Assembly: GCA_035084275.1 (NCBI GenBank)
Contig: CM068747.1
Location: 2,232,001 to 2,296,000 of the forward strand
Direction: 5' to 3'
Origin: Hydrolagus colliei
Taxonomy: Eukaryota
DNA: 64,000 nucleotides
Part shown: positions 1 to 64,000 of the stretch, piece by piece
Numbering within the stretch: the stretch's first letter is position 1
How the letters are laid out: every line of letters begins with the position of its first letter
The notes under the pieces: model-generated
What the model was told of the DNA's origin: nothing
Database searches by the model: none
Seen by the model: the letters and a program-made list of their open reading frames with translations, nothing else
Position numbers and translations under genes: made by a program

Positions 1-399
1 TCATAAAGGGTGTAAAGCAGGAGGTCTCCACTCCTGAGATTCCTTGCGTTTGACACAGGGCTTTTCTCAAAATCGTGTGGATTTCCCCCAATTTCCAGCT
101 GCATTGGGAATTTATAGATTTGAAAGCTACTGTTTTAATATCGGCGATATGGTGTGGTGAAGCGGCATGTTGGAACTATCGTTTAAGTTGTAGCACACAA
201 ATCTATCTGCTTCCTCCGTGGGGAGATTTCCATAACTGAGGCTAGGCATTATTCCCACAAAGGAGAAAGAGAGAACTATCTTCTGCTACTGTCCAGTAAC
301 TCCTTCGATGGAGAAGACTTGGCAAGCTTGTAAGGAACAGGATTATTGTGTAGAGAGGGGGAGAGAGAGAGAGCAGAGGGCAATTGGAGGATGAGAGAG

Positions 400-525
400 T
401 AAGCAGAGGATACTTGAGGGATAGATATTTGTTAGGTCAGAGTATTAAGTGATATGGAGACAGGGCCATTATAGAATGGAGGAACAGGCTCAAGGGGGCT
501 GAATTGACTCATCCTGTTTCTATGG
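400..525 (+). mobile_element. CR1-type LINE 3' end fragment
   Basis: gaatggaggaacaggctcaagggggctgaattgactcatcctgtttctatg resembles CR1 3' UTR ends; boundaries approximate. Confidence 0.6.
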
Positions 526-650
526 ATGAATGAGAGAGAGCAGAGGACAATTGGGGATGTGAGAGAGAGAGAGAGAGAGAGGTGGAGTGGGGAGAGTGGG
601 GAGGGGTGATCTGAGAACTGAACCAGGCTGATAGACAGATATCATGCTGG

Positions 651-906
651 AATAATAATAATAATAATCTTTGCCTTTGATATAGCACTTTGCACTTCTT
701 CCAGAGGTCTCAAATTGCTTCACGGGATATACTGTGAAGTGAATTGGTGGTATATTTGTGGGTGAAACACGGGAGCCAATTGCGCACATCAGCGTCCCCA
801 CAAACAACCGTGGATTCTAGTGACCAATTTATTATTTTGTTTAAAGTTTATCATCGGGCACGCGTATAGAGTAAGGAAACTTGCCGAAGGTTTGGCCCTG
901 ATCTGC
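651..906 (-). mobile_element. tRNA-derived Deu-domain SINE, 5'-truncated
   Basis: Reverse complement of the 2900-3220 element from ...cagggcgaaacc onward, with (ATT)n tail. Confidence 0.85.
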
Positions 907-976
907 ACGGTCTCTCGCCTCTTCTGATGAACTCTTGCTTCACCGGTCTGAAGACTTTTCTTTTCGATTGTGCCTT

Positions 977-1148
977 CAATCAATCGATCAATCGATCAAT
1001 CAATCAATCAATCAATAGATCAATCAATCAATAGATCAATCAATCAATCGATCAATCAATCGATCGATCAATCAATCGATCGAGCAATCAATCGATCGAG
1101 CAATCAATCGATCGAGCAATCAATCGATCAATCAATCAATCAATCAAT
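977..1148. repeat. Compound (TCAA)n/(TCGA)n tetranucleotide microsatellite
   Basis: Directly visible; explains ORF 970..1164 (SINQSIDQ repeats). Confidence 0.95.
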
Positions 1149-1149
1149 A

Positions 1150-1610
1150 CTTACATTTATTTAGCGCCTTTCATGTCGAGAGGACGTCCCAAGGCGCTGT
1201 ACAGTGAGGTAGGGACAAGAGCAGGGGGGGCAGGGGTCAGGGCAGGATGAAGAAGAGTAGGAAAATTGACTGTATATTTGTGGGCGAAATGCGGCAGCCA
1301 AATTGCGCACAGCAGCATCCCACAAACAGTCATGGAAGTGGGATTAAGGGAAATCGGGGGGAAAAGATGTCAAGGGTAGGGGTAGGGAGAAGGAGAGCAG
1401 GAAAGCTGACTGTATACTTGGGGGCGACTGTATACTCTGTATACTGTATACTCTGTCACCCTCCCACCGCTCTCCCTCACCTCCCACCTGCCCTAACCCT
1501 TCCCCGTGCTTGGATCCTGACCCCTGACTGTTCAGCATCTTGGGACATCCTCCAGATGTGAAAGGCACTCTATAAATGTTCCTTATGTTGTTGTGGTGGT
1601 GTTGTTGTCC
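1150..1610. mobile_element. Two L2-type 3' ends in opposite orientation (minus ~1150-1245, plus ~1485-1610) with a SINE scrap between
   Basis: acatttatttagcgcctttcatgtcgagaggacgtcccaaggcgctg versus cagcatcttgggacatcctccagatgtgaaaggcactctataaatgt followed by (TTG)n. Confidence 0.7.
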
Positions 1611-1905
1611 AGTTGTGTGAAAGACTAAGGTTGAAGCATCCTAGGCTATGCTCTTAGGTGCGGCAGATTAAGCATAGAACAGTGAATTGCCTTCTAAATG
1701 TGTTAGCTTTTGTTTTAATGTTACGTGAATGTCAATGAATGACCTAAATGCACAACCGACTGTCCCGAAATAACGGTGGTATAGTTAGCAAAGAGTCATT
1801 TTAATTAAGCATTAGAGAAATTGCTTAATGAGACAACCAAGAGAAGCCATTCATGTGATCTATTTTGAAACCATTAACTAACCTTTCCAAGGCCATTGTT
1901 TGGGT

Positions 1906-1931
1906 GGGGGGGGGGGGGGGGGGGGGGGGGG
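1906..1931. repeat. Poly-G run (others near 15001-15035; poly-C at 49825-49854)
   Basis: Directly visible. Confidence 0.9.
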
Positions 1932-2589
1932 TGAGGAGGGCTGGTGGGGGCAGAAGATTGAAAATTACACGTGAATTTATTCAGAATGGTCCTTGGTAAA
2001 ATTGCATAAACGTAAGATGAGAAAAAGTTAGCATTTTAATTTCAGTTTATGCGGGAAAGGAAAGTCAAGTCATCTTGGTTTTTTAGTGCTCTCATTATTA
2101 CATTACATTACGGGAGAGTCGAGGAGATAGAGCTGAGGAAGATGATGTATAACCTGCCACACTCGGTGTGAAATTGGGCTTCAAATGTTCAGTTAAATTG
2201 AAGAAAACATTAGAAATATTGTTTAAGACAATCTTATTCAAAAGGTAGCCGCGATGTCGGCACTCAGAGACCAATGGAACACATACATTAGAGAATGCAA
2301 TCAAAAATATCACCATAAAATGCAATTTGCAGCTGTAATTACGAGTTGAGACATTGAGTACGCCTGGAAATGTGTCATTTTTCATTGTCAGTTTTCTTAT
2401 TTCCATTCACTTCAGTTCCGTGGCTGAACTTGGGCAAACCGAAATGTGTTGGGAATACTGTATATAAATCGGGCCACCCCCCCGCCCCCCAAAAAAAGCT
2501 CATGAGCACGTTTTACTGATGAAAGTTTATGTTTTTGGAGAAAAATCAATGCTTTAAGTTTTCCAATGTGTATTTCCCCAAATGCCACA

Positions 2590-2860
2590 CACAACAACAA
2601 GAAGAAAATTACACTTGCATAGCGTCTTTCATGTCAGGGGGACGTTTCAGGGGGCGCTGGACAGTCATTGTTTCAGATCCAAGCTGGGGACAGAGGGGCG
2701 GAGTGAAGGGGGGTGGGGGGGAAGTTAAGAGTGGCCGATGGGACCATCAAAGAGCAGAGGCTTGAGGCGGTACCTGAAGGAGGCCAGGGAAGGGGTGAGA
2801 CGGAGGGACTGCTGGATGGAGTTCCAGAGGTTGGGGCCAGAGTGGATAAACACTCAACCG
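2590..2860 (-). mobile_element. L2 LINE 3' end fragment
   Basis: (CAA)n tail, stem-loop tail, then cttgaggcggtacctgaagg...ggagttccagagg (reverse of the WNSLP...FK..LK end of L2 ORF2). Confidence 0.75.
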
Positions 2861-2899
2861 CCAATGAAAATTAGTTGCCTTTACATTTCTATACCATTT

Positions 2900-3220
2900 G
2901 GAGCTCCTGTAGCTCAATGGTTAGAGCACTCGCCTTACAAGCGTGAGACCTGTGTTCGAATCCAGGCAGGTCAGGGCGAAACCTCGGGCAAGTTTCCTTA
3001 CTCCACACGCCTAATAATAATCCGTCCAAAACACAATAAAAAAAGTGGTCATTTCATTCCACGACTGTTTGTGGGACGCTGCTGTGCGCAATTCTCTGCC
3101 GCGTTTGCCCACAAATATACAGTCAATTCACTTTACAGTATATTCTGTGAAGCGCTTTGAGACGTCTAGGAGACGTGAAAAGCGCTATATCAAATACAAG
3201 GATTATTATCATTGTTATTA
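2900..3220 (+). mobile_element. Full-length tRNA-derived SINE (A/B boxes, Deu-like core, L2-type tail)
   Basis: A box tagctcaatggttagagc, B box gttcgaatcc, core ctgtttgtgggacgctgctgtgcgcaatt, tail gcgctttgagacg..cgtgaaaagcgctatatcaaatacaagg(att)n; many copies in the window. Confidence 0.9.
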
Positions 3221-3430
3221 TATTGCGGAGATGAGGAAAGGCAGAGCGAGTCATTGCTTGGATATGGGGGAGGAAAGACAGTTGAGGATCGAACAAGACA
3301 CCGAGGTTCCTGACTGGCTTGGTGAGGTCGAGTGAGCAACCATGGAGATTGATACTGACAACAACAACAAAATTACACTTGTATAGCACCTTTCACACTG
3401 GGAGGACGTCCCAAGGCGCTGACATGATAC
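3221..3430 (-). mobile_element. L2 ORF2 (RT C-terminal) fragment followed by another L2 3' tail
   Basis: Minus-strand translation VRNLGVLFDPQLSFLPHIQAMTRSAFPHLRNI is a typical L2-clade ORF2 motif. Confidence 0.85.
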
Positions 3431-6400
3431 AGCTGGTCTTGTTGTGAGGGTAGCACCAACAGTCTTCCCAATTGTGCATATCTTATTGCTCCTTAATTTT
3501 AACCCTGTGAGCGAAATATCACCTTGCAGGCTGAACCTGGTAAGATGCCACCATGGTGACCCACGGGATCAGTTTATCTTCATATCTGTCAGTCCAATTC
3601 ACTTGAAGGAAGGCGAGATACATTGCAACAATTCGCCCCCCACCACGCCCCATCACTCCTTCTAGAAGTATCCTCATTTATAGAAATATCAAACCTTTAT
3701 GATGCTTTATACTGTAATACCATTCATAATATTAGAGGTATTTGGGACGTTCCCCTGATGTGAAAGGCGCTCTATAAATGTAATTTTGTTGTTGTGGTAG
3801 TACTGTAGTAATAATAATCCTTGCGTTTCATATAGTGTTTTATCATGTTGTTCACACAAGGAAGTGCTCTGTATCCCAGTGTCCAATACGATGGCCTTCC
3901 ACAGTGTTTGATCTTAAACAAGAGAGCGGGCAGCTCTGACACTGAGATCGCTTGAGAACTCCCACAATGAGGCACTCACAGCAAGCCAACCCCGTTGCAA
4001 TGCAACGCTACCTTCTGTGACTGACAGCTTTGTTGGAGTCAAGTTCGTGCCATCATTCCTTTATACGAGTCTTCATACTTCTCAGGCCGTCCAATTAGCA
4101 GCTCCACATTAAATATTTGAACGTGCAACATTGATTTATAGTTGTGCGTTGTTTTTTTTGCAGAGGGAATTATTGTCATTCAGTCTTTGTGTGGTCATGT
4201 TGTGCTTTCGATGAACTCTCGCAGAAGTAGAGTGGGACATTTTACTGGCCGATTAAGTTAGCAGTATTCTGTTGCCTTTTGTGTCTTTCGACACTTCTCT
4301 TTACAGAGCCAATTGAATGAGATTCAAGCTACCTTCTCTTAAGCCGGGGCAATGTTTCATCTATAAATGAGATTCCTAGACTGACACGTGATGTGTAACA
4401 AGTTGTTAAATATTAAGAGGGAGCTTTACCCAAGTTGCCTAATTCTACAACAGCACATTGTTACAGAACATTCCTTTAAGCCGAAGGTTTAGGGTTGTTT
4501 CTTATTAGGTTTTGTGTATTTATTGTGTGCAGTTCTAATACTTAACCCTGGCTAGTAAATTACAGCACTCATAATGAATGCAAGAAGTATCCTCTGAGAT
4601 GATGCAGTACCTGAGAAGCTGTGAATAACTCCTCATTATCTAATTACGCTGCTGTAATTCCTGTAGTAGCAAAGCTCCAAGACTCATGCAGTTACAATGA
4701 TTCATGGTGAAAATATTCTTCTGTAATAAAGCATTCTGTTCCATCAGCATGTTGTGTAAGTTAATAGGTTTCAGTCAAAAGTGATGTTCAGCAGCAGAGT
4801 ACATACTCAGTAAACTAATGTAATGAACAGTTCTAATCAAACCAAAACAAGAATTATTAGTAGATTTCAGTTTCTTAAGTTATTGAAATGTCAAAGGGTG
4901 TATCTGTTCAGTTAAACATCACTTTATACTCTTGGAAAGCATTCAGAATAACTGCAGATTAAGTCAGCCCTCTCTGTTTGTAAAGATTCAACCATTTAAA
5001 TAAAAACTTGTTTAAACCTGTCCTCATCGTGAGGTACGATGAGGACAGGTTTGAGTGGAGGTCAGAAGAGTGGGGTGAAGTTTAGGGAAGGTCAGATGAG
5101 TGGGACGGGAAGTAGTATGAGAGGGTAGGGGGTCAAGGATAGGAAGTCTGATTGGCTCTGTGGAGACACACAAAAAGTACGAGAAGCTAATGATTGACCA
5201 GGCAGTCTGGTTCCTCAGCGAGTCCTGGTAATGTGGATATGCTCTCATTGTCCCAAAGCCTTCATCAGTAATAGAACCCAAGATGGACAAGCACTCTTCC
5301 TTCTATTGCAATGTTTTGCTACAAAACCCAATCAACCAAATCCAAAATATGTTGAGAGTAGGAAAGAGCTATTAAGTGTAACAACTTGATTTATTTCTGC
5401 TGCTGTTCATCTAATATTTGATTTAATTGATGCAACACAGCAGCGATGTATTTTAACCTCGTTGTAGTCCTGAGAGATTTGCCTCTTTGCACTGGAAATT
5501 TTCTCAGAAGAAATGTAAACTGGGTATTCAGCAGGAAAGACTTTAAGGATTGATTGTTTGTTACTAAACTAATGAAATAACCCGTTCTAAATTGAGTGAG
5601 TCAAATTGAATTAGTAAATGAACTCAGAAGAGCAAATGAAAGAATGCACCCTTGAAATAGCAACAGAGTCTCTGCTGCAACCTATTCTCTACACCATTTA
5701 GAGGAAATGAAACTGTGGCTGATAATTATTGACCATAGTTGGTATTTGATCCGAGGGAGTATTTACAATATCATTTACATTTATACAGTGTCTTTCAGCT
5801 CAGGAGAACGCCTCAAAATGCTTATAGATTAAAGAATATGTTGGGGGAGGAATAGGCTGCTTTAAAAAAAGCTAAACCTTTGTTTCGGTTTATGGAAATC
5901 AAATCTGAAAGCACATAGCTTCAAACAACCTTTATAATTATTTTGTTCAATTTGTCTTCGTGATTGAGTGATGGATGCCTAGAGACTGAGTGATTACTGC
6001 ATGAATCAACACTGTTCAGTTCATTTCTAAAGTTCAAAGTTAGTCTGGCATTTGGGTTAGGCTGATTCAGATTACACGTTATGTGAGGAAAGTGGTTCAA
6101 TCATTCAGGTTTGTGGTTTCAAGTATCTCTCATTAAGAGGCCTTCACTGATTATAAATGAACCCCTTCATATATACACAGGCAATGTAACTTCACTGGTT
6201 TGGAATGATTTGTTATGTTTGAGTACCCCAGATACAAAAAGGATATTAAAATAAAATAATAAAGAAATCCTTACATTTAGTATCTTGCCTTTCACATCAG
6301 GAGGATGTCCCAAAGTGCTTTTTTGGGGGGATCGACTGGTGTCTGACACATACGGAAAGCCATCACCATTCTTAAGAGTATCCAAACCAAAACAGAATTC

Positions 6401-6949
6401 CATGCCTCCCACCTATACATGGAAATTCCGGAGATAAATTATTGGAATGGAATGGGCTGTCGTCCTGGAAGGAACACATTCTGCTCAACTAATTCTGAAA
6501 AGTAATAGGCTTCGGTTGGCAAGAGCCAAAGCTTGGGATCCCGAAGCATTCATTGGGCGTACTTCATTGGGAATCTAACGTGCTAAAACTTCATGGTTTG
6601 GCATTGAGAGCACTGTCTGACAAGCTTTCCCACTGCTTGTCCAGCTGGGATCTCCAGCCACCAGAGACTTGTCTGTCCTTCTGAGTCCTGTTGATGAGCC
6701 AGCCTGGCTGTCACCAGCAATACCCTGGAGTGCTGTAGATCTGCCTGTGACCATCACAATTCAATTCTCACAGGATTTTATTGGCAGGATTTGCTGTGAA
6801 GTGCATTGTCTGCGTTTTAGACCCAAATAGGCACGTAGGAGGTGAACGTTTTGAGGAAGAGAGTCGGAGAGATGAATAAGGTCTGATTAGAAAATAGCAG
6901 ATCAATTCAAGGCATGATACATGTCCACAGAGCTTATGAGGATTGATAA

Positions 6950-7325
6950 TAATATACAACCCTGGTATTTGGTACTGTGCCTTACGTCAACAAGGCGTTT
7001 CAAAGCTTTTCACAGAATATACCGTAAAGTGAATTGACTGTGCACTTGTGGGTGAAGTCTAACTAATAGTGATGCACAATGCCTCCACGTACTGTACATC
7101 AGTTTGGTATTCATGCATTTTAATTCCCCACAAAATTTATTTTAACGTTAGCTATTGTGACTTGAGTCTGCTCTCACATAATAATAATAATAATAATAAT
7201 AGGTTCGACCATAAGGTATACAGTGCAGTCAATTCACTTTACGGTATATTCTGTGAATCGCTTTGAGATGTGTCAATGACTTAATTGATAAGCCGCTTTA
7301 TCAAATCCAAGGATTGTTATTACCT
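6950..7325. mobile_element. Inverted pair of SINE 3' halves (minus ~6950-7055; plus ~7220-7325)
   Basis: 7009-7040 is the exact reverse complement of 7226-7257. Confidence 0.85.
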
Positions 7326-8419
7326 CGTCTGACTCTTGATGTTGTTTCGGCAGAGTACGCAATGTACCGACGAGGAATCTTCAGCGTAACTTGGGTTAAT
7401 GAGATGCAGATACTTCAACAATTGGTTTATTTGGAATTTTTGTCAACAGGCTCAAAAACCTTACCACCGTGTTCTGTTGGAATTTGCAAACGAAAGCAGC
7501 CTCGGGGTATATACAATAGTAGGAGTATTGCTCCCTGTGTTTCTAAATGTAAAGGCCATATATGTGTATTAATAATGACATTTACTCTAAATCACAATGT
7601 GCCTAAAACACATCGAATTAGGCTCAGTTTTTCCATCCGTTGTTCTTTTAAAAGGTTAAAAGTTTTGTTGGAAAGTCTTTATAATTAATTTGTCTTTTTT
7701 TAGTCCAGAAAGCTTCTGAGTTTCTTCCAAAGGAATCTTATGAGGCCTTGTCTTTACATCCATGATTTTATATCTGGGCAAACGTTTGAACAATGAGTCA
7801 TATATTATAAAACAGGCTGTTTAAAGGTGGTGTTTTAACAGCATTATATATTTAACATCAGTAAAACTATAGCCAAGGTTGCATTTCAAATGCAGACAGC
7901 TATAATTGTAGTTTAACCCTTTGGCTACTGGTCTTCACCTCCTTCAGAAGCTATGATGTGGCAGCACATTATGGTACAGAACAAGCAAAATCTATTCAAC
8001 TGCATAGAACGCTTACAATGTGACTAGAAATTGATAGAGCAGAGCCAGAATATAAATCAGCTGTTAACCCGAAACAGTCAGAATGAAGAAAGAAATGACG
8101 CATTGAGTTAAGAGAATGTAAATTGTTTTCTTTGCCTTTTGGTATTATGACCATAAGACCAATTTTAATTCATAGTGGAGGGAGCAAACATGATTCAAAC
8201 AACCGGTGCTTAAAACAAATAATTTTTAACCAGACTGTGGTCAAATTATTTTGACAGTGGATGAAGTGGAAGTATGTCGATTGCGTTAAAGGACATTGCT
8301 TTTGTGTCTTCCTTTCTAGTTCTGTGAAACTACAGTATCTGACAAATCTTTATACCAAGCGTAGGTAACCGGACAAAAGTTATTGTGGGTGCACTAAAAA
8401 ATTGTCTTATTTGTCCAGG

Positions 8420-8800
8420 TTCACTGCTGTTGGACTGTTAGGTCAAGCAACATGGACTTTTAGCCTCAGGTCTCCAGTGCAATACTGGGAGAGTGCTGAA
8501 TTGTCAAAGCTGTCATCTTTTGGGTGAGACTTTAAGCTGAGGTCAAGTCTATTTGTTTTGGTGAACGTTACAGCTCTCAACAGAAATATTAGGAAAGTAA
8601 GAAAGGAATTTCTCCTAGTTTAATGGCCAACAATTTGCAGATTGATTAGTCTTTCATTCACCTCATGGCTATTTTTTCTGGAGCTAAGAAATGGGTGTCA
8701 CATTTACCTACCGAAAAAACAGTTCTTACGTTTGCCATTAATTAATTGCAAGGTACTTTGAGATGTTTTGACATGATGAGTTACTATCAAACGCAGTCTA
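8420..8800 (+). mobile_element. Old Deu-domain SINE (SacSINE1/AmnSINE-like), degenerate
   Basis: ccagtgcaatactgggagagtgctgaattgtcaaagctgtcatcttttgggtgagactttaagctgagg... resembles 60115-60500. Confidence 0.6.
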
Positions 8801-9235
8801 ATATGGTCCATCTGAGAAATGTGGTAGGTTACGTCACATACCAAAATCTACCTTATGATGCAAACAAAAATCTGGGTACTCCGGCATTGAAATGACACAG
8901 TTCCTCTGCTGTAAATCCCAGATTTAGGATTACTATGAATCTATTGCAAATAATAGCACGCGTTTGGGAATAAAATAGCTACAGAGTGTTTAAGTCTCCG
9001 ATTTCAATCTCTACATTTAATCTCTTCTGAAACAGATTTTATTTTTACGGTCTGCATGCTCCTGGATAGATCTTCAATATTAAGTATTTTATAATACAAG
9101 GATGACTTGGATATATGAGCATATGTATGGCTGAATTTAATTGCAAGGCCTCATGTTGAGATGTATGTTTTTTGGGGTAATTTTCCATCAATAATTCCAG
9201 TTTTTCCTTAATTGATATTTGCTGTTATCTTACAG

Positions 9236-9370
9236 AAATCCTGAATGGGGGCATCTACATTGATCAGAACAAGTTCCTGTGTTACGCAAATACAGTTCAC
9301 TGGCACGATATTGTTCGCAGTCCTGCAAGTGCAGACACCATAATCGTTCCAACCAACACCACCGTGTCAT
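9236..9370 (+). CDS. ERBB4: ERBB4 exon 4 (end of L1 domain)
   Basis: ttacag|AAATC...GTCAT|gtgagt; 135 nt; [45 protein letters not shown]. Confidence 0.95.
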
Positions 9371-9439
9371 GTGAGTATCGTATGTTACATTTTCCTGTGA
9401 CAATGTGTACAGAAAAACCAGTCATGATAATACAATACA

Positions 9440-9690
9440 GAATACAATACAAAATGACATTTGTATAGCGCCTTTCACGTCAGGAGGATTTCCCAATATG
9501 CTGGATAATCAAGAAGTTTGATACGATCTGGAGGGGGGGGGGCGGGGGTTGGAGTAAAGGAGGATGGAGGGTGGCCAAAGGCACAGTCAAAGTGGAGGAT
9601 CTTGAGATGTGCCTTGAAGGAGGCAAGCGTGCGAGCTGAAGAGAACGTGGGATGGAGTTCTACAGGGCGGTGGGGCGCCCAGGAAAAGCC
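9440..9690 (-). mobile_element. L2 3' end fragment
   Basis: catttgtatagcgcctttcacgtcaggagg...cttgagatgtgccttgaagg...ggagttctacagg. Confidence 0.7.
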
Positions 9691-10332
9691 TTGTAACTTT
9701 CACATCAGCAGGGTGTCTCACAGGTTATACTATAAAACTGCAGATATTTACACCACAGGAGGTGGCCAGTTAACCGGTTGCGTCTGTACTGACTCTTATG
9801 AAGAACAATCCTCCATTTCCCATTTTCCTACCTTTTCCCCATATCCCTGGAGTTTGCCCTCTTTTTTTTTAACCTGGCTGCCTAGCTCCCTCTTGGAAGC
9901 TAGTATGGATTCTGCCTCAAGTATCGCTCTCATCAGGGAATTCTATATCTTAACAACTTTGCATGTGAAAAATAATTCTCCGAATTTCTCCCATTTGCAC
10001 ATTTGCTAATTGTGGGCTGCCACACAAACTGCACGGAAAGGGGACGCGCCATAATGGAAGCAATTAGTGAGTGTTTTGCATGTCCTTTTTTACCCTAACA
10101 CTCAATGCTTAACAGATGTTATGTAAGTGCTACACTGTAAATGATCAATCAACTGAAGGGCCTGTCCTGGTCTGCTTTCTTTAGTTAGCCAAGATAACTA
10201 GTTTATTTGTGAGTTTATGATGTAGTTTAAACCCATCATATTGCACCGCCAGTAATAGTTGAGTATTTTTAAAGTCACGGCATCTATGAGTTGCTGTCTC
10301 CTTTTAATTAACAGAATAAACATTGCAGCCAA

Positions 10333-10500
10333 ATAATAATAGTAATAATCCTCGCATTTGACATAGCGCTTTTCATGTCTTCTTGACGTCTCAAAGTATT
10401 TCACAGAATATACTGTAAAATGAATTGACTGTGTATTTGTGGACGAAATGTGATTGCGCACAGCAGTGTCCCGTGGATTGAAATGACCAATTTATTATAG
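10333..10500 (-). mobile_element. SINE 3' half
   Basis: Reverse complement of ~3040-3220. Confidence 0.85.
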
Positions 10501-13137
10501 TTTGGGGGGGAGACGATCATATTGTATTCTAATTATATTATAATTATATTATTTTACAATACACATAAAAATGACCAATTGAGAAAAATGAATTTTGCTG
10601 GACGTCTGTCAAAACTGGAAGAGAATTAAAATTCTATCCCTTTTGCAAATCGTACATCACTCAAAAGCCTTGATCTAAAAAGTGCTTGATGTAAAGCAAT
10701 ATTGTTATTGAAACATTGCACTAAAAACAAAGAAAAGATGATAAACATGATGTCTGGTCAGAGTGACATGACATCCCTCTGACTGATTATCGTGACACAG
10801 ATCTCTTTCTGATCTGGAACACCTGTATAGAACACCTCACAACAATCTCTGGAGTATCTTTAATGGCTAACCCATTAACCCGTTGAATCTGTTCACATGT
10901 TAAATATTCACAAGATAAAAAGATTTTGTGGCTGATGTAAATGTAAATTCCTCACAAGACTTTGTCAGTGGATCAGTTAAACCTGTATCCTGTACAACAT
11001 AACATGATTCAGTAACATGTATTTGGACTTTGGGGCAGGTGGTGAGGTGAGAGTCAGGTCAGTGCTAATCCCTTATTTCTCTTCTATTGGAATGAATGGG
11101 ATCACTCATAAAATCGGCCTTGCAAAAAATAATTGGCTGTTGTGTTTGCTTGCAAAACACAGTCACTGCCTTTTACAATGTACTCTGCAAAGTGCTTTGG
11201 GATCTTCTCCCAACATAAAAAATGCCATCCCAAATGTAAGGGTTATTATAATTATCATTGTGATTGCCACAAAGCAGCAAGCCATACAGTATTCATTTGC
11301 CTTCTTCCAGTGACCATTGCACACATCAGCAAAAGAGCCTCTGCTCAAATAAACAGACAGAACAGCGAGAGGAATCTGCGCTCGATTAGTTTGGCTAACA
11401 CAGTGCCTGAAATCAAGGAAATGCCTCCCAATTAGTGCACAGACAACCAGAATAATAAGCTGTGCAGTGGTGTACACTGAGAGTGTATAATGCATCAAGT
11501 GGTAAAAATATTACCGATTGATCATGAGGCTACGGAGCACATTGGTAAATATTCCAACGGAAGTGCGTGGGGAAAATGTGGTCAATTTGAATTTTAAATA
11601 AGCCAAGCTATTGCTTGTTACTGCAATCAAGGATCGTCTCTGGGAACCCACTGAGCCGAGCTCGCCGAGCATCAACAAGCAATGCAATAGCAATAACAGT
11701 TTGGGGGTAATATCTCAGCGGGGAAGTCCATTAAAATAAGAAGTGAAAGTAAGCCAATTTGGACAGCAAAAAAAAAACGTTTAATTGCCAACACACAAGA
11801 GCGTTGTGTCCAAGGTGATCCCTTTGAAATGGTTTAGGAATACATGAAATGAGCTTGCAAGCAAATCGCTTCTTTGAACAACAATCAAAGAATTGAACGA
11901 CGGTATTAATTCTACAGTTGCCGGGTGATTAAAAGCTTGCCGTTATGGAGGAAGTGTCTAGTTTTTCATGTCAACTGTGCTCGTCCAGGGTCATATATAT
12001 AGAATCTGTTGCTCTGACTCCGATAAGTAATTAGAGATCATTAATTAACACTACATGATCTACAGTTACAGCTGTTATTGCTGAATAAGACTTGCGAATT
12101 CCCTGCTGGGGAGAAATCATCTCACCAGCTCTGACATATTAGTGGAACACAAGAGGCATATTTTATATTCAAGCCTGCCATGGGAAGGTCAAAGCCAATG
12201 GCTGCGTCTGTTTTTTTCTGTGACTTTTGCTGAAGTGTGCTGTCATAATGAACAGCAGATCCCTGTGAGAGCCATGCCAGGTATTATTAAAAATTGGGAA
12301 CTGTGTTTACTAACCTTAGCTGACATTTAGGAAAAGCACACAGGAAAAATAAATTCTAATTTTCACGTTAGTACTGTACTGTACTTTAAAAAAAAATTAC
12401 AGATGATACAAATCTGAACAGCTACTGAACCATCCATTTAGTTCCAATTTCTTTTATTCTTTCTGTTTTCACTCAAATCGTTCAAAGCTATTGATGTGCA
12501 ACATATAAAATGCTGTCTGCAGTTTGTATCTAGATGATAGACTCTTGGTGGAATACGAATGTCGGAGTCATTAGTCTGAACCTAATGAAATGGTCATCGC
12601 AAGTGCTCACCATCGAATGATGAGTCATGAGAAACACAAATAATTTATAGCTTGAGCAAATATTCCACACATTGTGTATTTTAATTGCCCTTCCTTTGCC
12701 AAATGTTGCTCCGGTATTTTAAATGGTCTAAAATACCTTCACCCTTTAGATAAGTATAAAATATATTTTCTATTATTAATAATTCTCATGCTTGTTATAT
12801 GTCTTTCATGTCATGAGGACGTTCTACAGTGTAATGACTGTGTGGTTTATGGGTGAACGATTTTGCAATACAACTTACAAATACAAATTTACATTTATGT
12901 ATCGTCAGGAGGAACTAAAGATCAATAAAGGCTTTTAGACTAATGTGATCTTTTAGTTCAAGCCCTTTCGCAATTTCACAGTTATTTGTGTTTCTCGAAA
13001 GTAATCTCCACACTTTTTTTAGTTTTTAATTTTTAAATTTTGTTTAATTTAAGTGATCATACCCCTTAACATAAACAACAATCGCTTAGGGAGGAGAGAG
13101 ATTGTATGGTTTTAATAGATTTGTTTTTTATTTATTT

Positions 13138-13460
13138 ATAATAATAATAATCCTTGCATTTGGTATAGCGCTTTTCACATCTTATCGACGTCTCAAAATG
13201 ATTCACAGAATATACTGTAAAGTGAATTGACTATATATTTGTGGGCGAAACACGGCAGCCAATCGTGCACAGCAGTGTCCCACAAACAGTCGCGGATTGC
13301 AATGACCAATTTTTATTATTGTGGTTTATTTTTTTGATGGATTATTATTAGGCGTGTGGAGTAAGGAAACTTGCCCAAGGTTTCGCCCTGATCCGCCTGG
13401 ATTCGAACACAGGTCTCACGCTTCTTAGGCGAGTGCTCTAACCACTGAGCTACAGGAGCA
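13138..13460 (-). mobile_element. Full-length tRNA-derived SINE, same family as 2900-3220
   Basis: Reverse complement starts gctcctgtagctcagtggttagagcactcgcctaagaagcgtgagacctgtgttcgaatcc; (ATT)n tail. Confidence 0.9.
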
Positions 13461-14489
13461 CTGTATGTATGCCATGAGAGAGGTGCAGCTGAAGACTGCC
13501 TTTCATCTAACTTGATCTACTCCTACCTGAATAACAATAATGCTTATATTTGATAAAGCGCTTTGCACATCAGAAACAGCAACTATTTTCCTACCAGCAG
13601 CAATTAAGCTATTTCTTAAATGGTTCAGTGCCCTGGCCTGTTCTACTCTTCCAACCTAGTCCAGCAATTAATCGCCCTCTGTGTGAAGCAATAAATATGA
13701 GAGTAAAATAACGGCAATAATGACACCAAACGGAGAAACAAAAGCTACATTGTTCACTGTGGAAGACCACAGTTAATCCTGAACTCTTACCCCAAAGTGT
13801 CTCATTTCATTCTTCCTCAAGCTGTGCGATAAAATGGGGAGTTTTTTTTTACATCTGGTGAGATAAGCACATTGTACTTTCAATAAAACTGGAGTGTAAT
13901 TATTGGCCGAGCCATTGAAATGGAGCAAAACAGCTCCTAAACCCTAATGTCTGCCATTGGCTGCAACAGCTGCTACAGGGAAACTGTTCATATCCTTGTT
14001 ACAGTGTATTTTATGACCAATTATATTGATGCTCAAGTACTTGTCATCTTCACTTCTGTATTGGGTTGCTTTCCGCAGGTTAGTCATTTCGTGTGTTGAC
14101 CAAAATAATTTAGAATTCATAAGTATTGTGTGGAATACACAATGCGCGGGCACTGACGTGTGTAGCACAGTGAAGAGCACAGTAAATAAATAACACAGAC
14201 ATCTTGTCCTTTTTTTTCTATATAACCCAGCTGCTTTGGGTTGCCTGAGAACAGGAAGGACTTGCGTTTGGATCTTGAATTCATTCCCCTTGGGTGTACA
14301 TCTGCCATTCCCTGCAAGGTGGTCCCAACATTTCTGTTGTCAGCACGCACCAACCACAAGACTGGTGTGTTCCCCACAGAGATCTGGCGTCCTCCCCTTC
14401 ACATCAGCCAGTCCTTGAGGTGTATAGTCAAATCTGCCAGCAACTCTCCTGGCTAATTTGTCTCGCATTAGTGGTGTGTGGGAGACAAG

Positions 14490-14735
14490 AGTAATTATAA
14501 TCCTTGCGTTTGATTTAGGATGTCGGCATGACATCCCAAAGTGCTTCACATGATTCACTGTGTATTTTATTGAGGAACGCGGAAAGAAATTTGGGCTGAA
14601 CAATGTCCTGAAAAACACCCCAGCGGGGAACTGGAGTGTCAGCTGAGACTGTGTGAATTCAAAACTCCAAAGAGTGTCTTGAACTCACAACCTTCTGACC
14701 CAGAGGTGACATCGCTACCAACTGAGCCATGTTGA
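14490..14735 (-). mobile_element. Old tRNA-headed SINE with internal deletion
   Basis: Head cttgaactcacaaccttctgacccagaggtgacatcgctaccaactgagcc; tail taatccttgcgtttg...catcccaaagtgcttcac. Confidence 0.65.
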
Positions 14736-15160
14736 CCCACATGATTTCCATTGACTGACACAATGGTTTGCATCGACGACTGCAAGTACTCGCCCTGACA
14801 TAGCACGTGAATCAAGTGAGGTTCAGCGGCTGAATCGTAGATGTCAAGACAGCATTGTAGACAACAACAGCATTGAAATGCTAACCGGCTGGTTAATAAG
14901 AAGAGGATTTTGGAGCCCTGCTATGCATTTTCGTTTGGACAAACGTCTCTTTTTGAAGTTCAACTTAAGCGACACCCCAGGGCACAGTTTGGTAGAGTGA
15001 GGGGGGGTGGGGGGAGGGGGGGGGGGGGGGGGGGGCAGGGGAGGTACTGCTGAATCTTCTGAGGTGCCTTGTTTCAAATGTCATACTGAGCCGAGATCTG
15101 ACCTGATCATCGAGATGGACTTTGATGACCCCACAGTCATAACAAGGCATTTCTCTTCAT

Positions 15161-15302
15161 AAACAAAACACAAAATATTACAGATGCTGGGAATCTGAAA
15201 CAAAAACAAAAGCAGAAGTTGCTGGGGAAACTCAGCAGGTCAGGCAGCATCCATGGAGAAAGGAAAAAGAGTCAACGTTTCGGGTCTACAACCCTTCTCA
15301 TG
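15161..15302 (-). mobile_element. Penelope-like element terminal-repeat fragment
   Basis: cagatgctgggaatctgaaacaaaaac...actcagcaggtcaggcagcatccatggag...gtcaacgtttcgggtc resembles a common chondrichthyan PLE-associated repeat (recalled, not searched). Confidence 0.55.
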
Positions 15303-16902
15303 TCTGTTTGTGGTGCCTTCTCTGTGTTGTTTGCCCACAAGTACAGGCAGTGCGCTTAACCATAGTCACTTTTGAGGTAAAAGGCATTTGTAAAAATGCA
15401 AGTTCTTTATTGGAAACCCAATTTGCAGTATACAGTCAGCTACACTCAAAAGCTTGATAATTAAGGTCGCAATTGTTTGCAATGCAGTTGCATACATCCA
15501 GCCAGGGAAGACATTTTTATTTACATCTTCTGTTCTTCTTCTTGTGAAATATTTTAACATTAAAACTCATTTTAAATGAGCAATATGTATGCACAGTACG
15601 AATAAGCAGATGGTGTGAAATGACAGAAAATTATACATGTGTGATGCCAGCCGGCAGCATTTTGCAGAGATAATTACCTTAAATGAACTCGAATGCAGTA
15701 AAATCTTGACACTAGAACAAGGCTAGTGACAAGATGTGTAATTACAGTAATAACCTTTTGAACCCTTTGAAGGAACAACTGTGATGTTATTTTGCAGAAA
15801 TTAAGGAAGAAACAGAATTTTTTGAAGAATTCACCCGTATTTTTCAAAATGTGGATAAATCGTTAGGACATTATTGATGGTCTGTGACCTTAACAAAGCT
15901 GGACCACTCTGCATTTGGCATCACTCGATGTTTGGTGTTGAACTTTGCTGAACAAACTGTGGTCTTGTTGCTTCTGAAACATACTGATGATATGTTTTAC
16001 ATGGAAGAATTGCCTTGCATGAACTCATTGTTAATGGGCACTAATTTACTCGTGCTCAGCGAGACAAGAAACCAAGGTTTTTTAACAAAAGGTCATTGAC
16101 TCCTCTATCGCAACCCACTCCTTCCTTTTACAGCCACACAAGACATATCCTTCAATGGATCTCACCCCTTACTACGCCCAACTTCCAGGGAAGCAATCAA
16201 TGCAGATATCCCAGAATCTCAGAGATAGTCAAACAAACAAAAAGGTGCAAACTATTCAGCCACCCACAAATCTCCACAATTCAACCGTGGCATCTTTCTC
16301 TTGTACAACAAACAACAATAACAAAATTACATTTATAGTGAGCCTCCAATTTCGCAGCACAGAAAATACTATGGATGGACATTTAGTGTGTCGTGATCTG
16401 CACGCTTTCCCAAAGAAGAAGGGGTGAAAGAATTAATGACAACAAGCTTTCCATCACAGCATTGTTTAAGGCATATTGCAATGTATGAATTGGTTACCAA
16501 ATCCATCGTCAAATACAGCCTTTTAGAGTGCATTCCATTAAGTGCTTTGAGACATCCTCCTGACATGAAAAGCGCTGCATCAAATACAAGCATTATTTAT
16601 TATTAATTAGCCTGTATCACTTTTTGAAATTGCACCGTTCAAGCCAGGCCTACCTAATCTACTGAGCGAACAGGTTTATTAAATTTACCAATTTATAAGT
16701 GGGGGTGAGTGATATAAATGTACATCTCGATATTGGGTTGATTGCTCCAAAAATTAAAATGCAGACATCAGGCACCATTTCCCTTCCATGCTGAGTGAAA
16801 ACATTTGATATCCATTTTTTATTATGTAGAATCTATTATCTTCTTAGATTTTTGATGCTTAGAAGTAAAATTGATTTTAATTTTTCAAACTAAGCAGCTT
16901 GA

Positions 16903-17130
16903 ATCATCATAGAATCATAGAATCATAGAATCATAGAATTTTACGGCACAAAAGGAGGCCATTCGGCCCATCTAGTCTGTGCCGGCTCTTTGAAAAGAGC
17001 GATTCAATCCCATTGCCCTGCCCGCTCCCCATAGCCTAATAGACCCGTTCTCCCTAAATAAAGATCTAATTCCCTTTTAAAAGTTGTTATCGAATCAGCC
17101 TCCACCACCTTTTCAGGCAATGCATTCCGA
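16903..17130 (-). mobile_element. CR1 LINE 3' end with (ATCATAGA)n octamer tail
   Basis: Four atcataga units, then ggaggccattcggcccatc...gcctccaccaccttttcaggcaatgcattcc; the tail equals the CR1 (ATTCTRTG)n signature on the minus strand. Confidence 0.85.
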
Positions 17131-17370
17131 CTCAGATGCTTCATTTCCTCAGTGAGCACCAGCCTGTTTCACATTCTCCACCCCATCATTGGTGATCAGG
17201 CTTTCAGTCTATATAGGTGCGCTATTATTTTCCTATAGGGAGATATAAAAATGGAGAAATATTCCCCTATAAATGCAACTGGCAACTGCAAATATTGCAT
17301 CTCCTGTACAATCTGCAATATGATGTCAACCATATGAACATGTACAGTTAATCCCAATTTGTCTTTTCAG

Positions 17371-17436
17371 GCGGAAGATGTCACAAGTCTTGCAAAGGTC
17401 GATGTTGGGGTCCATTAGCGAACCAGTGTCAGAGCC
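17371..17436 (+). CDS. ERBB4: ERBB4 exon 5 (furin-like cysteine-rich domain II)
   Basis: ttttcag|GCGG...GAGCC|gtgagt; 66 nt; [22 protein letters not shown]. Confidence 0.95.
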
Positions 17437-18181
17437 GTGAGTAACTTTTACTATCGGGAAAAGTTAACAAGCGGATCCTTTTCCGTTCATCCGTACCCCA
17501 CGGATGTTTTATTCCTTGCCGATTAACAAATGTGAATGATGATCCTGTGTGAAAGATTGAGATCACGCCCAACAAATTGCGATGGTTGGGGTAAATGAAC
17601 AAATGTAAATGAAAAGCAGCATCTTATTTGATTTTGCGCTGTCATGTTTATCAGAAGGATATATAATCTGGGGATTTATTTGCTGAATTATATCGGTTCC
17701 TTTTGCACTGTCATTGGTTTACATAGATTATGTACAAAACTAAGCAAATTTACGTACTTAATTAAAATCCACCATATAAGTTCCATGCAATTTTTGAGCT
17801 ACAGAGTCTCGCTTGTTTCACAAGATCAGTTCAGATGAAAAAGGACTTTCGGTCTATCTGATCTCATCCTTCCAGGATAGCCACCTTGCCTTCCTCCCAT
17901 CACAGTTCAAATTTGGAGGAAGATTTTCTCATTTGATTTCTAAAGGTGCAACTATTTGGTTGCCTCGGACTCCGAATCACAGACCTCACTTTAACTTTAA
18001 ACTTCACTCGTAAAGTTCACTCCTAATATTCTCTCTGAAATTTACCTCAGGTTAAAATTCTATTGTGAAGTACTTTACTTGTCTCCTTGTACTGCATAGA
18101 CACATTTTTTAAAAAAAATTACTTTCACCTTTTCTGGAGAGTTATTAGATAAGGACAGCTCCATAAGGATCAGGGAAATAG

Positions 18182-18475
18182 ACAACGACAACAGCAACAA
18201 ACAAAATGGCATTTATAGATCGCCATTCACGTCAGGAGGACGTCCCAAGGTGCTGAACAGTCAGGCCGGGACCCGAGCAAGTGTAGTTGGGGAGGGAGGG
18301 AGAGAGTTAGAAGGGGAGGGAGAGAGTTCTGAGGGCAGCAGAAGGCACGATCGAAGAAGAGGGTCTTGAGATCAGCCATGAAGGAGGCGAGGGAGGAAGC
18401 GAAGCAAAGGGACAGTAGGATGGAGTTCTAGAGTAAGGGGCAGAGAGGCTGAAAGCCCATCCACCGATGGTAGGA
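18182..18475 (-). mobile_element. L2 3' end fragment
   Basis: Same tail as 2590 and 9440; minus ORF shows PTIGGWAFSLSAP, an L2 ORF2 C-terminal motif. Confidence 0.8.
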
Positions 18476-18842
18476 TCGGACGGGAGACATGAAACAGACG
18501 GGAGCCCACTGAACGGAGGGGACACACTCACTGACATTAGGACAGGGGACCCATGAGAAGCACGTTTTGCTACAAATTGATCAGGAGCTACTTTGTTTTT
18601 CTTTTTTAATAGAACACCCGTGGAGGTTTGTTGCATTCATCCTTCTTTGCTCTTCGAGGAAATGTCTACTTCACAATATACGATGGTGCCTTCAGTTGAG
18701 GATTATTCCAAAAAATAGGGAGATAATTGGAAAATAACAAATTATCATTGCAATAGTTATTTTTAAGTCTATAATGAACCTTAATTTTAATTGTCAATGT
18801 TAAAGTTTACCAAATAACTTTTAAAAACATACTATTCAACAT

Positions 18843-19078
18843 AGGGTGAAACCTTGGGCAAGTTTCCATGCCTAATAATAATCCTTAAAAAAACAATAAT
18901 AATTTGGTCATTTCAATCCATGACTGTTTGTGAGACACTGCTGGGTGCAATTGGCTGCCATGTTTTGCCCACAAATATAAAGTCAATTCACTTTACACTA
19001 TATTCTGTGAAGCGTTTTGAGCCATCTAGAAGATGTGAAAATTGCTATATCAAATGCAAGGATTATTATTATTATTAT
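18843..19078 (+). mobile_element. SINE, 5'-truncated
   Basis: Colinear with ~2973-3220. Confidence 0.85.
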
Positions 19079-21949
19079 ACTCTGCCTGCAACAGTTAAAA
19101 CTATATATTGTTTGCAAAAGATGCTCTGCTAGGAATCAGCCTTTAGATCTAGTTATCGACTTTTCTTAAGAAGTCTGAAAAATGAAAAAAGAAATAGTGA
19201 TAGATTTGGTGTAATGGTATCATGACTTTCTGGTCACTGTGTATCCTGTGAAGCACTTTGGGAATCTTCCTGTTATGAAAGACGCTGTGCCGAGTACTGT
19301 ATAAGGATAATTATTATTAAGCGCTTTGAGCCGCCATCTGGCGTGGAGGGCACTATATAAATCAAAGATGTTGTTGTTGTTACTAGTTACTAGCATTGTG
19401 GAATGAATGTTGTTTGACTGTTCAGTCAATGCAGCTGATTAGCTGCTGAACAAGCACAGCAAATCCACTAGAACCACAACACCTCAATGCTTGAACTTTA
19501 TATGATTTTATTGTTATTGAAGAACTGATGAAAGCCATAATTTATATTAAAATAAATATACAGAAAATGTATAAAAGGATTTTGATTGTTTTTAAGCTTT
19601 TTCTCCTAGTCTCATGGGCGTTTGGAAGTAGGGGAGCATTAAAATGTGCAACTTTGCGTACTTTTTCTACGTTTTTTGATATGAATTCTGGCTTTCGTCA
19701 GTTCTTCGATCATAACAACAGTAATAAAATCATGTTTAAAGGTTGAAAGCATCTGGATTTGAAAATGTCACAACCTAATGTCTTTGGCGAGAGATTGGAA
19801 AGTCATGGCCAAAAGCAGAGGCTAGAATGTTTCAGTCGCAGGTTGATTTGTTGAAAAAGCCTTTGAAAAAGTCCCCCAAAAAGGGAAGGAAGTTCCTTAG
19901 AAAGTGGATAAACCTGTTATTGCTATCAAAGGTGCTTTATGAAACTATTGGGTATAGGGAAAAGGGCAGGCCAGAGGGGCTGAAAGGCTTGTTGTCAAAG
20001 TTTTCCAGCACAGACACAATGGGCCAAATGGCCTCCTACTTGGCTTCACATTTTTAATACTTTAACCACAACAACACCAACTTTGATTTATATAACCACA
20101 ACATAGCCAATTTTACATTTATATAAATAACTTTCCCATCGGAAGGGCAACTCCAAGCACTTCACAGAATCTTAATGAATTGGAATCAGAATTTTAATGA
20201 GCAGCTGGTAAAAGCAGAATGTGACCTTATTTCTGATTGTCTGTTCTATTTTCCCACAAATGCTTGAGGACCAAGCCATCTGCTTGTTCCTGACTTTGAG
20301 GGACACTCACATTAAATGGATTACACCTGCAACAAACCATTCTAAAGTAATGAGTGAAAACCAATTGAGTTCTTTTTTTAAAAAGAAATTATACCATGAA
20401 GTTGCAAGCAACATTTGCAATATTATCTTCGCATCCTTGTCCTTTACTCAATGTGCCTTGTCATTAGTGAACTATAGCTCAGAAAATTTCCGCTGTTGTT
20501 TCAGTCTCAAAAGCATTTACAGGATAATTCTCTGTCAATAGGTTAAATGGTCCAGTGTCCAACGTCAAACTCTTCTCCAACAACACAGGTTTTCTTCATG
20601 GGACCAACTTAGACAAAAAAAACTATTTCTTTCTTAACACAAAGTACGTAGCAAACACGTAGAACAGATAGGGATAGAGTAAAACTAAATTTATAATGTG
20701 AAAATGCCAATACCGCAGTTCATTTACTGCACATCTGAATGGAGTGACACTTGTGTTAAAGTGAAATTAGTCTTCACTTGTAATGAAAATTGAGATATTA
20801 ATCGTCCATTATTCATCGCAAAAGGAAAAGTGGAATGAGCCTCAGACATCAATGGAAATTGAAAGCTCTAGGCATAAAGTAATCTTTGCCTGCTTGTTCA
20901 CCGAGATTCTTGATGATACTTTTAGAAGCATCAATTCTGTTTCAGCAACCTGGAAACAGTCAATCACGGGATGATGATCCTTCTCGCAAAGTGTAAAGAG
21001 TCAGTTTCAGGTCAGACTCATAATGTGAAGGAGCCGAGAATGCACCACCTCCTTTGGATTGGAGAGCTTTCAAATCAATATTGAATGCAGCAATTTTGAG
21101 TTGACCAATTACCGTAACTGAGTTTGAACTTGCTGCTTTCTGCTGCATCAAAGTGTCAGGAATGTGCAGGCAGTCAGTTCATCCGTGGGGATATTTTATT
21201 GTGGATAAACAAGACGGCATCAACGTTCCATTGTGTTACACAGTAATATATATATATTTACATTGATCGCTCTCTTAAGTCAGCACACATTCCATTTTAA
21301 ACTTGAATAATCTGGTCGTCCCAGAGGACGACCCAAATCCCAGTGCTTTGGGACATCCTCCCGACGTGAAAGGCGCCCTATAAATGTAATTTGTTGTGGT
21401 GTTGTTGTTGCCCTATGTTAGTTTAGAGCAACAGTTAAGGTGGTGCAGTTTATGTGCACATACTCTCTTTGCATAACACATTTTGAAGTTCATATTGTCA
21501 CTTTACCGGCACATCTTTCTAATAACCTTTAATGTTCTTGCTGTTGGTATCACATTAAGTTATGGATGGGGAGGGTGTGGGTGGGATGGTGGGAGTGGGG
21601 GGAGGTGATGGAAGTGATTGGGAGAGTTGAGAAATTCATCACTTTGCTACTTTGTCATTTCACATCTACACATGATGATTGCTCAGGTTTTCCAGCTCTG
21701 ATATTTCAATTGCAAACTGTTTCCAAGGTAACTTCTTACTTGGAGATAAGTACATTCTGTGTACCCCCGTTCCAAATATCTTTCAGGGAACAAGACTTAT
21801 TGTTGAGTAGTTAAGGAGTGGCTGGTGAATACGTTTGAACAGAACATATCACAAAGAAATAATTCCTTGAATCCCAGTCATGTTCTATTTAAGCAAATGG
21901 GTTTTAAGCTTAAAATCAATCATATTCAAATGCAATGAGAGCCTGGAGT

Positions 21950-22011
21950 GCTGTGTGTATTTGTGTGCATATGTATGTATGTATGTATGTGTGTGTGTGT
22001 GTGGGTGTGTG
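21950..22011. repeat. (TG)n/(TATG)n microsatellite; (CA)n also at 22708-22746
   Basis: Directly visible. Confidence 0.85.
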
Positions 22012-22548
22012 TAATAGGTAGATATTCTGGAAGGGTTAAATTCAATGGGCTGAATGCGCTTCTTCATCCACACCAACCTTGTGAAATTAGTTGAAAGGCT
22101 TTAAGAATATTAGCTACATAGAGCCTTGGAGTAAAACTACTGAAATATATGGCAGGAGGTGGGGAGGAACTGGGGTAGGCTGCCATTTTTGGGCTATGGA
22201 TTGGTCCGTGATGCAATCGAGGAGCTGAATGGTTTTCTCCTGCTTCTAATTTGCTATTTCCTAAGAGTTAGTAAACAAACTATTATTGCCAAACTGCAAA
22301 AACTAAGGAGGAAACGATGATGAGGATATTTTTTAGATTTTGTTAATTGTCAGTTAGGCGATAGATAGCCCCTTAGAATCGCTTACTCTTTATGCTCGCA
22401 ATCATTTTCGTGTTAAGTTAAGTCAATAATTCCCAATGTCATTTACTTGTGTGAAATGGGTTTGATTTGAAAGCATGAATGGCTGGATAGTTTGCGCGTT
22501 GAAACAGTAAGCTTGTATATGCATGTGTCCTGCATTGATCTTACATGA

Positions 22549-22752
<204 letters not shown>

Positions 22753-24260
22753 TGAAATCCTTAAGACTTCTTACAAAAATAAAATATTTGCTGACTTAAA
22801 TAAATGTTTTATAAGCACCTCTATGGGTCAATGGGACAGAAATCCTGTGGTAAAATGCCTCGCCACGTTTTACTGGGATTATAAATAAACGACATCTTGA
22901 TGTAGCAGTTAGCAATTTGATGGGCTCGTTGTCGATTGTTTCTGCCAATACTGTACTGCTTTTTCTCTCCTCTTTTATTACAAATAAAATGACAGCAAAG
23001 CTGCGAATGTAAAGGTTTGTACAAGGGCAGATATGCAGGCTGCAGGGGCACAAATGTTCCCCCAATGGCCAATATAAAGTGTAGCAGTAAAACTGCAGAG
23101 CAGACTGAATGGATGCATTCACAGAACTGAAAACACATATAAATATAGGACTACCACAATACATCTTTTTAACCAACATTAGATTGATTAAGGACCAGGA
23201 TACAGAGCGAGTAGATTGACCTCTTTACCAGTCCATGTTTTGAATTGCCAAGAAAAACCACGCTATCCAGCGACGGGAACATTTCTCATTTACTGAGCCT
23301 ACTGGCATCAGGCCCACAATGCCATCAGTACAGGTTTGAGGGCTAATAATAACCGAAACAGGCTGATCAAAAAGCGGTGATACTGTGACAGACAGTGTCT
23401 AATAAGTCTTTAAGAAATTACGATTTTGTTTTAGATAATAGGGTAAATATCTCGACTTTTTGGTCACACTGTAAAAGTAAATGACCGTCTGTCGCTGAGT
23501 TTCAGGACACTAATCGAATCTGCGTATTCCAGATTGTCTCATAATTTGAGAGAACAAGCCAGGTTTATTAGATCTGAATCATAAATTTCATGCGTTAAAT
23601 TTATGGAGTCCTTTCTTTTATTGTCCTTAATATATTCACAGTGGTTAACTTTCCCTTTGTTGATCCTCTTTTTAAAAAATCGTTCAGATCCCACTTCTCG
23701 ATCATTATGTGACAAAAATGTGAGAGTGCCCTAATTTCGGAGAGGCTCAAAGTAATGTTGGAGCTGAGACCCTCCTGAAGATGTATTGAACATGAAAGAT
23801 TTTTTATTCAGTCATTTATAGGAAAATTTATCTCCTTTGTATATACCCGATAATAACTTTCAGATCATATCTATTTCCTTCCAGCTAGTTTCAGATACAC
23901 CTCGACAGCACAACTGAAAGGGCATAGGTTTGGGGCTGTAAAGGACCATTTCAGAAGAAGTATTTTGGTGCAAAGGGTAATTTGATGCCTGGATTGAGTT
24001 ACCAGGATGGGTGGTTTCGGTCAGAATGGAAAGAAATGTCTTATTGCTGTGACGTTGTGACGGTATAGCTGTGGTCATTTTTTTTTTAGCAGAATGAGAT
24101 CAAGTCAGCTTACTTGATTCAGTCAAGTTGATTAATGTTAATAATTGACGGTTGTAAGATGCCTACACAGTGCCACACAATATGTAGAAGCAACACCTTT
24201 CTTAATGTATTTGAAACAAATGCGTTTCTTCCCTAACAATGGGTCTCCTTGACTTCACAG

Positions 24261-24402
24261 GCCTGCACCAACTTCAACGACAGTGGAGCCTGTGTCACAC
24301 AGTGTCCGTTACCATTTATTTACAACACCATGAGTTTCCAGCTGGAATCCAATCCACAGGCCAAGTATACCTATGGAGCCTTCTGTGTCAAGAAATGTCC
24401 AC
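24261..24402 (+). CDS. ERBB4: ERBB4 exon 7 (dimerisation arm)
   Basis: ttcacag|GCCTG...TCCAC|gtatgt; 142 nt; [47 protein letters not shown]. Confidence 0.96.
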
Positions 24403-26220
24403 GTATGTGTAGAGGAACTAAAAGCCTCTTTCGTTCCGTCAGCGCTGATAAGCAAGAAACTCGCGCAGGCCCAAGACACAGTGCAGTCGGTTGGCAGTTA
24501 AAGAGGATTTGCCTTCAAGGGAAGCACAATCTCAATCGAGCCATGAGCTGATTGACATGGTTGGGTCGCATTAACAGGTTGCGTTGTGTTGAAAATCTTG
24601 TGCCAGAGTTGAAATGATTCTTGCCTTACCCTGTTTAAGCAGAAGAGGAGCTCCACAACAGCTTTAGTTGTCATTTGCTGAGATGCTATGATATTTTGAC
24701 ATCACAGCATTTTAGAATATAAATGATATTGCAACTTAGTTTTGTCGCTTTGCTCCTGTAATTAAATTCCTCATCCAAACTGCCCAGGTTTTAAAGAAAC
24801 CAGATGAGGTGTTGTCAATTCCATTCCCCAGCTGATTGCGAGCGAATGGGTTGACTTAGAGAATCTGAAATGTCACAATGGTTGAAGACTGGCTGTGATG
24901 TACATGGAGTTAGTGCAACTTAATTCCATATGCTCATTTTCTCTGAGTGTTTGTTAGGAACTCATCCACTCTTAAAAAAAAGTGTTTTTTTGATGCAATA
25001 TCTGGAAATAAATCCGTTGAGATTTAGTTGTCAAATGACTTTGTGTCTGTGTGTCTGTATGTGTACGCAAGCTATTTTAAATTGAGAACATTTCAATTGA
25101 AAATCTCCCTGTGTCAACTCTGTGTCACTGGAGAAGAGAAAATATGTAACGTTTCTTTTTGTCATTTTGAAAATGTGATAATATCTGGATGGTATCGAGT
25201 TGTGAGGAGAAATTATTGCATTATTTCGCTGTTGGAATTATTGATCTTCCACTTAAGAGATAAAGTAAAACAAATTGCATGATCAAGCAAAGGCTTGATG
25301 TGTTAAAGTAAACTGGGTTAATTTATGGATTTCCCCTTATCTGTTTTTATTACTTTGCAAAGCTGCTTCTATTAGTCAACTGTATGATCTATCGGAATCC
25401 AGTCTCTTGTTGGTTATTTCATAAACCATTGTGTTTTTATTAAGGCGACTATGCTACTGCAATACCATGCAAAGGCTTCTAAACTGTATTGCACAGTATA
25501 TAAAAGCCACTGTACTGAATTAAGATAGTACAGTACTATGAATTGACAATTATACTGTACTACAAAGTGTACTATGGAAGGGCTACTATACTGTATTATG
25601 CAGTGATGGTCACTCATCTTAAAAATAAATGACTTGTCACAAAGAATCGGAATATATAAGCTTTTCAATCCATATTAAAAGTGTAAAATCCTGATGAAAT
25701 GCAAGGAATGATTTGAACGTGGAGGTCCGAAAATTCACGTGGAGAGAATTCACCTCGATAGACAAAAATGAAAACGTCTCAAAAGTAGACTAAACGTTGA
25801 GAACAAGGTTGTTTTAGGAATATTTGATGTGGTGGTAAAAGTATGGAATATCACTGTGATTGCTGTCTGCTGCCATTATAGCAGCAGGCTTGCATTTGCT
25901 GTGCAGGTGAAAGGAGAAAAAAAAAAGGCATAAATTGAACAAAACTTGGGAATGAAGATAATTTTACCAGACAAAGGCTCAATTGAGATTAACCTTTATA
26001 AAGCACACATCCACTCTGGGATCCTTGTACCATTGCAAAGTATAACAAAGTGATCAAACAGGATTCCCTTGTTCCCACTCCTGTGCTGGTGGATTTCAGA
26101 ATAGTAATTCTGCCTTTGTACCGTTGGAAGCAAAGTAATTTTGTTGCCAGCAGTGGAGTGATATAGAACAAGAAGCCTGATTTATATTTTCTGTTCTTCC
26201 TCTTATTCTCAACAGAGTCC

Positions 26221-26516
26221 TACTGTAGCTCAGTGGTTAAAACCTCTCACCTCGCAAGTGAGAGACCTGGGTTTGACTCTCGGCGGGGCAAAGTTTCCTT
26301 ACACCACATAATCCCTCAAGAAAAAGATAATAATGATAATAATCCTTCAAGAAAAAAAAAAAATTTGGTCACTCAATTCACGTCTATTTGTGGGATTGCC
26401 TGCCGCGTTTTGCCCACAAATATACTCAATTCACTTTAGAGTATATTTTGTGAAGTGCTTTGAGATGTCTAGAAAAGGTGGAAAGCACTATATCAAATGG
26501 AAGAATTATTATTATT
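26221..26516 (+). mobile_element. Near full-length tRNA-derived SINE, diverged
   Basis: tgtagctcagtggttaaaacctctcacc...gagacctgggtttgactc, plus core and tail as in 2900-3220. Confidence 0.85.
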
Positions 26517-26932
26517 GTATCACACCTGTTAATTCTTAATGTTATAAGACAGTGCGTCTTTGATGACATTCCTTTGAAAGTTCTTTGACTGACCCTTGGA
26601 GTTGCTCACAATTCATTTCCAAGGACCTCTGCTCAAGGAAGTCCCTGCAATATACATCAGAAATACCAGTGTAGAATAAATAATATCGAGCAAAATCCTT
26701 TCCGCCAAATGTTGCCATATAACGCATTACATGTAGGTAACTGTATTTTGACAACAATTGAGTCTGTTAAATGTTGGTTTAATAGGCGACTTGATATACT
26801 TAAAGCGCTCTGAGACGCCGTCCGGCATGGAGGGCGCTATATAAATTGAAGTTGTTATTGTTGTTGATGTATCGGCAATACATACTATGTGTGACATGAT
26901 TGAAGTGTGACACATCCACTCTTGTTCTGCAG

Positions 26933-27046
26933 ATAACTTTGTGGTGGACTACAGCTCCTGCGTGCGTGCATGTCCGAGCAATAAGATGGAAGTAACAGAA
27001 AATGGAATTAAAGTGTGCAAACCCTGCACGGATATTTGTCCGAAAG
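26933..27046 (+). CDS. ERBB4: ERBB4 exon 8
   Basis: ctgcag|ATAAC...GAAAG|gtaatg; 114 nt; HNFVVDYSSCVRACPSNKMEVTENGIKVCKPCTDICPK. Confidence 0.96.
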
Positions 27047-27846
27047 GTAATGGATGGTTACAAACTCTCGTCTCGTTCTACAGCCACCGGCAAACAGCAC
27101 TTACCAATTGTGTGACATTTACTGCGCTTCAAACATTCCTACTCTGTGATAATAATGAAAGATTTACCAACCGTTCATAATAATCTGCAGGTCAACTTCA
27201 ATTTAACTTTACACATTGACATGTAGTTATTTTGTTTCTTTATAACTTTTCTTAAGATGTCATTCTGGCAGGTTGCTGATTCAAGTCCCATATTAACACT
27301 TGAGTTCATGGTCCACTACATTGTTATGTGGATTGATAACGGTAGAATTTTTGATTTTATATAGTACGTGTGACCTATACAAAGCTTAACAGAAATGGAT
27401 TTGCAGTCAGCGTAGTTAAATGCCTGGTTTGTATCTCTTCAGTATGCTTCCTTACCAGTGCGTAAACATCACACAAAGACATGGTTGTTAAGACATATGA
27501 ATACATATTCCAGATGAGATGTGAAACATGTTTGTGACTCTCAAATGATCATTCCTCAGCTAGGACTATCAAGTGTATCCAATAATTTCCTAGTTCCGAG
27601 CCAGATTGAGTTGTTCTATCTAAATAAAGAAAGCACAAATATTTGAGACTAGGGGTTCATAGAAAACCAGGGTTTTGCATCATGGCTAATGCTGTCTTAT
27701 GACTTATGTCTTATGCTCATGGGAAAATCTGTGCTTGTTGTCATATCAGTATTTTCCCTCAATCAATGTCCTCTTAACTATATACGGTGGCGACACTGAA
27801 GACAACAATGTTTAACTTTGGGATCGTTGTCCCATCTCTTTCGCAG

Positions 27847-27973
27847 TTTGTGATGGTATTGGTACTGGGAGCTTACAAATGGCAAAAACAGTCGACTCGA
27901 GCAACATTGACAAGTTCGTGAACTGCACCAAGATCAATGGAAACCTTATTTTTCTGATTACTGGCATTGAGGG
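27847..27973 (+). CDS. ERBB4: ERBB4 exon 9 (start of L2 domain III)
   Basis: tcgcag|TTTGT...GAGGG|gtaagt; 127 nt; [43 protein letters not shown]. Confidence 0.96.
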
Positions 27974-29059
27974 GTAAGTACTGAAGCAAATGTCTTCGAT
28001 TAAATCATATTACAGTCTATAGTTCACTCAGATTTGCTGTTGAGAAAAATGACTGAAACTATTCAGTGTTAATCACTGCTCTAAATATATAGAAGTCAAG
28101 CCCATCTCAAAATTTTGCTCCTTGATCGACTTTCAGTCATCTTTCCCCTTCTCTCCTCTTTATTCTCCCATTCCCCATACAATCTTGGGTACCTAGCTAG
28201 CAGAGTTAAACGGTTTTGAGAGATTCCCCCCCATGTGAAAGATATTATATAAATGCAAATTGTATTGTATAGCTATAAAAATAGCCAAATTAAATATCTG
28301 AATACATTGGATAAATGTTTGGACAAGAAAAATATTATGGGTGTTGGGGGAAGGAAGAAGGGAAGAAAATTGGATGAGAGGTGAAGCCATCTTCTTTAAA
28401 ACCAATTTAAAACCATCAGGATAGAAATGAGAGCTTGAATGTCCATTTCTGGTGCTGTCAAATATTCATTGCTTCACACTCCCACCCTCGCAGTCATTTA
28501 CTTTGTTGCATTGGTATGATATCTTTGTGTCTTCTCAGCTGTAAAATGATGTGTGGTTTAAGTCGGGCGCTTAAAAGAATAATGAGCCTAGGAGTGGCCA
28601 CGTGTTGAACTGATCGAATACCAGTGGAAGTTTTTTCAATCTTTTTTAAAAAAAAGTTTTTCTCCCTTGGATGGCAATCTTGGTGAACAATCCCCCAAAA
28701 TAAAATTTGTCACTCACTCCATGGGCTGTTTGTGGGATATATCTGTGCGCAATTTCGCCCGTAAAATAGACACAGTCATACCGCTTTCCAATATATCCTG
28801 TGAAGCCTCAGTAGCTTGATAAATTGCTATATTAAATGAAAAGAATATTATTATATATCCAATTACCTATACGCCTACCAATAAGAAATTGTCCAAACAG
28901 ATATGAATCTGAATGATGCCAAACAATTTAACATTTTGAGGTCTGGCTGATTATTGAGGTGACTGCTTCGTTAGGTTGGTTTCAAAAGCAGCAGCTGTGA
29001 ACCAACACAAGAACATTATCATGTTATAATCTGACTGAGCAAGTTGTTCTTTCTTCCAG

Positions 29060-29133
29060 TGACCCTTATCATAATATCGCGGCTTTGGATCCTGAGAAAT
29101 TGAATGTCTTTCGGACGGTCCGAGAGATAACAG
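29060..29133 (+). CDS. ERBB4: ERBB4 exon 10
   Basis: cttccag|TGACC...AACAG|gtaatt; 74 nt; [24 protein letters not shown]. Confidence 0.96.
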
Positions 29134-30464
29134 GTAATTAAGCTGAAGCACATTTTGAACAGTGCAATAAGTAAAACCAATTTTCAAACTTTAGCAATCT
29201 TTCAAAGTCATATGAGATGCAATGAAGTCTCTATAACTATTCCAAAGTAACTTACCATCTCCATCTCAGTGATAATAAATCATTTGTTTTCAGCTGCACA
29301 TCCCTCAACACCTCCCCTCCACCCACCGGCTTTTAAATCCAAACTTAAAACCTTCTTCTTCAATGGGTGTCTACAGCCACCACCTCTTCTCCTTTCTTCC
29401 TTGCTTATCCAGTCATTGTAAAGCACCCGCAAGACATTATATTACGTGAAGGATGCTATATAAATACAACTACTGTTGTTGCATTGAACAAGTTCATGTA
29501 GTACAGTGATTTCAAACTGACTATATCAAACGAAAGCTTTATTGTCCTTTTTTTTTTACAATTTAACACGTTTAATCATGGACAATTGTTCATCTTAAAA
29601 AGTAACACAAATAGTATATCTTGCCTTTTGTAGAGTACTGCATATTTACTAGTGAGTAGCAGCTGGCAGAGAAGATGATGGTACTATTTCAATTTATTGC
29701 CTTCTGCGACTGCAGAAAAATATATTTTCTTCAATTTCTTTGCCGAGCAGAATAACATTAAAGATGCACGGAATACATATTATAAAATTCCGTGGATGCA
29801 GTCTCATCGCAGGAATGCATGTTGATTTATGTGCCATTCTGTACTCACATATATACCAATAGGGAATCGTGAGTGGATGAATCACGAGTGCCCGGAATAA
29901 AATCAGGATAAATATATGCACAAGTCTACTTCTTTTTACCGATGTTCTGTCTCTCCTACCCTCTTCTTGGCCATAAAGGAATACAGAAAACGACAGAACT
30001 TTGGGTTGCACTGGGCAATTCCCCCAAGGCAAATTTCCTGATGCCTGGGATATCTGTTGCGCTTGACTCTCCGATCTAGAAGTAACACCGAACTGTTGCT
30101 GCTGTTATTTTCAACAACTACTTGCATACTACTGATTTCTTATAACGCTTCACAGTGGTGGAGTTGGATGCCAAGCTTCAAGGAAGGGAGACAGGACCAC
30201 AGAATAGCTAGATTTTAAGGTGGGATTTGAAGGTAGAGAGGGGATAAGACAGAGGGATGAAGGCAGTGACTTGCAGAGGTGGAGGTGACTGAAGGCTCGG
30301 TCATTGATGGGTTGTAACACACAGTTAGCCTGTGTTATTTTCAGGGAAAATAGCAACAAGGGAAAATGTCAATTGACAAGTCCTCTGCTCCTCTTACTGG
30401 AACACACACATGTTTTCTGTCCTTTGCTACATGAACCTAATGGGATTTTTGTTTGCTTGACTAG

Positions 30465-30555
30465 GATTTTTGAACATCCAGTCATGGCCGAGGAACATGT
30501 CGGACTTCAATGTGTTTTCCAACCTGGTGATAATCGGTGGCAGGAGCTTGTACAG
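30465..30555 (+). CDS. ERBB4: ERBB4 exon 11
   Basis: gactag|GATTT...TACAG|gtgagc; 91 nt; [31 protein letters not shown]. Confidence 0.95.
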
Positions 30556-30719
30556 GTGAGCGAGAGTCTTGAGTTCTTAACGTGTTTCATTTGCAATACA
30601 AATTTTAACGGCCCTACACTCGGATGCGTTGCAAGGCATTTTCTCCTCTTCCCCGTATTGTGTGACTGTATCTCAGTCTGGGCTCGCAGGCTATCAACCG
30701 TTAACAATCCCTGTTCTCT

Positions 30720-30975
30720 ACAACAACAACAACTTTGATTTATATCGCGTCCTCCACGCTGGACGGCGTCTCAGAGCGCTTTACAATAGCGGATCCCGGG
30801 ACCGAGCCAGGGGCAGGGGGGAGAAAGGTGACCAAAGGCACGGTCGAAGAGAAAGGTCTTCAGCTGTGACCTGAAACTGGGAAGAGAGAGGGGGCGAGGC
30901 GAAGGTAGTGAGGGAGGGAATTCCAGAGTCTCGTGGCAAAGTGGCTGAAGGCACAGCCGCCAAGGGTGGAGCTCC
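30720..30975 (-). mobile_element. L2 3' end, second tail variant (also plus-strand copies at ~19320-19380 and ~26803-26865)
   Basis: Minus ORF STLGGCAFSHFATRLWNSLPHYLRLAPSL; tail agcgctctgagacgccgtccagcgtggaggacgcgatataaatcaaagttgttg. Confidence 0.85.
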
Positions 30976-31654
30976 TATCCTCTGGCTTGAAAGCTCCTGT
31001 GTCATGCCTCCTTTCGAGCTGGCAAACTGGTCGACATAATACCACTACAGCGCCTTAGCTCATGTACCCTTATAGCATTCTACTGCGATCTCAGAAAGAT
31101 GTGATGTCTTTTGGAAAGTCTCCGTGTGGATCCCCCATTGTCAGAAGCATGACTAGAGAGAGGTGGAAAAAGATGTATTCTTTTGTTAATTCAGTTCATT
31201 ACCAATAGTTGATTAATTATGGTGTTGTTTCGGTATCTCTCAGGACCACAGATGAGAGATCACATCATGTGTATCCAATTTTGAGAGTCACATTTGTACA
31301 TGGCGGATTATGCAGGTGCTGCGTTACGCAGCATCGATGCCACGTGCGCTGTTAGGAGTGCACACATGTCCTCTCGACAAGAACTCTGCGGCAATCGCAT
31401 AATAATACTTTCACATATCGCGAAAGCATAAAACATTCACGAGTGACGAGCGGCTGGATCTGAATGTTTAAAGTACACATCATTAGGGTGTACTTACACA
31501 AAACAATGTCGGAGAGGAATTGACACCATCATCTGAATTGCATCCTTACGTACTTTTCCAGCTTAAGGCATCAAGCATCATTTGCGTATAATGTTACGAC
31601 ATCGGCAGCAGCGTGTGCTATAACCAATATTGTATTTTCTACCCGTCAAAACAG

Positions 31655-31854
31655 TGGGATCTCCCTGCTGATTCTGAAACAACAGTGGGTAACATCACTC
31701 CACTTCCAGTCCCTGATGGAAATCAGCGCAGGCAATGTGTATGTGTCGGACAACCCGAGCCTGTGCTATTATCACACCGTGAACTGGACTGTGCTGTTCA
31801 GAACCAACTCACAGAAACCAGTCATAAAGAACAATAGAAATTCGCAGAATTGCA
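31655..31854 (+). CDS. ERBB4: ERBB4 exon 12
   Basis: aaacag|TGGGA...TTGCA|gtaagt; 200 nt; [66 protein letters not shown]. Confidence 0.95.
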
Positions 31855-33307
31855 GTAAGTACCACACACTTGTACTCCTTCACAACTCTCTCCCCCGAAA
31901 GGAGAAAGAAAAAGCCATTAATACCATCTAAGAGTTTTTGAAGCAAAGATGTTATAAAATCCTATGAATACATCACTTTTCTATCTATATTTTTATACCC
32001 AGTAAATATACGGTTGCATTTGCAAGCAACTTATACAGTGTGCACTAAAATATAGCTTTGAAATAGTGTGCAAATTGCATACTGGTCTCTATGGGTAATG
32101 TGATTCCCAGCTCAAAGTGAAAGATTACTTGTTTAGAATGAGATAATAAGTCATTAGAATCAAATAGAGTTTTGTTGTTAATTTAGAATTAGTCCATAGA
32201 GCAACTTTCACCAGAATTATTTACATTATTGCATTATAAAGACTGCAGCTGGGAATCTTATCCAGTTAAGATAGCAAATAACACATTTCACATGCTGTTC
32301 CTATCGTGCACTGAGCTGTGAATCAGTCAGATCCCAGCTGTCAAAAGTATTAGGTGTGGATGAGAGTGCAAATTAATTTGGGATTCAGATTTGGGAATGA
32401 GAGGGACTGAAATACAAATTTTCCAACCATAAGGCCAGCCAACAAATAAATTGGATCTAGTCAACCTGAGTTTTATAAAAAGCGAATAGTTTTCATCCAT
32501 CCCAGCAACTTCTCTATTAAGAGACAATAATGTGTGCTATTGTTATTGAGACTAATTTGATTATGATTAACATTGCAATGGACAACATTAAAACTATCTG
32601 CGTGGAAAAAAAACCCTACTGCCCATAATCTACCTTGAATCATTTTAACCAAATATATGGGACATCTCAAGACACTTATCTCTTTTGGTCCTCATTCCCT
32701 TCCGCACCTTCTTCGGCTTTCACCTCTCAGCTCAAATACCCAACCAGTAGTTTCGAGCAACCTGAGTTGCTTGTTGTTCTGTCATGATACGTGTTATGTA
32801 AATCAAAATTTTTATTGACAATAATAATCCTTAAATTTGGTATGGCTTGGTATATATCTCAAAACTCTTCACAAGTTATACTGTAAAGTGAAGAGACCCG
32901 AGTTCTGCCTGAACAGAGCTGCATTATTTGAAAAGGGAAGGGAGTTACTCCCAGTGTCCTCGCCAGCAATCCCTCGAATAAAATTAATCATTCACTTCAG
33001 GTCTATTGCTGGGATATTGCTATGCACCCAAAAATTGGCTGATGCATTTGTCGCGCATAAAATACGTAGTCACTTTACAATATATCCTGTGAGGTGTTCC
33101 TGATCTGAAAGGCAGTATAACAAATGAAGGCTTATTATTATTTTTAGTATTAGTACGATCAAACAAAGTGTGTAATTGCAAGTAGCCAGCGTTATTCGCT
33201 GTTCAATTTATCTTCGAATGACCAATAAAATGTGTGTGTTTCGGCTGCTTGGACAGAAAGAGGTTTCTTGTGCAAGTGATGTGAGTTACGCTGTGTTTCT
33301 TTCCTAG

Positions 33308-33440
33308 CTTCTGATAAGATGGTGTGCGATGTCCTGTGTTCGGACAATGGTTGTTGGGGACCAGGACCAGACCAATGCTTGTCTTGCAGATTCTTCAGTA
33401 GAGGAAGCAACTGCACTGAATCCTGTAACTTATATGAAGG
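33308..33440 (+). CDS. ERBB4: ERBB4 exon 13 (domain IV)
   Basis: ttcctag|CTTCT...GAAGG|gtacgt; 133 nt; [45 protein letters not shown]. Confidence 0.95.
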
Positions 33441-34090
33441 GTACGTGATCATCTTAAGGCCGTGCAGTCAATCTAATCTAAACTCTTAAACCAATCAACC
33501 TCAACAACTTGCAGCGTCCTTTACACTGGGTAGTGTCCCAAATCATTAGGCAGGAGGGGGTTTTCATACTGATGGAAGACAGTACAGAACATGAATATAA
33601 AGCGAATTGTCAAATAATTGCCTCTTGTGCTGACTTGTCCAACCAGAATGAAGACAGGGCATGAAATACAAGGTGAGGAAATATCACCCAATATTAAAAA
33701 AAAAATTTTTTGCCAATCATCTACTCCAGGAAATTATGAGAGAGTAGCAGAGGAGAGAGAGACACAGAGGAGGAGTGAGAGAGATAGAGGAGAGTGAGTG
33801 TGTGAGGGAGAGAGAGAGAGACACATTACCTTGATTAGCTTTGTGAGGCTGGAATATAATCTGAGCAGAAGCAATTTAGCTTTTCCTACAATTTGACCAC
33901 ATCAGAGACCAAAGTTAATAATAATTATAACAGTCCTCCCATTTGATATAGTGCCTTATCACGTCCTCAGAAATTGCTCAATGTGCTTCACTGAGGCGTT
34001 CGGGAAAGTGCAGTGACTGTGTATTTGTAAGCAAACATCTGTGGCAATATATTATGCATTTTTCTAAGCGTTCCCTTCTTGTTCCTATTA

Positions 34091-36126
34091 ATGTAGTAAA
34101 CATTGTGGCATGAATGTTCTCTAATTTTGCCTTGTCTAAATGAGGGGTGCAAAATCTGTCACAATACAATATACTTAAGTTTTCTTTAATCAACCCAAAG
34201 TTTGGATGGATGGTTTCCAATTAAGAGACTGTATACAGTAGCCTAATTATCAGAAGAAAATGATGGGATTACTATAATAAGAATGGAAGTAGATTTTCAA
34301 AATTAATTTCCCTTGGTGGGAGTAACAGAAATGTAACACTTGTTTTTGTATCCTGTATGAATATGGTGGTTAAGTCTAACATTGACCCTGCGAGACAATT
34401 AGTTTTTAATTAAAGCCAGCTTTATTACAATTTAATACATACCCATTTGATATCATAAAGGAGCAGTATTGATGAATGTGTTATAATGTTTTAAATAATT
34501 GATGCTTTGAAAATATTTTCTTTGGCTGCTCAGACAAATTCTGAATTTTTTTATATTCTTTTTAAAGAGCTGAAAGTGAGCCTTGCAATTTTTCCCCTGA
34601 AACCCAATTATGACTCAGAATCAGATTTGCAACCATTCTAGCATTGATCTATCTAGTATTAAGATTCAGACTCCCATGAGATTGTGTCCTTCACAGCAGC
34701 TGAAATATCATTATTACATCGTTGATCTTCTCTTGAAATCAGTGGCTAGTACGAACTACGGTAGATTTTTACTCACTAAATATAATGTCAATTCACTTTA
34801 CAGTATATTCTGTAAAGCACTTTGAGACATCTCGAAGACATGATAAGGCGCTATATATCAAATACAAGGATTATTATTGTTATTTAGATAGAGTTTGCTC
34901 ATTGAAATACTATATAGGCAAAATAAGTAAATCCATCAGCGGTTTATTTGCCATAGACAGTATGTCACACAAATATGTAATACATCTTTTACAAACCAGT
35001 AAAAGTCATAGCGCATATTAATAAAGGAATTTTATTATCAGCTGTTTTCATTGATTTGTGTGAGAATAGAAGTCCTGCACAATTCAGGGTTAATATTTCT
35101 CTTTTTTATGAAAGCAAAACAGTACACATTGATGCAAAGAAAATACACTGAGAATTATTTGGAAGTTACACCATGGAAGCACATCAGCAAGTGTTTTCTA
35201 AATGCAGAGTAAATGGTAGCTGAAATATGGTTTGTAAGGAAGGTTAGTTGAGCTCAAGACACTGCATTCATTGAACAAATAGCCCAATATTATTGGGATT
35301 TGAGTAGGTATGATATGAAATATGCAAGAGGGCCTTCTTCACCTGAATCTTTTTTATGATATTCATGAAGGATAAATATGGTCTGCGTAAGAATGTTTTT
35401 TTTAACCACTTATGTGGCAGGAGATAAGCAACAAAACACTGATTATTTGGCTAGTTAGACAGTCACATCAAAACTGGATGTATATTTTGCCTCCCTGCTG
35501 CTCTTTAACGCGTGTTTAGGGATAAACTATTTGCAATGTTAGCACTCGTCAACTGTTGGACAGATTAATTACTAGGTTGATGAATAGTTCCAACTTCATA
35601 ACAGAACAAGAAGTTAAAACATTTACAAATTGTAATTAGAATGTAATTCCACACTCTGTTCTCCGAGATACATTTCACTGGAACTATAAATGTGTGCAGT
35701 GTCCCCATTTTAGAGAACTCTTTTCTGACACGTGTCTTTGAGTACAGGAATCCCTGTTCAAGTGATCAATCCTGGAGCTTTCCTCCAGCTCAATAATCAG
35801 CAAATATGCTAAACTTAAACATCCAGGTGCTTGCGGGCGATCCTTCACATGAGATGTTAAACCCAGGTCTCATCTGCCTGTTCAAGTGGATATAAAAGAT
35901 CTGCAGTATCTGCTATCCCCCAGATAAAATTGATCATTAATTGCATGGCTAATTGTTGGACATTTGTCATTGAAATATCCTCCCAAGATGAAAGGCAACC
36001 CTCCATCCAAACTTTGGGTTGATTAAAGAAAACTTAAGTACTGTATATTGTATTGTGACAGATTTTGCACCCCTCATTTAGACAAGATAAAATTAGAGAA
36101 CATTCATGCCACAGTGTTTATTACAT
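34091..36126. repeat. Long inverted repeat: arms 34091-34210 and 36002-36126
   Basis: Manual alignment gives 4 mismatches plus one 5-nt indel over ~120 nt. Confidence 0.92.
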
Positions 36127-36337
36127 AATTAAATGCAAGGATTTTTATGATGATGATGATTGTTTAGGGAATTTTTTTAAAAACAGTTACATATGGATCC
36201 TCGCTGAACGTCCAAGTCTAGAGAAGTGACTTTAAAAATGTAGATTGAAGAAGACTGGAAGAAAAGATGAAATAAATGTCTTTTTTTTAAAATGTAACAT
36301 GCAATTTCTAATCCTGAGCTTCCTCAATATCATACAG

Positions 36338-36431
36338 GGAATTTCGAGAGTTTGCAAACGGCACCATCTGCATGGAATGTGACGGACAATGCGAGAAAAT
36401 GGATGAAGATATGGTGACTTGCCACGGATTG
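36338..36431 (+). CDS. ERBB4: ERBB4 exon 14
   Basis: catacag|GGAAT...GATTG|gtaaga; 94 nt; [31 protein letters not shown]. Confidence 0.95.
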
Positions 36432-38599
36432 GTAAGAGTTCAATTCCGAGGCTGCCTGAGGCTTGTTACAGAAATGTACCTTTGTGTGTTACATCAAAAA
36501 GCTCGGTGACCATGCGTAACCTACACCACATACAGTACATAGATTCGCTGAAAGATTTCACAACCCTGGAAGGATGGAATGCAATGCAATGGGCAATCTT
36601 AATCCTAACAAATCTCTTTCATGGATCTTGTTGAGGTACAGTACTGCACTGTGGCCAATTGGCCCCTCATCTTGGTTCTCAATGGAGACTTTCCATTTAA
36701 CAACATGTCTGTCATCTGTGGTCTGAAACTTCAGGAAATGTGGAGTGTGATACTTGCTTCATTCCACCGAGTCACAAGGTGTTCAAGCAACTGATTAATG
36801 GATGCTACTCGGCATTAATGTTATGTGGATGACTGTGCACTTGACATAGACCATGAGAAACATCCCCTTAATGTAGTGGACCCCAGCAGCATTTCATTGA
36901 GCACCCCTGGGTTGTGCAATCTGTTGTGCAAAATACTGTATATGCGTTTGCAGCAGAATCCTGTTTACAAGAACATTCCCTCAGCAAGTAAATAGCACTT
37001 TTATTTAATAGACTTTATGAAGCAAAAACTGCCATAAATATGGGAATTATAGACTAGGGTGTCTCAAGAAACATGTTAACACTTGGATGGGTGCCTATTA
37101 ATTTGTTTCTGCACCCATGCTGCCAGTAAATTAGATTGCATTTCTGGACTTGATCAACAATGTGTGTAAAAAAAAATTAAATCAATTCTAAAACATTCAG
37201 ATATTCTCATGATTTAAATGATCAGCTTCTGGTACAGATTGATACAGGTCAATAGTTTAAGTTACACTGAGACCATAGAACAAGAGGATGTAGGTTTAGA
37301 GACGTAAAGCAATTTCAGGGCAGACACCAGGAAGTTTTTTCTTTACCCAGAGGGTGATTCCATGTTTTAACAACTCTCTGCATGCATAGGTTCTGCCCGA
37401 CTTTCCCACCCGTTTAACTTATCCAGTGACAACATTGATCTTAAGACCCTTATTTTCTGATCTACTAAACAGGAAATAATCAATTTACCAAAGGGTAAAT
37501 ATGTCACACATTGCTGTCCTTAAACCTTTCAGAATGTTGTGACTTGCATTGGATCTACTCTTATTCTTTTCTGTTTCAATTACAATAGAACAAATTTGTC
37601 AAGCCTTTGCACATAATCATAATCTCTCAAAACAATATGCATCCAGCATGGGTTCCCCCAGGCGCAGCACAAACTACAATCCCAAAACATCCCTCGCCTG
37701 TGCCTTCTAAATTTCAGCCATGTGTCATCAATTTACTTTGAATACCAATGCGCATTAATTTTTTCAATCAGTCTTATGTGGCACCTAATGTCATGCCTTT
37801 TGAAAATCCATATATCTACAAGTAGATCATATAGATGTATGCATATGTATGTATGTATATATATATATATATGTACATATATATTGAAATTGTCTAATTT
37901 CCTTGCCCTGTAGATTCTGTGATTTCTTCAAAAAAATTCAATTTAATTAGTCAAGCATGGCCTGGCCTTTACAAATCCATAGCAACCCTTTTCCTTTATG
38001 TTGATTAATTTATTTCAAAGACTGCTGACTATTAAAGGGTTTGTGTCACACACTCCATTTTCCATCAGCATATTGTGCTTTGTAATTTTCTAGAGTTATT
38101 TTGCAATTTAAGCATTAGAAGCCCAGTTGATATCATGCGCAGTGTAAAGAGTTAATGAGTCGTGCACATCACTTAAAGCATGCACAACAGGATTATGGTT
38201 CATAAGATGCCAATTTAACTTTAATTAGAAACCTATTCAAAAAGCCTGGTTATCAGCCCTTCTCAGACCCTTTTATTCCTAATGTATGACTATACATTTA
38301 CTCTTTCTGCAGATTGTTTCTCTTCCTGAAATCATTTGGAGTTTAATTTAGCCATGTTTATTAACAATTGTGCATTAACACAATCGTCAATAGGGTGTTC
38401 AAGATATTATTGTGCTATCAATAGCACCACATTGTGAATGTTTCACTCTCTGCCTGGGTTTGCTGTACAGTGTAAGCTTACCTGATGGCTAATAAGTTTT
38501 CAGAATGTGTTATTGGCTGAGATTAAACCGAGCTCTCTTTCGGTGAATCTCCCTGATATGGAAAAGCGACATTACACAGAGGAGAGGAAATAAGAAATT

Positions 38600-39150
38600 A
38601 AATGGAGAAAAAAATAGAGGGATCAGAGGTGAGAGTTGTTCTCCCCTAAGCAACTGAAGGGATGTAAAGATACGAAGCAGGTGGTTAAGATGTGAACACT
38701 AAGAAATCTGAGGATTCTAGAAGAGGCTGGAAGAGATAGGAAGATAAGTGCATACGATATAAGACCCAAAATATTTGGTTTGGTTGATAGGCTATGAGGA
38801 ACTGTTGTACACTGTACAATGATATTGCCTTGTAACATCAAGCAAATTAAAGTCTACAATCCTGGTGGAGATATGTAAGATTTTCGATTGGGTTGAGAGA
38901 GAAAGTAAACAATCATTTTGGAGACACCGAGACAGCAGAGCAAGAAGGCAAAGATGTAGATTGCAAAGGGTAATTTCAGGCCAGACACCAGGGAGTTTTT
39001 TTTTCTTGGGTAGAAATAACACCTGGAATAGATTATCAGGAGGGGTGTTGGGGGCCAGGACACATTTACGAATATAAACAGCTTGATGCTATGACAGGAA
39101 GACGGTAATGTGGATATTCTTAATGGATGAGATCAAAGGAACCAAAAGGC
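38600..39150 (+). mobile_element. Degenerate CR1 ORF2 C-terminus and 3' end fragments
   Basis: caagaaggcaaagatgtagattgcaaagggtaatttcaggccagacaccagggagtttttt..., similar to 37280-37380 and the reverse of 63020-63090. Confidence 0.55.
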
Positions 39151-40286
39151 TGGCATAATAAGAACACATTAATCTTGTGATCTTGTGTCTTCCGCTTTTC
39201 TGTTTTGTTCCAGTAATCTGTTGTGTTTCTGTCCATGAAACTGTGAAACCATTGGAATCTCTCGATGTACTGTGCCTTCCAGTGCATAATAGGTTTATAT
39301 CAGCAGTTTCAGGTGCTGCTCTGTCACGTTTAGAGTTGGCGTTGTCTCACTGACGCAGATAACTCAACCTCCTCCCACTCCCAACTGATTGTTCCTTTGT
39401 GTCCAGTGTTTTTTTTTGTTAACACCTGTCTTTACTGCTGGCAATATAGCTGACAAATTGGGGAGTTTTCAGCCAGTTGAGTTCCAGACACAGCCTCCTA
39501 CAAAACACGCTGTATAGTACGAACACTGCTAGCACAAATGCCACCATACCCAGAAGTGTTGCCAATTCATACATTTATTTACACGCCCACATAAATACCT
39601 GCAGCGTTCAAACAAACACATCATTTTCCTTTTAAATACAGTGATTGGAATATTATTAAAAATATGTGATGGGAGAGCAAATTGTACAATTGTCTTGGCT
39701 TCGGAAGGATACACCTGTGGGGCTCTGTGCAGTTTGGTCGTATTATTTCAAAAAGGACATTCGATTGTTGAGAGGAAGTGGGGTGGAAGGCTGCCCGATT
39801 AGCTTAGACCTTCGAGGCTGATGGACTCAACGGAAGTACTTGAAAACAGCACCAAAGGAAAAAAAACATTGAGTAAAATATTCTGGGTTATTACATTTGG
39901 AAATTTCAGAATCAAAGGCTGGAAAGTGTACACTTCACACCCCCAGCACTTCAGTCTCCTCCCTACTTCTCTAATCTGCTTACACCCCACTCTTCTCCCA
40001 ACCCCTTTCAATTTCAGTTCACTACAGCCTCCCATAGATTCCTCCTTGGTTTCGCATCAAGCTCAGTGCTAAGGTCTCCAAGACGCTAACCCCCCCATGA
40101 TAGGTGCTTGGGGCTTTTCAATATGCTCTTTAATTGAGAATCTTTTAATACTGGGAGGGCAGGTAGACTACGCCATGCCTTGGAAAGTCACTGCATTCAC
40201 AGCAGTGTCTCACACCTCTGTTGGGTTGGTCGTACCTCTTTCCAGCAACAATGTAATGAATGTACTTGTTTGTTTATGGTTGTCAG

Positions 40287-40441
40287 GGCCCCGACCACTG
40301 TACTAAATGTTCCAATTACATGGACGGCCCCAACTGTGTGGAGAAATGCCCAGACGGCCTTCAGGGAGCCAGCAGTTTCATTTTCAAGTTTGCTGACTCT
40401 ACAAACGAATGCCATCCTTGCCATTCAAACTGCACCCAGGG
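40287..40441 (+). CDS. ERBB4: ERBB4 exon 15
   Basis: tgtcag|GGCCC...CAGGG|gtaagt; 155 nt; [52 protein letters not shown]. Confidence 0.96.
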
Positions 40442-43400
40442 GTAAGTGATCAATGTACTGAAACGTGCAGAGTGCCCAGTGCAGCCTGTTCGCCTAAGGA
40501 TTGCGGAGGATGATGCAGACATGATTAGGTTTGAAGAATTGGCTAAGGAGAAGGTGAAAACGCTTCTTTTCACACCGTACTTTCACAGTGTCGGCATTTT
40601 TTTTTTGGGGGGGGGTTCTTTAAGGCTGTAATTGAAACGTTTGTCATTGATAAACGTAATTTAATTCCAGTAGGTGTTTGCTACATTAGGAAATGAATTT
40701 GTTTCAAACAAGTGAAAGGCTTCAAATCTGATTGACGGCAAAGACAGAGTAAGTGTTGCTTGGTACATTCATCAAATTAAGTCAATAAATATTAAGTGTG
40801 TTGGCTAATCTTAACAGCTCAAGTCGAGCATTGAAAAATAGACCTCTTTTTGTGTGTTGTATTGCAATTGGGACACTTATGAATGACGGTGAATATCATT
40901 ATGCTGATAGGAGCCGAAACAGATTTAACAGTTGTCTGAAATGTCTCATAACTGGGGTTATACCCATAAACTATATTGTTTTATTGAGCGATAAACACAA
41001 GTAAAAGACTCCATTCCGCCTTGCATTATGATTACGTTTAAATAAAGCAAATAATAAACAAATAAGCAATTTCAGTGACGTTGTTGTGAAGTTTGTAAGT
41101 GTAAACGATGTCCACTGTCAGTGATTGTCAGTGTTTTTTGATTGCCTCCTCCTCCCCTCAAAAGAGTAGTTTGGCGTCCATTCTTCCAACAATGGAGATG
41201 GCTGTGACACTGCTGTTTGCTGTGCTTCATTGCGTACTGGAGCCTGCCTTGCATTTGAAAATTGGGGTGGTGGGGGGTATGGAGAGAGAGAAAAACTTAA
41301 TTATCCAATTCAAAAGAAACCAAAATTGGAAACTTCTCTCCCAGCCGGGACAAAATGTGTGGATAGTGACAATGACTGAAATTGTCCTCTGTATTGAATT
41401 GAACCAGTTTCCCACGGAGCAATCTAGTCTCTTGTTTTGTAACTGTGCTCCAAGACAGGTGCGCCGCGAATAGAATGATAGCGCACAGAAACAGTCCTTT
41501 TGACCGAACTGTGCTGGGTGTTTATACTCCACCAGCCCTCTCTCTTCCTATTCCTATTCGACTCTCCTTTATCCCTCTATTCCTATTGTTCTGCTTTGGA
41601 CCTATGCAATAACATTTCACGTTGAAGCAAACGTGGTCAGTGATCTATTTTCATCGATGAAAAGTTCCCCGCTGAAGATTAAATACACTATCTGGTCCAT
41701 CTGGAAATAGTGTATACTTTATACTGTACATGCGAATGGTGCCTGGTTTCACAACATATACTACATTTGCGTGCAGCAGGTACAGTTCATACAGTGTAAT
41801 GTACCAATCCGCAGTCTCAATGGATGGGTGGGGTGGGGGTTCTCGGACAGGTTCAGTCCTTGAAGCAGCCTGCTGCTGTGCTGTCCATTGCTGTAAGCTC
41901 GTGTAACACCAGATACAGTCTGCTGTAGCGCTGACATTCCCAGCACCTCACTGAAACTTTTGTCAGCTTTTTTTAAAAAAAATTCTCCACTCTGTATGAA
42001 AATCGCAAAGGGCACTGCGTTAAAACACAATTAAATATATATTGAGACCTGCTCCTATCAGGATGTGTTTCAAGTTGACCAGCGACTCCTTGGTCGCTGA
42101 TGTTCCCACAAGACGCCAGGAACCATCCTTGGCCAATAAATTCTGTTGGAGCTGAGTTCTGGCTGGTCAGCATGAGATATGCTCCCGTCTGCCTCTCAGT
42201 CACCAACACCTCGTCGCAAGATATAATAATGGTGAATTCCTTTACAAATCCCGACTACACCAGAGTTTAAAATTCAGGATCCAGATTGTACGAGAGTTAA
42301 AGTTGTTTAGCTACCTAATGCTCCTGACTCAAGAGACTATTTTTCCAGTACTTTTTTCCTAGTCCTTCTCCTTGATTTTTTAAATATTGTTTTCCGTACA
42401 GTTTTCCAAGTACTGAGTAATGCCACCAAAGGAAAACATATAGAATTGTAAACCACAAGGCAATGCTTTTCTTCGCCTTTATACTTCGGTAGCCACATAA
42501 GAGCAAGTGTTTCTTTATAAAACAGAGTTAATTTAACACTTCAGACACTAACGCAACACAAATCACAAAAAAAGCAAACAAACTCGGGGAGGGGGGAAGA
42601 CGGCTTTGACGTTGTCTCAGTCCCTCAATGTGTTCGAACACACCCTACACTGTAGGTTTCATCCGATATGGAGTATTTATAATTAGCTGTTTCCTGTAAC
42701 AGATCTACTCTTTTCCATCTCACTGCTGATGTTTCTTTCTCCTCGGCTATTTTTCTTCATGTATTTTCTGTGATTTTTCTTTCCTTTTCCTCGTCTGCTC
42801 TATATCCCTCACTACCCCTCTACTTTTCATTCTTCCCTTCTCTTTCCCTCACTCGCTCCTGAGAGATCTGTCACCTGGACCTCCCGAGATGACCATGTTG
42901 TCTGCTATGGCAATATGTCAACTCTGTGTTTCTCAGTACTTTTTGGTTTTGACTGTACTTTACGGCCAGTCATTCGTGAAATGAAAGTCCCGCAGACGGC
43001 ACTCGGTTAAGGTCTCCCAAGGGGTGGGCGCAATGGGAAGGGAAAGCCGGCAGAAGAGAGAATCCAACACTTGGTGCCTCGTGTGGATAATTGAAAACCA
43101 ACATCCCCCTGAAAGAGATTGTGTGGGGTTGAAGGCCATCTGCTGGGGAAAACGTGGTGACATAGACGAAGGGGTTGAATGTACTATAGGTTATTAAATC
43201 CAGTTTAAATGTGAGATCTGCTTTGTGTTTCAGGACAGTGAGGTTTTAGAAATTGAAATTGATAAACTGCGAGATCAAACCGAGAGCGGTTCGTCAGTTC
43301 TATATCCCATTTCTGAAATACGCAGCATCCAGAGGGGAGAGGTTTTTCTTTGCCCATGCGGTGGGAGTCACGACAGCACAATGACAAAAAGATAGATAGT

Positions 43401-43975
43401 CCCACAATCAAATGACAAGATTTGATGAGCAATCCTGGTTATCTAATAATGCGCTGTCCAGGGATCCATCACTCACTGATCAGTAGACTACTACTTGCAG
43501 TCTTTTCATTGTGTGTTATAATGGGATTTCCCCATTCGAAAGCCACACTGAAAAAGAGCAAACTCCTAGATGATTGGCATGCAGCACAGCCCCACTCCAT
43601 GTAGTTTAAGTAAATGCCGTCCTGAAGATTGTTATATAATACAGAACTGGTAACTGGTGAATTCATAAACTATATCCATTCTTCGTAATCACTGGTTCAT
43701 TCCATACAGATCACATTGTCATTGTTCCTGCTTTGGCACACTGTCAAAACACTTTATTTGTTAAGTCTATAATTTTTTTTTGAACACACGAGATTTGGGG
43801 TTTTCAAGTGCACTGGCAGATTCCCAGGAAGGTAAAATGCCATCCGTCCAAAGCTATAATTTAACCATTGTTGAGTGTGATATGGTAACGTTTTAAAGAT
43901 TATAATTACTCTGTTAACATGAAGATTTTTGTTTTTTCCCCCTGAATAACGGCATTCAACTTTCCTGTGCTGCAG

Positions 43976-44020
43976 GTGCATAGGGCCACATACACAGGAC
44001 TGCACCGGGATGATGGATAG
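43976..44020 (+). CDS. ERBB4: ERBB4 JM-b cassette exon (non-cleavable juxtamembrane isoform)
   Basis: ctgcag|GTGCA...GATAG|gtacta; 45 nt, phase 2-2; CIGPHTQDCTGMMD(R) versus mammalian JM-b CIGSSIEDCIGLMD(R). Confidence 0.93.
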   Translation: MHRATYTGLHRDDG

Positions 44021-44041
44021 GTACTATTGTGTGCTGGCTGC

Positions 44042-44047
44042 TGCATG
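44042..44047 (+). promoter_or_regulatory. TGCATG RBFOX-binding motif in the 83-nt intron between JM-b and the JM-a remnant
   Basis: Exact TGCATG 21 nt downstream of the JM-b donor; function is inferred from position only. Confidence 0.5.
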
Positions 44048-44103
44048 CTGCGCTGTGTGAATGTTGGTGAAAATGGGTGATATTATGCTCTAATTGTGTA
44101 CAG

Positions 44104-44181
44104 GTGTACACAGGCTCCACTCTCCATAACCGCATTATCTGTCCACGGATGGCTCTCTCCCAACTTTCCACAGCGCGCTGG
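44104..44181 (+). pseudogene. ERBB4: Degenerate ERBB4 JM-a exon (pseudoexon or possible terminal exon)
   Basis: Acceptor gtgtacag|GTGT. Removing a 2-nt and a 1-nt insertion gives CTGSTLHNRIICPRMALSQLPQRAG, colinear with mammalian JM-a [25 protein letters not shown]. It ends GCTGG|ataaca, with no GT donor. Confidence 0.82.
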
Positions 44182-47100
44182 ATAACACCCAACCGCATTT
44201 CCATTCTGTTCCACTCTTTCCCACCCGCACTCACGTTGCGTGAAATTATTTAAAATGAAGCGATGGATAAATAATGCAAATGGGAGCCTTTCGATGATGA
44301 CTCCTATTAAATCATCAAATTAACCTACTAATCAGCCCGCCGTAAAAATGAGGTTTTGATGAGGACTTATCAATGAAATGAGCTCCACTTTCGCGGCTTG
44401 TTCTATTTCTGTTTGCTCGTGTTTCTTTATCAGTCGAGGATGCTTTTCCAATAGAATCTGAAGTGTTTTGCTAATTGCCCTGGGTTACCCGCAGGGGCCT
44501 GGTCTCTTAGCCCAAAGTTTGAGATTTCCATAAACACATCTGGCTCAATGTAAGCAGAGGTCTGGCATTTACCAGGTGACATTTCTGTTGGGATAATAAA
44601 TAAGGTCTTTTGAAATCACAGCTTTCTTTAATTACCTGTGTCACATCCCAGTACTTCCACCAGCTTCCTGACCTTTTCTTTTCCAGACCATGCAAATTCC
44701 ACGATTGAATTAACACTTGTTTTCATTGCAAGGGAAATAAAGCATCCGAGACCAAATTGATACTGCCTTAATATGTGTTGGGTCAACAGTCCCATGGTGA
44801 TAGATAGACAGAGAGGCAGAGAACAGATCTGACTGATTGCTTTGCTCACTGAATTTTGCTGCCGATGCAATTCTCTGACACTGATGCAGATATGACAAAG
44901 AAAATTGATTTTAATTCAGTCAAACAGCTTTCCACAGATTGATGATATTTTGCAGCAGAAAATATGTTTCCGTATGGTATGAAACGCTGCAAGGAATCCT
45001 TTCAGTGACACTAAAGAGTTGGTTGTGTTTAATCAATCCGACATTGGTGGTGGGTGAGGGGCTGGGGGTTGATGATGTGATCCTAATCTGCATATTACTT
45101 CCACTGCCAATTTGTCCCCAGTTAAAGCTGGATCTTTCACGGCTCTTTCCTTTGGCTCAGGTCCAACCTTGTCCATCATGGAAAAGCATTTTTTTCCCCC
45201 AAGTAAACCATGCATTAGATTTTATGCTGAAACACAGCAAACAATGAGTTTCAAGCAGGAGCTCAACCTTGGGGGGGGAGTGGGGGGGCGTTCTGCATGG
45301 TTTGCGTGTCCGCTCAGTTCTCTACACTTGCCCTTTAGGACACTGTCAGAAGTGCTTGATTACCTAGCAGCTCATCGCCGGACACCTATCTATATTTCTA
45401 ATTCTTTTGATATTTTAATATTGACCTTCAGAGGGAAGCCTTTGTTTATTCTATGCTAATTATTCGCACATATCAATAATCCGATCCTCCCTCTGAGCCT
45501 CTCAAGCCTCCACTTAGTGTGAGATGCTTTCCGATGTGGTCCTTTTTTCATAGCCACCTTCAATGTTTCAGCATGATCAGACAGAACCCCCCTCCTCACA
45601 GTAAGCAAGCCCCCCCACCAGTGATTGCTTCCCTATTGAACCAGAGCATCCATATCCCACTGCGGTGAAGAGCTCCCTCTTACACAAGCCCATTCAACAA
45701 TAACAAGTACCTCAGATAGAAACGGAAATTGCTGGGAAGCGCACAGCTCGTCAACCAGCAAGTGTGGGTTAATCTTTTACATGTGACCCAGATGACAGGT
45801 TAATCTATCTTCCACTTTCCGCTGCTGATCAGCCTGAAATGCATTACGGTCATTTTCTGTTTTATATTAAATTTCTAACACTCAGTATTTATCCTTTATG
45901 TTCAGTGTGGGGAAGAGTCCTGGGCAAACGCTGGGATCAAACGCTCTCTTTATTTATTCATTTCTATTGGTACCATTTGACATTTGTCAGGCCCAATATC
46001 CAATTTTAAACTCTGCGTTTCTCTATCTTTCCATTAATTTATTCTATTTATTGCCCGACCCAGAATAAATTCTGTGAAATGCCTCGAGACATCTTGACAA
46101 AGTGAGAAGCCACTGTATTTAAATGCAAGGATTATGATTTATTGTACACCCAGTTTCAAATGACTTCCAACATGGTCAGTTGGCTTGGCTGCTGACAAGG
46201 ATTGCAATATTTTGCTTGATTTGCACTTCAATGAAGGAATCCGGAACAGGATAGTGGGATTTATAATCTTGCGTCCGTGTTTCTCAGAGACTCTGTACCT
46301 GAATTCATGCGCAGACCAACATTATGCGACATTAATTTTCTAATGTTATTCAAACGTTAGATGTAGTAACATTGAAAACAGACCCTCAAAAAATTCCTGG
46401 GACCTTCCGAGAAGAGATAATTATTCAGTGGGCGACTAAATCAATCTGCTTTGGCCTTGTTTATTATGAAGTGATGAGAATCAGACGCCAAACCTGCCTC
46501 TGAAAGCCAAGTCGTGCCAGTGTGAATTGCTTTGGTTTTGTGCTTCATACAGCTGACTGATAAACTCATATTAGCAATATTAACTGGTCGTACAATTCTA
46601 ATTTATATTTAGGTCTGGGGAGCTCTAATCTGGGACTGAGCACTTAAAAAAAAAAGTTGCTTTTAAGAAGTTATGCATCTTGTCTTGTTGGCATCTGGAA
46701 GCAGATCAGCTGTGCTTGGAGGAGAAAAATCTGTCCATGATGCAGTAAGAATGAACAGGACTATAGCAACTTATCTCCTCCGGAAACCCCTCACAAAGTT
46801 AATCCTTGTTTATTCGTTAGAAACCTACTTTGTTTTTTACAGCTGTTGATGAAACTTTTAATGAAACAGAGAACATAGAACTCAATAGGCCAGTTGTACA
46901 CTACTATTATTATTCACTCACTTCCTATATGATTGGCTGACGCGTTTCGCCCTCAAAAATACACTTTATATTGTGCTTTATATTCTGTAAAGCACTTTGG
47001 GATGTCTCCGCGAGATGATAAGATGCTGCATTAAATTGCAAAGCTGATTGTATTTATCTGGGCGCTAAACAGTTCAACGTGGATAGGAAGGGTCTCAACT

Positions 47101-50100
47101 ATAACACCCAAATTGTGTTGGGATGGTTCGCTAAATTGTTACTTTAGGCAATTCTGGTAGGGAGCTTGTTTCATCATAACGCCAGAGCAGTGTCTATTAG
47201 AGCCTTATTGTTGGGCTAATCATTGTGAGTTGTTTGAAGTTTCACAGAAACAAGAATAATTCATCTGTGCGGCATGGGAAAGTAGCTCAGTTGGTCAGAA
47301 CTGAAAAAGTGCACCAAATCTACAGTCAATTCACTTCACCGTATATTCGGTGAAGCTCATTGAGACGTCTCGAAGACATGAAAAGGCGCTACATCAAATG
47401 CAAGGGTTAATATATGAAGCATGCAGAGCATATGGGAATCCCATGTATGTTGATTAAATTAATTGTTTCCCATGTCCCATAGCAGCTGAGATGGGATATT
47501 TTATTAATTTTATACATTGATACAATTTAATAATATCCAGTCATAAACTCATAATATAAACCACGGCTGTCCAACTGGTGGGGCGGGCGGGGGGGGAATC
47601 TAAATCTCTTTTGTTCCATTTTTTAAAATATGATTTGAATTATATATTCAGTGTATCTTGATTTTGTCCCTTTGTTGGTTTTGCAATTATGGATTAATCT
47701 ATTTGGGGTTTTTTTAAGCACTCTCTATAGGGCTTCCATAAGTTGAATAGTCTACGGGAGGTCTTTAATACATAAACATTAACTTGATGCCTATATTATT
47801 TCCATTTGAGATTATCTTTCCTTTGTTACTTGTTAGGGCAATTCAATTGTTTTATTTGAATTCACTCAATTATTTCTGTCACTTTCATTGTTTGCCCGTG
47901 GTTCAATGATTGCTCTTGTAGATATATCTTCTTTATTGACGAGTGATTTATGGGTTTAAAATGTGTATACATTTTTACATCGTCCATTTAAAGTTTGCAT
48001 TGTACCTAAAATGTAATGAAATTAAGCAATGCAGTTATACAATTTAAAAACATAGGATTTCTATGTGATTCTTAGGGGATATGTTTCCCAGAAGGGGAAT
48101 ATTCAAAAATATTGCGTATGTTCCTTGTGGACTTTTACTCAAATCCAGCAGTCACATTGTTGGACTATCCTGAGGTAAACTGTGGCCAGCACTTTGTGAG
48201 ACTGGTATCTTGAATTTACACCATGACTATATTATATTGCTAGATGGGCTCTGGAATTGGATTTACCATCCAACATGAGAGGCTTTCCAGCTAGGCTGTG
48301 GGTAGCCGACACGCTGCATTAGTAGAGTAACTCAAGGGTGGAACTTTACCCCACAAATGTTGACCTTTCTACCTAAAGCAGCACGCGATAGAATGTGATG
48401 TTCACTCACTCCCTTCTTCCCTCCCTCTTCTCGTTCGAGACATCCCTGATAATGTAACTCGTTTCACCAAGCTTTCAGGCATTACTTTCCCCCATTGCTC
48501 TGTGCTCGGCTCCCACCCCCAGTTTGGTTGCCTGTCCAGTTTTGTCGAGCGCTTTGTCAAATGTTCACCCAGTGGGGGAAAGGTGGTGTCCGTAGGCACG
48601 GTTGAATTGGAAGGTCTGAAGATGGGGGAAAGGAAGGGGCAAAGGCGGAGGGATAGAGGACGAATGTACTCTTACGCTCTAGCTTCGGGGGTTTCGGGGC
48701 ACAGTGGCTGAAGGAACATAAAAGAGCCTCTTGTCAAGCTTCAGTATTTATGAGACTCCCTGTCGATAATGCATCAGTCTGACATTCTGGAAAAGACACC
48801 CTATGAGCAGGCCAGTCTGTCTTCTGTTTGAAGACAAGTATGTTTGTGAGTTTCCCTCTTTTCTCGTGAATCTTACTGTTTCTCTGGAGATTTGACAATT
48901 CTGTGTGCATTGTGAGAGGGGAGGGAAACAAAAAGTTCTAGCCGTGCCACAAAATATACAACGTTACGCAGCTAATTGTAGGAAATAGTTTATAAACACC
49001 TAGGTATGTACGGCTGGGAAATTGTCGGCAAATACAAATGAGTTTAGCATAAGAAGTTTTTAACATATAGATTAACGGAAAGAACTTTTCGGAAACTGAC
49101 ACGGGCTGACCTCTAGTGGCTCATCAAATCAAAATGCCGCAAAGCATTTCACACGTCGAGCGTATTGACCATTTGTTTTGGTAGGCAGGTTCAGCAATCA
49201 TTTGTGCCTGCGAGATTCAACAAGTAGCCAAAATAAAATGGTTCATTTAATTTCATTGCTTATTGTGGGGCATTGGGGTGCTCAAATTGGGTGTTACACT
49301 TGCTCACAAATAGTCACTGTGCTTCACAGTAAAATCCCGTAAAGGACATTGAGACATCTCAGCAATGTCTCGGTAAGGGAAGGATTATTATTATTATATG
49401 AGGTGACAGTTAACATGAAAGACTATTGGCCAGGACTTTGCTATGAGAGGGTATCAACCCCACATACCAGACCACCACACTCCATCATTTAAATTTGCTT
49501 TCCACACACACACACACATTTTTCCTCTTCTCTCTTTCTTCTCTGTTCAATGCAGGATGGGCTGTAATTACTTTTCTATATCAGTACAAAGGAAATAGTA
49601 AATGCTACTTATTTCTTATCATATTTTTTAATCCATTTGCAAAGGAGACGCTTTGAGCTGAAAGGCGATGCCTTCCAAATTATTAATAAAAGTAGTTTGA
49701 ATTGCAAAAGATTAATTAGGCTTTGGTTCTGATTCCCTTTAAATCACCTTTCCTTTGTAAAGTTTGATGCTGCCTGCAATCTCTGCTTTGCTCTTTTGTT
49801 TGAATCTGAATGCGTTAATTTTCACCCCCCCCCCCACCCCTCCCCCCCCCCCCCAAGTAATAGAATCATATTCAAGTGATGAATAGTTCTAATTGAAAAC
49901 AAGGAGTCTGATTAGCTTGAATTTGTGAGCTGTGACTGGGATTTGTATGAGTGAAGTGAGTCCGTTCCTGATACAGTACAAGACCAACTTGCACGAGCTT
50001 GGACCCATCTGCTAACTCCAGTCGCTCGAGTCACTTTTATAATACGTTTATTAAGAATCTTTCATATCGGTTGGACACCTCCAAATCTTTAACAATAACC

Positions 50101-50860
50101 CAGCAGTGGGTGGGAGCTGTCGGCAAAGGGGTAACCCTTAAAAAGAGATCAAGCATTTCTTACAAGAACAGTCAGATAGGAATACTGTTTGTGGTTTCTC
50201 TTTTGCTTCCTTTGCTGATGGTTAAAAGACCTGTTTGGTTGTATTGATGCAGATGGTTGTAATCTTGAAACAAACCCAATGTTTCCCTCTAGTTTCCCTC
50301 CAGTTTTCCTCTTTGATCCCCAAGGATCAAAACACCAACCTGGAAACTTGGAAATCAAAGTTTCAATGCCTTCAGTTCTTCTTCTTTGTTTCTTTAACGA
50401 GAGAGGGGGGAGAGAGAAGAAGCAAAGCCTTTCAGCGAGGAAGCAAAAGCCGCATGGTTCATTCATCCATGATTAACAATTGAGGCAGCCAGTAGCCTTT
50501 CATAATAAATTTAATTAAAAAGTCTACAGCTAGAGCAACAGACTTTTTTGTCTGATTTTTCAGTCCTATGCAAACCTATTTTTAACACTATGATCAATGC
50601 ATCGCACAGTCTCTGTAACTATTAAGCCGTTTTTAATGGTTTATAATACAGTGTTGAGCCATGCAAACAAGATTGATTTCAACACACATTGGCGCTTTTT
50701 TTCCTTCCTTGCAATTTTATTCCAATGTTTTCTTTCATAGGGGTGTGATTGAATGAGAATGGCTGGATGTGCTTTCAATTTTTTTCAATGTATTTGAACC
50801 GTCTTTTCAGTTGTTTTCTGTTACCCAGTTTTGCATCCAAAGTCTCATTACGATTTCCAG

Positions 50861-50993
50861 GACTCCGCTGATTGCCGCTGGGGTGATCGGCGGCCTCTTC
50901 ATTATGGTGATTATGGCTCTGGTGTTTGCCGTGTACGTCAGGAGAAAGAGCATCAGGAAGAAGCGAGCGTTGAGACGATTTCTGGAAACCGAG
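50861..50993 (+). CDS. ERBB4: ERBB4 exon 17 (transmembrane helix and basic juxtamembrane/NLS segment)
   Basis: tttccag|GACTC...CCGAG|gtatag; 133 nt; [44 protein letters not shown]. Confidence 0.97.
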
Positions 50994-51554
50994 GTATAGC
51001 TTGGTATATAAGCGCTCAATTCTGCTAGATTTTATTTTAGTTACTACCCAAATACTACCCAGGTACATGTAAAATTGGTGACTTCTCCATCAAGTTAGAA
51101 GCTCTGTATCCAACTTTGTTTTAATTCTGAGACTCGTATTTTCCATTTCCCTCCCTGTGGCTCGATGACTGGACTAAGTCCTCCTGTGATGGAGGTTTGA
51201 TGTACAATAGAGCAGTTGGTTCTCTGTGGGTCCTGGGCATTTGGAACAATTTGCACTGACTGTATACTGTTCTGGTGCAAATCAGATTGCTTAAGAAAGC
51301 ACCTACTCCTGATAGTGTCGGGGCTGGGACTGCGATGCGTGCAGTGCTATTTTTGTTCAAACTGTTTGAAATCCTCCGGATAAAATTGTCACTCTATTTC
51401 CATCACTCATCACAAATTGGCCAGCCTGGTTTGCTTCCAAAATACACAGTCACTACATTTTACAGTGAAATCCCTGCCAAAAAGGTTTGTGGTATCTCGA
51501 CAGCATGATAAGATGCCATACAAAATGCAAGGATTATTATTATTATTATAATAA

Positions 51555-51938
<384 letters not shown>

Positions 51939-52131
51939 TAATTTCCTGTGTCTCATCAGATGCCTTCGAAAATTATGACTAAAGACCAAAGAACGGCATG
52001 CGCGCTCAATTCTTCTTAATGTAGCCTGATTCATCTAAATCTTTTCTCTTCATAGATTTTTTGTTAGCTCTTGACAGCTGAGGAAAATTCCCCCAGCTAA
52101 AGCCGTTGATGATGTTTTCTGTCTTCATCAG

Positions 52132-52230
52132 GGAATCTGGGTCCCAGAGGGAGAGACCGTGAAGATTCCTGTGGCCATTAAGATCCTTCGTGAGAGAACG
52201 GGTCCCAAGGCTAATGTAGAATTTATGGAC
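52132..52230 (+). CDS. ERBB4: ERBB4 exon 19 (VAIK lysine)
   Basis: catcag|GGAAT...TGGAC|gtaagt; 99 nt; [33 protein letters not shown]. Confidence 0.97.
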
Positions 52231-53004
52231 GTAAGTCATTGCCATGTAGCTTGTGATTAATTTGGTGAGTACAGTAATGGAAACAAGAGAAGTGGCAGAT
52301 ATTGATTGCAGTGAAGTTGTCAATGAAACAAAGACACAAAGTGTTCAAATGAAGTTCAAGTACTTAACTGGAGGTTCATTCGCTTTCTATTTGAAAATGA
52401 TTAAACCGCAAGACAAGAAAAGCAGACGAACTGCATTGTCAGTCACATAATTGTGGAATCGGCCTTGAACGGAAGATAATGTATTACTAATGGATATAAT
52501 CACTTGATACAGCTTTTATAGATCGTTTTGTGGAGGTGTAATTAAGCTAAACACAGCAACATCCCTTTACTGTGAATTCTATTCAAAGATACCAGCTGAA
52601 TTTACAGTAAACCCTACCCTGGTTCAGCTTGCCCAGCTTTCCAAGCATACATCTGTGTAGTTGCATATTCATTGTAATCAAATTCCTTTTACAAAATGTT
52701 CAATTAGCTCTCTTGCTAGTGTTGGTGCCATCAGATCTGGTTTATCATTAGTGGTAAACGCTGTGGAACTTGTTACTTTCTCCCACTTGGACCAGCAATG
52801 AAAGCGAGACCGTTTTCACCCTTTTTGCATAATCTGTCACCCTCCTGTTTTTCCATTTCACTCAAAATTTCACTTGTAAAAAAGGCTCGAAACCAAAGGA
52901 GTGCGGTTTGAGAATGTCACCGCACATAAAGTAAACTGATTCCCAAAGTTGGCAGGAGCTTCACATTTCAATGTAACACACATACATCTACAAGTGCGTC
53001 TATT

Positions 53005-53245
53005 TAATAATCCTCACATTTTGATATAGCACTCTTCACGTATTCTAGACGTCTCAAAGCACTTCACAGAATATACTGTAACGTGAATTGACAGTATGAT
53101 TATGGGCGAAATGTGGCAGCCAATTGGGCACAGCAGTGTCCCACAAATAGTCGTGGATCGAAACGACCAATTTTATTGCTATTTTTTTCGAGGGATTATT
53201 ATCAGAGTGTGGAGCAAGGAAACTTGCCGAAGGTTTTGTCCTGAC
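53005..53245 (-). mobile_element. SINE, 5'-truncated
   Basis: Reverse complement of ~2970-3210. Further tail fragments near 11130, 16520, 28700, 33000, 33920, 34780, 46060, 46930, 47320, 49250, 51420, 54760 and 62400. Confidence 0.85.
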
Positions 53246-55039
53246 TGAAATCGAAAAAGAAAAATTGATGTAGTTTTGCTCCACCCACACTCAAGAATTT
53301 TGAAAAGCAGTCACAGAATGGGAACTCTCTCCCATGTCATTATGTTTCATCCTTGACAGAGATATTAAGGCCAATTGCAATGTTCTACTGCTGTCCAGCT
53401 GACGTCAAATAACCTGCTTCAAACTCAGGGCTAGAAATAGCTTCCATTCTGCACAGCTCAGTAACACAACATGAGATATTTGGCAGCTCAGCTATTGGGG
53501 AAGGACGCCGTTTTTTTGAAAAGTATTTGGTTGGGAAGGTGACATTCAACGCACTGGCTGGGGTCTTTGAACACGTGAAATAGAGGAACAATAACCAAAA
53601 CATTTTAGATCAAGGACTAAAAGTTTTACGTTTTTTGAGGGAAGGCTGGCTAATATCAAGTTCTTTCTGGTATTGAGAAATCAACTCACAATCTGAGAAA
53701 TTCACACAAAACTTGTTTTTACCTTGAACAAAATTTAAAATCAGAAGCTGGCCCATTACCTTGGATTAAAGCGTAGGTTAAATGGTCATTTCATCTGAGC
53801 CGTGAGCCTTACTTTTATCAGGCGACAAGAGTGGTTTCGTCAGGAGTAGTCATTAGACTGGTAAGTGCAAAGTGTTATTGTGATTGACAGGTGCCACAAA
53901 TGGTCTTGAGTGAGGAAGCGCTGCGTGAACAGGTGACCAAATCAAGTGATGAACTGACTGGGAAGTGGCTTCGAGCTTCAGAACTAGCTTTGCAAACCAT
54001 TTGATGATCTATCTTTTAAAAAAAACCTGTAGCCTCACAATGCTTATTGTGCTATGTTAAGCTGCCAGATTGTGGTCAGGTGAGAGCAGTATCAAGGGGA
54101 ACAAGTATGCAGTATAACAGTGTGCAGAGTGAGGCTGGTAAAATAGAAACTTTGCCTTGAGAAAATCGAAATGCCCAGTACTTTGGATGCAATACTGTAA
54201 TTGAATTTTTATTCTGCTGTTATTTTCTGATTTACTGACGATGGAAGAGCACATATGATTCAGAAAATATTTTACCTTAGTTTACAAACAACTCGTTTTC
54301 ATTTCCAACGCCTTTGTGCAGGTATTCTGCAATCACTCGACACCCATTTGCATTCCCATAATGAATATGGCAATATCTTGGAGTAGCATTCGTTCAAAAT
54401 CAATTCTGCATTGTGCGTCTCAGGAACACGCTATTTATAGAACGTTATTGAAGAAATGTTGCTGCTTTTTGATACATAGCGTTGGAAGTGTGAAGGTTAC
54501 AAGTTCGAAGTGTTGGGAGAATTCCCACAGTATCCAAAAAAAAGCCAAGTTAAATCAGATGGAAATTTTGAGTGTTGTACATATGGCAAAACCATCCACT
54601 CAATCAAATTGAAACATTTAGTCCTATATTGAGAAGCGAGGACCATAATCAAAAATCCATTGCTTTTTTTTTGCTTTTCTTATCACTCCCTATTATGGGT
54701 ACTGCTTTTCTTGTGTCATTTAGTTCTTTCTTTTAAACTGGGTCCCAATTAATTTTATAATAATAATAATAATCCTTACATTTATATAGCTCTCTCCACA
54801 TTTTACCGACGTCTCAAAGCGCTTCACAGAATTTTTGCTTTCATATAAAGTAAAAGTCTGATTATATTCCTTTCATCAACTCCCATTTATGGTCATATTT
54901 TAGCTTACCCCAGTGTTTTAAAATAAACATGTTCATATACTCCTGGCTATCCTCCTCCATATACATCCACCCATATACATACACCCCAACAATTCTAATG
55001 AATAGTCTGCTCACTTTCCATGTAGAGGAAAGTTGGAGA

Positions 55040-55420
55040 TGTCCCCTAAATCTTCTCTTCTGTCTCAGCCAGGCTGTGAGAGCTATATGGCTGAGTAAAA
55101 GCTGAGCACTTTCCTAGTATTAGGAGGGAAGACGAGAGACAGTGAATCAAGTCTGACATTGTGATAAAATAAGAGGTACACTCATTAGAAGTGAGATTAG
55201 GAAAGGCTCCTTCACACAAAGCCCTGTGATAATGTGGTATACACAGCCCCATAAGGCTATAGAAATACCATCGATAGGGATGTTTAGCTGACAGATAAAT
55301 AAGCGGTGATAGCAAATATGGAGAAAAGACAGTGTATTGGGCTTAAAGGATCTGCCGTGATCTAATGAAATTGTGGAACTGCCTCGACTGGGTGAATGGC
55401 TTCCTTCTATTCATATGTTA
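55040..55420 (+). mobile_element. Old CR1 3' region
   Basis: gattaggaaaggctccttcacacaaagccctgtgataatgtgg...ggaactgcctcgactgggtgaatggcttccttctattcatatgtt. Confidence 0.6.
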
Positions 55421-57693
55421 AATCTGCTTTCCGTACTCCCTAGAGTTACACAGTTACACAGAAAGCTTCATTGGCGCAGTCAAGTCCCTCGCAGCCAAGA
55501 AAGAGCGCAGGGGGAGACTAAAAGAAAGAAGGAAAACTGAAAAGCCCAGGCGGAAAAAATAAATTTAGATAATTGGGAAAATTAAAGGCTATGTATGTAT
55601 CTCAGCTAATTTTATGCACTTATTCCCCACGGATAAAGCAGTTTCTTTTGGATGTTACAATTAAATTGGTGCATTGTAAAAATGCTTGAGTGATCCTTGG
55701 CTGGTAGTAGTTCTTGAAACGGAGTCATTTGCCATTAATCTAAATATGAGTGGCCTTAATCCAAACCAGTGTACATTATTATCCGCTGAGACACAGCAAT
55801 AAATTCAAAAACATATGTCGGAGAATCTTAAAAGATAATGAAACTTAACCATATTGCCTATGACCTTTATATTTGTAATAAAACCAACCTCAGTGAAAGA
55901 GTTAATCCATTTCATGTGACAATGTCAGGATGATAACTAATATTAAAGTGAGCATCACAGATTCCCTGTTGAGGATTGCTGTGGTGAATACTTTTAATTG
56001 TAAGCAAATGTGAGAATATATTGCATTAAAGGCCGATGTTCCTGCTGGTATGATAATCTTTCACTTTCTGTGCTGCAAATTTTACACTGGTTAAAGGCAG
56101 GATTTAGCCAAGTTTTAGGAACGTGGAAGGGTATTTACCAAAATCTCTCCAAGTTGTGTTTCGAAAGCCATGCCAGTTCAACAAAATTGCTGAGATTTAA
56201 TCTAAAATGAATTAAAAATGAAATACTTGATTTGCATTATGGATTAAAAGGCTTATTTTTTGTCAAATGTGTGGAAATTCATTACCTTGGTAACATAAAT
56301 AAGAGAAATAAGCTTCTTGCACATCAACAAATGAATTTTCCAAAAGAGCTTTGGTGGCATTAGAAAACCAAGCCACATCAGTCGACCTGTGATTAATTTT
56401 GATTATATATAATACGACTTGCTGTAGACTGGGAAAGGGGAAAAAGAACAGGATGCAGTAGATCAGAATTGGTTTAAAAATAGACCAATTCCATGAAGAC
56501 CAATGGGAGGAAAATGTATCATCTGAATGGGTTAAGATGGAAATCAATGGATGTTAAGAGAAACTCTTCAAATGTGATTACATTTAGAGAAACAAGAGGT
56601 GAGAAAATAGACAAAAGTACATAAAAAGTGCTTTCTTCAATCAAATAGTTTTTGGATGACCCAGTTTGTATTCAAATACCTCATTGAATTCCAAAACGTC
56701 CATTGCATTTCTCATGGGTGATGTTAGTACAATGAAAGTGATGTGCTTGCTCCCTCCCTGCCTATCAAGGCAGCGGCTGTCGCGGTGGTTGATGATTTTG
56801 TGCCAGAGAACAATTTATTATTCTGATCATTCTTCTTATTATTATATTATGATTATTATTTCCAGCACTTGTCACTAGAGGTTTGAGGCATCAGGATGAA
56901 TTATGAAAGTGATCAAGTTCGTTGAAGCAGATGCATCCTTGCATTTATCCTCCAGTAATAGAACAGTGTAGGCCTATATTAATGGTCCTCTCTAGCTGAT
57001 CAATCAGCATCCACCAAGTTCACAGTTAGCTGATCTCAGCCAAAGCAGTTGTAGAGGCAAATCACTGATGTTCTAGGAAACAACTGCTAGGTTCCGTCTC
57101 ACAATAGTGGTCCAGCATCCCTATTGGGAAGTATGTACATTTGGATGTTGGCTGAAGATCAGTCTTGTCATGGGTTGTGATGCCCTCCAATGATCAAATC
57201 GCCTTTCACTCACTGACAGGGCGCTCACATTCTTTGGGGAGATGTATCAAATGGCAGTCAGTGTGCCTGTAGAACCGTGCTCAAGCATACGTCTGTGCCT
57301 TCTGAGGGAGAAAGGTAATGAAAGATAAGGAGACAGCCTGTGATCTTCTGATCTCTCTGACTGAAGAAGGGATGGGCTTTCACTCAGCCAAGTCCCCATT
57401 GTGACTCGGGGCTGAGATCAAGAACACACTGTGTAGCAGTAGTTTTCGATCATGTACACCAAACAAAAGCACACTTTTAAAATCCGAATATAATTTTAAA
57501 GAAATTGCTTGATAAATCCTGCAATTTTCTGACACTCTCATTCATTCCCCAAGCAGATGGAATGATTTAGTGCTGAGCGAATATAATCCTGCTATCAAAA
57601 TACACAAACAATGATCAGGAAGGATGAACTGCTCTACAGGATGCAACACTGAGTATAACATTTGCGAGCAAACTCGTCTTTGTTTTGCACTGA

Positions 57694-58071
<378 letters not shown>

Positions 58072-60114
58072 TAACATAATTTTAATTTGAATAGTACAGA
58101 TTGCTTGATATTCATGGTTAATTTATTACTGCAGTGTTCATGCTTAATTTATAGCTTGTGTGGGACCGGGTTCTTGTGAATTTAATGTTAACCATAAATA
58201 TTATATCTCAGTGCTTCCTTTTTACAAGGAAATAAGAGTGTCAATGTGCAAATTGTTTCCTCCACACACAAAACAAGTGTAGGCTCTGCCATCACAAACC
58301 AATCCACTGGATTTTGTGCTTCCAACTGACATCTTCTTGTGGATTGGGAAGAAAAACATTCCACATGGCTTCCAAGAGGTGTCAGGTGTGAGAGGAGGAG
58401 TTGGATTTCTGTCAATATATTTGTGGACACATAAATTGTAATAATTTGCCAGTGTAGCAGTGACAGGGATGGTATGGTTGTCACTCTTTGCTGTTTTGTT
58501 TTGCAATTCATGAATGTATCTGAATCCTGGGAATCTCAGTTAGTGACTGTACAGGGTGCAAATCCATAACACACAGACAATAAGGCAAATTGAAACACCC
58601 AAAATACTGGCTCAACTGAGAACTCTGCACAGATCAGGAATCAAAACCACAGTGTCTGCTCTATACGGGTATCTGCTACAGTGTGAAAGTGCCTTTAGCC
58701 ATCGGATCATGAATGGGTAGCCAAAATCTTTTACTTTAGATTATTTTACTATAAATATTATAGTACGTGAAACCTCCAAAACATAACCACTGTGTACATC
58801 GACACAAGTGGGTATTGTGCATAGATCAGAGGGGTCCTAATCTAACTATCCAGGGTTGAAGCCATTAGCATTAATGTGTTTAAGGCCAAACGTGATGCGT
58901 ATGTGAGGGAGAAGCAAATGGAGGAGTATAATAGAGAGGAATTTGAATGTGTGTGTCTGTGGGTGGTGGTGCTGGGAGGGATGTTTGCATGAAATATAAA
59001 TACATATATACAGCGGCACAGACTAGTTGGGTTGAATGGCTCAGTCGTATCGTTCTATATTACTGTATTAGAAACTGAGTAAAGGTTTACTGAGTAAACC
59101 TGTCATACAAGTTGGGCAGGGGAAGAATCAAATGTAAAATCCCATATGAGAATAGCAATGTGGTCAGTAATACTATATGTATTTGTACAGTGGTTCTCTT
59201 AAACGTTTGCCTCATTAAAGTACTACATATATATACTGCCACCCTGCACCTTATTGTTATTGCATTAACCTGATCCTCGTTGCAATCTTGTGTGAATGCG
59301 CTGACACTGGTTTGTTTGTTATTGTAAAGCTGCTGAGGGATTGAACGAGACATTGTAGGTATAAAAACATGTTGTTGCAGCTTCTCCTGATATTCTGACA
59401 TAAGAGCTGGTCCTAGGGAATAGATTTGACGCAGCCCGCACAGCCACCCAGGAAAGGGCCAGCTGCTTTCATTGCCTGCTTTGTTCTGCTGGATGATCGC
59501 TCAAAAGATTGCTCTCCTTTTTGATTTCACACTACGGAATAGTCTGCCAAAGCTTTGCTCATTCATTCAAGACTTATCAGAGAGTTCATTCTGCCTAGTG
59601 GTAGGTGGTTGGTTCAATGTGGGTCATTCATGCTGCAGTTCTCCAGGGGTAGATTGGTGCAATAGTCTATAGAGGACAACCAATCCTGTGCTGTCCTGGG
59701 ACACTGAGTATTGTCCTTGATTGATAGGAGTTGTGAGAATATGTTGTTTGAAGTCCCCTTTCTGGCTACAGTCAAAAGGGTTCAAGGTCTTTCTTTCCCT
59801 AGCAGCTCCTGTCTGCTGCAAAACAGTGCACTTCATCATAGACTTACTGGACAGAGGATTTGTTTAATGACAGCAATTTATCAGCCGATATGCTCAAGGC
59901 ATTGAGATGCTTTCATCAATGACAGAACCGTGTTAAACAATTAGTTCCATGCAAAGCAAGAGATAGGTTCAAGGCACTGCACTGACTACGGTGCCTTCAA
60001 GCCAGTGTAGCAACTTCCTTTATCCTCTTTCAATTGATTCAATCTCACGGATTTGCATTTTCCAGCAGAAATCTTACTTACAAAATAATGATTATTCTTG
60101 CTTGTTTTTGGATG

Positions 60115-60500
60115 GCAGCCTGCCTCAGTGGGCAACGCTCTCACCTCAGAGTCAGAAGGCTGTGGGTTCAAGCATCACTTTGGGACTTTGAGTTTACACA
60201 GGCCTGGTGCTCTAAACTCAGCGCTGAGAATGTGCAGCATTGTCGGTGATTGCAGTTCTTCGGATGAGTTGTTAAATCGAGGTTCTCTCTGCCTGCACAT
60301 TGAGACGTTAAAAATCCTATGTGGCACAATTTGAAAAGTGAAGAGAATTTCTCCCAGCCAGGCCAGCATCTGCCCCTTTTTGCAAAAAGTAAATCAATAA
60401 CCTTCTCTTATCACACTTCTGCTTTGGCTAAGTGCCAATGGCAGGCTCTTTCAAAGTTATTGCAACCGACATTGCACGATAAACCGTTCATGCCCAGGAC
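60115..60500 (+). mobile_element. Old tRNA-headed Deu-domain SINE (SacSINE1-like)
   Basis: Head gcctcagtgggcaacgctctcacctcagagtcagaaggctgtgggttcaag; Deu-like cttcggatgagttgttaaatcgaggttctctctgcctg. Confidence 0.7.
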
Positions 60501-60559
60501 CCTGATCTTTCTCTACCCTCCTCTGCTCCACCCTACCTTCTCCACTGGGCTAACTCAGG

Positions 60560-60815
60560 TCTCCTCCACATCATTTGCCCCGACCCCACACACACCCACT
60601 CACATCACCATCAGCGGTTGAACTTCCACTGCACTTCTAATTTCTGGAACTCCCTGCCCTCTCCCTCCATCTCACCTCCTTTCTGTCTATTTTTAAATCC
60701 CATGTTAAAATTTACTTCTGTGATTATGCCCGTTGTTGCCTTGCCTGGTGTCTCGTTCCCGCCATCGTGAAGCGCTGTGAGACTTTACAACAACAACAAC
60801 AACAACAACAACATC
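60560..60815 (+). mobile_element. L2 3' end fragment plus (CAA)n
   Basis: ctggaactccctgccctctcc...ttttaaatcccatgttaaaatttacttctg...gtgaagcgctgtgagac. Confidence 0.65.
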
Positions 60816-62859
60816 GCACTTATATTTACCCTACAAGTAGAGTGTTACACAAATGCAAGTTGCTGGATAAGCGAGAGCAAATACTCTCTCCCATGGCAGC
60901 CTCCCGTGCAGCGGTAGATGATTGACATCCCAGTTTGGCTCATGGGTTTCATCGTTTCTCTGCTGAACTGCTGATTGATAACATCGAGATAGAGAATCAG
61001 TCTGGTTTGCTCTGATTTTGAGCTCCTCCTGCTGGCGATTTGCACAGTAGCAGAGCAGCACTCAGCTCGAACACCGTTGGGATTGTCAGGGAACTCTGAT
61101 CGGAGAGGAGTTTACAGTGGCCTTACACAGAACACGGAAAGTGGGACTGAACCGAGAGAGAGAGAGATCAAAATATATTAGTATTGGAATGGTGAGCAAG
61201 AAGACCAAATTCAACTGCTGCCTGAAGCAGTGCCAGGCTAGTGGGTATCTACCAGCTGTTAGTGTTTATAGGATCAAACATGGCAATCAAAATGGTGGCA
61301 TCTGTAGAAAAGATAAAAGATAGATTACATGCTATGCTTACACAATCACCACATGCGCGTACGCACTCTGGAGAAGTAATTCTGAGTATCACCTTTTTGA
61401 AACTCAATTTGGTTTTATCGAAAGTTTCCATGTTTTTGTTCCCTTTTTTTTAACACATTGCAAACTATGTACGTGCCCGGTATGTGCCACCTGCAGTGAC
61501 ACCGATTGTACATTTTATGGTGATTTGGGCATTGTTACTCATTATGTGATTGTGTTGAGGGATACACATGGATTTGTTTTCATCAGAGATTGGATCCTAT
61601 AGTTGTTGCATTTGATTTGGTTTATTTAGACATCCAGGGGATGCTTCAATGTAGTAACTGTTTTTTGTAGATGAACACACAGTCAATGTTTGCATAACAA
61701 TGTCCCACAAACTGCAATGAAGTGAATGACCAATTTTTATTTGGGGGATTGTTGGCCAGGTCATCTTCTATTTTGGAGTTGTGACACTGAATCTTTAATA
61801 TTTACCTGAACAGTTAGACGGCAACTGGGTTTAATGTTTCATCCAACAATGCAGCACGACCCCAGATCTTGTTCCTTGTCCACTCAATTTTTATATACAA
61901 AGTTGTTGCAGTTAATGGTACGCTTGTGTGAGAAGGTAGTGAGAATCTATTATGGGTAAGGGGGGGAAAGCTCCTATGGCCTGAAATGGCTGAAATCGAT
62001 GTTGAGTCCAGGCAGCTGTAGTGTCCCCAGTAGATATATTATGGGTATGTACGCTCAAGCACACATTTTATTTGGATAACACTGTGAGTGCAAAATGCAC
62101 GATAACACACTATAATCAAAAGCAAGTACTGTATTCTTACTACTTTGGGATAATACAGTTGGGATTTCCAGAACTTATTCATTACACCTGCAGAAGAAAC
62201 ATCATCTATATTTGATGGTATTAGTAAGTTTCCCAAACTGTGCAGAATCAAGAATGTTAAGGCAATGGTCAGGTCTCACCAGCTACACAGTCTCATGAAT
62301 TGCATGGAATGGTACAGCACAGAGCAAGCCATTCAGTTCAACTTGTCTATTTTGGTATTTATACAAGAGCCTCCACCTTACCTATTCCTCTACTATTTGC
62401 CCACAAAATACACAGTTAATACACCGTCCAGAATATTCTGTGAAGCACTTTGGGGCATAGCTTGTCGTTTTCCAATAATAAGATTCATCTTATCAGGATT
62501 CATCTCTCTCGTTCTCTTCCGCACCGCCCCCCACCTCCCCCCGCCCTGCAAGGCCACTCATCACATAACCAGCTAGGAATGTTCAGCTGGTTGCAGAAAA
62601 CACTTGGGCACATCGAGCACAGTTGAAGTGTGCTTAATAAATTACATCATGTTTCTTGAGCAGAAAACTTGGAAGGATCGGCCATTCCTAATCACTTTCA
62701 AGTTTACTGATTGTGATTGCGAATGCTAATGATGTGAATTTTGATTCCGGAACCACATGTAAGAAATACTGACATGCATACTAAGAGTCTATCAATCATA
62801 TCATTTAAAGTGAGAGAAGCTCGCTTGATGGTCTAGTCTAAAGTCTAGATATAAAATGG

Positions 62860-63520
62860 GTCTGGGTGAAAAGGGCCCTTTGGCCCATCTGATCTCATCA
62901 CCCCAGAATACCCACTCTACCATCTACTCATCGCTGCATCAAGCTGCTTTTTCAAAGTGTTTAGTGACCTGATCGCTACCATCTTCACTGGCAACCTGTT
63001 CCATTTGTTAATTACCCTCCAAGTAAAAACCAACTTCCTGGTATCTGTTCTGAAATTGCCCTTTACACTTTAAAACTATGTCCTTTTGTTCTATTATCTT
63101 GATACATCCTAACATCTGGGTTTATTCTATCAATCCCATTTAAAGTTTAACACAACTCCATGAGTAATCTTCACTCAAAACCAAAGTCCGACACTGTCTA
63201 ATCATCATTGTAGCTAATTTCTCTTAGACTGGGGATCATCCTCGTTGCTCTCCTCTGCCTCTATGGGCTGAGCGACCCCCTTATGGCATGATAACTAGAC
63301 TGTATGCAGTATTCAAGGTGAGCTTTGACCAGAGCACAGTTACAAGCTGAGTATGATGTCTAGGGATATAAACTCAACTAATTTATCAATATAGACCAAC
63401 ATCCTGCTTGCGTTCTTTGATGTTGCCTCACACTGTTTTGACATATTGAGTGTCGAGTCAACTAATACCCCTGGATATCTTTGTGCTTCCCCCCTTGGCA
63501 AGTTCAATCCCATCCAATGT
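62860..63520 (-). mobile_element. Degenerate CR1 LINE (RT C-terminus to 3' UTR)
   Basis: gccctttggcccatc...ggcaacctgttcca...atcatcctcgttgctctcctctg...actgtatgcagtattcaagg...gcctcacactg; the reverse encodes a CR1-like LEYCIQ motif. Confidence 0.75.
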
Positions 63521-64000
63521 AGGTAAAGGAATAATCTGCTGTGATCCTAAAGATCAGAAGATTGAAGTTCAAATCTGCTGATCTCACTCAGAGCGGTAGT
63601 TAAACTGATTCAGTTGGGTTCAGCACCCTTATTTTATAGAGGAATCCTGCTGCTGAGTGTTATTCAGTTGCCCTAGCTGACAATTGAGCATTCAAAAACA
63701 AAATCACTTCCCCAGAAAGTCACCCTAGGCAGCTGCTTAGTTTGCCTTTAGCCAGAGAGAGACCTCCGTTAGCTGAGAGTATGTGTGTGCAAAATAGTGG
63801 ATGGCAAAGATCGGGCTTATGCTATTCTATTCCTTATTCTTTCTCCCTCCCTCCCCTTCTCCCCACATAGTCAAATAGTCACCAACATTCACTGTCAAAG
63901 CACAGACATCAAGCTATACTCATGCAAGTGATGGACCCGAGATCCCCAGCATTCTCATGCCTGTGGTACATGGCAGGAAGCCTTCAGCAGAGAAGGAGAA

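Follow-up and report, generated by a model that had tools for sequence, protein, structure and literature searches.

The question raised by this locus is whether the chimaera Hydrolagus colliei can still produce the cleavable form of the receptor ERBB4. According to the available text of three reports, the juxtamembrane cassette JM-a holds the site cut by ADAM17 and JM-b escapes cleavage (PMC9568506, PMC9663514, PMC11060329), and in two of them ADAM17 shedding followed by gamma-secretase release is presented as the defining feature of JM-a (PMC9568506, PMC9663514). The juxtamembrane isoforms also differ in STAT5a vs. STAT5b activation in a cleavage-independent manner (available text of PMC9663514), so that a loss of JM-a would remove more than shedding. 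An earlier note on the stretch of 64,000 nucleotides analyzed here (the window) had proposed that a decayed JM-a exon lies behind an intact JM-b exon, that the JM-a/JM-b pair was ancestral and that this lineage retained only JM-b.

ERBB4 was represented in the window by 17 consecutive coding exons (9236-57954), each bounded by AG and GT, encoding 678 residues free of stops, 665 of which were identical to Callorhinchus milii ERBB4. The top solved-structure match of exon 40287-40441 was human ERBB4. The features of the juxtamembrane part are given below; X numbers denote runs from which contigs were available.

40287-40441, + strand: ERBB4 coding exon (end of domain IV) 5' of the juxtamembrane cassette, with GT donor; 51 of 52 residues as in C. 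milii
43976-44020, + strand: JM-b exon, intact, 45 nt, 15 residues, both Cys present, AG/GT (from the sequence and the relatives' contigs)
44021-44103, + strand: intron between JM-b and the JM-a remnant, 83 nt, closing AG acceptor intact at 44102-44103
44104-44181, + strand: decayed JM-a exon (pseudoexon), 78 nt here and 76 nt in the relatives X6 and X9 (from the C. milii alignment and the relatives' contigs)
44108-44112, + strand: AC-repeat stretch with a 2-nt insertion, present in organism A (this species) and missing from X6 and X9
44131-44133, + strand: position of the second Cys; CGC, an Arg codon, here and in X9, and a His codon in X6
44146-44148, + strand: position of the conserved Trp; CGG (Arg), the same in X1, X5, X6, X9, and X11
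44155-44161, + strand: C/T run with a 1-nt insertion, the same in X1, X5, X6, X9, and X11
44182-44185, + strand: dead donor, AT for GT, then an in-frame stop (44183-44185), the same in X1, X5, X6, X9, and X11
50861-50993, + strand: transmembrane exon with intact basic nuclear-localisation stretch (from the sequence and comparison with C. milii)

All sequence features listed in the earlier note (acceptor, Cys, Trp, Leu-Ser, and AT donor) were present, the Leu-Ser pair of the His-Ser region being encoded at 44155-44160, and the basic stretch behind the transmembrane helix was unbroken, as had been stated. The C. milii JM-a peptide was aligned, allowing for frameshifts, over the whole of 40442-50860, the 10.4 kb between the flanking exons. 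Its best site was 44105-44182 (score 52; no other site exceeded 20 on the + strand or 21 on the - strand), where it aligned end to end with 15 of 25 residues identical, and none of 400 dinucleotide shuffles reached this score (mean 8.0, maximum 40). No intact JM-a was found elsewhere in 40442-50860 by this sensitive alignment. The mouse peptide (P0158) shared 11 of 25 residues with the remnant. Scores of the bony-vertebrate peptides were reached by 12 (mouse), 15 (reedfish), 18 (bird), 41 (skink), and 88 (sturgeon) of 400 shuffles. When aligned at the remnant, six of six JM-a peptides started at 44105 and five of the six ended at 44182; over the whole intron, none of seven bony-vertebrate peptides placed the remnant as its best site. 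The mammalian alignment alone is thus insufficient proof, as the signal from bony vertebrates is weak: of the codon-for-codon match with mammalian JM-a that had been described, the common start stood, and the match itself was marginal against shuffled sequence. The segment lies between the JM-b and transmembrane exons, in phase 1 and behind an AG acceptor. What remains of the ERBB4 JM-a exon thus lies at 44104-44181, orthologous by position, phase and sequence, as had been claimed.

The remnant lacks a canonical donor (AT at 44182-44183), and it lacks an open ancestral frame with both Cys, since the middle is shifted and the second Cys is gone. In organism A the insertions of 2 and 1 nt add to 3, which leaves the exon 78 nt long and open over 26 codons, with a shifted middle frame and a stop directly after; the last residues return to the ancestral frame. 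The extra base was placed in 44155-44161, most simply in the C run 44159-44161, because the Asn-Phe of C. milii is retained behind the run; this corrects its assignment to a later T. Both insertions reported as lesions are therefore present, but they cancel in organism A, and the 2-nt one is absent from relatives. The His-to-Leu change, also counted as a lesion, is present but is weak evidence of inactivation, as mutation of His641-Ser642 in mice left cleavage going on in vivo and the mouse data indicate possible cleavage at alternative sites (available text of PMC9568506).

The state of the exon in other samples was read from contigs, not raw reads, and five of the eight runs examined, out of 12 with matching sequence, covered it (X1, X5, X6, X9, and X11); X10 and X12 had no contig on the stretch and in X7 the exon was uncovered. 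X1 and X5 (depth 24.6 and 49.5) both belong to organism A and come from separate samples in separate studies; neither differed from the window over 44104-44183, both insertions and A44182 included, and the window may derive from one of the two. X6 (organism B, depth 28.6) showed seven substitutions and three indels in 431 nt with respect to the window; the 2-nt insertion was missing, the Cys position was a His codon and 44174-44176 encoded the ancestral His, and the 1-nt insertion, the altered Trp and the AT site were all present. The 2-nt insertion was missing from X9 (depth 4.6) too, which had its own changes at 44137 and 44149 with respect to the window. The change at 44137 was common to X9 and X11 (depth 3.4), whose contig begins at 44110, so that the 2-nt insertion was uncovered and its near-end Cys codon was unusable. 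Donor loss and the frameshifting 1-nt insertion were thus common to three related sequence types, and the 2-nt slip in the AC repeat was confined to organism A among the types covering 44108-44112. Accordingly, the comparison across relatives that had been suggested supported the AT site and the 1-nt insertion in X6, X9, and X11, but not the 2-nt insertion, absent from X6 and X9. Since the AT donor and the 1-nt insertion are shared and the 2-nt insertion is not, inactivation probably came first and restoration of the frame later; X6 and X9 have the AT site in a frameshifted exon of 76 nt, so that the donor loss predates the recovered frame. The 2-nt insertion looks like a late accidental frame rescue.

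Release from constraint at the protein level was apparent. Among the relatives, five events occurred in the 78 nt of the exon vs. seven in 247 nt of flanking intron (P = 0.17), so that, within these small numbers, the exon was not more conserved than the intron, and all four substitutions separating the relatives within it change a residue in the ancestral frame. With respect to C. milii, 10 of 25 residues of the remnant differed, vs. 13 of 678 in the 17 other exons (Fisher P = 4e-10). The lineage of the window presented seven derived residues of 25 in JM-a, compared with no more than 8 of 480 ectodomain residues, together with two insertions and the loss of the donor; polarity of the JM-a residues was judged by eye from aligned peptides. 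As a separate observation, when the window, X6, and X9 were compared, the 83 nt of intron 44021-44103 held a single indel and no substitution; these numbers are small but lower than in the remnant, and they possibly reflect splicing signals of JM-b.

All 17 real donors of the gene are GT, scoring 4.2-11.2, vs. -6.9 for the AT site, with a matrix made from the same 17 sites and thus scored on its own training set. Several alternatives for splicing of the remnant were considered and rejected. An acceptor at 44114 runs into a stop after four codons, and cryptic GT donors within 44110-44420 give no in-frame open exon in the window's species; in relatives that have no 2-nt insertion, those at 44207 and 44234 would fall in frame, yet they score -6.2 and -3.3 in the window's sequence. 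A U12-type AT donor agrees with only four of eight letters of the consensus, and a U12-type branch motif was not found near 50861. An A-to-I-edited donor at A44182 was rejected for want of an extended duplex: this base was mostly unpaired (pairing probability 0.25-0.30), and it lay outside the longest 25 of the 95 inverted repeats in 42000-46500. Intron positions 44050-44070 and the 3' part of the remnant (44156-44176) form an inverted repeat of 21 nt (71% complementary), and pairing probability reached 0.89-1.0 at 44176-44178, with a folding z for the region of only -1.6.

A protein of a close relative, P0127, is a frame of 1325 residues on a Logan contig of 4,405 nt, which we infer to be a spliced transcript. 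It was identical to the window protein at 675 of 678 residues (665 for C. milii); at the 13 residues where window and C. milii differ, it agreed with the window in 10. P0127 carries JM-b, joined directly to the upstream and transmembrane exons; a single contig reports the dominant path only. The claim that the lineage retained only JM-b is hence borne out as regards the use of JM-b in a close relative's transcript-derived protein, a minor JM-a path being beyond the reach of one contig.

Spare copies were also sought. The region 43900-44300 is single copy in the genome. A genome-wide search with C. milii JM-a and its flanks revealed no spare JM-a, a weak negative given that it missed the remnant itself, and yielded two weak matches (L002 and L003, E 0.67 and 3.7), of which L002 lies about 11 kb from an EGFR-like exon (L006). 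A second ERBB4 was not found within the limited sensitivity of the search, the other two matches of the upstream exon looking like ERBB3 and EGFR (L005 and L006, on C39 and C2 of assembly G000). No ERBB2-like exon appeared at E 0.01 among 10 candidates scored, probably owing to sensitivity.

For the distribution of JM-a across vertebrates, stored proteins were sorted by their given names, leaving out 11 unnamed or unrelated rows and keeping unresolved ones in the totals; the survey drew partly on the best 120 of 502 matches and on annotations, so that zeros are weak. Among the matches listed, JM-a (alone or behind JM-b) was present in 6 of 9 bichir and reedfish records, 12 of 22 of sturgeon and paddlefish, 1 of 4 of gar, 5 of 16 of amphibians, 8 of 20 of amniotes (including one skink record), and 4 of 7 of C. 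milii. Conversely, again among the matches listed, it was found in none of 106 teleost records (95 resolvable), 11 shark and ray records (six genera, one shark), 8 of coelacanth, 2 of lungfish, and 4 of bowfin. Two targeted protein searches for JM-a among cluster representatives, in which 6 of 140 and 12 of 16 candidates passed, gave no JM-a from sharks, rays or teleosts; three Esox matches were rejected as run-ons of JM-b. A scan of metagenome contigs for the JM-b motif returned six loci and none from cartilaginous fish. Three were teleost-type exons (L008, L009, and L011) with no trace of JM-a within about 800 nt behind JM-b, and three (L007, L010, and L012) were rejected as chance motif matches without splice context, which look like the antisense of a bacterial membrane-protein gene. 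JM-b followed by JM-a, the JM-d form, occurred in records P0081, P0097, P0142, and P0144 (paddlefish, Xenopus, gar, and bichir). Frog JM-a was shortened to 22 residues (P0064 and P0097), and two short unrelated proteins in the reedfish ERBB4 cluster (P0179 and P0187) were a clustering artefact.

JM-a normally matches the remaining ectodomain in its conservation, as between sturgeon and mouse (21 of 25 residues; ectodomain 81%). C. milii JM-a, in contrast, shared only 12 of 25 residues with sturgeon vs. 81% for the ectodomain. It is known from UniRef gene models only (4 of 7 records; P0002, A0A4W3JAC4), one model being three residues short, and the single RefSeq record of the species carries JM-b. 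The records of C. milii, bichir, sturgeon, paddlefish, gar, amphibians, and amniotes favor the proposal that the JM-a/JM-b pair was ancestral, and JM-a likely goes back to the ancestor of jawed vertebrates.

Among the rival explanations, chance likeness of an intronic sequence to JM-a has a negligible probability. Bony-vertebrate peptides taken alone would leave some room for it, being marginal or non-significant against shuffles, but C. milii JM-a exceeded every shuffle and chose this site in 10.4 kb, both ends of the alignment fell at the expected splice positions, and the order JM-b then JM-a is the one implied by the JM-d records of gar, bichir, paddlefish, and Xenopus. Nor is it at all credible, although slightly less remote than chance, that the lesions are sequencing or assembly errors or the private allele of one animal. 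X1 or X5 may be the source of the assembly, but two samples from two studies agree with the window, organism B, X9, and X11 carry the donor loss and the 1-nt insertion, and all 17 neighboring exons are clean; the AT donor and the 1-nt insertion, found in two samples of the species and in three runs of relatives, are thus not assembly errors, in line with the argument made from several lesions beside clean exons. Residual splicing in organism A, through the AT site or A-to-I editing and giving a new stalk of 26 residues, we consider very improbable. The exon is open and phase-preserving at 78 nt, its acceptor is intact and its final residues are back in the ancestral frame; against this stand the AT site with a frameshifted 76-nt exon in X6 and X9, the poor U12 agreement, and the mostly unpaired A44182 outside any of the longest inverted repeats. 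In a normal receptor, the last disulfide of domain IV forms between a Cys of the upstream exon and the second Cys of the cassette; a product of the spliced remnant, without the latter, would therefore have an unpaired Cys.

The alternative that deserves most weight concerns timing: JM-a may have been non-working earlier, in all holocephalans or in all cartilaginous fishes, with later decay here and a C. milii frame that is merely open. In C. milii, 3 of 25 JM-a residues are derived, compared with no more than 5 of 480 ectodomain residues (P = 0.005), which together with the JM-b RefSeq record, the 0 of 11 among the shark and ray records listed (six genera) and the lack of elasmobranch JM-a among cluster representatives in both targeted searches speaks for such an early loss. 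However, the frame of C. milii JM-a is open over 25 codons and its two Cys, Trp and terminal Arg are retained, suggesting constraint; seven derived residues, two insertions and the donor loss have accumulated in the lineage of the window; and absence from annotations is weak, with one shark among the 11 records. We regard the early loss as rather unlikely, though far from negligible. Constraint on JM-a may have been relaxed before the exon finally broke, and its function may have been lost earlier than the split from Callorhinchus. Crown holocephalans are dated at 173 Ma from morphology and the split of two deep-water families at about 201 Ma from DNA (available text of PMC11521621), dates which bound the loss only loosely.

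The reading we prefer, with a probability of roughly 0.87, is that the JM-a cassette is broken and that JM-b is likely the only cassette spliced in this chimaera lineage, whose receptor would thus undergo no ADAM17 shedding of the JM-a type and send no signal to the nucleus through its tail. The cassette, orthologous to JM-a, carries a donor loss, a 1-nt insertion and Cys and Trp changes common to three related sequence types. With no donor the exon would be left undefined and skipped, and read-through would meet a stop at once; the transcript-derived protein of the close relative, which links the upstream exon, JM-b and the transmembrane exon, agrees in part with this outcome. The JM-b stalk of 15 residues would, by analogy with mammals, be unshed, and no nuclear fragment would be expected in spite of the intact basic stretch. 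As to history, JM-a would have been present in the ancestor of jawed vertebrates and already fast-evolving in holocephalans, and would have been inactivated after the split from Callorhinchus, independently of the teleost loss.

A working JM-a exon (exon 16a in the available text of PMC9568506), as in mouse and C. milii, sits in the same place behind JM-b, with a phase-1 start on a Cys codon; the remnant differs in having no GT donor and one or two insertions, in having lost the second Cys and the Trp, and in being predicted unspliced. Teleosts were reported to have the short form only, and the long form was proposed as an added tetrapod function (Stein and Staros 2006, PMC1618406, available text). 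Teleost erbb4 thus resembles the chimaera state as a vertebrate lineage with JM-b only, but the remnant is still legible here, a molecular fossil no longer visible in the three teleost-type loci. JM-a in bichir, sturgeon, paddlefish, gar, and C. milii points to loss instead of tetrapod gain, and the published reading would give way to one in which the ancestor already had JM-a and its descendants lost it repeatedly. Viability is retained in JM-a-null mice, whose heart, mammary glands and ganglia are normal and whose GFAP regulation is changed (Doherty et al. 2022, PMC9568506, available text). That allele is a one-base frameshift in JM-a with JM-b untouched, to which the natural lesion would be equivalent; it is, however, engineered and works via a premature stop and mRNA decay, whereas the chimaera state adds donor loss and extends over several lineages. 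The chimaera would be its natural counterpart. The surprise first attached to the loss was overstated, given that the teleost absence was published in 2006 and that the null mice are viable.

From the comparisons made, an independent and apparently unreported loss of a dispensable isoform in the chimaera lineage is well-supported. A literature search outside supplements found nothing on JM-a in cartilaginous fishes (the supplement of PMC9663514 may include fish juxtamembrane sequences), and the available text of PMC6589560, PMC4898815, and bioRxiv 2022.10.05.510958 holds nothing on fish juxtamembrane isoforms. Ancestral presence with two independent losses, taken alone, is highly probable. The broader proposal, that cleavable ERBB4 is an ancestral jawed-vertebrate trait lost at least three times (in teleosts, the chimaera lineage, and sharks and rays), perhaps also in coelacanth, lungfish, and bowfin, falls a little short of even odds. 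If at least three losses did occur, direct nuclear ERBB4 signalling would be absent from over half of vertebrate species, and these would serve as natural knockouts for the only role proven for it, that of setting when astrocytes form. Callorhinchus, whose JM-a is open, and the window's lineage, which has no such exon, would form a close pair for the study of ERBB4 shedding function in fish. No new mechanism is involved, as cassette exons commonly decay and mice are viable without JM-a.

The JM-b exon itself presented a minor difference. A43990 gives His as its fifth residue in organism A, where Arg stands in X6, X9, P0127, and C. milii; His is found at this place in Narcine records as well. 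This residue falls inside or near the region 627-632 linked to STAT5 choice in the available text of PMC9663514.
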